A stretch of DNA of 64,000 nucleotides. It comes from Orbicella franksi (Eukaryota). Location of the stretch: the NCBI GenBank assembly GCA_964199315.1, contig OZ116702.1:10664001-10728000 (forward strand), given 5' to 3'. This document shows positions 1 through 64,000 of this stretch, piece after piece (the first letter of the stretch is position 1; every line of letters starts with the position of its first letter). Both the position numbers and the translations under genes were made by a program. The notes below the pieces were generated by a model. The model did no database searches. It was given only the letters and a program-made list of their open reading frames with translations, and was not told the DNA's origin.

Positions 1-95
1 GCCCAAGAACACCATGCACTGACTCCCTGCCAGGGCTAGAACTCAGAAAACTTGATCTGGAATCCAGCTTGCTATCCATTAGGTCACTGTGTCTC
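1..95 (-). mobile_element. Degenerate tRNA-derived SINE 5' fragment
   Basis: Reverse complement resembles the head of the better-preserved SINE at 17453-17700 (cttgggc, cagggctagaac, ctatccattaggtcac). Similar decayed copies lie at ~1597-1690, 2250-2420 and 2480-2710. Confidence 0.55.
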
Positions 96-149
96 TTCTC
101 TAGAATATGTGGCCTAGGAAAATTATATGTTTATCACTGTTTTCCTTAC

Positions 150-3007
150 TTTGGTTGTTTTCCACTTTGCTGTGAGTCTCTAGCTCCCTGTGCAGTTCCT
201 CGTTTGGCTCTAACTGTGTATCGATGGAAAGTTTTGTGTGTCAAAACTTCTTTCCCACTGAACACTGCTCCAGCAAAGTGACCTCCTGCCGTCATCAATA
301 TAATCCAGTAATGCTTCTTCGGTAGACTTGTAAACAGAGAAAGTGTTTCAGCTGGTGTGGCTGGGATATTCTGTAAATAGAAGGATGTTGGTGGGTAGAT
401 TGTTACACAAGAAGACAGGCAAAGAGGAAAGTACACTGTAGGTAGGAAGGTGGGTTGGTACATGCATGTTGGTATGAACATAGACAGGTAGAAAGGCAGG
501 CAGGCAGTCAAAAAGCTAGGCATGTAGGTAGCTCAGACAGGTAGGGAACTAGCTAGCCACTAGCTAGGTAGACAGGCAGGTAGGTATGTAAGGTGGATAG
601 GTAAGTACCTTGACTGAGTGCAACACACTGCGATAAACGGACAACACTTCTCCCTCTCCACTAACAAAAAACACCTTGGGGTGTTGTCGTCCAGTTGGGC
701 ATGACTCATTTTCATCCGGTGTTTCAGGTAATAGGCTATTGATGGATGGTTTACTGTCCTGATTAGACTCCAGAGTCAGGTCACCATCACTATCTGTATC
801 ACTATCAGAACCAGAAATACTGGATACCTCACCTGGGGAAAAAGAAATTATACAAAGATAATAATATTAAACTTTGACAGATTGGGGTACAAACTCCGAG
901 GTTCAGCTTTCCTCATTCTTAATGCTATATATATACAGTACTCAGTTATAAATTATTAATACTTAACTATGAATTAAATTGTATTATTTTTCGATTTGGC
1001 TAAGCATGATACATGTAGCTGAAGAATTATCACTGCCAAGGTGTGCTATCTGCCAGGGCGGAGTAGAAAACACCAAAGCAATCATTAACTGGTATCAGGC
1101 AAGGTAGTAGCTTTTTCCTTTGAAGAGTTGAAATCTTTTGTTTTCCTTCTTGCTGTTTGTTATGAACCAAGTGATGCATAGCAAAATCTATGCCATTTTC
1201 TGTAAGATAATGTCAGTGAGAATTACTGACCTGTGGATAACACATCACAATTTGATGCCAACATGAGTAAGCTGGTATGCTCTCAGCCATTAAGAATACA
1301 GGTAGCAAGCAAGTTATCATAGACAATAATTACCAAGCTCTAAATAACTACATAATTACCAGAAATAGTTTCCTCAAATGCATCCTCTGTCAGAACTGGC
1401 TTGTTCAAGAGTCTCTGTTTCAAGTTGAATCTGTGCCAATCTAACTTAAAGTGTTCTCTCTAGAAAATTTACAAAAAGGAATTAGAATTTCCTATGTCCT
1501 TTGAATCAAATCTATGTAAAATAAGCATCCCTTAAAAATGCTTACAACATTAAAAAAAAGAGAGAGTTGTACTAGTCTTGACCATGCAGTTTTGATCCTG
1601 GTCACGGTTATTGTGTTACGTTCTTGGGTAAAATGTTACTCTCACAGTGCCTTTCTACACAGGTGTAATTAATTAGGTAACAAGGAAATTGTTAGCCAGG
1701 CAACCCAAGAAAAATGGTGGCTCGAGAATTTCCTCTTATTCCTAGCCAGCTTATGGTATGGAACATGTAGCCAAATCAGTGCACCAATAGAAATTAAATT
1801 TTCCTTAAAACACTGTTTACTAAATAATTTCTAAGTGGCCAGATTGAGCCATGAGTGAGTAATTTAACTGTACTACATTGGTTACCTGGATTTCAACAGA
1901 CTCAAATACAATTTGGCAAACAGAACAGCTCATTCCAGTCTTGTCTCCAGCTTCAGGTACATGTGAATCTGTTTTACAAAGATTAATCTGAATCAATTTT
2001 ATCTCCTCACCAGCAATATTACTATAAGCCACTAAAAGTATCTAAACTACAAATGTGTACTTCAAGGAGTTCCATCCATTTTTCTGTAGAGCTGCATAGT
2101 CAACGTAATAATACTTTTTGGGTCCATGGCTAGCCTCTAAGACTAGCATTTTTCTTATTAAGTCATATTCGGGCAAAACTGGCCAACACTGCCCGAGCTT
2201 AACCTGGTTTGAATACCACAACTAGGAGTACGTCCATTCATTACCAAGATGGGATCCTCACCCCAACAATTCCCATCCACAGTTAGTCAGATAATTTGGC
2301 CTAGTATATAACCAATATCAATTCATACTCTCATATGATGAGAGATACTGTACAAGTATGACCTCGGCCAACGATCAAAGCGAGACTGGTGATTGAAGAG
2401 TCCAGCGCACTAGCCATTAAGCAATCACACTAGTATTGTTCTTGTAGTGAATTTAAGCCTATTGGTTGTTGTGGTGGACTTCGGAATAAGTGGTCCTGGG
2501 TAGAATCGACAGCCAGGGTCACTGTGTTGTGTTCTTAGGCAAGATGTGTACTCTCAAGGTTCCTCTCTTGCTGTGGAAGGGGGAGCTCTTCCATGGTCTA
2601 GGACCAAACCATGCCCAGGGAGAGACAAATACTCCCAGTTGTTTCAGGCTATGGAAACAAGTGCAATAACAGCCAGCCTGGTGGGCCATTAGGGTCAAAT
2701 GCAGACTTATATTGACTGCTTTACTTACTATGTACGTAAACAGTGAACTTTTTCCCTAAGGGTGGGCTTAATTAAGCTTATAATAAGACGTACATAAAAT
2801 TGATAGTCAGAACCGCTAACCAATCTGAACATTACATTGTACATTACCCTTTTCGTGGTTGTGCTCTTTGTTCCATAGCTCTAGCTGTTCGCCGTTGCCT
2901 GTTCCATGGCCAAGATCTTTCGTGATAATACGAACATCCCTCAAGAGATCGTTCAACTCTTGGTCAAAGAGCGATACGCAGGGTCTCGAATTAGATGAAG
3001 CCGCCAT
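150..3007 (-). CDS. ANKZF1: ANKZF1/Vms1-like protein (C2H2 zinc finger + VLRF1 domain), 5' five coding exons; gene continues beyond window start
   Basis: Exons 3007-2848, 2031-1886, 1459-1360, 832-609, 370-150; all GT/AG with consistent phases (1,0,1,0). Spliced protein has [31 protein letters not shown] (C2H2), the acidic [11 protein letters not shown] tract and GGHFAGAVF...[18 protein letters not shown] (VLRF1 with catalytic Gln), recognised as ANKZF1. Confidence 0.93.
380..605. repeat. Degenerate (GTAG/GCAG)n tetranucleotide repeat in ANKZF1 intron
   Basis: Runs such as gtaggtaggaaggtggg, gacaggcaggtaggtatg; it explains the spurious N-terminal part of ORF 146..523. Confidence 0.7.
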
Positions 3008-4952
3008 CTCGTCTGTTGACCAGCCAAATGGAAAACTTGTCTGCGTTATTGATCCCTTTCTAGTTCAACTGTGAGCTAGTACTAGAATGCCCTTGTTTTC
3101 ATACCAGCTCTTCCACTGAATATTGCACCACAATATTCCGTCATCGTAGAATTTATAGGACACACGTAACGCAACCAGGCCTTTGAACAACTAATTTCCA
3201 ATCAACTGCGTTTCAATTGTCCCCGTTTGTCGCAGGTACCGACTACACTTTGATGTATTTATCAAAATAACTTCTCTGTTTTTGAACTGAAACCAGATAT
3301 TACACGTAATATCAACAGTGGCATCAATAGTGCAGTTTGGCCGCCATCTTGAAAATGCTTTGCTTTGTGGTTTCCACTCTTAACCGCGAGGAACGAATGC
3401 GAGGCTACGAAAGTACGCGCAGCACCCGTGCAAGTTTTGCGCGTGAGAAATCAGACAGTTGTAAAAACATAAATGATTGTTCCATACTGGGCTCTATAAA
3501 TTTGTGCGGAACATTTCAACAAATATGTGAAGTTTGGGGAAGTAACTTCTTCATCTACCTATAATATCGCTAAATTTTCTTGAATTCACCCACTAAATGG
3601 TTCTCGATTTAATTTTTATTGCGTGACGGCTAGAACAATCTACTGGCGATTCTGGGGATGAGAATGTATTATCCGAAGTATACGTATCCGATTTCCTGAT
3701 CCAATTTAAAGGGGCAATACCAAAAGAGATTGTACTACGCATTTTTTGGATCAAAAACGTGGTTAAAATAAAATTAAATCTAAGAATCTTCACTCATAAA
3801 CTCCGAGTAAGCGAGATATGCCTTAAACATCAAAATAGAGATATTAAAAAAATAATTGAAGGGGAGCAAAGTGAAGATTAGTTAATGAGTGTTTTTTTTC
3901 CGTAACATAGGAGAAGATCAATCGTGCGCATGCGCAACTTTAAAAGCACGATGCACTGGTATAGCGGTGCATAACACAACTCAAGGCAAGAGAGACCGTA
4001 TTTACCACATTTCCAAACACGAAGGAAACTGGAAAATACGGCGCGACTACTCTTGACGAAATGCGAGGTGTTTGGAAATGTGCTGCACCTTTTTGTTGCT
4101 GCATGAAATTAAAGAAGAATTTTGAGTAAATGCTAACTCCTTCAAATGTTTAAGACTTTTATTGCTTCAAGCACTGACTTTTTATATCACTTAAGTTAAG
4201 TACCAAAACATATGACTACATGGGAGACATGTTACATGTCTATTATTTTCTTACTGTACATTTTTACCTGTTCACATTGTGCTACTGATTTCTAAAAAAC
4301 ACCGTCAGCTTTTTCCCCAAGAAAAGACAATACTTTTAAATCTTATGTTAATTTCTTTTTCCGAGAGACAAAGCTTAAAACTTTTATGAGTCAATATTTT
4401 TAAAACCCGTTACCATTTGATTCAGACAATATTACAATTTCCAAAACTATGTTCTATTGCATTTTTCAAGCGTTTCCTCTTTTGAGGTAATCAAATCCTC
4501 TTTTTCCTAACCCCTGATCTGCTACGATTTGTTTTAAAGAGGTACAGAGGATGAATGAATTCATTCTTCTTCGTCTTTCCTTCATCTGAGTACGGACCTA
4601 AGGACCATCTGCACACCAATCACTACCAGCCCTTGCTGAAAAGGAGCCATGTTTTGATATATCGATAAAGGACGAAACTCTCAAAATAATAGTTGACTAA
4701 AACGACGGAAAAACACGACAAATGTAATAACAAATGAGAAAGGAATAAGAATGGTCGCTATGACGGACGAATGAGATGAAATGAAAATGACAAACTTGAA
4801 TTTCACCGCACTCGTATTACTAACTTACTGGAAAATCACCCATCCTTAGTTTTAGCCAGAAAAGCAAGAAATGAATTCATTGTTTCCTTCATTATTCATT
4901 GGAATATACTATCATGCTTTCATATTATTTCACTTATACGGTTCAACGTAAT

Positions 4953-6610
4953 TCATGGCCAGTCTTTCAGAAGATCTACGGCTTGCTGTTTCGTCTTGGT
5001 GCACCAGGGTAAAAAATCCCTGTATTTTGAGGTCCAGTCTTCTTGCAATTCAACTTCGCCGGTCATAATCTTCTCTCTAGCCATGGGGCGCACAGGTCCA
5101 CTAATATCAGGTGTTTCTAAGAACTCGACAAAACAGTCCTCTGGGCTAATGCAGGGAGCATTATCGAGCTCCAAAAGCACCAATTCGCTGCTCTCCTTAC
5201 CAGGGTGCAAAGTGCTGGCTGGAACGAACAGGGTGACCTGGGGTCCAACAACGGGCCAGTAACGACCAATGTTAAATCCGTTGACGAAAGCTTGGCCCTG
5301 GAAAACATAGAACAGTATCGTGGATTGTTCAACACTATCGAAAAGATTTTGCTGACCAAGAAGCGCGAGGAGATTTTCTTACCAGCAAACCATAGTTAAT
5401 AGAATCTATTAACTATGAGCAAACCAATAGCAAGAGAAACTTTTAAATTTAATCCTTTCTAAATGTCGCTGCCGACAACATGCGACTCGAGTACTAACCT
5501 TGTACAAGGCCCACAGTAAAGATAACAACTTTTCAAGTTCCGAGGATAAACTGACCCATTCCCCTCCTTACCCCTCCCCCCTTCCCTACCCCGGGTCAAG
5601 CCATTAAGTCAAGTAAGTTGAATTTAAGGATAAATCGGACGGCTAGCAGTTTAGTGGAATGATCAATAACAGCATTCTCCCTACAACTTAAACTTATTGT
5701 CAAGCGTTCAGGTGAAGAGAACATACAAACGCATCAAACTGGATGTCTTCTCTTCATGTACAACAAATTCCCAAGACTTGCGTTGTTAGAAATACGGGAT
5801 TGGCTGTAAGAAATCAAAACACAAAATTTTCGACCTTAAATATATTACACAAACGTCTTTTCACCTTAAACCAGCCAGGAAGATTGAGGAAAGTGTCTTT
5901 AGGAATGCCATCTGGTGCTGGAGGAATTTCACCAATGTAGAAAGTTGGAATTTGAATGCTATCCTCGTCGTTTTTAACCGCAGCATGTGGAGACTTCTCA
6001 ATGCCCACAACAAGGTCTAAGTGTAAGGGATACATCTTCCAGTTTCTAAGGACCACATTGTCGAGGGTCACATCTCCGAGGATCCCTTTCGGGTCTTGTA
6101 AATGAGGCCCATAATTAATGCGGCCCATGTTTTCCACCAGGATGTCCAAGGTCGCACCGGCTTTAACTTTGATGGTGGCGGTGGTCTTGCCACCAACGCG
6201 AATCAGAGTTGCCTGGCGAACCTTCCAAACAAAACAAACAATGGAAACATAACCGTAAAATTTCGACAAGCGCTGGGGTTAGCGCTTTACCTGGGCTTCA
6301 CGCCTGAGAAATAGACCATACTCGTATTAAAATATAACCTTAATTTACCCTCGGCAATGTTTATAGCACAAGTACTAGTAGGGCCGAGCAAACAACTGAC
6401 ACAAATATTAATAATTCAAATTGTATATAACGTTGTTAAGAATCCCAACTGGCCGGAGGTAAACCAGTTGGCTATTTACAAGTGTGGCCGAGGATTTGAA
6501 GTCGAGGCTACCTAGAAACAAATCCAGATAGTGGTCAGAGCGTGACTCGAACCCGGGACCGCTGGATGGCGAGTCCGACACTCTGACGACTCGGCCACGC
6601 CGCCTCCTCG

Positions 6611-6642
<32 letters not shown>

Positions 6643-9600
6643 CCATGAAGGGGGAAATCATTAAGAAAGAGGTAAATGTCATTTGCATTTGAAAAGACTC
6701 CCCACATTAGCCTTATTTGCAAGTTTCAGTCCAACACCGAGAATATGAATATGGCCTACTTGAAACGGCGGTTTGACTCTGAAAATGCATAAAATGTTTT
6801 CCGGCCACACTACGGCACAGAAATTTGAAAAGGCAACAATCACCCGCCATTTTGGATTTTTGTTTGAGGAAAACTCAGTCAGGGAAATCCCTTGATTATC
6901 GTGACGTGATCGTATTCGAAAAAACTCCGCTTTCAAAATGTTTTCCGTCCACACGAAAACGCAAAACCGGCATTTTCAAAATCCACCGGTTTGAAGAGCG
7001 TTTTCGAAAAGCTCCTCTTTTGGAACGGACTAGTGTGGGCGGTAGGCCTAACCGTACAAATAAAGCTGCGTTTTCAAATTTTCTCTGCCGCATTGTGTGC
7101 GGGGCATAAGTCCGACACGTTAGGAATCGAAAAGCCTGTCAAACATTTCACAAACCTGATTGACAAAAACAATTCCCCTGTCGCGCAGTCCTGGAATACT
7201 GATGTTCACCGCAGACCCGTTTAAGGGAATCATAGTTCGATAAAGGATGAATCCATAGTTTTGTCCAATCTGCTCCATGCTGAGAGTGTCATAACACAGG
7301 ACAGGTCCGGATGGTGTCAGGTATTTTAGCAGATCAAAAATAGAATTGAGCTACGATGGAAATTAAAGAAAAATTATCAGTCCAGCTAGCACAGAAGGCT
7401 GCCTCCTCTCTCTAAAACATCCCGGACTTTTTCAAACTGATTGTGTGCCAATGGGCCAAATTTTCCGATATGTTAAAATTCTAACTTGGCTCCGAGGCTT
7501 AGGGGAATAAAACAAACGAAATCGCATCGAGGATGAGGGATGAATAATTAATTTCTTTTGTTTTATTTCCCTAAGCCTCGGAGCCAAGTTAGAATTTTAG
7601 TATATCGGAATTGGCCTAATGCACTGAAGGTAGAAAAGGGAGAGGGGGGGGGCGGTGGCGGGTAAGACGGGGCTCCCTCCATTTCACGAACGAATTTTAG
7701 CACAATTCGCCCATTACTTATACTTTTGTCATAAAGTAATGAATCACGTAATATGTCATTTAGCTGCTTTCTACGCGTCACACCCTAAAGTTTTCTGCAT
7801 AACGTGTCACGCATGGTTAGGGAAGTTGTGATCTAAGAGGCAGTCTGAGGAAGTTAGAGTTTAAATATTGTGCTCGCATATCTTTGATATCGCGGGGATT
7901 GATGTTTGCAGCAAAAAGGCTTGCGGTTTCTGAAGGTTTTACTGACACTATTTTATCACAACGGAATTTTAGCAGGTGTAAAATTGTTGCTTCCTTTGTA
8001 GCAGAAAATTCTTTAAAACAAAAGTGATAAATTTAAATTTAAAAACACTCTCAGGTTAAAAAATAGTCTAAAATTTTGAGCTTTCGATTGCCAGTCTGCA
8101 ATCTTTGACAAATAGTGAATAAAAAGCGCGATCGTTGAAATATATACAAGTACGGTAAAAAGTGTGAAGAAGAAAAAATTACAATGAGAACAAAAAGATA
8201 TTTGCGAGGAAATAAAATATGGGGTTCATAGAGGAATAGAATAATTCGAATGAAAGCGATAATTCAAATAAAAGCGATTAAATTCCTCTAACTTACGACC
8301 TTGCTATGGAATTACAGCACAGTAAAGCTAACCCACCTGGGTCATCATAACCTTTCCATAAGCAAACTTCTTAGTGGCTGGAGGCACAGGGCCTGGGGGG
8401 ACTGAGGCATACTTGGCAATGGTCTCCATGATCAAAAAGTATTTTGTTGTCGGATCGCCGGCCTCTGTCAGTGGCGCATCATAGTCGTAACTGGTGGGCT
8501 GTGGTTGAAACTTACGACTATCTTGATAACCATTGGCTCCTGTGTGTTAAACAAGTGACATGTAACCTCATAAGAACAGTTCTTCATTTAGGTTTCTGTC
8601 ACATGAAATGACCAAGGTCCAGTTGTTAAAATCATGATTAAATTAATCCAGGATTAGCAACTAGTTTGAATTCTCTGGAAAGATATTTGGCCATTTGGAT
8701 TTACTTTTCCAGCAAAAAAAGGAGACCCTAGATCTGACAACAGTAAATATACAAAGCCAAGTTGTTGGAACGCGAGTTAACGCTCACCCAGGATTAAAAG
8801 TTAATCAAAGTATTAATTTTTTCACTGGATATGTTTTGTGCGGTTTGAGTTTATTCAAACTGAAAACTGAAGGACAAACAAAATAAACAGAATTTAACTA
8901 CACTGAAAAGTTACCCAACTGAAATCAAAATTCTTGCTAATCCTGCATTACCTCAATCAGGCTTTAAACAACCTGGCCTAGAACTGTAACTCACAGCACC
9001 TACCATTCATGAAACCAAAACTTGTACCACCTTGAAACATATACAAATTGACCGAGGCATTCATTTCGAGGATCTTATCAAGGTACAATCCAATCGCTGC
9101 CGCCTCTCTCTTCTGGTGTCCCTCTGCCCAGTGGTCCAACCATCCTGGATAAAATTCTGAATTCACTAAGGGGCCCTTTGGTTGGAACTTACGCAGCTGA
9201 GAAAAGGGGACTGAAGGATCAATACCTGAGGGATTAACAAAAAATCAGTCTCAATTAACAAGACATAAGGTGGACACCCTCCCACAATAATTGCCTCCTT
9301 GCAACTTGACACCTCTCTATGCTGGATACTGGATACATGTACATAGCTACACGGAAGACAGACAGCCCTCAAAGTTGCACACTTTCCTATACAGTTGGAT
9401 ATTATGTGCTGTTCATATCTAACCTTGATCCCTCACTATGCTGGGTTTGTACAGCTTTGCAAAGTAGACAACACCAGTTAACACCACACTAAAGCAAACA
9501 CATTTCTAATGGTGACAACTCTTTATGGCAGACATGTCTCTAAAGGCAGGCACCTCTCTAATTGGGCAGGTACTTCTCTAAGGTAGACACCTCGCTAAGG

Positions 9601-12600
9601 CAGACACTTCTTTAAGACAAGAGCCTTTCCAAGGTGGACACCTCAAACAATGGAGTCCTCTCTAAGACAGACACCTCTCTAACTAAGGCAGAATTAAGAT
9701 TTCTCTAAGGCAGACACCTCTGTAAGGTAGATACTTCTCAAAGGCAGACACCTATCTAATGTAGACACCTCCCCAAGGCAGCCACCTCTTAAGGTGGACA
9801 CTTCTCTGAGGTGGACAGACCTTTCTAAAGCAGACACCTCTTGAGGGCAGATACCTCTCTAGGTGGAAACCTCTCCTAGAAGACACCTCTCCGAGGAAGA
9901 TACTTATTCATAATGAAAATCTGGTTACCACTCTCTAAAAGACACAATTTCAAGGCTGACAGATCAGAGTTACTCCCATGCATCTTAAATAACTCTAGAG
10001 GGAGTTGACAGCCACTTATTGCTCTGATGACAAAATAATGTTATTCACCTGCTCCAAAGTCCACAGTGGTAAAGAGCGAGGGAAGTGAGCCACATTCAAG
10101 CATCCTATCATTGAAGCCATCTGTAGTAAATAAAATCACATCTTTACCGAGATGCTGCTCAAACAAGTCCTGGAGGTGAGACATGTATTGATGGTCACAG
10201 GTGAAATAACTACCATATTCATTCTCCACCTGCAAAAGAAAAAATTCACAGTTACTGTAACAAATATTTATTTTCTCCAAAGAACATGCCGGTGTGATTA
10301 CATAGCACCTTGCTAAGAATGGCGTTAAGTCAAGATGCAGGCTAAAGGACAGAATGAAATCTGACGAAAAAGTCTGTATTGAAACCAGTGTTTCCATCCG
10401 TGCAGGGGTTTCATTATTGTTTTCAGAAGGAGGGAAACTGGTTTTCACAGATGGGCAAAACTATTACAACTGAACTTCTTTGTTAGTAAGAAAAGCTTTC
10501 CACTAGAAGGTCAAACCAGCTGGGCAAAATTGTCCTCAGAGCTGGCCAATTTGCCTGGTGCCCGGTCCTTATTGACACCCCTGCCATGAGTTGCACATAA
10601 CGAGAAGAATTACAGATGTCTTCTCATACTAGTGGCTGGAGAAAATCACTTGAATGTCCTTATCCCTGGGAGGTAGTTATCCTATGGACACCAAGGCGAT
10701 TATATGTTAGCCCTCATAATCCATCAAATATTTTTGCTTTTGCACAATAATGCATTATGTGACTGAATATGCCACAGCTAAAACTGGGAAATATCCAAGT
10801 GATATTCCCCAAATTTAAAACTGCATGTGTTGCAGAAAATATTTGAAGGATAATAAACAAATTATAGCCCCCATTTGGCACAAAAATAAGTTCAACATTT
10901 GTCCTTGCAATGGATATTATCTGTTCCTCATTAAAGCCCACAGTTTTCCTCGAGCTATGCTGTTGGAAAACTGTTTGCTTCTCAGAACGGATAATGTCCA
11001 CAGAAAAATACCCAAGGCAAGCATATTTTTGCACCAAATGGAGGCTATTGTCTATATACTTATCAGACAGGTCTGTTAAGCTTTCATGCAGATTTGTCAG
11101 CCCAATTATAAAGACATAATTGTTACAAACCAACTTGCATTGAGCACTACCTGAACAGCAATGATAGGTCCCCCATTGGCGTACAGAAGAGGCTTCAGCC
11201 TTGGAAGCAGAACACTCATCCAACGATCCACTGCAGCAATATAACCTGAGGACAAATTAGAAAACTAGCTGAACTACTGCAATGATGCATGCCAATGAAT
11301 GTAATAAGAGGTCTGTACACATATACGTATTACTGTACACTGTGTGCAGTTTCAAGTGGAAAAAGAGAGAGTATTTGTATAAACTACTGACAGAAGCAAT
11401 TCAACTGGATGGGATACTGGATTGACACTCTCTCTCCCTCTCCCCCACCGTATTCTCCCTAGATCTAGAAGACAGATCATATATATGCTGCACATTTCTC
11501 TCATAAATACATCATGTGCACATATGTATAGTGTACAAGTCAATACAGGATTTTGCTATTATAAACATTTTTCCCTACCTTTGTCTGAAGACGACCTCAA
11601 CCTTGCTTTTGTGTAATTCTTTAGCAACCAGGGAGGAAAGCCACCCTACAATCATAAAGAAAGAAGATTGTCAACTACGTTAATTCATCCACAATAAAAT
11701 TAACACCCTGAAGCTAAATAAACTCTTATTGTGTGTTATTTCAGGATTGTGCTCCATACTGATCTAAGAATTTGGTGATTTTTAAGACTCGATATATTTA
11801 GGAATTATTCTTTATAAAGATCAAAACAATAAAAACACTGAACATGCATGAATAACTTTGAACTGCATAAATTGTCAGCAATTTTTTTAAGAACATATAC
11901 TCAAAAACTTGGCTCTTTGTATTGTCTGTGTTTTTTTCAGGAGTTAATTTTTTAAAACATTAGATAGATACATGTACTCTTGTAAAAGTACCTAGATGGT
12001 GACATAAAAACCAAGTCTCTTACTCACCAGATCCCACTCAGCACAAATGTAAGGACCTGCATAATGAAAAATGAAGATAGTTTACACAAAATATATTATT
12101 TGTTTATTGACTTTCAAGAAAGAGTATTAAGAATTTATCAATGTCATCTTTAATAAAAATAAAAATGCTTAATCTATATAAGCCTGGGTAGCCTACTCCA
12201 GGATATATAATTCAAACTCATATTGATATTAATTATTAGAAAACAATCCTAAGAAAATATGCACGCTGTTTGGTTAAAAATTGTGTTTCTATAACTCGTT
12301 GGAAACACAGAACTAGCACAACATGTTGACATAATGATGGCGCAAGCTAGGAGAATTTACATTTTGATGATCAAAGTAAATAAGCTATTTTTCTTTTTTT
12401 CATGGCAGTGTTTACTAAAAGAAATAGAAAACATGTTCTCCGTGTTTATATCGGGTTATAGAAACACTCGTGAAAGTTTGGGAGAACTCGAAAAAGCTGT
12501 GGAAACAACCAGCTACGGCTCATAGTCCCACAGCATTTCTCATTCTCCCAAACTTCCACTTGTGTTTCTATAACTCGATAGAAACACGGCACATGTTTTC

Positions 12601-13910
12601 TATTTCTTAAATATTTATTAATAGATTGTGCATTACTAATGACTGACTTTCAAGGAATGAAGGAAATTATTCTGCAATAGGTGATAAAAGCCCGGAGGGT
12701 TTAGGGCAACTGTGTCAGCCGCAATGGTCATAAATAAGGTATTGACTTTTTAGTCAGGTCATTTATAGGGTAGGGAAATCACAGATTTCGTTCAAAAATG
12801 GGGTTAAGGGAAACTGGCTGCACACCCCCACCCAATTTTTCTGAGGGAACCCCCCTCCCCCGGGGGGGGGGGGGAGAGAACTACTAGTAATAATCATTCA
12901 GGGATATGAGCCAACTTCGGGTTAATTTTACTGGCTGAAAGACTAACAGGTTCATTTTGAAGGTATAAAATCCTTTTTAATGAACTTCCTAAATCATCCA
13001 TAGTTGTTATATAATCCCCAGAGTGGAATATTGACTCACCTGCTCTAACTATGACCAAGAGTCCTGATGATTGTGCCATCTGAATAAAACTAACCAAATC
13101 ATTGTTGCCATTGAAATCATACTGTCCTTCCTGTGCTTCGTGCATGTTCCAAGCTACATACCTACATGTATGGAAAAATATTTTAACAGTCATTGAGTCA
13201 TGTCGAGATATTGCATCCAGTTCATCCATGGATAATGTCACCATGTGCAAATTGTACGGATTAGTTTTCGCAGATGTTGAAATTGTAAAGTGGCTTCAGG
13301 GCGAGCAAAGTTTGTTCCACAGAATTAGTAAATTAAGCTTATTATAAGGTACATGTACCATTTAAAGGCTCTTCAAACCAGATCACACCTCTGGATGAAA
13401 CCCAAATTTCCAAGACAAATACAAACAAAAGAAGCCAAGTGCAATCAATAATTACTGATGGTAACTGTGCCGACACTTTAAACCAGGAAATCTTACAGAG
13501 ATGAGACTTTGCATGCACTGGATGCCGATGAAAGTACCGGTAGGTAATGTTCTGTTGTGTCCCTCTATAAAACAACCAATGGGGTGTATAGTATTCTACC
13601 ATGGATTAGGAGCAAGTATCCTACCAGAACCTTTAACTACTACTTCAGACCTAACAGCAGAGCTCAGGTGGCCCAAAGGGCTGCCATGTGGAGCACCATA
13701 ACAATAGGAACAGAACCACATGCATGCATAGAAATAGAAAACCATCCAACTCTTTTTTCATGGTCAACATGGCTAGCAGCGTGGATGGCGGGCACATGCA
13801 CCCCATGATAAATAATGACGTTGTGCAACATGGTGGCAATACTCCAGCTAATAGGTCAAGCAAGGCATGCAGCCTTGGTTCACAGCATACATGTAAATAT
13901 TGGACATCCC

Positions 13911-13945
<35 letters not shown>

Positions 13946-15895
13946 ATCCGCTGACCAGTATCACATGACCATATCGCAGGTTCAAGGTTAGGGTTCATCA
14001 AGGTCACATGTTTTTTCTTAAGTTGACCACTGACCAAGTACTGTTTTTTGATTGGATTGCAGGCTCATGTCAGGTTAACCTGTTGTAAGCTGGTTAATAC
14101 TAACACAGGATTAAAAGGTAACCAAAGTCTAAATCTTTCCTGTATACAGATGTTTTTCACTGCTTTTGTTTTGTGTAGTTTGAGATTATGCCAACTTAAA
14201 CCAGAAGGCCAAACAAGATAAACAGATAACCTCACCACCAAGGTACAAAACTAAATTATGGTACTGCTTCCATAAAATCTAACATGCAATTAATCAACAA
14301 GAATAAATCAAAAATATGAATGGCATTTGTGAATCATAAATTAGCATAAAAATGTGTAAATGTGGAATACTGTCTTCTCTAGACGAAACATAAATTTAAA
14401 TCCAGTACAGACAGTTTTTACCATAACATAACAAGTATATTACTGGTATTAGCCAGAAAAAAAGTTGTACATAGATGCTGGTTGTAATGCAAGTTTATAA
14501 ACAGAAACAATTCTTACGTAGCCACAGTGTTCAAGCCGGCATGTTTCATCTTAGCAAATCTATCCGTCCAGTAACACCTTGGAATGCGGAAATAATGCAT
14601 ATCCCCCGAAATAAACCGGAAACGCTTCCCATCTTTTAGAAACCGGTTTTCCTCAAAATCAATTTGAAAAGTTCTCTTCTTACAAATACATCCTTTCTTT
14701 TTCCTCTTCAATTTTGCATTTAAGCCCATAAACAAAGCCACCAGGAACACAAAATGAAGTGAAAAAGACCAGGAAAATTTCATAATATAACTCTAAATTT
14801 CTCTGTAAAAATTTCCATTAGTCCACTGTGTGTCAACATCACCAGGTTTGTGACTGAAGATCACTTATAAGCTAAAGATACCGTTAATTACTCCATGACA
14901 ACTTGGAGTCAATTCCATTGTTTAAACTAATTATTTATTTATTTCAAAATGGACGCTCCTGTTTTCTCAACAAGGTGAAAGGACACACCTGTGGGGAACG
15001 GTTAACATATTTGTTTTATTTGACGCAATCACCTGGTTGAAACACAAACAATAAGAGATGGTGGAAAATCGACATGAGAAATCGATCGAATAAAATTAGG
15101 GAGCACTCGGTCTTTAGCTAGCTTTTCAGTGACAAATTTTCAATTTCATTTGATAAGTCCAGCCGAGAAATTAACAGCAGGCAGGATATTTAGTTAACAG
15201 ACCCCCAGGTCACAGAAGTTTAGTTAGCAGGTAAAGTTTCTCCCCTGTTGGATAAATCGAAATAAATTTCTACGATTTAAGCTTAGTTTAGACTAGCTGA
15301 TGCTGGCTCGGTTTATTATTCACGAAAAAAAGATCCATCTATTTATTAAGATTATTTATTTTAGATGCAGATTGAAATAGTTTAAATACCTTCCGCAGTT
15401 TAAGTAAAAAGTGTATCTAAGTTTATTTTCACATTGAAAACGACGAGTCGTTACCAGCAAACTAATATTAGATCAGCCACACTGACATGGTGTACCAGTA
15501 AGAAAGAAAGGGAAAATATTGACCCTGTGCAACTCGGTTGAGCAAACAGAGCAAAAATACTTTTTCCATCGGATGACGAGGACGAACTTTCCACTGCAGA
15601 TTGCGTCATTGAAAGCTGCAGCTGATTTCACTTTTCATTGACAATCACTTCTAATACGTATAGTTGCGGTATTTAAGTTAACTCACGTTTGCAAAGTATT
15701 CAAGCCAGCCGCTGTCATTTTCGTCATTCTGTCCTTCCAGTAAACCGTTGGGACACGAAAGTAGTGCAAACTTCCCGATATGTATCGGAATGGCTTTCCA
15801 TCCTTAAGAAAGACATCGTTCTTCCAGTCTATGGTAAATGAGCCACAAGATGAATAATGGATGATTGATAACAGGACAAAAATCGAGCCCCACAT
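4953..15895 (-). CDS. GLB1L: GH35 beta-galactosidase paralog A (GLB1/GLB1L-like), isoform using distal first exon, ~674 aa
   Basis: Exons 15895-15687, 13161-13040, 12056-12028, 11645-11579, 11245-11151, 10229-10049, 9225-9004, 8539-8337, 7350-7156, 6221-5865, 5297-4953 (2025 nt, open, all GT/AG). Motifs: signal peptide, [34 protein letters not shown] (acid/base Glu), [12 protein letters not shown] (nucleophile Glu), [34 protein letters not shown]1 vs GLB1L orthology is not resolvable without a tree. Confidence 0.93.
6312..6758. mobile_element. Palindromic MITE (TAGACCATATTCGTATT... TIR family) interrupted by a SINE
   Basis: Left TIR start tagaccatactcgtatt at 6312-6328; remainder cggtattggactggaactagcttg...gaatatgaatatggccta at 6609-6758. 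An uninterrupted copy is at 25210-25381. Confidence 0.75.
6329..6608 (-). mobile_element. Full-length tRNA-derived SINE (second family)
   Basis: Minus strand reads aggaggcggcgtggccgagtcgtcagagtgtcggactcgcc...cccgggttcgagtc (Pol III A/B-box-like head), followed by a non-tRNA body and an AT-rich tail. Confidence 0.75.
7454..7616. mobile_element. Palindromic MITE
   Basis: ~55-bp inverted arms: ggccaaattttccgatatgttaaaattctaacttggctccgaggcttaggggaataaaac ... ttttatttccctaagcctcggagccaagttagaattttagtatatcggaattggcc. Confidence 0.8.
8635..8980. repeat. Dispersed non-autonomous repeat; second copy at ~14040-14255
   Basis: Shared core caggattaaaag(t/g)taa(t/c)caaag...ttttcactg...ttttgtg(c/t)(g/a)gtttgag...aactgaagg(a/c)caaacaa. 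Confidence 0.6.
9515..9900. repeat. Degenerate ~17-bp tandem array (aggcagacacctctcta)n in intron 6 of gene A
   Basis: About 20 imperfect units of gcagacacct(c/t)tctaa visible from 9515 to 9900. Confidence 0.8.
10725..11062. repeat. Dispersed repeat fragment (MITE-like)
   Basis: Contains cacagttttcctcgagctatgctgttggaaaactgtttgcttctcagaacggataatgtcc...aaatggaggctattgtctatata, recognised as a common anthozoan interspersed repeat (from memory, not searched). Confidence 0.45.
12415..12612. mobile_element. Palindromic hairpin MITE
   Basis: aagaaatagaaaacatgt...ttatagaaacac...gtttgggagaa versus ttctcccaaac...gtgtttctataac...acatgttttctatttctt form ~90-bp inverted arms. Confidence 0.8.
14518..14783 (-). 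CDS. Alternative (proximal) first coding exon of beta-galactosidase A; gives a ~693 aa isoform
   Basis: ATG at 14783; [89 protein letters not shown]. Donor AC|GTAAG at 14518/14517 is the same phase 2 as the distal first exon. No private downstream GH35 exons were found before 13161. Confidence 0.8.
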
Positions 15896-16073
15896 TGCCG
15901 CTACTGCGAAGTGTTTGCTCCGATCCTGCAAGAGCAAGTCACGTGCTAATCATCTGCCGAGCATCGCGTGACATAAATTAAGTTTCGTAACAACGTGACA
16001 TTGCTTTGACCAGACAAGGATACCATTACAATATACATCTCAACTGATATCTCAGTTTTCGTAACGCTCTGAT
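15896..16073. promoter_or_regulatory. Putative bidirectional promoter with three CLEAR/E-box-like motifs
   Basis: 178 bp between divergent ATGs (15895 minus, 16074 plus). GTCACGTGCT 15938-15947, ATCGCGTGAC 15963-15972, AACGTGAC 15992-15999. The CLEAR consensus GTCACGTGAC is established for TFEB-regulated lysosomal genes. Confidence 0.6.
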
Positions 16074-19000
16074 ATGAATCTCGCAAGATTCCTCCTCCTC
16101 GTAATAGTGTATATCATTTGCACTCAATGTCACCAAACAACAACATCCCGGTCATTTATCGTTGACTACGAAAACAACGTTTTCCTCAAAGATGGAAAAC
16201 CATTCCGCTACATCTCGGGAAGCATTCATTATTTTAGAGTTCCTCGGACCTACTGGTACGACAGGCTGTTGAAGATGAAGGCCGCCGGACTAAACGCCAT
16301 ACAAACGTGAGTAGACTGAGTATGGTTTACTTTTCAAAGGGTACACAGGCAATTTCTGTACAAGGCTAAGTTTTTTTTGTGGCGCGCAACGGCCAGATTG
16401 TATGGAGGAAAGTAAGGGGGGATGTAACAATATCATCCGAGCGTTTGCGTATTAAATTAAAGGATGTCGTTACTGCGTGATTTTTTTTTTCTTCCTCCGG
16501 AAATGGGGAATTCCGTTATCTCCGGCCGGGTGCTTGCACAACTACGTAGCTGTTGATCATTTAGACATTCCTTTCTCCGGTGTCGTGGGGAGATTCTTGT
16601 TCCGGGATGGAGGGGGATCCTTTGATATTTGTCTGTGTTATCTGTGGTAGATGTGCTATAATCTTGTCTCATGGCCGGGACAAATGTTTCACCACACCCC
16701 CACGGGATTTAGTGGGTGTTTGCGATCCAAACTTTGAAACCTATGCCCAATTTCAGACCAAAATCTGTGACTTTCCATACCCCATTTCAGACCTCTAAAG
16801 TTAGTGCTTTGCTCTTATATATGACCGCAGCTAACCAGAATTGGCTTCCATTTGTGTAACCATTTGAAAATCGAAGGGCTACAAATTTGCCAATGTTGAT
16901 GCGGAGAAAAAATAGTGCCATGTAAACAAAATACCCGATACCAAGCCAGAGTGAAAAACATACTCTATTTCAGACCAGAAGGGATCAAAAACCATACCCT
17001 TTGGGGCCGCACATACCCATATAGCCCATAGAATGGAGTACCCCAGACCTCCACGGCGCGCTAGAGAAAAGAAAAATGTTTTGTATTGCAGATACGTTGC
17101 CTGGCAGGTTCATGAGCGAGTTGAAGGAGAGTATGACTTTGAGGGAGAAAATGACTTTGTGAACTTCACTAAAATTGCGGGTTCTCTGGGCCTTCTGGTG
17201 ATTATTAGAGCAGGTAAGAAAAAACTATGGATTGAGAAAACTTCTAATGAAACGTGTTAACGCGAGGTGGCTTACTAGCAAGTTGCCCTCTGTCAATGAA
17301 GAAGAACATGATCCATCTGACAATTGAAATTGCGCAAGAAGATAAAATAGTGTTTTTGTGTCGTTGTTGTTGGTGGTGGTGTTTGTTCTTTGGTTTGTTT
17401 GCTTGCTTTGCGATCTCGTTGGGAAGTCAATCATTACCGCTACGTAACTGTGGGTGGCGCGGTGGCGCGGTGGCCTCATGGTTAGCGCGCTCGACTCCGG
17501 ATTGTGCGGTCTGGGTTCGAGCCCTGGCTGGGAACATCGTATTTCTTGGGCAATACACTTTACTCTCACAGTACCACTCTCCACCCAGGTGCATAAATGG
17601 GTAGCGGTGAATTGAATGCCGGGGGTAACCCTGCGATGGACTATCATCCCATCCAGGGGTGAGCAGAAATACTCCTGGTCGCTTCATGCTACAGAAACCG
17701 AGGGTGCTTTCCATGATACCAGACCGACCGGTCAGAAACCAGTGGGTCTACACGAGGAAAAATGCAACGACATTTTCCTATCAAGCCGGGCCAACCGAGA
17801 AGAATGGCTCTTACTATTTTTTGTTCCTTTCCTGAATTCCCTACATAACTGAAATCTACTGAAGTGAAGTAGGGTAGCGGCTTGTCAAAATGGAACGCCA
17901 AATCTCGGTCCGACCTGTCCGATCGATCAAATTGGACCACCTCCAGAGGTGGTCCCAAATATTCCGATCGGATCGAAACGAAAATGACCTTTCCATTTGA
18001 CTTCCGACCGAAATTTCCGAAATTTTGGCATAATGGAAAGCACTCCAGGATATAAGCTCCGGCCTTGGCTCGTATACATACTTTACCTTTACCTTACATC
18101 TATGTAACAGATAACGTGTTTCTCTTTCAGGTCCTTTTATTGCTGCCGAGCGAGATATGGTAGGTACAGTGCAACGCTTAAAAGTTTTTATTGTACTAAC
18201 TCTCGACCCGTTATAATACATCTTCGGAGACCCAGGGGCAACTAGTTAGAGGAGGGGGGGTCAATATAATCTGGCAAAAATTGACGAAAGTTTCCAAGGA
18301 AAAAGGCGTCAATAGCCCCTACTAGTAAACCTTTCGTTGCTTCAATTTGTGCCAAATTTACTTCGTCCGCCCCAACTAACCGCCCCTGGATCTCCGAGGA
18401 TGGTTAAAATCAAGAAAGAAAAGGGAATCTTCGGCAATCAGAACGTATTGAGTATAGTTGTTGCGTCACATCAACACAATAACACCTGTCCTAGGTATTG
18501 TATGTGTTCGCGTTATACCATAGAAGACTATTTTGAGACTTTTCTGCCTAACAGAAAAGCAAAATTAACCTACTGTAAACGGTAATGTGGGTGATGTAAC
18601 GTGAAGAATGCTTTGCAATTCTTTGCAGGGTGGCTTTCCTCCTTGGTTGCTGAAAAACTACACGGCAGAATATTCCCCTCGTTTTAGAACGCTATCGAAC
18701 ACTGGTGAGTCAATGATATGATGACCAACCAACTAACTCTGGTTTTTAGTCTCAAGTGTGATCAAAGTAACAACTATCCTTACAGATCGCAATACATTTC
18801 ACTTCGTTTTCAGTTTTGAGAGTTTGGAACATCAATTAAAACTCACTTTGTTATTGATCCCTCGACAGCATACATGAGTGCAGTGGACAGATGGATGAAA
18901 GTCTTGCTGCCAAAAATAAAACCTTTGGTATATTCTAATGGTGGACCTGTTATCGCTGTTCAGGTGCGGAGATAACTCACAGGACACAAATGTTATTATT

Positions 19001-22000
19001 TCAAACAATACGTGTCCATAAATATCTGCAGATGACACCCGTGAATTCAGTTGAGAAGCGGCATATTCGCCCTACGCTGTAAGAGGGCCGCTCCCTGTAA
19101 ATTCTCCATTATGTCATATTTGGAAGGTTAAATGGTCGAAGCCCTATAGACTGTGGAATAATTTTGAAAGAACTGAGATTTTTCAGGTTTTTCTGACCAG
19201 CCAGTGAAACATCGATTTTAAAATGAGTATGCACATTTGATCTATTTTGTTACTACCGACTGCGGAATATTTCATAAATTGCTTTAGCTTCTAGGACCTT
19301 ACATAAGAAGAGCCAAAACACTTTATCTTTCTTTCTGCACAGAGGAGCAAGAAAAGACTCATTTTCACTTTCGTCTACCCGCCCGTCCGCATCGATGCCC
19401 TTGCCCTCTCCCCCGCCCCTCCCCCCCACCCCCTTCAATTCGTTTATTCTTGCAAGAAAGGTCCATCTTAACTCTCCCTCGGTTTTATTTAGCACCGGCA
19501 TCCAGACTCACCCCTGGGGCGGGGGGCGCGTTGAATTCCTCAGTATTTGTAGAGCGTCATACCTGAAACACGATCACTCAACTGTTTGAAATCAGCCCGT
19601 TTCTCTTTTCAGGTAGAAAACGAGTATGGTTCTATAGAACAGTGCGATCACCAGTACTTGGCACATTTACAAGATCTGTTTATGACATATCTTGGCAAGG
19701 ATGTCGTTCTTTTCACAAACAACGGCTGTGCCAACAGAATGCTGGAGTGTGGAACGCTGCCCGGAATGCTTTCCACGCTGGATTTTGGCGGAGGTTATGT
19801 AAAACATTCCTTAGCGAGTATTCTTCTGAGAGGATATTCTGTTAAAAAAGGTAGTACAAACCTGGCAAATTCTGCAGCGTAATTTTGTTCATCATGATTT
19901 GGCGATAGACAAGGGGACGCACCCACTCTTTCGTTTTAGGACAATATAGTTAAAAATCCGCCCAAACCCAAGTCACTTGTTGTACGTAGACGAAGCAGAC
20001 GTTCCAACAGTCGTATAAAATCAGCTTGGCTAGTGTGGTAGATACCAATGAGTTGGAACCAGAGACATAGTACCTCATGTTTACTTCGCCCTGGATTTGT
20101 TGTTCGAGAGCGAGAAACTGGCAGTAACTTTAAAACGTGTGAACCCTTCTGGACTTTTTTATCAATACATTTCATAACAGGTATTTTCATTTCAACAATA
20201 GCCATTACTGAGATATAACAATTGTTCAGTATGTAAAACTGACCTTTAGCATAAGTAGGTGTAAGGACCGCGATAAATTTAACAAATTGACGTCAGTTTT
20301 TTATGCGTCTGTCCTGTTATTGATCATGAGTTTCGTCATAATGACGTAGCTGTGGATAAACTCGGCTGTCAGCTGAATGGATCCGCAGACTACTTCGACA
20401 AAGTTATGACGAAATTCATTGTCAATAACAGGACAGACTCATGAAAAACTGACGTCGTTTTCTTTTTTAATAGCAACATCGCATAACTTATAAATTCAGG
20501 CGCTTGTCCACTTATATTACTAACAATGAAAATTAGCGAATATAATGAGCTTGCGAGATTTTCTGCAGTTATTGTAAAAAGGCTTATACTATACAAGATA
20601 AATGCATTACAGCTCTTATGAGAAGTGGTCAGTCTTCTTTCATCACAATCAACGTGGTTTTTCCGCCTCATAAACTGTCTTTCTCGCTGGACTGTTTCTG
20701 TAAACGACGCGCAAGCTTGTGTGTTTTGATTTCCTTGTTTCGGTAGGAAACCCTGGAGAAGAGTGCTTTAAAAACCAGAGATACTTTCAACCCTCTGGTC
20801 CCTTGGTCAACTCGGAGTTCTATCCTGGATGGATAAACAATTGGGGAATCCCTTTCCAGCGCCGGGATGCAGACACTGTGGCCAAGAACCTCGACAGTTT
20901 GTTGAGCGCTAATATCTCCGTGAACGTGTACATGTTTCACGGAGGAACAAATTTTGGATTCATGAACGGTATTGTATTCAATGGATTCTTTTACTTTGTG
21001 ATAATTGCTTCTTCGATCGAGCATAGTTGAATGGTATCGAGCATAGGGAAAAAGTCAAGAAGCCCGGTAAACATCAAAGAAGCAAACAAATGGACTAAGA
21101 TTTATGTTGGAAGTTCCTTGACCCTGCACGTCTTTTGTTTTATACTCATTGACTATGCGTTAATTACATAATAGTAATGCTTCTATTGGTTAGTCGTATG
21201 AGCACGCATAACCACCTTTTGTATTTTGCCAGGTTTTGTGCAGGGTCAACCCCCAAAATAACCAACAAAACAATACAACAAAGAACTTTGCCAGGTTTTC
21301 TAACCGTTTCCCTCTATTAACTATGAATCGAGACACCCTACCGAGTCATGCTTCCCAAGCTTTACACAAACACCACTATCGTACTCTAGACAAAATGGTT
21401 TGTAAGAAACTGTGATAGTGCGTCACAGGACAAGTGAAACATCTACCACAAGATGGCGTCTCTAATCTGCAGAGGAAAAAGAACGCTCAGTAAAGTGTTC
21501 TCTTTGATTTCCCACAAAGATTAAGTTAACCTTTTTCAAAGTGATAACTAACTTGTGTTTCTTTACATTTTCTCTAATTGAGTAGAGTCGAACCTCCATT
21601 AACGGCCACCTCCCTACAACGGCCACCTCCTTACAACGGCCAACTCCCTACAACGGCCACCTCCCTACAACGGCCACCTCCCTACAACGGCCACCTCCCT
21701 ACAACGGCCAACTCCCTACAACGGCCACCTCCCTACAACGGCCACCTCCCTACAACGGCCACCTCCCTACAACGGCCACCTCCCTACAACGGCCACCTCC
21801 CTACAACGGTCATCTCTTTACAACGGCCACTTTTTTCGTCCTTGCGGATGGTCCATACATTCACTCTTACTTGAACCTCTCTACAACGGCCAACTTTCCA
21901 CAGCGGCAACGGCCACTAAACCGCGCCCTGAACTATCAGAATAACTTCTTCACAACGGCCAATTAATCAACGACTGGTGAATGGTGTTTCCCAGTTCCCG

Positions 22001-25000
22001 TGTTATGTTGTAAAAGGTCATGAGACTTGATCCGTACCGCGCGTCGTTGGTCTCTGTTTTATTGATATATTTTGATTGTGTTAGGTATTTCTATGCTACA
22101 GCCAGTATTTTTTAAATATAGAAATGGTGTACCCCCCGAAAGCTAGGGATGAAATCTGGGTATTATTTGTGCCTGGAACTCTACCCCGGAAATCTACCAG
22201 TAAAATTGTATCATTTAATTACACAGTGAAACGTTACAGAGAGGTGGCCGTTATGGGGAGTAGGGGTGTAATATGACACCAGTTTTTAGCGAAGGAGGAT
22301 GCGTTAAAAAAACAAGTCTTGACATTCTTTTTTGATATCGGGCAATAAAATATCTTTACTATTAACTCTATCTTCTTCTTCTTCTTCTTCTTCTTCTTCT
22401 TCTTCTTCTTCTTGATGAGGAAGACCTCCTTACATATATAGTTGTTCTCATGCAGGTGCCAACATAGGCAAAGTCTACGAACCTCAGATAACAAGCTATG
22501 ACTATGATGCACCAATCAGTGAAGCTGGGGACCCCACACACAAATACCTGGTCATGAGAGAAGTGATCTTGAAACACCAGGGAGTCCCGCCAATGCCTGT
22601 TCCTCCACCAACTACTAAGCACGCTTATGGAGCCATAAATATGACCAAGGTGCAATTGTTAGTAGGATAATGAAACTTAAGTATAACGCGGCTTCCAAGA
22701 TTTTTTTTCGCTTGGGATATCAACATCCTGTGGAAACAGAGAAAAACGCTCCCAATGTAACATAGATTTCAATCTCTGCATCTACTTCCAATTTGTTCGT
22801 AAGGAAATGAAGTCGCGATGTCAGGAGGAGAGATGATGTGGTGGGTAACGCCGGCTGAATTTGATATCGGCAAAGCAAAGCTCCTGCTCAATAATCGTGT
22901 TTCTGTTTTGATCTTCTGATGCGTTACGTTATGCTATACGTGTGTTTGGTTGTGTTGCTGCCGGTTGAGTTGTGCCGTTCTTTTGTGCTGCAATGGGTTG
23001 TGTCGTATTGAATTGGGGTATATTATATTGTATAGCATTGCGCAGAAAACCTGAAAACCTGTCGTCGTTCATATGTTTTTTTTTTTCTTTCAGATTTACT
23101 ACACTTATTTTGTCAAAATCCTCATGTCAGCTTTGTTTTCTCTTTTCAGGTGGCTTCGTTGTTTGAAGTCTTGGAAGAACTCTCTCCTGTTGGCCCAATA
23201 AAATCTCAGTTTCCCCAAACCATGGAGAATGTTGGACAAAACTATGGCTTTATGTTGTACCGGACTCAGATTCCTTCAAAGTATGCCAACAAACAGGTGG
23301 AGCTGGAAATCGCAGGATTGCGAGACCGGGGAATTATCTTTGTTGGACAGGTATATCGCGATTTTACTTTTTTCGTTTAGTGAACCCAGCATCTACCCTT
23401 TAGAGTTTAAGAGGCTTTACGAATACGTGCATATGTCTTTATTTTTCCTTTTAAAAGGAGAGTTGCTAACCCGTTATTTTCAAAATCAACAAAAAATTAT
23501 ACAAATGCATTTGTTTACAAAGTCCGTTATTTTAGGGCTCTGATCTGACTTCAAGGTACTGTGCTATGTTTCTGACCAAGGTACGTACACTGGCAGTTTC
23601 TCCTGCCCCTTAGGTTTAAAAATGGGTAAAGAAGGATTGTTATGGTAACATGACAAAAACTTGCCGAGGGATTAACCTCCATTCCATCCGGAGGAAATCG
23701 GATATTCTTCGGCTGAACGAGAAGAGAGGACACCCGGGGAACCCAGAGAGAAACCCTGGGTCTGGGATTCGAACCCGCGCGACATGGGTGGGAGGCGAAG
23801 TTTCTCAACAAAGCGAGGTCAGCTGCAGGACCAAGTGTCATTTACTCCAGAAATTGGTTTGAAACCGAGGGCAACTGTGGAAAATTACTATTGCTTCCTG
23901 CATGTTATAGGTGCGACAGGCAACCTTACACCGATCAGGCCCGAACAGTACAATGTTAACCATTGAAAGAAGTCTAACACTGGACATATTGGTGGAGAAC
24001 CAAGGTCATCATACAGGGAGCTCTGACATGCAGGATCCCAAAGGAATTGTTGGAAATGTGACCATTAACAAGGAGATCCTCACCAGCTGGGAAATGTACC
24101 CGCTGAACTTAGACAACATTACTGGGTGGGAAAAACCGCAGATTCATTCCACAAGTAAAGTGGGTGATACCTTCACGCCTACATTTTATTCAGGATTAAT
24201 TTTTCCCACACCAGATGGCATCCCAAAAGACACATTCATAAGGTTTCGGAATTGGCATAAGGTATGGTTGCATATTCGCTAATTAACCTAAAGCCCAGAG
24301 GCCAGTTTCTCGAAGGTCCCAAAAAGTTTTCACACCCGAAAACCCATAACAAAATCTCAAACTTCATGACTACAGAGCTGTTTTATTCACATATTCTTAA
24401 TATGAACAAAGGTTCCCTTCATACAAGAAGTTTCCGGCGTATACACCTCTCTGTCTTTAAAAACCGATTAACTAAAAATGGCTTTGTGGGCCCGCTAGGT
24501 TTCCGGGGCTTTCGAGAAACAGGTCCCAGTTCAGACGTCGCGCTGAGTCGTTTTTCTACCGTGCTAAATTAGAACCCACGTTTTGCACGGCAGAAAAACG
24601 ACTCTGTTTCGGACGTAGTGCCAGTGTCGTACCAAATTCAGGATTTACTGAAGCCACAAACAGTTCTCCTTGTTACGCCCGCTGGAACGCCATACCGCCA
24701 AAGTACCTAAGTATTATTTTTGACCTTTGTTTAGGGCGGCAGAAGCACTACGTTTGAATCGCTGCCATGCCAGAGTCGTGCCAGCACGTCAGAGCTTGTC
24801 GAACGTAACTGCTTGAACAGTGCTGGCCGAACATAATTGAAATGTTTTATTCAGATGCCGTGCTTCTGCCGGACGCGTGCTGTTCTCGAACTTATTCCTG
24901 AATCTAGTTCGGCACGGCAGAAGCACGACGTCTCAAGTAGGCCTTTCAGACAAATTTCACGTCGTACGGCGGATTGGCACAGCACAACCTTGTCCCAAGA

Positions 25001-25784
25001 GACTTTTGCATCTAAATAGCTCGCACTGCTTGAATAATGCAAAGGTCGTTTATTTAACGTTTCGCATTAAGTGTTGTCTGAAGCTACGCTTCTCTAAGAT
25101 TTTAAAACAAGTTTAAAAATGCTGCAACATTTGTCGTGCATTACATGTAAAAACAAGAGAAAATTTGGAACCCGTTGCAAGTAAATAAGCCAGTTTCGGT
25201 ACATTAGAATAGGTCATATTCGTATTCCCGGTATTGGACTGGAACTAGCTTGCAACTGAGCCTAATATGGGGAGTCTTTTCAAATGCAAATGACATTGAT
25301 CTCTTTTTAATGATATTCACCCGTATGAGCCTCCATTTCAAGCTAGTTCCAGTTCAATACCGAGAATACGAATATGGTCTATTCTACCATGGCTCTGAGC
25401 CTTGGGGGACTAAAACAAAAGAATTCACCTTGAAAATGAAACACGAATGAACAATCTCTTTGGGTATGGATCAGATCTCGGTGACCAATATGTTTTCGTT
25501 TTGCTGTTGTGGTCTGGTTAACCAGATTAATCATATTTAATTTTCAGGGTCAACTTTACGTCAACGGGTTTAATCTCGGCCGTTATTGGCCGGACGCTGG
25601 ACCTCAAGAAACTCTGTATGTGCCGGCATCTTTCTTGTCCGCGGGACAACAGGGAAGTAGAGTGGTCCTGTTTGAGCTCGATGATGCACCGTGCGACATT
25701 CCCCTGACCTGTGTCATTGAAAGTGTGTCAGTGCCCATTTTGAATGGGACCGTGCACCCTCTTTACCCTCGAGTAACGCATTAA
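16074..25784 (+). CDS. GH35 beta-galactosidase paralog B (divergent GLB1/GLB1L-like), ~646 aa
   Basis: Exons 16074-16306, 17092-17213, 18131-18159, 18629-18704, 18869-18963, 19613-19793, 20747-20968, 22456-22649, 23150-23350, 23911-24261, 25548-25784 (1941 nt, open, GT/AG, same phases as gene A). Signal peptide, [51 protein letters not shown]. Confidence 0.93.
17453..18096 (+). mobile_element. tRNA-derived SINE split by a MITE
   Basis: Head ggcgcggtggcctcatggttagcgcgctcgactccgg...ggttcgagccctggc and body to ...gctacagaaaccg (17700); tail resumes at ~18047 (gatataagctccggccttggctcgtatacatactttacctttacc). Confidence 0.85.
17702..18045. mobile_element. PIF/Harbinger-like MITE inserted in the SINE
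   Basis: TIRs gggtgctttccat ... atggaaagcactc. Confidence 0.75.
18219..18402. mobile_element. MITE
   Basis: TIRs catcttcggagacccaggggc ... gcccctggatctccgaggatg. Confidence 0.8.
20281..20465. mobile_element. Palindromic dispersed element; partial copy at ~28280-28370
   Basis: aattgacgtcagttttttatgcgtctgtcctgttattga...gtcaataacaggacagactcatgaaaaactgacgtc inverted arms. Confidence 0.75.
21583..22270. repeat. MITE-like element containing a near-perfect 17-bp tandem array (aacggccacctccctac)n
   Basis: ~13 units at 21600-21830; left end tagagtcgaacctccattaacggccacctc, and inverted gaggtggccgttatggggag at 22241-22260. Confidence 0.8.
22372..22413. repeat. (CTT)14 microsatellite ending ~40 bp upstream of exon 8 of gene B
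   Basis: Perfect ctt repeat, 42 nt. Confidence 0.95.
24299..24526. mobile_element. PIF/Harbinger-type MITE with 3-bp TSD
   Basis: TIRs aggccagtttctcgaa ... ttcgagaaacaggtcc, flanked on both sides by CAG (24296-24298, 24527-24529). Confidence 0.75.
25210..25381. mobile_element. Palindromic MITE (~43-bp TIRs)
   Basis: taggtcatattcgtattcccggtattggactggaactagcttg ... caagctagttccagttcaataccgagaatacgaatatggtcta. Confidence 0.85.
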
Positions 25785-28700
25785 ATGCACCCTCCCCTCC
25801 CTGCTTAATTTGTAACATCTATAATTCATAATTGTAGGGACGCGTAATTATAAGAAAAACTCGTTAACAATTTTCAAAATCACGTAGCAATGAAAATTGT
25901 ATTTAGAAGATTTATGGCTTTAAATTCCGTTGTAAGCAGTTTTCGATTTATTGTCGAAAGAAACGTTTTTTTTAATTTGCTACTTTGGTTTTTTCGCATG
26001 TGACAGCGCGCTTTATAAAGTCACTGCAAAGGAATTCCTTTTCTTTTCTTCATCTTAGCTTATAAGGATAGAGAAGAAAAAAAGACGGGAATTTGAGCTG
26101 GTTTTCTCGGGATTGACTCCTGACCAACTGGTTATATTAAGTAATTGTTACTGAGTGACTAGGCGCCTATATAATGTATTTTTATTCATATATTGATTAA
26201 AATTATTTTAGTAATAGAGCAAAATAAATATTGTTGTTGGTGCTGTCGTTCTTCTTCAGTAGGTCATTGAGTTATTTGCCCATTTGCTCTGATAAACCTA
26301 AGTGGCAAAGTTTGGATGCACCACAGTGGAGACTTGGGAAGTCAATGGGAACGCAAAAAAACAGGCCCGACTTCAGTGGTTGTCTTTTCTGGGTGCATAT
26401 ACTCCAAATTTGAAATACAGTCATTAAAAAATGATTTCAAGTGATTGTAGCTACCGGAAAAGAACTCATAAGCGCGATTAGTCAAGATGATGATATAAAT
26501 CAATCAGGCGATGGGATGCTTTTCTCGCTTTGCCTTTTCTGGGGTTTCCAGGCGAGCAATGTACGAACAGTAATTAGTCCGTACTAGGGAAATGTCTACA
26601 CTTACAGTGGGGGAGGGGGTATTAGGAGGATGAGTGTGGTTCCACTCCCATACTTGCACCTTCAGTGTTGGTCGAGGAAACTTGAAGAATAAAGTAATTT
26701 CCATTATTACCACAGGAAATACTCCATCTTAGGGTTAAGTAAATGGCGGTGTGTTTCTATAGGGGTTTCCCCGCCGGCAAGAAATCGGCTGATGAACAGA
26801 AATTTTAAGGAACAGATCACCTTGAAAGCCTCTCCCCCCCCCCCCCCGGACGATTGTCACCCAACGGTAGAATTAATTTCCCGTGTTTCTTTGTTTTAGT
26901 CCAGCTACAAGATTCCTTCCTATTCTATACACAGGTCGTCTAGATCAAGAGATATTACTTCGTTTTTTTCTCTCAGTACTGTAAAATACGAATTCTCATT
27001 CTTTTTATTCCTTTCATGCACACTTCTCTCTTCGCCCATGAAACAGTCATCTGGCATCATGCACATGTCAATGTCCTGCACATGTCAATTTCGACACTTT
27101 CAGACAAGTTCTCCAGTACCTCCACCAAGCCTTCATAACTAGAGATGAACGACTTTTATATATACGGTTGTTTCTGGAAAGGTTGTACTGGAAAAAAGTA
27201 CAAGCGTAGCGTCATTTTTGAAAGGAATCATGGATGGTTTTTTGATATAATTTCAGTGCCATCTTGCTGAGAAACGGTGAACTACGATCAAGTCACGGCG
27301 ATTTTTTTTCCCGGGGGGGGGGCGGGGGGGGAAACTCCCGTATGAAAAGGTCGGGGATACTCGTGGTCTTGCTCAGGGATGTAAATCAAAGATTTTGGTC
27401 TCACTAAGGTGTTCACGGACGAAACGCTACTATTTTAAGCGTGTAGTCGAAGAGATGAGCATTACAAAAAAAACGCTCTCATTTCGGTTTTTTTGGCCTG
27501 ATTTCCGCCACTCTTGAGTCCCGTTTACTAGCCTGGGATCCTTTCCTGAACAGCGGCAGGTAATCAAGCCTACTCTTTTTTAAGCTTATTTTCAAATAAA
27601 GTTCGAGCAACACCCAGATTGGTTTCCAGATTGGAAAGCGCGCTCTTCCTTCGCGTGCGACTCGCGCTTCGCGGTCACCTTGCTTTCGCCTCTGTTCACC
27701 TAAATACGCAGCAAAATTACGCCTGTTCTGCAGGATAAGATTTCACGGACGATTAATCCACAATAGTTTTGATCTGTTACATGGCCATCTCTCAGCTTCT
27801 CCGCTGTCTAATCTGCGCTTAGGGTTAGGGAAGCAAGTCAATAGTGACTTTAAACACAACTGTTTACAGTCCAAGACATATGTTCAAGAAACGAAGATAA
27901 CAGAAACTGTCGCGTGTTTAGTAAATTATGAAGTGAAAATAAACTTTTTACAACAACTGTCTAATTTCTCGCGCGCTGATTGGTTCATTTTTATCATCAA
28001 TAAGAGTACAGACGGAAAAAAATTTAACTTATGCAAGCTTTCAAGTTCAACTTTCAGCTGTCAAACTGTCAACTTTTTAACCAATGAGATTTTATGGACT
28101 TTTTTAAGTACCCAATCAAAAAGCGAGGAAAGCTATTGACAATTCTTGCGTCATTTTGACAAAAATACACTTATCTTTGTTTACAGCAAGTTTACGGCGT
28201 CTTTTCTCCTCATTTATTCCCGGCATTTGACCATTTTGGGGTCTTGTTATTATAAAAAAACAAATTGATGCGACTCGTGGTTCCACAGCCACTTTGACAA
28301 TGTTATGACGCAATTTATCATCAACAAGAGGACAGACGCATAAAAAAACTGACGTCAATTATTTGTTAAACACGGAGCGATCCTATAAAAGGCAAGGACA
28401 CGCCACCTTTCAAGCACTTTGTTGGCTGTTTGTGCAATGGTGCAAAGCCGAAACAACGGTCGCATAAAACATAGAAGTCGTGGAGAAATAGCGTTTTTCT
28501 CGTTAAAACAATAGAGTCATCTACGTAGTATAACATAAGGTGAATAATAAAAATACAGTGAAAATAAAACTTGTATTAACACTGATGCCTTTGGAAGAAC
28601 AAAAACGATGAATTATCATCGTCACTTCACCGTAACATTCAAATTTTGCCGCTAATTAAAATAACATTTAGCTGATGCCTACGATCAACGAGCTATCTGT

Positions 28701-30349
28701 TTCCATTTATCTCAGCATGCCGAGAACGAAAGCAAATCTCGTAAGAGGTGATTTTGGTTAGCCTGTGAACACAAACGGATTTTTGGTTGGATATTAAAAT
28801 TATTCAGATTTATGAACGTTATGATGGTGCAAACAAAACGAGTCAATTTGAAATCGTTGTTAAGTGACTCTTACGTCGTTAGCAGGTTTTAATATACAAT
28901 TTCAGAAGTAAAAGAAAGTTTGAAACTTTTACTTGCTAAAAAAAGTTGAGAAAACTTGGCGATAAATCACGAAACATTTTGACAACAATAACGGCTTTAA
29001 ATTTTAGCGGGCCGTACAGTAGAATACGGCCCACTAAATTGATCAATCACAGCGTGCGTACTAACTGAGAGATATAGTAAAACAGAAAATTACACCCGTC
29101 GCTCTCCAGAATTTTGTGGCAACGCGCTAAAATTAGACCTGAGTGAATAAGCCAATCAAATGGGACCAAGTCCGTTGGGATTTGTGATTGGCAGGCTGAA
29201 CACCTTAGCCTCGTTTCCAGGTTTGACTAACTAAAACGAGGCAGCACATGTTTACGCGCTTTCCTTGCTGTAGCGGTTGGTGGCGGCGGTAGCATTTGTG
29301 TGTTGTTGTGTGGGAAACTTTAGGCTTAAGTTTTCTTTTATGAACCTTTCTTTATGAAGCTGGGAGAGAGCAAAAAACAGGTAAGAGGTTGATATGATTC
29401 AAAGATACAGGGACTTGACATGTTCAATTTTGCGCTCGAGTAAACCAGCGAGAAACCTACAAACAGCTGGCGTCGTTCGTGTATCTTCAGCTGTGTATTT
29501 CTGTTCGCCTAACATTCGTTGTATTTTTTAAATGGCTTTTGTCAATTTCGGTCAGGTAGGGCGATAAATTATTGAATTTAAATGCCTATCAAAGCGTGAT
29601 GTTCTTTTTCAGAAACTGGAAGGATTAGAAAGCATTCAACGGAGCTTTTCAGCTGTCTGCGCGCGTCACCCAGCTGAGCGAGTTGAAGTATGCGGGGAGC
29701 AATTGCAGAATACCCGGACACTTCATGGAGCTAACGAATGTCTGTGTTGTAAGTTGACCGGTAACCAGTTGATCAGAGATTATCTTTAGAGTACTATACA
29801 ACCCTGTGGTGAAACTGCTCATTTTGGACGCACCTACGCAGCCATTGTTGCATGCGGCCAAATTATAGACCTTCTCACGGTTTTCGACGCCATCTTGACG
29901 AGTGGGCAAAGCGGTCAGAAGTTACAGTGTTTGTATGGGAATCCGATGGTAAATAACTTTTCATATCAAACTTACGCTTAACATCTGCCTCTACAGATTG
30001 TCGTGACATGTCACGCAGTCTGGGGTCAGTCAAAAACACGCTAATTTTCGAACATTTTCTTCTTTTTCGTGTATTCCATTTGAATTGCTATCTTTCTTAC
30101 CTTCAGTTTATAAAACTAACATATATAAGCTTTCTATACCACTGTATTTGAAGGCACTAATAAGAATATTTCGCACGGGTTTTTTAGAGTTTTGGTTGGC
30201 AATTCAGACATGTCGAAGAGAGGTTCATGCCACATGCAAGCACTGGCCATAGAGTCTGGGGCTAGAACTCTAACGCGCATGCACAAAACTGGTCATTACC
30301 GCGAAATATGAAAAGAGGAATAAATTTGGTGCAATTTGATGTATAATAC

Positions 30350-32909
30350 ATGAGGTTTGAATATTGTTTGGGTTCAGGAAACGGGACTTATGCGCTGGTG
30401 ATTTTGTCCTCGCTGGCTCTTTTCGCGGTGGTGGTAGATGCACAAAACGATTTTGGCAAGGAAATGAGTGGTCCAAAAGGGGATAAATTGCCTTGGTTTA
30501 CTTACGAAATAAACAAGTAAGTAAAATTGCGTTAATTCAAACCTGTCTCATTTTGTTAATGTTTTGGTTTTTCATCAAATGATTTTTTTTTAATTTTTTA
30601 ATCAGCTGTCTCGTATATTCCCTGTCAAAGAATCCTGTTGAGGGACCCAACGACAAAAGTGCCGATTCTGTAATTGCAGGAATAGTGGAAAAAATCTTGA
30701 GGGAATCTGGGATTGGTGGAGTTGTCATAAATTGCAGAATTATCAACGTCTTCAGGAAAAAGATTTCTCTCCTCCATTCAGCATTCAAGGAATTTTCACA
30801 AAGTGGGGGGAAAGTATAAGTAAGCTTATTGACTTGTGCAAGGCAAAAAACTACTCTTTCAAAATTTTCTATCATGAGCTTCAAAACAATTCATTGATTG
30901 AGGAAAACCAACAGCTCCGTGGGCAGAAAAAGAAAGCTGAACTGGATTTAGCCGCAGAGCAGCCAAAGAGACTAAAAATTGAGCGGAAGCTTGAAGATGT
31001 CATTAGGGATTCGGAAAACAGAAAAAAAAACAGTACAAAGAAAAATTCAGGAGATAAGTGAAAAAAGCAGCAAGGATGTAAAAAAAGGGACAAGGAGGTC
31101 CAAACAAAAGTAAAAATTCACTGATTACACCAAACAGCACCAGGCAAGGATAAGGCGAGGATTTAAAGAAGACTGCCACTCGGCACTGTCATTTTTAGGC
31201 CTGTATGATTTTATTGCCACCAAGGTTGAAGTATTTAATAATGACACTCAGCAGTATGAAACTGTTTCATTGGTAGAAGAGGGAAAATTGAAACTACTGG
31301 AAACTGAGCCAAAAGAACTGAATGACAGTGATATTGTTGACATCAATATGTGGGTTTACTTAAAGGACAAATTTAGTATATCTAATGAAGCCTGGCATGA
31401 GTTGGCCATGAAGTGTAAAGACATGCCCACAAAATATAAAATATGCAAACACCTAGATAAGCTAAATGCCGATTGGAATCTGAAAAGTACACCAGGGGAG
31501 GCAGAGGGAATACAGATTTCTTTCAAGGAGAGTCTTGAGGAACAGATAAAAAGGCTGCAAAAAAATGGAGTATTGGTCAAGGCTACTACTATTAAAGTAA
31601 AGATCAGTGGTGATGGTGCTAACATTGGGAAAGACTTAAACTTGAAAATGTCACATATACAATTTTGAATGAAAAGGATGCAGCAATGAACGAAAAAGGG
31701 AACTATGTTTTAGCAATAACCAAGACAACAGAGAACTATGACAATCTTGAAGAAAGCCTTGCTGTTCTAAATAATGAAATGTCAAATTTAAAAGAAATAA
31801 CTGTAAATAATCATAAGTATAGCATCAAGTATTTTTTAGGAGGAGACTGGAAGTTTCTAGCCTGTGTCTGTGGTCTAGGAGCTGCAAATCAAAATTTTGC
31901 CTTTATTCGGTGTAAGTGCCCAAAACATGAAAGGTTTGACATCAGCAAAAAGTGGTCTTTAACTGATAAATCTCTTGGGGCAAGAGAATCATAAGAAATA
32001 GGTAAGCAAGCAAAATCTAAACAATGTAATTGTAAAACCAATCTATTATTTAACTTTATTCCCATTGACCATGTAATGATTGATACACTACATTTGTTTT
32101 TGAGAATATCTGATAATTTAATTCAACTTCTTATCAGGGAACTTTGCGGAAAAGATGCCATTGACAAGGTATCTACTTTTTCAAATGGGTTTTGTCAAAA
32201 CAGGTATAGACACATGGCTGGGTATGAAAAATTTCTAAAAGACCTTGGAATTAGTTTTGAATGGAAAATCAATAAGGACACCAAGAAGTTGGAGTACAGA
32301 GATCTTACAGGACCTGAAAAACTCTTGGTTTTTCAGCACATAAATGTCCATTCAATATTATCAGAATATCATACACAGATAAGCTGCAAGCCCTTTGCAG
32401 TAGTTTCATGGATATTATAGGTGATCTTAAACTAGACTACACAACAGATTATGCTGCATGTATCTCTAGCTTTGAAGACAAGATAAAAAAAATGGTTTCA
32501 AAAATTCCTTGACCTATACCAAGCAAAAGATGTGACAACTTATATGCATGCTTAGTATGCTCATGTGCCTGAATTTTTAAAGCTTTACCAAAATTTAGCA
32601 TATTACACCCAGCAAGGTATGGAGAAGTACAATGACACTGTATTGAAGGACTACTTTAGATCATCAAACCATAGAGGGGTTTCTGCACTAAGGCAACTTT
32701 TCTTGAAAAAACACAGAATACAGCTTTTGTAGGTGGCTGGTGTGGAAAGGGTGAAGGAAAGCTACAATTGTGGACACTGTTCAACTTCTGGCCATACCAT
32801 CAAAACATGTACTGCAAAATGCAGGAAATGTGATGCTTCTACTTTCTGTGCATGTCTTGTTAAAATAGATGGTAAATGGAAGCCAAGATGTGAATTAATC
32901 AATCAGTAA
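30350..32909 (+). pseudogene. Decayed RAG1-core/Transib-like (CMC-type) DDE transposase with C-terminal zinc knuckle
   Basis: Frameshifted pieces join into: GGPNKSK(K)FTDYTKQHQARIRR; KISGDG (Asp 31612); LGGDWKFLACVCGL..NQNFAFIRCKC (Asp 31845); MIDTLHLFLRI (32076-); RDLTGPEK; TTYMHA*YAHVPE (H-x4-H, 32547/32562); TQQGMEKYND (Glu 32622); CGHCSTSGHTIKTC; stop 32907-32909. A putative first exon 30350-30516 and intron 30517-30605 are less certain. Several frameshifts and in-frame stops. Confidence 0.75.
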
Positions 32910-33334
32910 TCATGTAATATATCAATGTATACATGTTTACATTGTATGTAAATAATTCACAGGCAAGTAAAATAATCAACTATTCATCAATACAGAAAAA
33001 TTAATGTACATGTGTTAAATCAAATATATTAGTGGTGGACCATATTTTTGTATCCACATCTGTTGCCATCTCCACGGACAAATGTAAAAATGACTTGATG
33101 CCTGTCTTCGATTTCAGATCTCACATATTTATGGCCAATTAATTTAAATTTCACTATGGGGTTTCTTTTTGTCAGCCAAAATCTCAAAGTACCTGGTACA
33201 ACATAGGTAAAATCACTGTTTTCATTCATGATCCGCTCATTCCACTTTGTGGCGATATAAAAATCCAGAGTTTCATCAGAAAGAACTTCATATATGAGTT
33301 TATTTCTTTGATATTGTTTGGACGTAATCCTTCC

Positions 33335-34860
33335 AAGACTTGTATTGAAAACGTCATCATCAACTTGAATTTCAATACGTGCTTCGGGATCCTCTCTGCA
33401 CCCTGCGTACAACTTTCGCTTGATCTCCCTGTACACACCTTGACAAAAAGCTTGCAGCGATCGCTAAGGGAATCATTGGTTGGTTGTGACATCGGTTCTA
33501 ATTGTATTACTGGCCAGGGCTGTCATTAAGTTTTGAAGCAGCCGTTGCATGTAAGTTATCACCCATAGCAGTGAAATACGTGGCCCACAGCCACGTTCTG
33601 AAGGCCCGAAAGGGCCTGAGCATCTAGGGGGGTCTGAGGGCATGCCCCCCCCCCAGAAATTTTTTGAGCATGAAACCCCTAGAAATGCATTTTCCTGCTT
33701 TCTAGGGCAGTACTTGAAGCTGTGATCGCTGGTATTAATCGACCGCCTCGACCAGTTGTTTTGTGAGCTTCCTCATTTCCATCGGTCCGTTGGGATTTAG
33801 GAAAAAATCTGTCGATCCAAGACTTGTATTGAAAACGTCATCATCAACTTGAATTTCAATACGTGCTTCGGGATCCTCTCTGCACCCTGCGTACAACTTT
33901 CGCTTGATCTCCCTGTACACACGTTGACAAAAAGCTTGCAGCGATCGCTAAGGGAATCATTGGTTGGTTGTGACATCGGTTCTAATTGTATTACTGGCCA
34001 GGGCTGTCATTAAGTTTTGAAGCAGCCGTTGCATGTAAGTTATCACCCATAGCAGTGAAATACTTGGCCCATGGCCACGTTCTGAAGGCCCGAAAGGGCC
34101 TGAGCATCTAGGGGGGTCTGAGGGCATGCCCCCCCCCCCCAGAAATTTTTTGAGCATGAAACCCCTAGAAATGCATTTTCCTGCTTTCTAGGGCATGAAA
34201 ATGGCAATTTTTTAATCAAAAATGATAAAGCAGAGTGATAATATGCTGTAGTACATCATCAGCAAATAGTGAAATAGCATCTTTGTTGCATCAACCTATG
34301 CAAGTGGTCCTTATTTTAGTACTGTTTGTTTTTCACAGTGCATAATTTCAAATTCATGCACCTTAATTTACAGAGATCAAATGAATAAAGTTATGAAATA
34401 TCTCCAACAGACCTGAGTGTTCCTTGTTTAAAAAAAAAAAAATGACAGTCCATAATCAGCAATATGGTTTTATGTTTGCTAACAGTTATAATAATTTGTT
34501 ATTATGGTCAAATGCATAAAACAGGAGTGAAACCGGAAATAAGAATTATAATAACATCTCTACATTACCGAGCTATCTTACCGTTAGAGGAACTCAAATA
34601 AGCTGGATCAGACATTGAACATCTCTTTCCGTTACAGTGGTAATAAGAATGAAATGCTTTACCATTTCTAGAATTGGGAAATTTTTCTTCCACTCTTTGT
34701 AGCATAATACTCAGTTCTACAGGCTGCCCACATGTGGCTGAAGTACTTGCAGTACTTGAAGCTGTGATCGCTGGTATTTGTCGACCGCCTCGACCAGTTG
34801 TTTTGTGAGCTTCCTCATTTCCATCGGTCCGTTGGGATTTAGAAAAAAATCTGTCGATCC
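33335..34860. repeat. Recent local duplication (~98% identical)
   Basis: 33335-33709 = 33819-34195 (offset 484); 33710-33818 = 34752-34860. Confidence 0.9.
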
Positions 34861-35279
34861 CAGGCTGTTTTGACGTGGGTTCTTTTCTCTTATTCATATT
34901 AAAACATAACTTTCTCTACACACGCGCGGGACCTAACACGATTGATCAGCCTGGACAACACCCTACATCGGTCGGCGGAATTTCTCAAAAGGCAGGAGCA
35001 GCGCATTGCGAGATAAGTTTTGCTGCTTAAAATGGCGTCTAAATGTAATTCACGACGATTAAGCAAACTGAAAGTTCATCTCCAGGGTAAAATATAAATA
35101 GTAGAACCAAGGAGGTAAGACACCAAGAAACAGTTATGTTTATTTCAACAGGGAAATGTTTAAAAATAAATTCGGTAAGTGTAGCATGTTCGTACCATCC
35201 ATCGACATCTTCACCCGTAACATCGAGAGAACTCAGCCGTAACAGGTGTTACAGGTTACGGCCCTTAATGACAGCCCTG
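33515..35279 (-). mobile_element. Internally deleted hAT-like DNA transposon with 15-bp TIRs and 5-bp TSD
   Basis: TIR CAGGGCTGTCATTAA at 33515 (duplicated at 33999) and its inverse at 35265-35279; CTGGC at 33510-33514 and 35280-35284. Residual ORF 34897-34565 (MNKRKEPTSKQPGIDRFFSK...FPNSRNGKAF) resembles a hAT transposase N-terminus. Confidence 0.8.
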
Positions 35280-37056
35280 CTGGCAAGTTATTTTCATCGC
35301 ATGGCCTCCATTTGTCAAATTTCTCACTGTACCCTTTGAAATGAATTTTACCCATGTTTCTCACTTTGTCAACCTGTGTTATCTCCACTGGATAAATATT
35401 CCTGTCCGTAGCTTTTAATTTCTTGTAATTCTTGGGCTTAGCTTCTGCAAATTTGTCAATAAATCTCTTCGGAATCTTACATTCCCGCTTCGCTCTGTTG
35501 TCCACCAAATTTGGCTGGTTAGACGGACTTCTAGACGCAGTTTGTGGGAAAAAAATTACAGACAAATAGATCACTTCAGTTTTATCTGACTAGAAGTATT
35601 CACATAAATGAGGCAAGGATTAAAATCAATTTTTCTTCTAATCTTGAGCTGTCAAACTTGTTAACCCATTGCCGCCTGTAACTGCTGGTGTGAAAAACCC
35701 CTCCGTTTCCCTGTGCCGCCTGTAGACCACTGAAAAAAAGCATGTGGGGACAATTGTCCTTCCTTTCGTCCCTGAACGTTTTGGTATTGTCCTTGAGGAC
35801 AAATAAACCAATCAGAATGGACTTTCAGAGTCTAATTTTAGAGGACTTTAAGGGTCCTAGAGAGATGGTGGTTCTTAAAATTGTGCGCTAGAAAAGTGCA
35901 GGTAATCATGGCGGGTTTGGGGGCCAAATCTTTTAACTTCCAAGGTGTTGTTTTCATTCCTAACACAGAAATTACTGCTTCGGGATTTAACATAGAAAGG
36001 AAAAAGACAAATCAATGTTTAGTTGGCCTCAGAATGGAAGGTCAAGGAGTACAGAGTCCTCAGACCTTTCTGGTGAAGAACTTTTTATTCCTGCAACTGC
36101 TGCGAAAACATGATCAAAGCGCTTTCAAGTATGTTTTGAATACAGATCACACATTTAAAGCAGCTTTTTGGACTTAAGAAACATAAATGGTAATGTACAA
36201 TATTACTTTGAAGTTGAAAATGACTGCAAAAGTGGTCAGTAAAAACTCCAGCTTTGGCTTCCATATGTGCAGGGAAATATTTTGCAAGAAGGAAAAAAAT
36301 TTCAATGGCTGACTTAAAGGCAAGAAGCACAAACAGAGAGTTGAACAAAATAAATGCCAGGCATTTTAGTGGAGCAGAACTTGAAGTACTACTAAACAGT
36401 TGAATTTTTTGGTCATTGCCCTTCTTTTGTTTTTGGTTAACGAGACCACTATTGACCACTTTGTCCACTAAACTGGCAAAGCTTGAAACATAAATGTACT
36501 AGTTATTTATTGCTCAAATATTTTGAGTCGAGTGCTATTTTTTTTTGACTCAGTGGTGTACATGTGCCCTTTCAGTACCATGTGCAAATATTTTGAATTT
36601 TGTTTATGTTCTTGTTAGACTGTATTTCAGTTGTTACTTACATCAAAAGAAGCACTTTCTGCACCCTGAATGTTTGCAGTAACATTCACTGTGGCCTTCT
36701 TCTCAATTGCTTTTTCAAAATGGTGATTAATATATTCCCCCTCCTCACGATCATCAGAATATTCGCTCTCACCTAGAACTTAAAGAGAGTTAAGGCAATT
36801 CCAATTTAGATACAAGAATTTGTCCAATAGTTAACAATTTAGTGCCAACTTACAAACATCACTTACAATACATTAACCTGCTTACAATACTTTGCATTAC
36901 ATTACTTGCTTACAAAATCTTGAAATCTTGAAGTTATGGATCTAAATTAATAATAATAAATCATTTGTTACTATTGATAGACCGGCCAGCCTAGACTAGC
37001 ATAACTATTTGCGGGCCAGTCCAACTGTAAAATGTAGATTTATCAAGAAATAAAAA

Positions 37057-37335
37057 ATGATGATGATGATGATGATGATGATAAATTTGATTGGTAGTTC
37101 AGTAAAAATCTTGGGTCCTTGATAGTGAAAGCTCTTCTTCCCAAATTCAAGGTGAACTTTAGGGAGTTTAACTGATAAACCATTGTTCCTTGTGTTCTTA
37201 GAGTGAAGTGATCTAATTCTTGTCAATGTCTCTACCTATTAGACAAAAAAGTATTGAATTAAAAAATCTACTTGTAGCAACACTTTCAGTATTGACTATT
37301 ACAGGATTCATTTGAATTCTACTGAAAGGAGTTGG
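37057..37335 (-). mobile_element. LINE (L2/CR1-group) 3' end fragment with (ATC)n tail
   Basis: HSKNTRNNGLSVKLPKVHLEFGKKSFHYQGPKIFTELP matches the typical ORF2 C-terminus, followed by (cat)n on the minus strand. Confidence 0.7.
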
Positions 37336-37339
37336 TAAC

Positions 37340-37960
37340 TTATCCTCATGAGATGTGTGTCGCGCATACAGTTGGATAATATTACCCCATTGTTGTTGCT
37401 AATACATTGCAGTGGGAAAAATCCGAAACTTTGCAGCCGGGTACTTGAAGGGAGGAGATCGAGTTGAGCATCATCTGCTTCTAATTTTTGGCCTATCTGT
37501 TGTCATGTGACTCACTGGTTGACCTCATCGCAGACTTTTCACAGAGAAAACTGTCACAAGCTTCCTCGCTTTGCCATGTTTGATCAGTGGAAGTAAATGC
37601 ATGGGAACGGCATTCATGCAAACCCAGACCTCATTTAGGTTTCAACAGTTTTTACAGCTTGTTATGAGTAACAATTTACATCATGAAATCTTTAAGAATA
37701 TACCAAGCAGTAGATGTTTGACACCTGTAACACTCTTTGTCAATTTCACAGAGTTCTTATTCATCTTCCTTGATATCAGAATAACACCGTTTTCCACTCA
37801 AACCTTGTGAGATGTAAAGGCTCGGCACCATCTTGGTTTTGCTTGATTTGCCAAGAGAAGTAGATCAACTTTCTCTGGCTGTAAACTGGTTTCCTGCAAA
37901 TTTCCTCTTTTTCTTCTTTGAATGGAACTTTCTGAACATTTTGGGAAACCAAGCAGCAGA
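37340..37960 (-). pseudogene. Highly decayed Kolobok/Mutator-like transposase 5' fragment
   Basis: KKKRKFAGNQFT motif and later ...VPGCKV..., resembling the N-terminus of Kolobok-type transposases; many stops. Confidence 0.35.
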
Positions 37961-40900
37961 AAAATGAACTAGAAATGTACTTGGGACGAGTGAGTCACAC
38001 TTGCCAACACAGCAACAATCACACAATTGGTTGGTCAGTGTATCTTGTGAGACCACGCAAACTGGTTGCCCCAGACCCCCCTCGAGTAAGAATCACTTGT
38101 TTTGTTTAAAAGCAGTTTATTGGTATGAAAATAACATTTTTTGCCTTGGAAATGAAATAACGTTGTTCAATTATTCTAAAAGCTTCTATAAGGGGACAAA
38201 AAGGGAAAAAAAAAAATCAATCCAGTGGCTTCTCTACTGCTTAAAAATATAAATATTGCACTTTTTGACAAAATTGAGGTTTTACTCATGAATAATAGAT
38301 GAGGTCTAAGGGTTGGTGCCTATTAGATATTGATTTATTGAATTGAATCACTATAGTAGTGAAAAAAATTAATTGTATGTGTCAGTGAAAACAAAAGAAT
38401 TAAAAAAAATTGAAAACGAAAGCCAGTAATGTTGGTTTCCAGACTTAATCTGGATCCTTACAAGATATGACTTAAAATGGCATTAAATGGTCAAACAAAA
38501 CAACAGATAAATAACAAAAAGTAAATTATTCATTTTGAGTAAAGGATGGAGTTCTAGGACCTCAATCAAATCTCAATACAAGTAATTTTTAATTTGTTCC
38601 ACTAAAAATGAAATCCTTTATTTGGTGTACCAAGTGTTTAAAAATAACTTGAAAATACTTATTGTTATGAATAAAATTCTGACATGCATGGCAAAGTATT
38701 TACCTCTCAAAGTAGACTGAAAATCAATGTTTAGCCAATGGAAGAACGGCAAATCAAGGTCTGCTTTCTTTACAAGCTCCAGCACAATCTTTGGACTGTT
38801 TTCTACACAAGTCTTATGGTCAAAGATAGCACCTAGGAGATGGCAAAGAACTATGAAGCATCCTTCCAAATCATCAGTAGTAGATGCTCTGGGCAGCCAG
38901 TGCAACAATCACCTCTCTGCTTATTCCCTTGATCTTCTTGATTGGTCTAGAATTTAATCAAAAGAGAAATAACTGCAATGATTAGAAAGACTGCCAACTA
39001 CAAAATATTTAAATTGCACATCCTGTGGAATGGACTGATTTATTTCTACCTGTTTAAAACCATGGTCGAGTAGGCTCTATTGAAATGATACCAAGTTGTG
39101 GCGTTCTCTAGGACTAAGTCAAGCATCTCATAAAATGTGTCATGAAAGGTTCTCTTCACTCGGACTACATCCATCGCTTGCCTTATGCCAGTTGTAAACC
39201 GAACATACAAAGCTAGCCAGTGTATGTGGTGGGACTTTGCACGGAGTGCTTTTGTTGCGGTCGCAAAGCTGGCCATGGCACGAGTGGCAAAGGCAGGAAG
39301 GATTTGGTGAGGAGTCTAATCTTTTCATAACACAATTTTGTATGATGGATTAATTTGATCCACTAAAAATGAAATCCTTTACTTGGTGTACCAAGTGTTC
39401 AGATATCGCTTGAAAATAGTTATGAATAAAATTCTGAAATGCAAGTAAATTGAAAACCATTTTCATTGTCTGTTACTATCAATTGTATTCTATGGCGTTA
39501 GGCAATGTCAGTTGGAGAGCTAAGGAAGAAAGCAAAAGACAGGCAACAGTGGTGGTCTCTGAGGTAACCAAAATGGCCATGTCAAGGGACTCTTGCTAGA
39601 AGTGTTTTTCATGTACAGTTCTCTTGGTAGCCCAAATAAAGGAGGCAAAGTTGTTTAATAGCTTTGGTTGGTCTTCTATACGACGATGACATTGCTGTTG
39701 ATGGAATAAGTGACCTCAGATGAGACTGTATATTTGGTGAGCTGTGGGTATAGAGAACTTATGGGTGGAACAAAAAGGTTGCAAATGGTGTAGCTGTAAG
39801 AGAAGGCTGGATTGAATTCTCTTGTATTTTATGATTCACGAAATGTCATGTCACCAGGAAAGCTTTGTGATCAAGTGGTGAATAAGCACCATTTGGAAAA
39901 ATGGTATGTTAAGGGTTGTTGACAAGCTATTGTTTGGATGAATACAAAAAAGGATCATTTCTTTACAAAGTGATATGTGTAAAGCATTTATGGTAACATG
40001 CACATTTAATCAACCCAAAATTCTCTACAATCAAATGCATTTGACTAGCTAGAAAAACTAGTTTTATAACAAACTTTTGGTGTCACCTATAGAAAAATTT
40101 AAATACACCAACAAACAAACAAAACTAATTTTAAAGTATAAAGAGGTTAAGTTGCTATCCAGCAAGCATTTTCACAAGAGGTGGCAGTACAAATTATGAT
40201 AACTTAATAACTATTTGTGAACAAATAAAAACTTACTAGGTACCACTATCAATCTAAACTGAAATGATCATTGTTAAATATATTGAAAGTATTACTAATA
40301 TCCACTGGAAAAGGTTAGTGAATGGCAAGGCAATCTTTGCTGGTACATGGTTTTACTTTGACAGCAACGTTAGTGAATGCTATCTCAGTGATGAGGTAGG
40401 CATCGTTCCCCTGCTGTTAGGAATGATTTTTCATTGCGTAATGGTGACTGGCAGAGCCCACAGTGTTCCTCAATTGGGAAGAAAATCACTGGCTATCCTC
40501 CTGAAACTCCAATACAGTAAGGGAATTTCCTTATCTCATCTGCAAGCAGAACTGTTGACTGTCTTTCTACAGAAGAATTTATACATGTAGAAGTAGATGC
40601 AGCAAATGCAAGTGTAGATGATGCAGCCTAGAAAGATGTGGATCAAGGAGCAGAACTAGAAACTAAACATGTAGTTAATCCAGATGATGATCATGATGGA
40701 GGCCTGGCACTGCTTTGGCAAGGACACAGATGACGATTCACAGGAAGTATTGGATGAAGGAGAAGTGGAGATTGATACCTGAGGCCTGTGAAGTGAGGCC
40801 AGAAGGAGGTAAAGATGTAGGCAGCAAGACCTAACAGAAAAATCTTTTGCTTTAGCTGCATAGCTGGAACAGTCTGAACCACGTTAAACCTTCCCACTTT

Positions 40901-42325
40901 TGTCTTTCTTGTTTATCTTGACATGACAGAAACAAAGTGGGTTGCTTGTAGTGGCCAGTCCAAACGCACCAAATGATTGTTTGGACACTTGTACTACTGA
41001 TGGTGTGTTGGAGGGTAGAGACGACAAAATCCCTGTCAATTCCTGACAAATCAACTCACTGCATGGATAGGACTCCCAAGACTAGTGTATAAACACCCAA
41101 AGGGCCTGCATTTGTGGTATTCTTAGCCAGCTTTATGTGGTCACACTGGTATGCTTTAACCAGACCGGTGTTCACATGGATGGACCAAGAAAGCTTGTAG
41201 TACTCCCTGGTGCAAAGCCAAATTTCATGTGCAGTTGTGACAAAACACCGGTCATCTCTGCCAGTCTGACAGGAAAACAAACCCTCCCATATTTCGCCTA
41301 TCCATCTGTTTGTGAATTAAACTTAAGTGTGGTATCTAGTGCATGCCAATTGTGGTGAGTGGCACTTTGAGCAATAAAGGTTAGTTCAGCAGAGAAAACA
41401 GAAGTGCCAAAATGTTTATGCACAATGAAAAACATGAAAAACATGAAAAACCTCAACATCACTTACGCACTGAAAAACCATTCAAGAATAAAATCTTTAA
41501 ATGTTTAGATGTTACTAAAAATTGTTCTAACTAAAATTTGGAAAGGCACTGCAAAGTATTTGTGTGTCTTAAGTGGTTGAAAACTAATGTTCTGTCCTGT
41601 TATTGTCAAGTGTTATTCTATGACCTCAAGTAATGTCTTGGTATACTTGCTAGATGTAGTTGCCTGTCATAATGGTTTGTCCATAGATTTTCATTAGTGT
41701 TGTAGCTCGTGTGCTTGTAGGACCCCTGGAACTATGCCTTCCTGCCCCCAGCAGGTTCGACAATGCTGGACAGGTCCAGGATGAAGAGCCGGACATGGGT
41801 AGTTTCCCTTCACGTGTGACAACTTTACCCAACACGAAACCAAAATTGTGGCAGTGAGAATTAAATGATCCAGACAATTGGACCCATTGCAGTTGATAGT
41901 TAAACCAAATCAGGAATCAGCATCTTAACAGCTGAGTTTCTGTTGCCAAAAGAAATCTGTCAACAGACAGTAGAAAAGGAGATGTAGCTGAGGAGAGCTA
42001 AGGAAGATAGCAAACGACAGGAAGTATTCCCAGTCACAAGTCATGGCCTTAGGGCACAAAGATGACTGAATAAGTGTGTGGATTTAACTCCAACCCTTCA
42101 ATAATGATGTTATTGTTTGAAGTTGAAGCAATTCCAATGTGTTACTGAATCCTTCAGAGAGCTGTTGGAGGGGTATGGGGTACTTTTGTACTTCAGGTGA
42201 CTGCTGTATAAGTGAGGAAACATGTAAGAGCAAGAGTTAACAAGAGCATGTTTGGCTGGTAGCTCTCTGTCTCAAGGCAATGTTTTAGTAGCTCTTAATT
42301 TTTCTAGGTACACGTGTATGTTTAT

Positions 42326-42990
42326 TTAAGCCTGAGGGATGAAAGTAGATATTTTGAGATCTTTCAACCTGGCATAAGCTCTCTTCATGCGGATTCTTGC
42401 TGTAACAAAGGATTTTTTTGCCTTTGCCTCACTTTTGTTGAAGACACAATTATTAAGAAAAGGTGGTATGTTGAATAAAACACCATTTGGCAGAATGTCT
42501 TGAATAAGAAAGACCTTGTCTGTCTGAATCATGTTCCTTGCGGCAAGATGATTTAACAGGCCTCATTGTTGCACTATGGCCTTGTCAGATATTGACCCAG
42601 GGTACAGTTTGCTTACAAATGTAATTATGGCACTTGGTGTAACTCCAACAATAGTATCCCTGTAGCTGGAATATGAAGCATTCTGTTGACCTATTAATGC
42701 CTGAGCTGCAACCTTCACATCACTACAGTTGATGACAATTCTTCAGGAGGTAAACCACGAAAAAGAAGATGGTGCATTCAAAGTATTTTTATCTCTTGAT
42801 GGAATGGTTATCTTGATTTCTTGAAACAAAATAGAATGCAGAACATGAATAAAAGCGGTGACAATATTTGCAATTCTTGACACATTGCATCCAAATAGCT
42901 GGGCAAGGTGCAGTTTGGTGTAATTCTGCCTGTGTTTCATTACAGTTGAAAAGGAAAACGGAAGTTAAGAAAAGGAGGAAATGGGTATTA
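42326..42990 (-). pseudogene. Decayed PIF/Harbinger transposase (DDE_Tnp_4-like)
   Basis: LAQLFGCNVSRIANIVTAFIHVL (HTH), FVSKLYPGSISDK, IQTDKVFLIQDIL, NIPPFL, ARIRMKRAYARLK. Confidence 0.8.
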
Positions 42991-43073
42991 TTTTCAATTT
43001 ATGCCTCCTCTTTCAAACCCCTGTCTAGTAACAGATTGTTGTTATATAGCATAAAATATTTAGCTGACATCAC

Positions 43074-43300
43074 TCACTGCACTCTCTTGGAATGGAAGAC
43101 AGAAGTCTTCTCACATCCTTCAGATCGGCATGGAAAGCTCTCTTGATTAGCCTGATCTACCTCGTGTGTTTGCTGTACCAAACTGGCTACTTCAGAATGT
43201 ACCACATATGTCTCCACATGTTTTCTGCAAAGTTCAGGCAACCACTGCATTTTTGTTTCTTTGACTGGATTTCTCTGCATTCATTTCAGTGGATGATGGT
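43074..43300 (-). pseudogene. Fragment of DUF6589-like transposon-associated gene; related fragments at ~51498-51704 and 52294-52545
   Basis: KMQWLPELCRKHVETYVV...FPCRSEGCEKTSVFHSKRV and AALIDYFGMD..TNQP resemble this family from memory; not searched. Confidence 0.3.
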
Positions 43301-44739
43301 TTCTCTGGAATTATTGGGTAGAAGATGAGTCCTTTCCCACGACAACAAAACTTATGTCTTGGGGTTTTCAGTTATGCATCTTATTCAGCTTCATCGAAAT
43401 GTGACCTTGACCTCCTTGAGTGATAATCAAGACAGAATAACGGCACTTATTAAAAACAAAACTTTGAGATTACATTGACTGTAAGTAATTGTCAAGACTG
43501 TTTCTTGACACTCTAATTTCCCTGCAAATTAGACAGATGATCTGGAATGGATTAAGGAGATTCATTTCCAAATGACTACTTCCCTCCAGCCTTTGGCTTG
43601 TCAAACTAATGGGAACTGAGAATCTTCTTCAATTAACTGATCACACTGGGCATTGTGTTCTACATCTAAAAGCCATGTGATCATTTTCCTCTATTATCAT
43701 GAAGCCCCATTTCTCTTTTCAGCTGTTCGGCAATAACTTCCTTGGTATGCACCACTCGTTTACCTCTACAATCGGAAGTTCTGGAGCACTTGCCTCTAGC
43801 TTGACCTCAATGGTTAACTTATAATTATCTCTAAGCACATCAATTGCAGAATGAAGGCTGCTGCAAGCTCTTTCCTCAATTTTTGCCTTGACCACTTCAT
43901 TGCCTACATTGAGTGGAAACTCATATGACACACAAATAAGTTCTTTGTGAACATAAAAAATATTGGCAACTTTGGAAGTAAAATCACTTGTCATTTTACT
44001 GTCCACATGGACCAGTTTGGAATTTTCTGAAGAGAAAGTCCCTATGTTCTACACTCTTGCTATCACTGAAACCCAGAGTGTTTTTCAAAGACAGGTTTTT
44101 CCTTGATAAATGGTACTGTTAGAGTTAATTTTGGGACTTTCCCTTCAAAGCTTTGAACTTGGACTGTAGTTGTCGGATACATTTCTCCTCCTCTGGATGA
44201 CGTTTGATTTCTTTGCATAATGTCACAGACAAACACAGCAGAAATTAGCAAATAACTTTATCATGTCCTGCTGAGTGACAAACTGAACTGGCTTCTTGTT
44301 TCCCAAGGTAGTAGTGGCTAGCGGTTTGCAGCTATTTTGAAGTTCGGACAGTTCACTTTGCTTCTTTGCTACTGCCTGTCTGACATCTTGCTTTTCTTTT
44401 GAAAGTTTCTGGAAGAATTTATCTGTGGGAGACCTGTACTGTTTATCAGCTGTGTCAGCAGCATTGTCAGTTCAAGACATTTTGCAGCTGAAAGAGATTT
44501 TGGTTTGTTAGCCAAGGGTAAACATCTTGGTAGATTTTGGAGACGGGGATGGAAAATTCCAAGAACGCTTTTGTGAAACGCAGTGCTTGGTGCCATGTGG
44601 TGTTATTGCCAACTTGTTTACTTTGAGTTGAATGACTTTCAGATTTTCTCGCATTGAAGCTCTCTCCATTTCAGTCATGTCAATAAATGAATCAAGATCT
44701 TGTACTGGTAGGTCAATCCAATCTTCTCTGTTGTTCGGC

Positions 44740-45839
44740 AGCGCCATCTTGTCTTTTTCCCGTGTAAACTTGGGAGTCGCAGACAAAGCCACTAGATGCT
44801 TTGGCGCAAACCCACGCTTTAATTCCACGCTTAACAGGCTTCATCGGCATATTGTTTCATTCCAAGCCGTCCCTTAAACTTTACCATCGCTTTGTCGACG
44901 GATAAATCTTTTTGCGCTCTCAGTTCCATTTTACAACATTGAACGACGCGATCAAGAACAGGGCGAACTTTGAACAATTTGTCATGTCCAGGATCTTCAC
45001 GAGGAACTTGATTTGCATTATTATTTAAATGAAAATACTTGGACAATTTGTCAAAGCGATTTCTCGACGTCACTTTTTGAACGAAAGGGACGCCAATGAG
45101 TGGATCCTCACTCCAGTAAAGGCGAGTTGCAGGCAACCTTTTGATGCCGAACAGCATGTGAAGACCGATAAAGGCTTTCGTTTCATCAAGCGTTGTGTCA
45201 TACCATTCATGGTCGGGCTTCGTAGCGATACATTCCTGTGCATAGCAGTTCGTTTCAGCGACAATTTGTTCTATAAGTTCTTCTGGAAACATCAAATAAA
45301 AGAAATCGATTGCAGTTCCATCTTCTGCAACTCCAGAAGTTGGGCCAGTAGCCTCAGTGAATGGGGAGACCTCAACAGGGTTTGGGTTTTCGTTCCACGT
45401 TTCTTCTTCGTCTTCTTCCTCTTCAAAGTCTGAAAGGTCTCCAGTAGAAACAGAAGAGACTGAAATATCTGACTCCAAGTCACTCTGATTTCTAGCTTCA
45501 AATCTTTCTCGTCTCCAAGCAGCAACAGTTTCTCTTTCTTCTTCGTCAAATCCCAAGAACACATCCTCTTCAACTTTGCTTTCGCTAACGGCCGCCATCA
45601 AACTTCAGTTGCGATTTTCATCGTGATGCTCAGTGAAAGCTTGTCATGTTTGACACGTAAAATGAAAGCTAAAACTCTTTTCTATTGGTTGAAAAACAAT
45701 GGAGCAGCCTAGCAACAATCTAACAGGTCTTTTGATTGGTCAGAATGAAGGTAGGTTTCAGAGTGCCAAATGGCACTCTCAGGAATAAGATGCAGTCACG
45801 CAAGAGTGCCATATGGCACTATCGGGGCTTAAAGGGTTA
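44740..45839 (-). mobile_element. 5' half of a piggyBac element (PGBD4-like transposase, truncated)
   Basis: Terminus TTAA-CCCTTT at 45839-45830. ORF 45601-44831 has FYLMFPEELIEQIVAETN, YWSEDP, SRNRFDKLSKYFHL, DKLFKVRP, SVDKAMVKFKGRLGMKQY; a frameshift then gives MPMKPVKRGIKAW...QVYTGK, ending abruptly at ~44740. Confidence 0.88.
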
Positions 45840-47570
45840 ACAAATAGGATTCTTCAGCAGAAAGCTTTGGACCTAAATGGCACATACCTTGATCACAGTA
45901 CCATGGAACAAGGGAAAAAAATGTAAGGATTGCACCAACAGTAAGGGCACTGCAGGAACCGTAGAGTGGAATTTTCAACCAATCCAGTGGATCAGTAGAT
46001 CCATGAATACTCTGTGTGGGGATTAAATTCACTCCATGTTGTGTGGCTTAGCTTGATCGCAATGCTGGAGAGCAAGGCAAGAAAAAAATTATATTAAAAA
46101 TTATTGCATCTATTATTGCATCTACTGTGAAGTGATCAATTAATCAATGCCTTACAGCTAACTGGCATTTCTGAGGCCTAGCCTCAGATCCAAAGTTGCA
46201 AGTTTCAAACTCAAGAATGAATGCTTTGTATTTCCTTCCAGATACCGCAGACCATGATGGAAATAGTAAAAGTAGCATCACTAGTGTTGTTGAATTGTTT
46301 TTTAATTAGCTTAAAAAAGACATATACATTAGAGAGTTTGTGAAGTGAAAGTCTTTAATGGTAACGTGGTTGCACAAAGATGGTGAGGTTGTCATCAATT
46401 GAAGCAGTTCTCTGAAAAAAGTATAAATGAAAGATAAGTCACTTTACTACAAATAATTGACCAAATTTAAGTAGTACATATAAACTAGGAATAACATGAT
46501 GAAACAATGGAAGCCAAATATTGAGATGCAAAAGCCTCCATATAAGTGAGGGCTTGTTACTGGGGGGCTGTGTGGCATCCACAATAAGGTAATCAATCAG
46601 TGCCTAACAGATAGGATTCCTCAGCAGAAACTTTGCCCTAACAAGCAGAAACCTTGGCTACAGTACCATAGAACAAGGGAAAAATCTAAGTATTGCCCCA
46701 CAATAAGGGTATTCACTGCAATGACTGCAGATTGGAATTTTCAACCAATCCAATGGATCAGTCGATCCAGGAATACTCTGTGTAGGGATTAAATTCACTC
46801 CATGTTGTCTGGCTTCGCTTTATCTCAGTGCCACAGAGCAAGGGGAAAAAGGAAAGATAAGCACTGTACCAACAATATGGTAATCAATCAACGTCTGACA
46901 GATAGGAATTCTCAGCAAAAAGCTTTCAATTGCACCTAACTGGTATATACCTTGCTCATAGTGCCATAGAACAAGGGAAAAAATCTAAGGAAGGGTGTTC
47001 ACTGCAGTGACTACGGATTGATGGTAATTTTCAACCAACCAAATGGATCAGTCAATCCAGGAAATACTCTGTACACCTCTAGAACCAAGTACCACAGAGC
47101 AAGGGAAAAAAATGGCTAAGAAACAGGATTCTTCAGCAAAAAGCTTTGCACCTAACTGGTATATAACTTGCTCACAGTACCATAGAACAAGGGGAAAAAA
47201 TCTAAAGATCACACCCACAATAGGGGTGTTCACTGCAATAACTACAGATTGTAATTTTCAATCAATTCAATGGATCGGTTGATCCGGGAACAGCGTGTGT
47301 AGGGATTAAATTCACAACATATTGTCTGGCTTTGCTTGATCACAGAACCACAGAGAAGGGGAAAAACAAATTTATATTCTGAAGGTTTGCACCTACTGTG
47401 AAGTGATCAATCAATGCCTTCCAGCTAACTGACATTTCTAAGGCCAGCCTCAAATTCAAAGTTGCATGTTTCGAACTCAAGACTTAATACTTTGTATTTC
47501 CTTCTAGATTTTGCAGACTATGATGGCAATAGTGAAAGCAGCATCACTCATCTTTTGAATTGTTTTTTGC
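45837..47570. repeat. Complex higher-order repeat, copy 1
   Basis: Built from ~100-170-bp subunits (gtaatcaatc..aacagataggatt..cagcagaaa..ccttgatcacagtacc..agaacaagggaaaaa). 45837-46915 aligns by eye with 53200-54238. Confidence 0.85.
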
Positions 47571-48494
47571 CTAGCTTTTTAAACTTGCAGTTCTGTTGGT
47601 GAATCTATACTTCAAGCTTTTCTGCTTCAATAACTAGACTAAAAGCACACTGTATCATTCCATTAAGTGCAGAGCATAAGTACAGTAGGGTTCTGTTTGA
47701 CCTTGAAGACTGCTACATGTAAATTACAATAAAAACAGCTGTTTCTAACAGAATTAAAATTTTCAATCCCATTCTATGACTAGTTTTAAATTCTATGTTT
47801 TTAAAAATAACAATTGTTTTTTATTAACATGTTTTTTAGGCTACATACAACAGTTCAGTGCTAACAGTAATACTAGCTACAACACTTACATTGACTATGA
47901 TACTGACAACACTGATATTGCTTACAGATGTGCGAGTGCTATCCAGTTACAATGAATACTTAACAATACTCAAGTTAACCACTAATTAGAGTAGTTGTTT
48001 TCATTAGCTTATCCATACAACATATAAATACTTGCACTTATTTCAATATTTTGTAATTACCTAACTTCCCACAATATATAACACTGTGCAGTGTTTCTGC
48101 CAGACCGTGCCATTGTGAGAATCCTGCGTTGCAATCAGAGAAGGCCCCCAGAAAAACGAGACTAGAAGACTGCAGGCCTTTTATAAGAGTGCAGGCTCAA
48201 CACAGGCATAGTATTTTAAAAGCCATCCCAAGGCTTGAAATTGCGACCAATACGGTCACCAATGCAACTAACATTTCATTCTTGCTGACCAAAAATTCTG
48301 GTTTAGTTGCCATGAAGGCGACTGCATTTCTTTGTGTTGACGATCAATAACGGTTATTTTGTCACACATGTCCCTCTAGAAAATCATATAGACAGATCTT
48401 TGCTTCTAAAATGTTCAACATAAGAAAAGAATTCAACCCATCCTTTTGCTTTGCTGTTTTCACAAGGTTTGTTATGTCACAAGCAATGGGGATT

Positions 48495-48918
48495 ACTATT
48501 CAACTGAGAGCCTCTTACTTCACCTAACAGAGACAGGGAAAAATGCACTGGACATGAGCCTGAAAGTGGGCATGCTTTTCATTGACTTTCGGAAAGCTTT
48601 TGACACTGTGAATCATACCATCCTACCGGAAAAGCTAAAAGCCATTGGTATATCAGGTGACCTGCTTTCCTGGATTGATGATTACATGTGTACACGTAAG
48701 CAGTTTGTCCAAATATCAGGTTATCAGTGCGGGTCCAAAACCATCACATATGGAGTTCCCCAAAACTCAATATTAGGGCCCAAATTATTTTCAATTTTTG
48801 TTTACGACCTTCCAGAAGTGATAACTAGTGGTGACTTATTCATGTTTGCAGACGATACCACAATTTTTACAATTGGCAAGAACATTGACAATATCATCTT
48901 GACACTGCAGTCTATATA
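48495..48918 (+). mobile_element. LINE reverse transcriptase fragment (L2/CR1 group)
   Basis: STESLLLHL, FIDFRKAFDTVNH, GVPQNSILGPKLF, FADDTT; truncated at both ends. Confidence 0.88.
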
Positions 48919-48959
48919 TATAAGACCAGGTGTACACCTGGTGTCACCTGGTGTTTTAT

Positions 48960-49435
48960 TCAACTGCATTTGGTCAGGGGGTGAAATGAACAAGAACCAC
49001 CTTCTCACTGGTGGATGTCCCTGCAGTGGTACCTACCCAAGGTAAGCATTGTTTCCCTGTATTTTTCAGGGTCCTTCCCAGCATGAACCAATTGAAAGGA
49101 CAATAATAGTTTTGCTTGGCACTTTGGATAAACCCAGAGCCTTATACACCCACAGACTAGCTTGTTCCTCATGGCAACAAAAACATGCTTTTTCCTGGCA
49201 CAACAGTACTTTACCGATGTCAAATTTGGGAAATCCCCTTTGTAAAGGTTAAAAAAATCTGACGAAAATGATGTCATATTCTGCAGCTCCTGAACCTTTT
49301 TCCCATGGGCCCAACCTACATGCCCTCCACACAACATGATCTTAGATTCCTGTTCATTGTTATAGGAGTATCTAAATCCCTTGGCTGAAGACAAATCAGC
49401 ATCTTGCCAGTTGACTTCAGCATTCATTCCCTCTT
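48960..49435 (-). pseudogene. Kolobok/Mutator-like transposase internal fragment
   Basis: EVNWQDADLSSAKGF...IMLCGGHVGWAHGKK...LGRYHCRDIH resembles the second catalytic Asp and C-x2-H region of this family. Confidence 0.5.
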
Positions 49436-52400
49436 TAAATAAATCAATATCTTGAACTGTTAGGTCAATCCAATCTTCTCAGTCGTCCAGATATTTCAAT
49501 GAAACTTCTCTGCCACGAAGGCTTGGAACTCTTTCCAAAATTCTTTCCATTAGTGAGACAATGTCAAGTGTCGTTACCTCCAGTGAATTTAAAAATATTT
49601 TCACACATTTGTCCGCTTCTTTCCCTTTCCCCACCTTTAGTTTGAATTCATATCTTGTATCCATCGCTGCACTTCATTTACTGTCAACTCACCTGGCGGG
49701 CCAGCAAAAAAGTGGGAGTGGCCGCTGTACAAATATTCAAACGGCTCGGTGATTTTTGTTGCAGTTTTATTCAAATTTTATTTCAATGCGGAAAACTTTA
49801 CCACTGCGCAAAATTTTTCTGCAGCCCCTTATGTTCCATGCGGCAGAAATTCTGCATCCCCTGATGACCCACGCTGCATGACTGAAAACTGTCATAACCC
49901 TTGTATATAATTTTAACTTTCAGTGCATTGTCTGACTTCACATTCTTTGCATTCTTTTAATTTGGTTTGTGGCCACATCTTCGGCACGAAGGTGGTTTTG
50001 ACCTGTTTGAACATGCTTCACTCCATCAAGGATAACTGCCCATACCTTTGTTGTTCATTTCCACTCAAACAGTTGCTCACTTAACCAAAGTGACCAATAC
50101 ACTAAAGAAACCTGTAAAACACAAACTAAACCAAACTTTACAAGCTCTCAACCCTTGCAACCCAAACTGACTTAACAAACTTTCAACCAGCTCAAACAAA
50201 CCTTCAAACTGCTGAAAAACCTCCACTCAATGTGATGAGAAAGAAAGTCAACTCAAACAATATTCAAAGAAGCCCAGTACAGCTTGATTGATGAAACAAC
50301 GCAAGTCTGGTAAGGTGACGCATTTGACACATGGTGATTGGTTATCCACCATGGCCATTGCAATTTAGGAACAACCAATCGCTGACAAGCTTGTAAACAG
50401 TGCAGGCCAGCTGTTTTTTTGGGGGGGAAGGACTTGATTGTGTGGGCCTTATCACCACCAGGTCTGTAAATTGGACTGGTATATGCTCTGAACATTAGCC
50501 ATCTTGTCTGTGTGGACCTTTTAGCCCTATTCACTGAATATTTTTTAGAGGGAAAAATGGCTTGGAGGGCTAGAAACTAAACTGCTTTAATGAAAGATTA
50601 CACAATACAGTAATATATTGATGTTATATGTGGTTAGAGAGCTTATAAAATTCTTGTGCTTAAAAAAATAAACAAATGTTTTATGTTCATCTTCATAGTA
50701 ACTAATAATCATACATAATTTATGCAAATATGCAAATTAAAATCAACTTTTCTGACAAATTCTCAAGACATTTTGCAATTTTACAAAACCTTGTATACAT
50801 TATCAAGAAGGATATTTTATAAGCTATTCATGTTGTACAACTGTTTAGCCAATGAGGTTTTTTCCTTAAAAAAAATTGACTTTCATATGTACTTCTGGAA
50901 ATTCAAAATTGACCCAAAATGGTTAAAATGTTTGTTGAATTTGTAGACAATGTTCGCTTTTGTAAAAAATCTAATCTGTATATTGTCTGCAGAAAGTGCT
51001 TTTTCAGAGATACTCCTGAAATTTGAAAACTAGCCAAAAATGGATAAAGTTTGTTTGAAATTAGTAGACAATGTCAACTTTACTAAACAAGCTAATCTGT
51101 ATCTTGTCTTCGGGAAGTGCATTGAAGCAGTGTCATATCACATAAGAGATGGCTATTAAAGAAATTATGGAAAAAGGAAGCTATTAAAGCCTGTGTTAGT
51201 TTCAATTGAGCGGGTCAATTGTGAAAATGTGGTTGCTCACAGAGGTTTACATCATACTTTGCACAGTAGAAATTAGTTTTGGTATGTCTTGAATTTCATT
51301 TTTGGTGTGAGCACAATCTTAACGTTGTCTCCTCTTTTCAGCCTTCTGCTCCTAGACCCTTCTGTTCCAGGAGCTGCAACTCTCATGGCTTTATTAACTT
51401 GGGCAATGGAATCAAAGACCTTCTCGTGAGTCTTATCACCCAAACGAACCTGAAAATAATGCTGGAACTGAAAACTAAATTGAAAAGCGGTCATTTTTTA
51501 CATTAATATGCAACACAGTTGCAACACATTCACTGGCACTGTCAGTAGAATGTTGCAGTGAAGAACTTGCCTGTCAAAAAGGGAAGCAAAGGTTTGCTCA
51601 AGATATTCCACTTGGTTTGCTCTTGTCTTGTCCTGTGGAGGTATTTGTTCTGTTGGCTGGTTTGTGGTGTAATCCATTCCAAAATAGTCAATGAGGGCTG
51701 CCACTAAATAGGCTTTTCCAACTAACAGGGAAAAAAATCTTGAAATGCATTGACATCCTTTTTACGTTTCTTTCACAGAAGTATTTCAATGTGCCCACTT
51801 CTCTGACTGACTAAGTCTTCATTAGTGTGTCATTCACTAACTGCAGAAACAACTTCTTTATTAGATGAGTATATGTAATGTTTTTATTAATAAATTGGTA
51901 TGGAACGTTTAAGTTTTAGAGAATTATTCGTTAATTTGTTAACAGGTCCATTAGTTGCAATATATTAATATTTATTATTTCAGTATGAAAGAATCTATTC
52001 ATGTCCAATAATGAACTTGGTGAAAAAAATGTATGTTGCTTGAAAAGTGGACAAATTGTTTAGTGTCGACTAGGCTTTCAATGTCATCTCTCTAACAGTT
52101 TGTTTGGAAACAACAAGCAAATCTTATGTAACACATTAAAAATAAATTTTACAATATTATTTTTTCCTAACCAGGAATAAATTTTGCAATGCCTGACAGA
52201 GTTAAATAATGTCTGGCTCTGTGAGTTCTAGATGGTCTGTAGGGGTGTGACAGCCAGCTCTCAAGTGTGTGGCAGAAGTTGCCCTGAGATGTGTCAATTG
52301 ATCTCCACCAAAAGGGCAGCTGAAATCACATAGAATGAAATTTCCAGGCTCATCATTTGTTTTGGTTCCTGTCTCTGCCACAGTACATTCAGTGTTTCTT

Positions 52401-52929
52401 GTACTTCACAAAGAATGTCCACCATATCAGCAAGCTTGTTTTCACTTTTAAAATGCATAGGCAGAGAAAATAAGGGGTGCTTTTTGCCCATTTCAAATCT
52501 GTGAGGATGGTTGATTATTGCGAGGCAAGCTTTGCCTAAAAACATTAATTATTATATTTTTGTATTTTAAAGATTTCAACAATACTGTAATTAATGTTAG
52601 AACCAGGGTTTGCAATACAAAATTTTCCTGGCATTTTTTCAGCGTTTAAATGACCCAGAACTGAAATATTGTACTGGTATTCAAATGATTGTATTGCATG
52701 CAGTTGTCAATTAATTTAACGAAAAACAAAAAGTAAATGAAAAGCCTCTACATGTAGATCTACATGCATTCTACAGGTGCATACCATGTTCATGAATACA
52801 ATTGAAGTTTTGACAATTTTTCAGAAATTACAGGAGTAGTGCACACTCTGCCAAAAAGCTCTACCATTATTAGCTATTGTTTACATGTAGAATGAAAATA
52901 TGTGATTAAAGTGAAGAATTTTGTTGTGA

Positions 52930-54238
52930 CTTGTTTAATGGATAGGATTCCTTGGCAAAAGTCTTTGCACCTAACTGCCATAAACCTTGATCACAGTACC
53001 GCAGAGCAAGGGAAAAAAGAGAAATTTAAACATTGCACTGACTATTACTTAAGGTAAATCAATCAGTGCCTAACAGGTAGGATTCTGGAAGAAAAAAACG
53101 TTGTGCCTAACTGGTATATACATTGATCACAGTACCAAAGAACAAGGAAAAATTGAAGCATTGAAGCATTGCACTGACAATGAGGTAATCAATTAATGCT
53201 TAACAAATAGGATTCTTCAGCAGAAAACTTTGCACCCAAATGACACATACCTTGATCACAGTACCGTAGAACAAGGGAAAATAATCCAAGGATTGCACCC
53301 ACAATAAGGGCGCTGCAGGAGCCGTAGAGTGGAATTTTCAACCAATCCAGTGGATCAGTGGATCCACGAATACTCTGTGTGGGGATTAAATTCACTCCCT
53401 CGCAATGCTGGAGAGCAAGGCAAAAGAAATTATATTAAAAATTATTGCATCTACTGTGAAGTGATTAATTAATCAATGCCTTATAGCTGACTGGCATTTC
53501 TAAGGCCTAGCCTCAAATCCAAAGTTGCAAGTTTCAAACTCTAAACTTGATGCTTTCCTTCTAGATACCACAGACTATGATGGAAGTAGTAAAAGTAGCA
53601 TCACTCATGGTTTTGAACTGTTTTTTACTTAGCTTGAAAAGGACATATATTAGAGAGTTTGTGGAATTGAAAATCTTCTGTAATGACAACATGTGGTTGC
53701 GCAAAGATGGTGAGGTTGTCATCAAGTGAAGCAGTTCTCTGAAAAAAATATAAATAAGAGATAAGTTACCCCAGTACAAATACTTGACCAAATTAGACTT
53801 CATATAAGCCAGTAATAACATGATGAAACACTGGAAAAAAAATTGAGAGGGAGAAGCCTCCATGGAACTGAGGGCTTGTTCCTTGGGGGCTGTAAAGCCC
53901 CTACAACAAGGTAATCAATCAATGCCAAACAGATAGGATTCCTCAGCAAAAACTTTGCCCTAACAAGCATATACCTTGGTTACAGTATCATAGAACAAGG
54001 GAAAAATCTAAGGATTGCTCCACAATAAGGTTGTTCACTGCAATAACTACAGATTGGAATTTTCAACCAATCTAATGGATCAGTCAATCCAGGAATACTC
54101 TGTGTAGGGATTAAATTCACTCCATGTTGTCTGGCTTCGCTTCATCACAGTACCACATTGCAAGGGAAAAAGAAATCTAAGCAGTGCACCAACAATATGG
54201 TCATCAATCAATGCCTAATAGATAGGAATCCTCAGCTA
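52930..54238. repeat. Complex higher-order repeat, copy 2
   Basis: Same subunit order as 45837-46915, roughly 85% identical by eye. Confidence 0.85.
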
Positions 54239-54239
54239 C

Positions 54240-54985
54240 ACAGATCTCAAATTTTTATGCATCATGCAATTAGAACTGCATTCTGTCGAACGCAAGAAAA
54301 TTTTGGTCCTTCTTATTGGAAATTCAACTCTAGCCTTTTAGAGGACGCTACTTATATTCAACTCATCTCTGAATCATCCCGACTGGCTTGACAAATTCAA
54401 CGATGTTAATGACAAATGGACCTTGTGGGACTTAATTAAGTACAGAATTAGACAAGTATCAGTTGGATATAGCAAGCTAAAGAGCGCAGAGCCCGTCTTG
54501 CGACAGCTGAACAGAAAGTTAAGCAATGTGATTTGTCATGTAATAGTGATCCTTGAGGACAAAAAAATTGTACGACCTCGATGCTGCGAAATATGAATAA
54601 GAATTATTCAACTATAAATATTGTGGGCAGCAACATTGTGAGATCTAGAATCAATTGGCGATGAAAAAGGTGAAAAAAATGCAAAATAGTTCCTTAATCT
54701 AGAGAACTCAAGATCCAGTCAAGCTACCATTCGCTGGCTTTTTGATTCTAAAGGAAAAATAACGGTTAACCCACAATCCATAATGAATGAGCTAAGAGAT
54801 TATTACCAGAACTTACACAGCCAAGCAAGATTCTGACTTAAATGAAGAACTGTGTTCAAATTTTTTAGACAACAACATTCCGATTCTAAGTGAAGAGTCG
54901 ATGATGGCTTGTGAAGGAAAGCTTTCGCTCATGGAATGTTATGAAGCTCTGCAAATGTTTTCCAGTGGTAAATCTTCCGGTATTT
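54240..54985 (+). mobile_element. Decayed L1/Tx1-type LINE ORF2 fragment (endonuclease-RT linker)
   Basis: GPSYWKFNSSLLED, WDLIKYRIR, IVRSRINW..EKGEKNAK*FLNLE, LSLMECYEAL..FSSGKS; frameshifts and stops. Confidence 0.75.
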
Positions 54986-55447
54986 CCCTGGACATTTCCC
55001 AGCATTTTCCTGGACACAATGAACCTGGCCAAGCCAAATTTTTGGTGCTTTCACAACGCTGGTTTCTTCCATGCAGGCATCAAAATCTCCCGGTTGAAAC
55101 TGGCAGGGGAGAGTCCCTTTCTTCCGTGGCTATGCCTCCGTCTTCCTGGCTTGCCTCTGCAAACTCTCTGGCCAGGTTGACAGCAAACTCCTTTCTCTCA
55201 TTTGTAGTACATTGATCATATGTGTGCTGAGCTTGTTATATGTCTTGTTGAATGTCGCAGTGCTGAAGCCAGAGAGGATTTGAGAGCATCGATACAGTCA
55301 CTGGAAGGAAAAAACAAAACAAAAGCAAACTATTATTTATGAAACGTGAACCTGTCATGGAAAAAAATTCAACATGAAGCAAAGGTTTTGATATTTTGTT
55401 GAGCTCCAAAGAGAATTAATGAGTGAGTCATCAAAGCATTCCAAATT

Positions 55448-55959
55448 TGTAACGGGGCGGACGCTGTCATGAATCGATCTTTGAATTTATTACCAGCGCC
55501 GCATCGGAGAAATGTGTTATAAATGACGGAACCTCCAAGCATCTATCGTTCTCAATTGGTTTATTGGACTTGAAAGCTCATAAAAACTGAAATACAACGA
55601 GCAGAATAAAGCTATTACTATAAATCTATGCTAATCTAAATGTTCTTAACTTGAGCACGCGGGGCGTGCATATACATAAATCTAAACAACACAAATATCC
55701 TTAAGCGTAACAAATCTGTCTTCGATTAAGTGGTATACATTTCGGGGTCTAAATTAAAGGACAAACTACACAACAAACCTCTTTCCCCATCCTATTACAA
55801 TGGTATCTTCGACGATCCTTTGATCAATGTTCTTCTACATGTGCTTGTAACTTACACGTGTCCGAATGAAAGGTAATGCCGACAACTAATGAATATGTCG
55901 CACAAAACAAAGAGATATTGACGGTCACGCAATCACAACAATAAACAGTATTCGTTACA
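55448..55959 (-). repeat. 3' LTR of BEL/Pao element
   Basis: 512 bp; ~24 substitutions versus the 5' LTR by manual count. Confidence 0.95.
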
Positions 55960-56097
55960 TGGCTCCCCTAAATTACGCTAGAAATTTACGAAACTAATCA
56001 AAGAAACTAAAACTAAATCAACTATTAAAGTGCAACTGTTCAAATCAATATCTCTTGATATAGGCTGTAAGCCCATACAGTTCTTTAAAATGGCTCC

Positions 56098-59000
56098 TCA
56101 GGTGGGGATTCCCTGGTCTTCCCTCTCTTCGTGGGGCAACAGCAAAATAAGTTTCTGAACTGGTCTGCAGAGGCTGGTCAGTGGTCCAGCAGGTCGACCG
56201 TTTTCATCCAGGTTCCGGTCGGCAATCTTGATGCGAACCTTCCTTACCAGACCATCATCATCAGGATATGTTTCCTCTACATGGGCGATTCTCCAGCAAT
56301 TTCGTGGTGAGTTGTCATCGATAACAACAACGATGTCATCCACCTGCAGGTTTCTCTGCGTGGCTATGCACTTCTGCCTTGGCTGTAGGGACTAGATAGT
56401 CCATCCTCCACCTTGTCCAAAACTCGTTGGCTAGATACAGTAAACACCCGCATATAAGAACAGACAATTTCAGAGGTCAGACTGATTGTGTTCTTATTTA
56501 TCGGATGCTTAGTGAAAAATCAGCCTCAGGATGTTCTTAAATGTTCTTAAATTTTTTTAAATTCAATGCTGTACCGCATAAAAAATGTTGCTAGAAATTT
56601 TAATCATGTTTTTGGACAATTACATAAATTGATGGAACAATAATTAAAAACCTAATGTTCAAATAGGTCTACTGTAATCAGTAATGTAACAAAACAGTAA
56701 CAAGAAGGGTGTATGTATAGTTCTGTGGCAGATCCATATGCTGCCCCACCCTTGAAATGCCTAAAGTAGAGGTCCACTGTACATCTGGAAATCTGACACC
56801 CTTCCCATTTTATAAGAACATTATTTTTTTTTCCAGGCTGATATTGTTCTTATAAAAGTGGTGCTTTATTTGCCAAATTTCAGCCTGATGTTCTTAATCC
56901 ATGTGTTCTTATATGCGGGTGTTTACTGTACTGGACTCTACGCCATCTTTTCTTCGAGTACAAATCGGCACATTGGAATTCACCAGGTGGGGACAGTATC
57001 ACCTTAGACTTCATCGTAAGAAGGTGGTTGGGCGTAAGGGACTCTAGAATTTGTGGGGAGTTGATCATGTCGACGGTCAGTGGACGACAATTCACCATAG
57101 CTTTGGCCTCCACCATGAAAGTTCTGAGGGTTTCATCATCAAGTTGGGCAGCGTGCTGGGTGAGGAGTGTTGCTAACACATTTCGAACAGTACGGATTTG
57201 ACGCTCCCAAGTGCCACCCATGTGACTTGCCTCCGGGACATTCATCTTGAAATCTATCCAGTCACAGTTGCGCTTTGCTAGTTCTTGCTGTATCTTCTCG
57301 TAATGCAATGTGGATAACGCTTGTTGCAGCTCGTTCTTTTCACCAACAAAGTTCGTGCCCTGGTCTGATCGCAACTGTTGTACTGGGCCACGGCATCCCA
57401 CAAATCGGCGATAGGCATTGAGAAACGAGTCAGTAGACAAACTACTCGCGACTTCGAGATGAACAGCCCTGGACGCTAGACATGTAAACAGCACTCTGTA
57501 ACGCTTTACTTCGCGACGGCCTTCTCTGACGTGCCAGGGGCCAAAGTAGTCCACAGCACAGAAAGTGAAAGGTGGTGCGGGCTCTAGGCGATCTTCAGGT
57601 AGGTTTGCCATCATCTGTTCTTGAGGACGGCCTCTCAGCTTCCGGCAAGACACACATTTGGAAATATGGTTGGACACTACGGAACTTCCACCAACAATCC
57701 GATAGCCACTTGATCTGATTTCATTCTGAATAATGCCACGACCTTGATGTTTAATTAGCTGGTGAAAGTGGCAGAGGATAAGATTCGTCACATGTCCTTT
57801 CTTGGGCAGAATGACAGGGTGTTTCACATCATAAGCGATGCTTGACTGTCTCAATCGCCCACCAACTCGTAGTATGCCTTCTTCGTCTAGAAAGGGGTCA
57901 AGTTTGTAGAGCGAACTCGACCTCTTCATCGTCTTCATCTTTTCTTTGCTGGCATCTTGGTCGGCGGCTGGTGATTTGATATTAGCATCCCTCAGCAATT
58001 GAATTTCATCTTGGAACGCTTTGTTCTGCACTATCTTGATGGTTTGCAGCTCAGCATGTTGTAGTTCCTTGACATCAACCGGCTTGTATGTAGCGATCCT
58101 TTCATTTCTCTTTTCTTTCTGTCCTCCAGCAGCTGTCTTTTGGAATCTTTGTTGCAATCGGAGACAGACAGCAATCGCTTTCCTTAGTTGATGCCAGTTG
58201 GAGAAATAAGTCAAGCGCTCCAATAGAGATGATAGCTTTGGCTCTTGGATCTGAGTTGCTCTTAGAGAAACATTCCTGACCTCTGGGTCATCAGGAGGAA
58301 TTGAGGGAGTGTCATCCACAGAGTTCCAGTCTTCAGGTGAGTTCCAGAGAAAATCCGGCCCATTCCACCACAAAGTGTTGTCGATTAGCTCTTGGGCACC
58401 AGTACCGCGGCAGGCGATATCTGCAGGATTGGATTTTGTTCCTACGTAGTGCCACTGGTTAGGGGATGTCCGCTCGCGTATTTCTTGGATGCGATTGCCA
58501 ACGAACACATGAAACCTTCTGGTGTTGTTGCTGATGTATCCTAACACCGTTCTACTATCGGTCCAGAAGACTTCTTTCATCTCTGCGTACTCCAGTTCCT
58601 TCCGCAGTATGCAACTGATCTTTGATGAGACGACAGCAGCAGTCAGTTCTAGTCTGGGTATCGTCACTGGTTTAAGGGGCGTTACACGCGACTTTCCCAT
58701 CACCAGGGAACAATGAACACAATTCTTGTCATCAACCAGTGGGATGTAGGAACACTGCCCATAGCCATTCTGACAAGTGTCCGAGAAGTGGTGCAGCTCT
58801 ATGTTCATAACTTTGTCAAAGTCTTGAGGCTTGTGACATCTTGCTACTCTGAGCCTTTCTAAAGCCAGAAGTTCAGCTCTCCACTTCTCCCATTTGGGTC
58901 TTAACTTGTCAGGAACTTCGTCATCCCAGCGGACACCATCACGGCACAGCTCTTGCAGAATTTGCTTGCCTACCAGAATGAATGGAGCGACCAAACCGAG

Positions 59001-62000
59001 GGGGTCAAACACTGAGCTGACTGTTGACAGGATTCCTCTTCGTGATAGGGGTTTATCTTGCATTATGATCCTGAACTGGAGTGTGTCAGATTCTATGCAC
59101 CAATGAACACCCACAGCATGTTCAACAGCGGTATCGTTACTGACGAGGCGATGGTCCTTTGCGTCTTCTGCTCGATCTTCTTCTGGAACAGAGCTCACAA
59201 CTTCTCTGCTATTCGAGGTAAATTTGTGCAGCTGAAAGCCACCTTTCTGACACAGGGACTTGGTGTTCTTGATCAGCTCTTTGGCTTGTTCCATAGATGG
59301 TACTGATTTCAGTCCGTCATCCACGTAGAAATTTCTTCGGATGAAGTCTGCCGCTGTGCTGCCGCAGGTTTCTTCGTACTGGTCCGCAGTAGTTTTAAGG
59401 GCGAAGTTGGGACATCCCGGCGATGAAGTGGCACCAAATAAATGGACAGTCATTCTGAATTCTACAGGGTCTCCCTTCAGCTCTGGATTGTCCCACCACA
59501 GGAATCTCAGGAGGTTACGATGTTCCACGTCGACCTTTACTTGGTGAAACATGCCTTGGATGTCACACATAAAAGCGATCCGTTCCTGACAGAATCTGCA
59601 CAGAACTCCGGTGAGGTTGTTCGTCAGATCTGGTCCCTGGAGTAGTTGTTGGTTCAGAGACTGACCATCACATAGAGCACTACAGTCAAACACGACTCTG
59701 ATTTTTCCCGGTTTCTTCTTAGGATACACTCCATGATGTGGGATGTACCACACTTGTTTGCTCGTCGATGTCTCATCAATGGGAACTCTTTCTGCATAAC
59801 CACTGGATATGATGTCCTGCATGAAGCTGCAGTAATCCTTTCTGAACTGGTCATCACTTGACAGTCTACATTTCAGCTTCATAAGGCGATTTAGGGCCAA
59901 TCCCTTACTATTCGGCAGCTCCAAGTTTTCGTTTCGTAGAGGCAGTGGCATCTCAAAGTGACCGTCTGCCGATTGATGGATACCTTCGCGCACTGTTCTC
60001 AGGAATCTTCGGTCTTCAACGGGCAGAGGTTTCTCATCAGCTTGCCGTTCATTGAAATCAACGGTAAACATTTTGGACACATCGCTAGGACTAATCATTT
60101 CCTTTACTTTTGTTTTGAATGCGAAGTGACACATCTTTCTCTTTGGCGTTCCTTGAACTTCACAGGTAACAATACGATTACATGGAATGTCACTCTTAGT
60201 TTCAGCGTCTTCTTCATTCGACGATCTTACAGCACCAATGATTCCCCATCCAAGGGCTGTTTTCTTGGCGTAAGGATCATTTTCCTTTCCTGGAATAACT
60301 TCTAATGGCTTAATGGCGCGCGAACAGTTGAGGCCAATAAGAAGTCCGACTTCTATGTCTTCGTTTAGGGGCATGATCTTCTCTGAAATCTTCTGAAGGT
60401 GTGGCCAGTTAACAGCGGATTCAGGTCTCGGAATCTCACTCTTCTTAGCTGGTGTAGATGATCTTGAGTAGCTTTTAGGCAGGGGAATTTCTACGTCTTC
60501 ATTATAGCCACGTACAACTAGGCCTTCGATCCTTTGGCTTTTGATTACCTTCTCTGCTAGGACTGTTGACAACTTCAGTTCGACTTCGGGTCCGTTGACG
60601 TCTAATCTTCCGAGAAGATCTTCTTTCACAAAACAAGTGTCAGATTGCTCATCCAAAAGGGCATAGGTTAGCAACTTCTTCCTGATATCCTTTCTGTGGT
60701 GTATCCATACGGGAACTATCAGGGAATGCATATAGGATGGACCTACGTTCTTCATATCGGAAAGGTTGACACGGTGTAAGGTGGCCTCTGGGGTATTTCT
60801 TGAATGGCTGCTTTGCTCGGTTTCAACGGGAGCAGGATCGCTGGGTGGAAGCCATTGCAGGTTTTGCACACTAGTCATCTACAGATTCTTTTCATGTGTC
60901 CCCACTTCAGACATCCTAGGCAAAGTGATTTGCCTTTGTTAAATCTCTCCTTTCGGCTATGGACTTCTTCAGGAACTGCTTACACACGTCCAAGTGATGA
61001 GATGCCTTGCACAGTGGACATAAGGTAGCTTCAGACTTCTTTTCCTTCCTGCTGTTAGTATTACTGTCCATTACTTCATGGGATTCCATTGTGAGGGCGT
61101 TGAACCTGGGAGGTTTTCTTCTATTAAAGCCGTTTGACTTCTGTCTCTTATCGGAATCTTCCTTAACGACTTCTTTCTGAGGTCGTACGGTTGTTACAGG
61201 ATTGCAGGCAATTCTAGACTCCCTTTGAAGGAAACGGCAGAATACAGAGAACAGAGGGTAGCCCATTTCGCCTTTATGTACATCGGATGAGGTTACTTCG
61301 CTGTGGCGTTGATCTTCGTCCTTATTAAGCCAGCGGTCTACTTCTCGACTCCAACGATCGATAATGTAACAAGGGAGTTTGCGAACCATCCTTTGATTTT
61401 CATCCGGATCGTCTAGGACTTTAAGGTATTTCATTGTGTTCATAGCCGTCTGGCAGTGAATGAGGAAATCTGAAAACTTTCGCAGGCTCGTTCCATTGTT
61501 GGGAGGAATCTTAGGCCATTCGTTAATTTTCTTCCTATAAGCATCTGCAACGAGGAAGGGGTTACCAAACCGGTCAGATAGGATCTTCCTCGCCCGTTTG
61601 TATGCCTTCTCAGTCTCCAATAGCAGTAAGCCACTGATCGCTTCTTTAGGTTCGCCTGTCATGTACTTTCCAAGATAGTACAGTCTCTGAGACACCTTCT
61701 CTGTCTACCCTTCTATTATGGTCTCGAAGGACTTCAGCCATACTGGGTAGTGTAACAAGTCGCCGCTAAAGATCTCCGGTTCGGGAAGCAGAAGAGTAAT
61801 CGTCGCTGAGATAGAATGTCGGCTAATCTAGTTAGCAGATCTTCAACGGTGGATTTGTGAGGTGAGTCACTTGTCTTGGCTTCTTGGTATTTGTATGGCT
61901 CGTAGTCCACAGTGTAATATGGATCGTATCTTGGAAATGGACTGGCTTAAAACTCGGGTGCAAACGGATTTAGTGAATTAGGAGTACGGATCGCTGGCTC

Positions 62001-62880
62001 CTGTTTGGGTGAGCTAATGGTCTCTCAGTGAGATTAATTTTCGAAGGAGTAGCTATGGGCTCGTTCTTTACCACAGGAATACCGTTGTTGCTGGGACTTT
62101 CTTCTAGAGGCCCGTCTACAGATTCTACTTTTGTCTCCACAGTCGAATTGTCAACATTTGTGACGCATGACGCCTGTGTTCTCAGATAATTTTGAAGGAC
62201 GCAGTTTTTGTCAGTTTCATCTGGTAAACTTTCTTTCGCGACAGTCTCCTCTTCGTTTTTAGTTACAGCCTCCATTTCTGCCTTTGCGACCGCCAATTCT
62301 TTGGTGAGTTTAAACCTCTTCAGTTCATCTTCGTGCTCTTTCAAAGCACTAGTTTTTTGCGCCTCGGCATCGGCAAATTCCAGTTCAGTTTTCAGCCTCG
62401 CGACATGTGCAGCAATAGCGGTCCTTTTCACTAACGAAGAAGCGGCTGATGATCCGTTTGACTTTTGGCTGTGAGAGTCTTGGCTAGAGCGCCTAGAAAT
62501 GCGTGATTTTTCGCTTCCAGTTTCTTGTTTTAGCTTGCACATCCTTTCGTTTACTTTTCTTAACGTGTCGGAATGTTCACATTCAATAGACTCAAATTTC
62601 ATCAATGCTTCTTTCTGCGCATCGTAATTGCCCTCCAGAAAGTCATACAATTTTTCGTTTGCTACGCTAAGAATTTTCATTTTTTCTTCCAGAAACGTTC
62701 TTTCGCTCATTAAGAGATTTAGATTCATCGTATCTGCTATGACATTTATCACTGTTGAGCTGTTTTTGCCATGATCGCTGGGCGGACAACCTTTGATCCT
62801 CGAGTATTTGTAAATGATAAGTCTTTCCCTTTTTGGTAAGATTTCGAACTCTACTAGATCCTATTCCTATAGAATCTTCG
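56098..62880 (-). pseudogene. BEL/Pao gag-pol polyprotein, disrupted
   Basis: ORF pieces 62752-61970, 61695-60916 (gag; CPLCKASHHLDVC zinc knuckle), 60878-56930 (ALLDEQSDTCF protease; PHHGVY, RVVFDCSA, CDIQGMFHQ, HLFGATSSP, FYVDDGL RT; LHHFSD, IPRLEL; VDYFGP, SDQGTNF, GGTWERQI integrase) and 56436-56098 (C-terminal domain). Frameshifts or stops between pieces. Confidence 0.92.
56438..56928. mobile_element. Tc1/mariner(pogo)-type MITE inserted in the BEL integrase C-terminus
   Basis: 25-bp TIR CAGTAAACACCCGCATATAAGAACA; TA TSD at 56436-56437 and 56929-56930; interrupts the Tyr codon of RRVQ|YLANEFW. Confidence 0.92.
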
Positions 62881-62950
62881 GAATCTGACATTTTATCCGC
62901 CGAGAACTTTATCCAATGGATCGATCAGTTTCTTTCGAAAGAGTTTTTAC

Positions 62951-63462
62951 TGTAACAGGGCGGACGCTGACATCAATCGATCTTTGAATTTATTACCAGC
63001 GCCGCATCGGAGAAATGTTTTATAAATGACGGAACCTCCAAGCATCTATCGTTCTCAATTGGTTTATTGGACTTGAAAGCTCGTAAAAACTGAAATACAA
63101 CGAGCAGAATAAGGCTATTACTATAAATCTATGCTACTCTAAATGTTCTTAACTCGAGCACACAGGGCCTGCATATACATAAATCTAAGCAACACAAATA
63201 TCCTTAAGCGTAACAAATCTGCCTTCGATTAAGTGGTATACATTTCAGGGTCTAAATTAAAGGACAAACTACATAACATACCTCTTTCCCCGTCCTATTA
63301 CAATGGTATCTTCGACGATCCTTCGATCAATGTTCTTCTGCATGTGCTTGTAACTTACACGTGTCCGAATGAAAGGTAATGCCGACAACTAATCGACATG
63401 TCGCACAAAACAAAGAGATATTGACGGTCACGCAATCACAACAATAAACACTATTCATTACA
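62951..63462 (-). repeat. 5' LTR of BEL/Pao element
   Basis: 512 bp, colinear with 55448-55959 with no indels seen. Confidence 0.95.
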
Positions 63463-63691
63463 AAATTATTATCACCAATCAAAAACAAAACAAACAACAA
63501 CAGATAAATCAAAAAGCAACAGAAAGAAAATAGCTGACTTAAGAAAGAATTTTGCTAGTCCCACGGATGTGCTTTTGTTGATTTGCTCCCGAGCCGATTA
63601 CAATGTGTCCCATGGTAGTCACTTGACAAAATCAATTATCGATAATATGCGATAACAATCAATACAACTTAGTCAATGATATCGATAAATA

Positions 63692-63974
63692 CAGGGTTCG
63701 TACAGGTCCTGGAAAGTCCTGGAATTTTATTGAGGCATTTTCCAGGACTGGAAAGTCCTGGAAAAGGGCTACTGGTCCTAAAAAATTCTGGAAATCTGTT
63801 AAACTCAAGTAAAAAATATGAAATGTGTGGCAGACAGTAAGGAGAATTAACATTAAGATCTTGGGAGTGAAAAGGTTAATGTGAATTTTAGAGTCCTGGA
63901 AAAATCAATCTGAGTCCAGGAAAAGTCCTGGAAAAGTCCTGGAAATTTGTTTCTGAAAAAGGGTACGAACCCTG
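63692..63974. mobile_element. hAT-like MITE with 6-bp TSD
   Basis: TIR CAGGGTTCGTAC; TAAATA at 63686-63691 and 63975-63980; internal (ggaaaagtcct)n subterminal repeats. Confidence 0.85.
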
Positions 63975-64000
63975 TAAATACCAAATTTATCAATTCTAGC

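Follow-up and report, generated by a model that had tools for sequence, protein, structure and literature searches.

RAG, RAGL and Transib, which include the closest described relatives of the element analyzed here, produce target-site duplications of 5 bp. In RAGL/ProtoRAG (Branchiostoma belcheri, PDB 6b40), a convergent gene pair is placed between inverted ends, and the second protein of the RAG pair, RAG2, has a reader-type PHD domain at one end. Second proteins and chromatin readers are also known from less closely related mobile elements. PIF/Harbinger transposons encode a transposase and, separately, a small Myb/SANT-type DNA-binding second protein, and chromoviruses, i.e., Ty3/gypsy retrotransposons that carry a chromodomain on the integrase, contain in it a reader that is believed to guide integration according to chromatin state. 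Transib (Helicoverpa zea HzTransib, PDB 6pqn-6pqy) encodes a transposase of ~700-800 aa that has no counterpart of RAG1's N-terminal region, and it has been described as having a single gene (PMC7204232). Transib has the terminus CACAATG, accompanied by a 5-bp duplication, with the consensus CACAGTG/CACAATG, and a 12/23-like length asymmetry of the termini has been described for some Transib families (PMC1131882).

Here we describe a family of two-gene cut-and-paste DNA transposons of stony corals, 3.9-4.4 kb at full length, in which a transposase with a predicted RAG1 fold and 12/23-type ends is joined to a putative reader protein unlike RAG2. We found no publication describing this pairing of a RAG1-like transposase with a Royal-family partner. 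As in RAGL/ProtoRAG, the two genes are convergent and lie between inverted ends, which makes the coral element different from the single-gene Transib. As in PIF/Harbinger, the element is a DNA transposon with a small second protein; however, the transposases belong to unrelated superfamilies, and the coral partner has a Royal-family domain instead of a Myb-like one. Chromoviruses are likewise mobile elements that have recruited a Royal-family reader, but as a fusion to their retroviral-type integrase, whereas the putative coral reader is encoded by a separate gene of a cut-and-paste DNA transposon.

The DNA studied is a stretch of 64,000 nucleotides of the Orbicella franksi genome (GCA_964199315.1, OZ116702.1:10,664,001-10,728,000, forward strand), below referred to as the window. 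Positions 29962-35508 of the window are a dead, right-truncated copy of the transposon family. The left, transposase-side terminus (29962..29989, plus strand) consists of CATATCA, a 12-bp spacer and ACATCTGCC; it is identical in one other copy (L001), and related termini were found in L002, L003, L007, L010 and L020. The boundary is precise: a high-copy flanking repeat, followed in reads and contigs, departs from the window exactly after 29961. An upstream open frame ending in ...TYEINK (30347..30517, plus strand) is conserved, and L001, L002 and L003 have similar peptides at the equivalent position. This frame may represent exon 1 of the transposase gene, considering that the gene model of the Stylophora copy extends ~290 bp beyond its coding length. 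The pseudogene of the RAG1/Transib-superfamily DDE transposase (30598..32909, plus strand) contains several frameshifts and in-frame stops. When the intact 789-aa transposase of L004 was compared to it using tblastn, two pieces in different frames were recovered at 44-59% identity (30598-31638 with 5 stops and 31629-32897 with 6 stops, i.e., 11 stops within the aligned pieces); the first Cys of the zinc ligands is replaced, and a stop codon is located between the two His. The transposase stop codon (32907-32909, plus strand) and the stop codon of the convergent partner gene (33029-33031, minus strand) are separated by an AT-rich spacer of 119 bp (32910..33028), as had been described in an earlier note on this DNA, which gave stops at 32909 and 33029 and an AT-rich gap of ~120 bp. 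At other loci, the protein matches of the two genes end 42-918 bp apart.

The partner gene of the window copy is split into two parts. The 3' part (33029..33514, minus strand), with one frameshift near 33440, codes for the middle segment together with the C-terminal domain; it shares 50% identity with residues 97-231 of P0075, the partner protein of the intact L004 pair, and aligns collinearly with L001 3804-4375. The 5' part (35280..35508, minus strand), which encodes the Royal-family domain, shares 48% identity with residues 3-67 of P0075 and shows 94% DNA identity to L001 4370-4595; its start codon has changed to TTG (35506-35508). The two parts are separated by a MITE-like foreign insert of 1765 bp (33515..35279) with 14-bp inverted ends (CAGGGCTGTCATTA), which is flanked by a 5-bp duplication CTGGC (33510-33514 and 35280-35284) and is absent from L001. 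Within the insert, a rearrangement with a spacing of 484 bp duplicates a portion of the partner gene. In DNA runs, the ends of the insert occur at high copy number, and many short joined forms of them are present. Decay of both genes, reported in the earlier note, is thus evident from the frameshifts and stops of the transposase and from the lost start codon, the frameshift and the insert of the partner. The last ~107 bp of the element, i.e., the partner leader and the right terminus, are missing from this copy, and the corresponding segment of L001 (4596-4702) has no match anywhere in the window. Positions 35509..35545 are non-element DNA, in which homology to other copies has already ended. 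The span of 30350-35545 given in the earlier note starts ~390 bp inside the element and ends ~40 bp past the limit of homology. The same note reported no convincing terminal inverted repeats. The lack of a right end in this copy explains why no repeats were found; the left terminus is present at 29962, and other copies supply the ends. A joint 29954>35547 seen in one contig was set aside because its short side is 21 letters long and the sequence beyond it mismatches the continuation of the flanking repeat. No transcription of the window copy was detected in a poly(A) RNA run, and contigs labelled "metatranscriptome" were collinear with DNA and therefore uninformative on expression. The window copy is a fossil only, and the value of the finding rests with the family.

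The transposase of the family is a protein of ~760-790 aa with a DDE triad, a Cys2-His2 zinc site whose spacing is like that of RAG1, and a CX2CX3GHX4C (CCGHC) knuckle at the C-terminus. Single-sequence searches of Pfam and PDB, using the window pieces and the intact proteins, returned nothing for the transposase; the link to RAG1 was made only by a family profile and a fold search. The profile matched RAG1 (E=1.1e-9) and BbRAG1L (E=1.3e-4) and did not reach HzTransib. The HMM alignment places the D-K-F...C..C and H....H...E blocks of the family on GYDEK...C..C and YLHKTLAH...EGNE of RAG1. Among 42 family members, D359, D437, C456 and C459 are invariant, while H669, H674 and E694 are nearly so. 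The AlphaFold model of the transposase (pLDDT 87.7) matched RAG1 (E=1.2e-17), BbRAG1L (5.9e-13) and HzTransib (8.6e-12) in a Foldseek search of PDB; the top 49 matches (E 1.2e-17 to 2.7e-7; TM-score by target of at most 0.66) were all RAG1, BbRAG1L or HzTransib, and the next fold was the P element transposase (E=1.6e-3). Judging from the profile and the predicted fold, the product of gene 1 belongs to the RAG1/Transib superfamily, the kinship that had been suspected before. The coral transposase is like that of RAGL in having a RAG1-core fold, a DDE triad, a Cys2-His2 zinc site and a CCGHC tail, whereas the N-terminal RING/zinc region of RAG1 is absent from it; in this respect, as well as in length, the coral protein resembles Transib. 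L004, L007, the window copy and 16 of the 42 members of the wider family all have the CCGHC tail. This motif was defined in, and described for, invertebrate RAG1L proteins, and the knuckle of BbRAG1L clamps the terminal repeat (PMC10462144).

The ends of the coral elements are bipartite and inverted, and are built like recombination signals, with a spacer asymmetry of the 12/23 type. The heptamer CATATCA was found in most of the 27 termini. On the partner side, 20 of 21 termini have ACATTTG at a distance of 21-23 bp from CATATCA. At the transposase end, the second motif comes after 11-12 bp and has no more than one mismatch in two of six termini; ACA is present at the motif position in all six, as judged by eye from these few termini. 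Bipartite termini with 12/23-like length asymmetry are shared with Transib. The differences are in the heptamer and in the target site: CATATCA contrasts with CACxxTG of RAGL, shares only CA with CACAGTG, the heptamer that the earlier note had hoped for, and is not the CACAATG terminus of Transib. The 5-bp target-site duplication, also hoped for in the same note and known from both RAGL and Transib, was not seen in the coral element: no duplication was visible in any of the seven two-ended copies (L001, L002, L003, L007, L010, L020 and L023) when direct repeats of 2-9 bp were sought. Reading the outer ATAT as a concealed duplication in a CATATG target was rejected because, in uninterrupted copies of the flanking repeat, TCCAAAA follows immediately on 29961 and CATAT does not occur.

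The two genes could be chance neighbors, brought together by two independent insertion events or by a single capture of a passenger host gene, and the window alone cannot decide this because its right end is missing and its partner gene is broken by another element. We therefore turn to other copies. All seven contigs fetched using either protein carry both genes tail-to-tail, and the convergent pair was found in 20 of 25 distinct informative loci, including Stylophora pistillata LSMT01000180.1; near-identical copies were merged in this set, and each locus has 800 bp or more of sequence downstream of the partner. This is the repeated convergent linkage at independent loci that had been set beforehand as a test. 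The transposase is absent from the other five loci, two of which are internal-deletion derivatives with both termini. The pairing recurs at many independent places and is therefore one mobile unit; the order and orientation are the same within shared inverted ends, and the flanks of the fetched loci are not alike. The partner and the transposase also co-diverge: their pairwise protein distances are correlated across the 25 loci (r=0.80), and none of 2000 permutations in a Mantel test reached this value. Intact open reading frames were found for 10 partners and nine transposases, with intact pairs in L004, L007 and Stylophora; open partner frames are retained at ~50% identity, and for the four partner pairs in which dS is not saturated, dN/dS ranges from 0.11 to 0.18. 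Both genes are co-inherited and are under purifying selection. Against these observations, chance neighborhood is highly improbable.

Selection and co-inheritance show that the partner matters to the element, not in what way. The partner may be carried by the element and act against transposition or apart from it, outside the cutting complex, as a self-limiting inhibitor or an anti-silencing factor. More distant transposases of the family, at 27-43% identity, do not have this partner alongside, and the partner profile found nothing at their loci (L043-L046); the partner is thus dispensable for the wider family, which agrees with a role apart from the enzyme. Conversely, the tight convergent layout within the ends is maintained down to ~40% protein identity, and L046 has a chromodomain attached differently, directly upstream of the transposase and on the same strand, so that a recurring need for a reader beside the enzyme fits better. 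We consider an inhibitor or an anti-silencing factor to be quite unlikely. The reading that we favor, and regard as probably correct, is that the pair is one transposon in which the partner is a working accessory subunit that couples transposition to chromatin state.

This reading depends on the nature of the partner, a protein of ~235 aa encoded convergently to the transposase, with an N-terminal Royal domain of the MBT/Tudor type and a C-terminal alpha/beta domain; its structural model consists of a small barrel and an alpha/beta domain. The partner family profile matched the MBT repeats of L3MBTL3 (E=1.5e-9), the Tudor domain of PHF20 (1.4e-4) and the chromo-barrels of MOF and MRG15 (4-6e-3), while all Pfam Royal-domain matches of single partner sequences fall under the curated thresholds. 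The structural match to the Tudor domain of PHF20L1 has an rmsd of 2.3-2.8 A. Aromatic residues are kept at P0075 positions 38, 56, 59, 63 and 66 in 31-39 of 42 sequences, and in the profile alignment the H-Y-x-G-Y and F-D-E-W blocks of the partner align with H-F-D-G-W and Y-D-x-W of L3MBTL3, residues that we take to form its methyl-lysine cage. The C-terminal domain of ~145 aa is modelled with pLDDT >90. Its Foldseek search gave nothing at E<=0.001, the best VIA Z-score was 4.1, and Foldseek PDB, VIA wide, AFDB clusters, AFDB Swiss-Prot and ESM Atlas returned no convincing fold; language-model neighbors were all Royal-family clusters, a lead only, with scores of ~0.69. Kelch or PHD matches to the partner were absent from Pfam, and there was no propeller match in PDB or AFDB. 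Thus the partner resembles RAG2 in having a reader-type domain at one end (Royal in place of PHD), and differs from the second RAGL protein in having neither kelch propeller nor PHD finger and in combining a Royal domain with an unassigned alpha/beta domain. This agrees with the earlier description of a protein that is not kelch-like and has a chromo-barrel/Tudor reader-type domain plus an unassigned one.

The same protein could instead serve the one transposon as a DNA-binding or architectural factor for the ends, or as a nuclear-import helper, like the Myb-like second protein of PIF/Harbinger, and not as a chromatin reader. Within the partner, conservation and folding confidence are both higher in the C-terminal domain, which has no assigned function, the strongly conserved terminal motif ACATTTG must be recognized by some protein, and some Tudor domains are reported to bind nucleic acids (PMC13285377 and PMC8800102). 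Nevertheless, an NBD-like region is already present in the transposase, as is the CCGHC knuckle that clamps the terminal repeat in BbRAG1L, and the N-terminal domain of the partner retains aromatic residues where methyl-lysine cages typically have them, which makes this alternative unlikely, though less so than an inhibitor. If the partner is a working accessory subunit of the transposase, its Royal domain would bind a methylated histone lysine and its C-terminal domain would contact the transposase or the element ends; cutting or integration may thereby be coupled to a particular chromatin state. Such a role would parallel that of the RAG2 PHD finger, without homology to RAG2. A stronger version, to which we give only tentative credence, is that corals have an independent RAG2-like solution, in which a RAG1-type transposase with 12/23-type ends forms a complex with an unrelated histone-mark reader and the C-terminal domain is a new docking fold.

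These possibilities bear on the origin of V(D)J recombination, i.e., on why RAG1 needs a chromatin-reading subunit and on whether the acquisition of RAG2 was a matter of luck or one answer among several. The coral family would give a second, independent case, in which a reader may license cutting, steer integration and dock on the transposase. Experiments are feasible because intact pairs exist in L004, L007 and Stylophora, and the coral element may serve as a tool for chromatin-directed insertion.

We found 85 homologues of the partner, many of them full length, at 47-97% identity. Relatives sharing its two-domain shape were observed in molluscs, amphioxus and Glomeromycota, with a weaker resemblance in vertebrate C2orf42; they may belong to additional transposons of this type or be products of domestication.

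Contigs with relatives of the element were fetched via transposase fragments and, separately, via the partner (n = 7), and in all seven the partner lies directly downstream of the transposase, in convergent orientation, with proteins that range from 82% down to ~40% identity to those of the window copy. Both genes are intact in L004 (transposase of 789 aa, partner of 235 aa) and in L007 (758 aa and 236 aa), and both are annotated in the Stylophora pistillata locus L005 (LSMT01000180.1). The partner profile picked out 35 further loci in JGI metagenomes. For the linkage count, copies at least 96% identical were merged, and the sequence downstream of the partner had to reach at least 800 bp. A convergent transposase stands beside the partner in 20 of the 25 distinct loci so defined, and the pairing suggested in the earlier note thus recurs at independent loci; two of the five loci without a transposase, L020 and L023, are internal-deletion derivatives with both termini. 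Pairwise protein distances of transposase and partner are correlated across 25 loci (r = 0.80), a value reached by 0 of 2000 permutations. We conclude with high confidence that the two genes are inherited as a single unit. Both are maintained by selection: the frame is intact in 10 loci for the partner and in 9 for the transposase, synonymous sites are saturated in most pairs although protein identity is still ~50-60%, and the partner dN/dS is 0.11-0.18 in the four pairs unsaturated at synonymous sites. The short derivatives (L020, 1094-2508; L023, 1999-3402), which have lost the transposase and keep the partner whole or in part, are non-autonomous copies still bearing the partner. Another group, of five marine-metagenome contigs that share at least 96% identity (L031, L035, L037, L038 and L041), has a well-kept CATATCA...ACATTTG terminus followed by a divergent partner (31-37% identity), and no transposase was found within up to 1.1 kb downstream.

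Single transposase sequences gave no match in Pfam or PDB; an exhaustive protein search with the transposase, at E ≤ 0.001, returned 3831 cluster representatives. Among 42 aligned members, four residues (D359, D437, C456 and C459) are invariant and three more (H669, H674 and E694) nearly so. The spacings, i.e., 19 for D437-C456, 3 for C456-C459, 5 for H669-H674 and 20 for H674-E694, equal those of D708-C727, C727-C730, H937-H942 and H942-E962 in what we take to be the numbering of mouse RAG1. The family profile matched zebrafish RAG1 (E = 1.1e-9), mouse RAG1 (2.7e-8) and the Branchiostoma belcheri protein BbRAG1L (1.3e-4), with the conserved blocks aligned. The AlphaFold model has a pLDDT of 87.7, with the core above 95, and its top 49 PDB matches in a fold search comprise only RAG1 (best E = 1.2e-17), BbRAG1L (5.9e-13) and HzTransib of Helicoverpa zea (8.6e-12), the next fold being that of P element transposase (1.6e-3). 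Profile and fold searches therefore confirm the kinship with RAG1/Transib claimed in the earlier note. The C-terminal tail bears CX2CX3GHX4C, a zinc knuckle that is present in nearly all invertebrate RAG1L and clamps the terminal repeat in BbRAG1L (PMC10462144). Unlike RAG1, the coral transposase contains neither a RING nor any other part of the RAG1 N-terminal region; its own N-terminus is helical in the model.

The partner profile, built from 42 homologues, matched three kinds of Royal domain, namely MBT (the L3MBTL3 repeats, 1.5e-9), Tudor (PHF20 and PHF20L1, 1e-4 to 1e-3) and chromo-barrel (MOF and MRG15, ~5e-3), and all of these matches are confined to partner residues 24-110. Pfam matches are subthreshold, MBT being the commonest (13 of 42). 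Aromatic residues are conserved at five positions, and two aromatic blocks align, in the profile alignment, with the H-F-D-G-W and Y-D-x-W blocks of L3MBTL3, which we take to be the MBT cage. For residues ~90-235 the model has a pLDDT above 90, and this domain has no convincing match in PDB, the ESM Atlas or Swiss-Prot models. AlphaFold DB clusters of the same two-domain shape hold unnamed or 'chromo domain-containing' proteins; their accession numbers, as we read them, point to molluscs, amphioxus, an octocoral and Glomeromycota. The partner contains neither kelch repeats nor a PHD finger and is therefore not RAG2-like, in agreement with the earlier description of it as not kelch-like. The best reviewed-protein match to the model of the reference partner P0075 is the C-terminal half of the uncharacterised vertebrate C2orf42 (E = 6e-3, low TM), and a beetle C2orf42 homologue matches at 3.4e-4; judging from these models, C2orf42 is a possible domesticated relative of the partner, albeit a weak lead.

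Similarity between pairs of copies stops abruptly at inverted termini. In most loci the partner-side terminus lies ~100-120 bp upstream of the partner start codon, the full range being 39-152 bp; in 20 of 21 loci it consists of CATATCA, a variable 21-23-bp spacer and ACATTTG. On the transposase side the heptamer is followed by 11-12 bp and ACAT(T/C)TGCC; two of the six termini match ACATTTG here with at most one mismatch, and ACA, read by eye from the sequences, stands at this place in all six. A heptamer, spacer and second motif with 12/23-type asymmetry are known from recombination signal sequences and from certain Transib and RAGL ends (PMC1131882; PMC10462144). The element has this layout and asymmetry in common with them, the short side being represented by few termini, whereas its terminal sequences are not the same. 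The 7 copies with both ends show no target-site duplication, so that the 5-bp duplication hoped for in the earlier note was not found; in this the element genuinely departs from RAG, RAGL and Transib, all of which produce one of 5 bp. In the window copy the left terminus is at 29962: high-copy repeat reads and contigs part from the window exactly after 29961, and the element's first base is thereby fixed. The same breakpoint rules out a reading of the outer ATAT as a hidden duplication. The last ~107 bp of this copy are gone, the right terminus included, which accounts for the failure to see inverted repeats from the sequence alone. The repeat within which the element was inserted (29900-29961) is high-copy, with a contig word depth of about 1500 in a DNA run, and its other copies go on with TCCAAAATTGAATTTTAC after 29961. 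This continuation occurs nowhere in the window, and the right flank of the insertion has therefore been lost.

These results show a two-gene element with inverted ends that encodes a RAG1-fold DDE enzyme and a conserved Royal-domain protein. Transib has been described as single-gene, and RAGL as RAG1L with a kelch-PHD RAG2L (literature including PMC1131882 and PMC10462144). The coral element differs from the former in having two genes, and from the latter in that its second gene encodes a Royal domain and a C-terminal domain without a convincing match. The searchable literature, with Repbase outside its scope, held nothing relevant that pairs Transib or RAG1L with a chromodomain, Tudor or MBT. 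We tentatively propose that the partner is an accessory subunit, in which the Royal domain would bind a methyl-lysine mark and the C-terminal domain would bind the enzyme or the ends of the element. The enzyme would cut at the CATATCA ends, pairing one short-spacer end with one long-spacer end, and excision or integration would so be tied to chromatin state. The partner could instead help in binding the ends or in import, as in PIF/Harbinger, or be a regulator outside the complex. A single unit that employs a reader subunit is, as a whole, the explanation that we judge best, with moderate confidence.

The window's own copy is a fossil. Its transposase remnant is one long gene (30598-32909, + strand) in pieces that lie in different frames and are interrupted by stop codons; compared with an intact relative, it gives two tblastn pieces in different frames, with 5 and 6 stops, and the last frame ends at a stop at 32907-32909 (+). 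The partner (- strand) has its stop at 33029-33031, 119 bp from that of the transposase, its C-terminal part forms an open frame (33463-33032), and its N-terminal part (35508-35280) lies on the other side of an insert. Thus, both the coordinates and the similar decay of the two genes had been described correctly. A conserved short frame upstream of the transposase body (30347-30517, and at the same place in the relatives L001-L003) encodes a hydrophobic, signal-peptide-like stretch and is parted from the body by stops; it is probably the first exon of the transposase gene, odd as this is for a nuclear enzyme.

The MITE-like insert between the two parts of the partner (1765 bp, 33515-35279) is inverted over 14 bp at its ends (CAGGGCTGTCATTA), is flanked by a 5-bp duplication (CTGGC) and is missing from the closest other copy of the element. 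Since a 5-bp duplication is typical of Transib/RAG-type enzymes among eukaryotic DNA transposons, another RAG1-like family of the same genome may mobilise this insert. In DNA runs the ends of the insert are present at very high copy number, with many short forms in which both ends are joined directly. The insert is also rearranged internally, with part of the partner gene repeated at a 484-bp spacing: a ~380-bp segment is present as two copies 484 bp apart that are 98-99% identical (33332-33709 and 33816-34195), both including 186 bp of the partner gene, and between them lies a 118-bp piece (33707-33824) copied from 34749-34866.

Transposases of 27-43% identity have no such partner adjoining. 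At the locus L046 (1393-4457), the transposase shares 27% identity with the family query, and directly upstream of it on the same strand lies a frame that scores 27.2 bits for Pfam Chromo (cut-off 25.1), which hints at repeated recruitment of readers by enzymes of this kind. The Chromo frame overlaps the open frame of the transposase by a few bases, and L046 may be a fused or frameshifted chromodomain-transposase.
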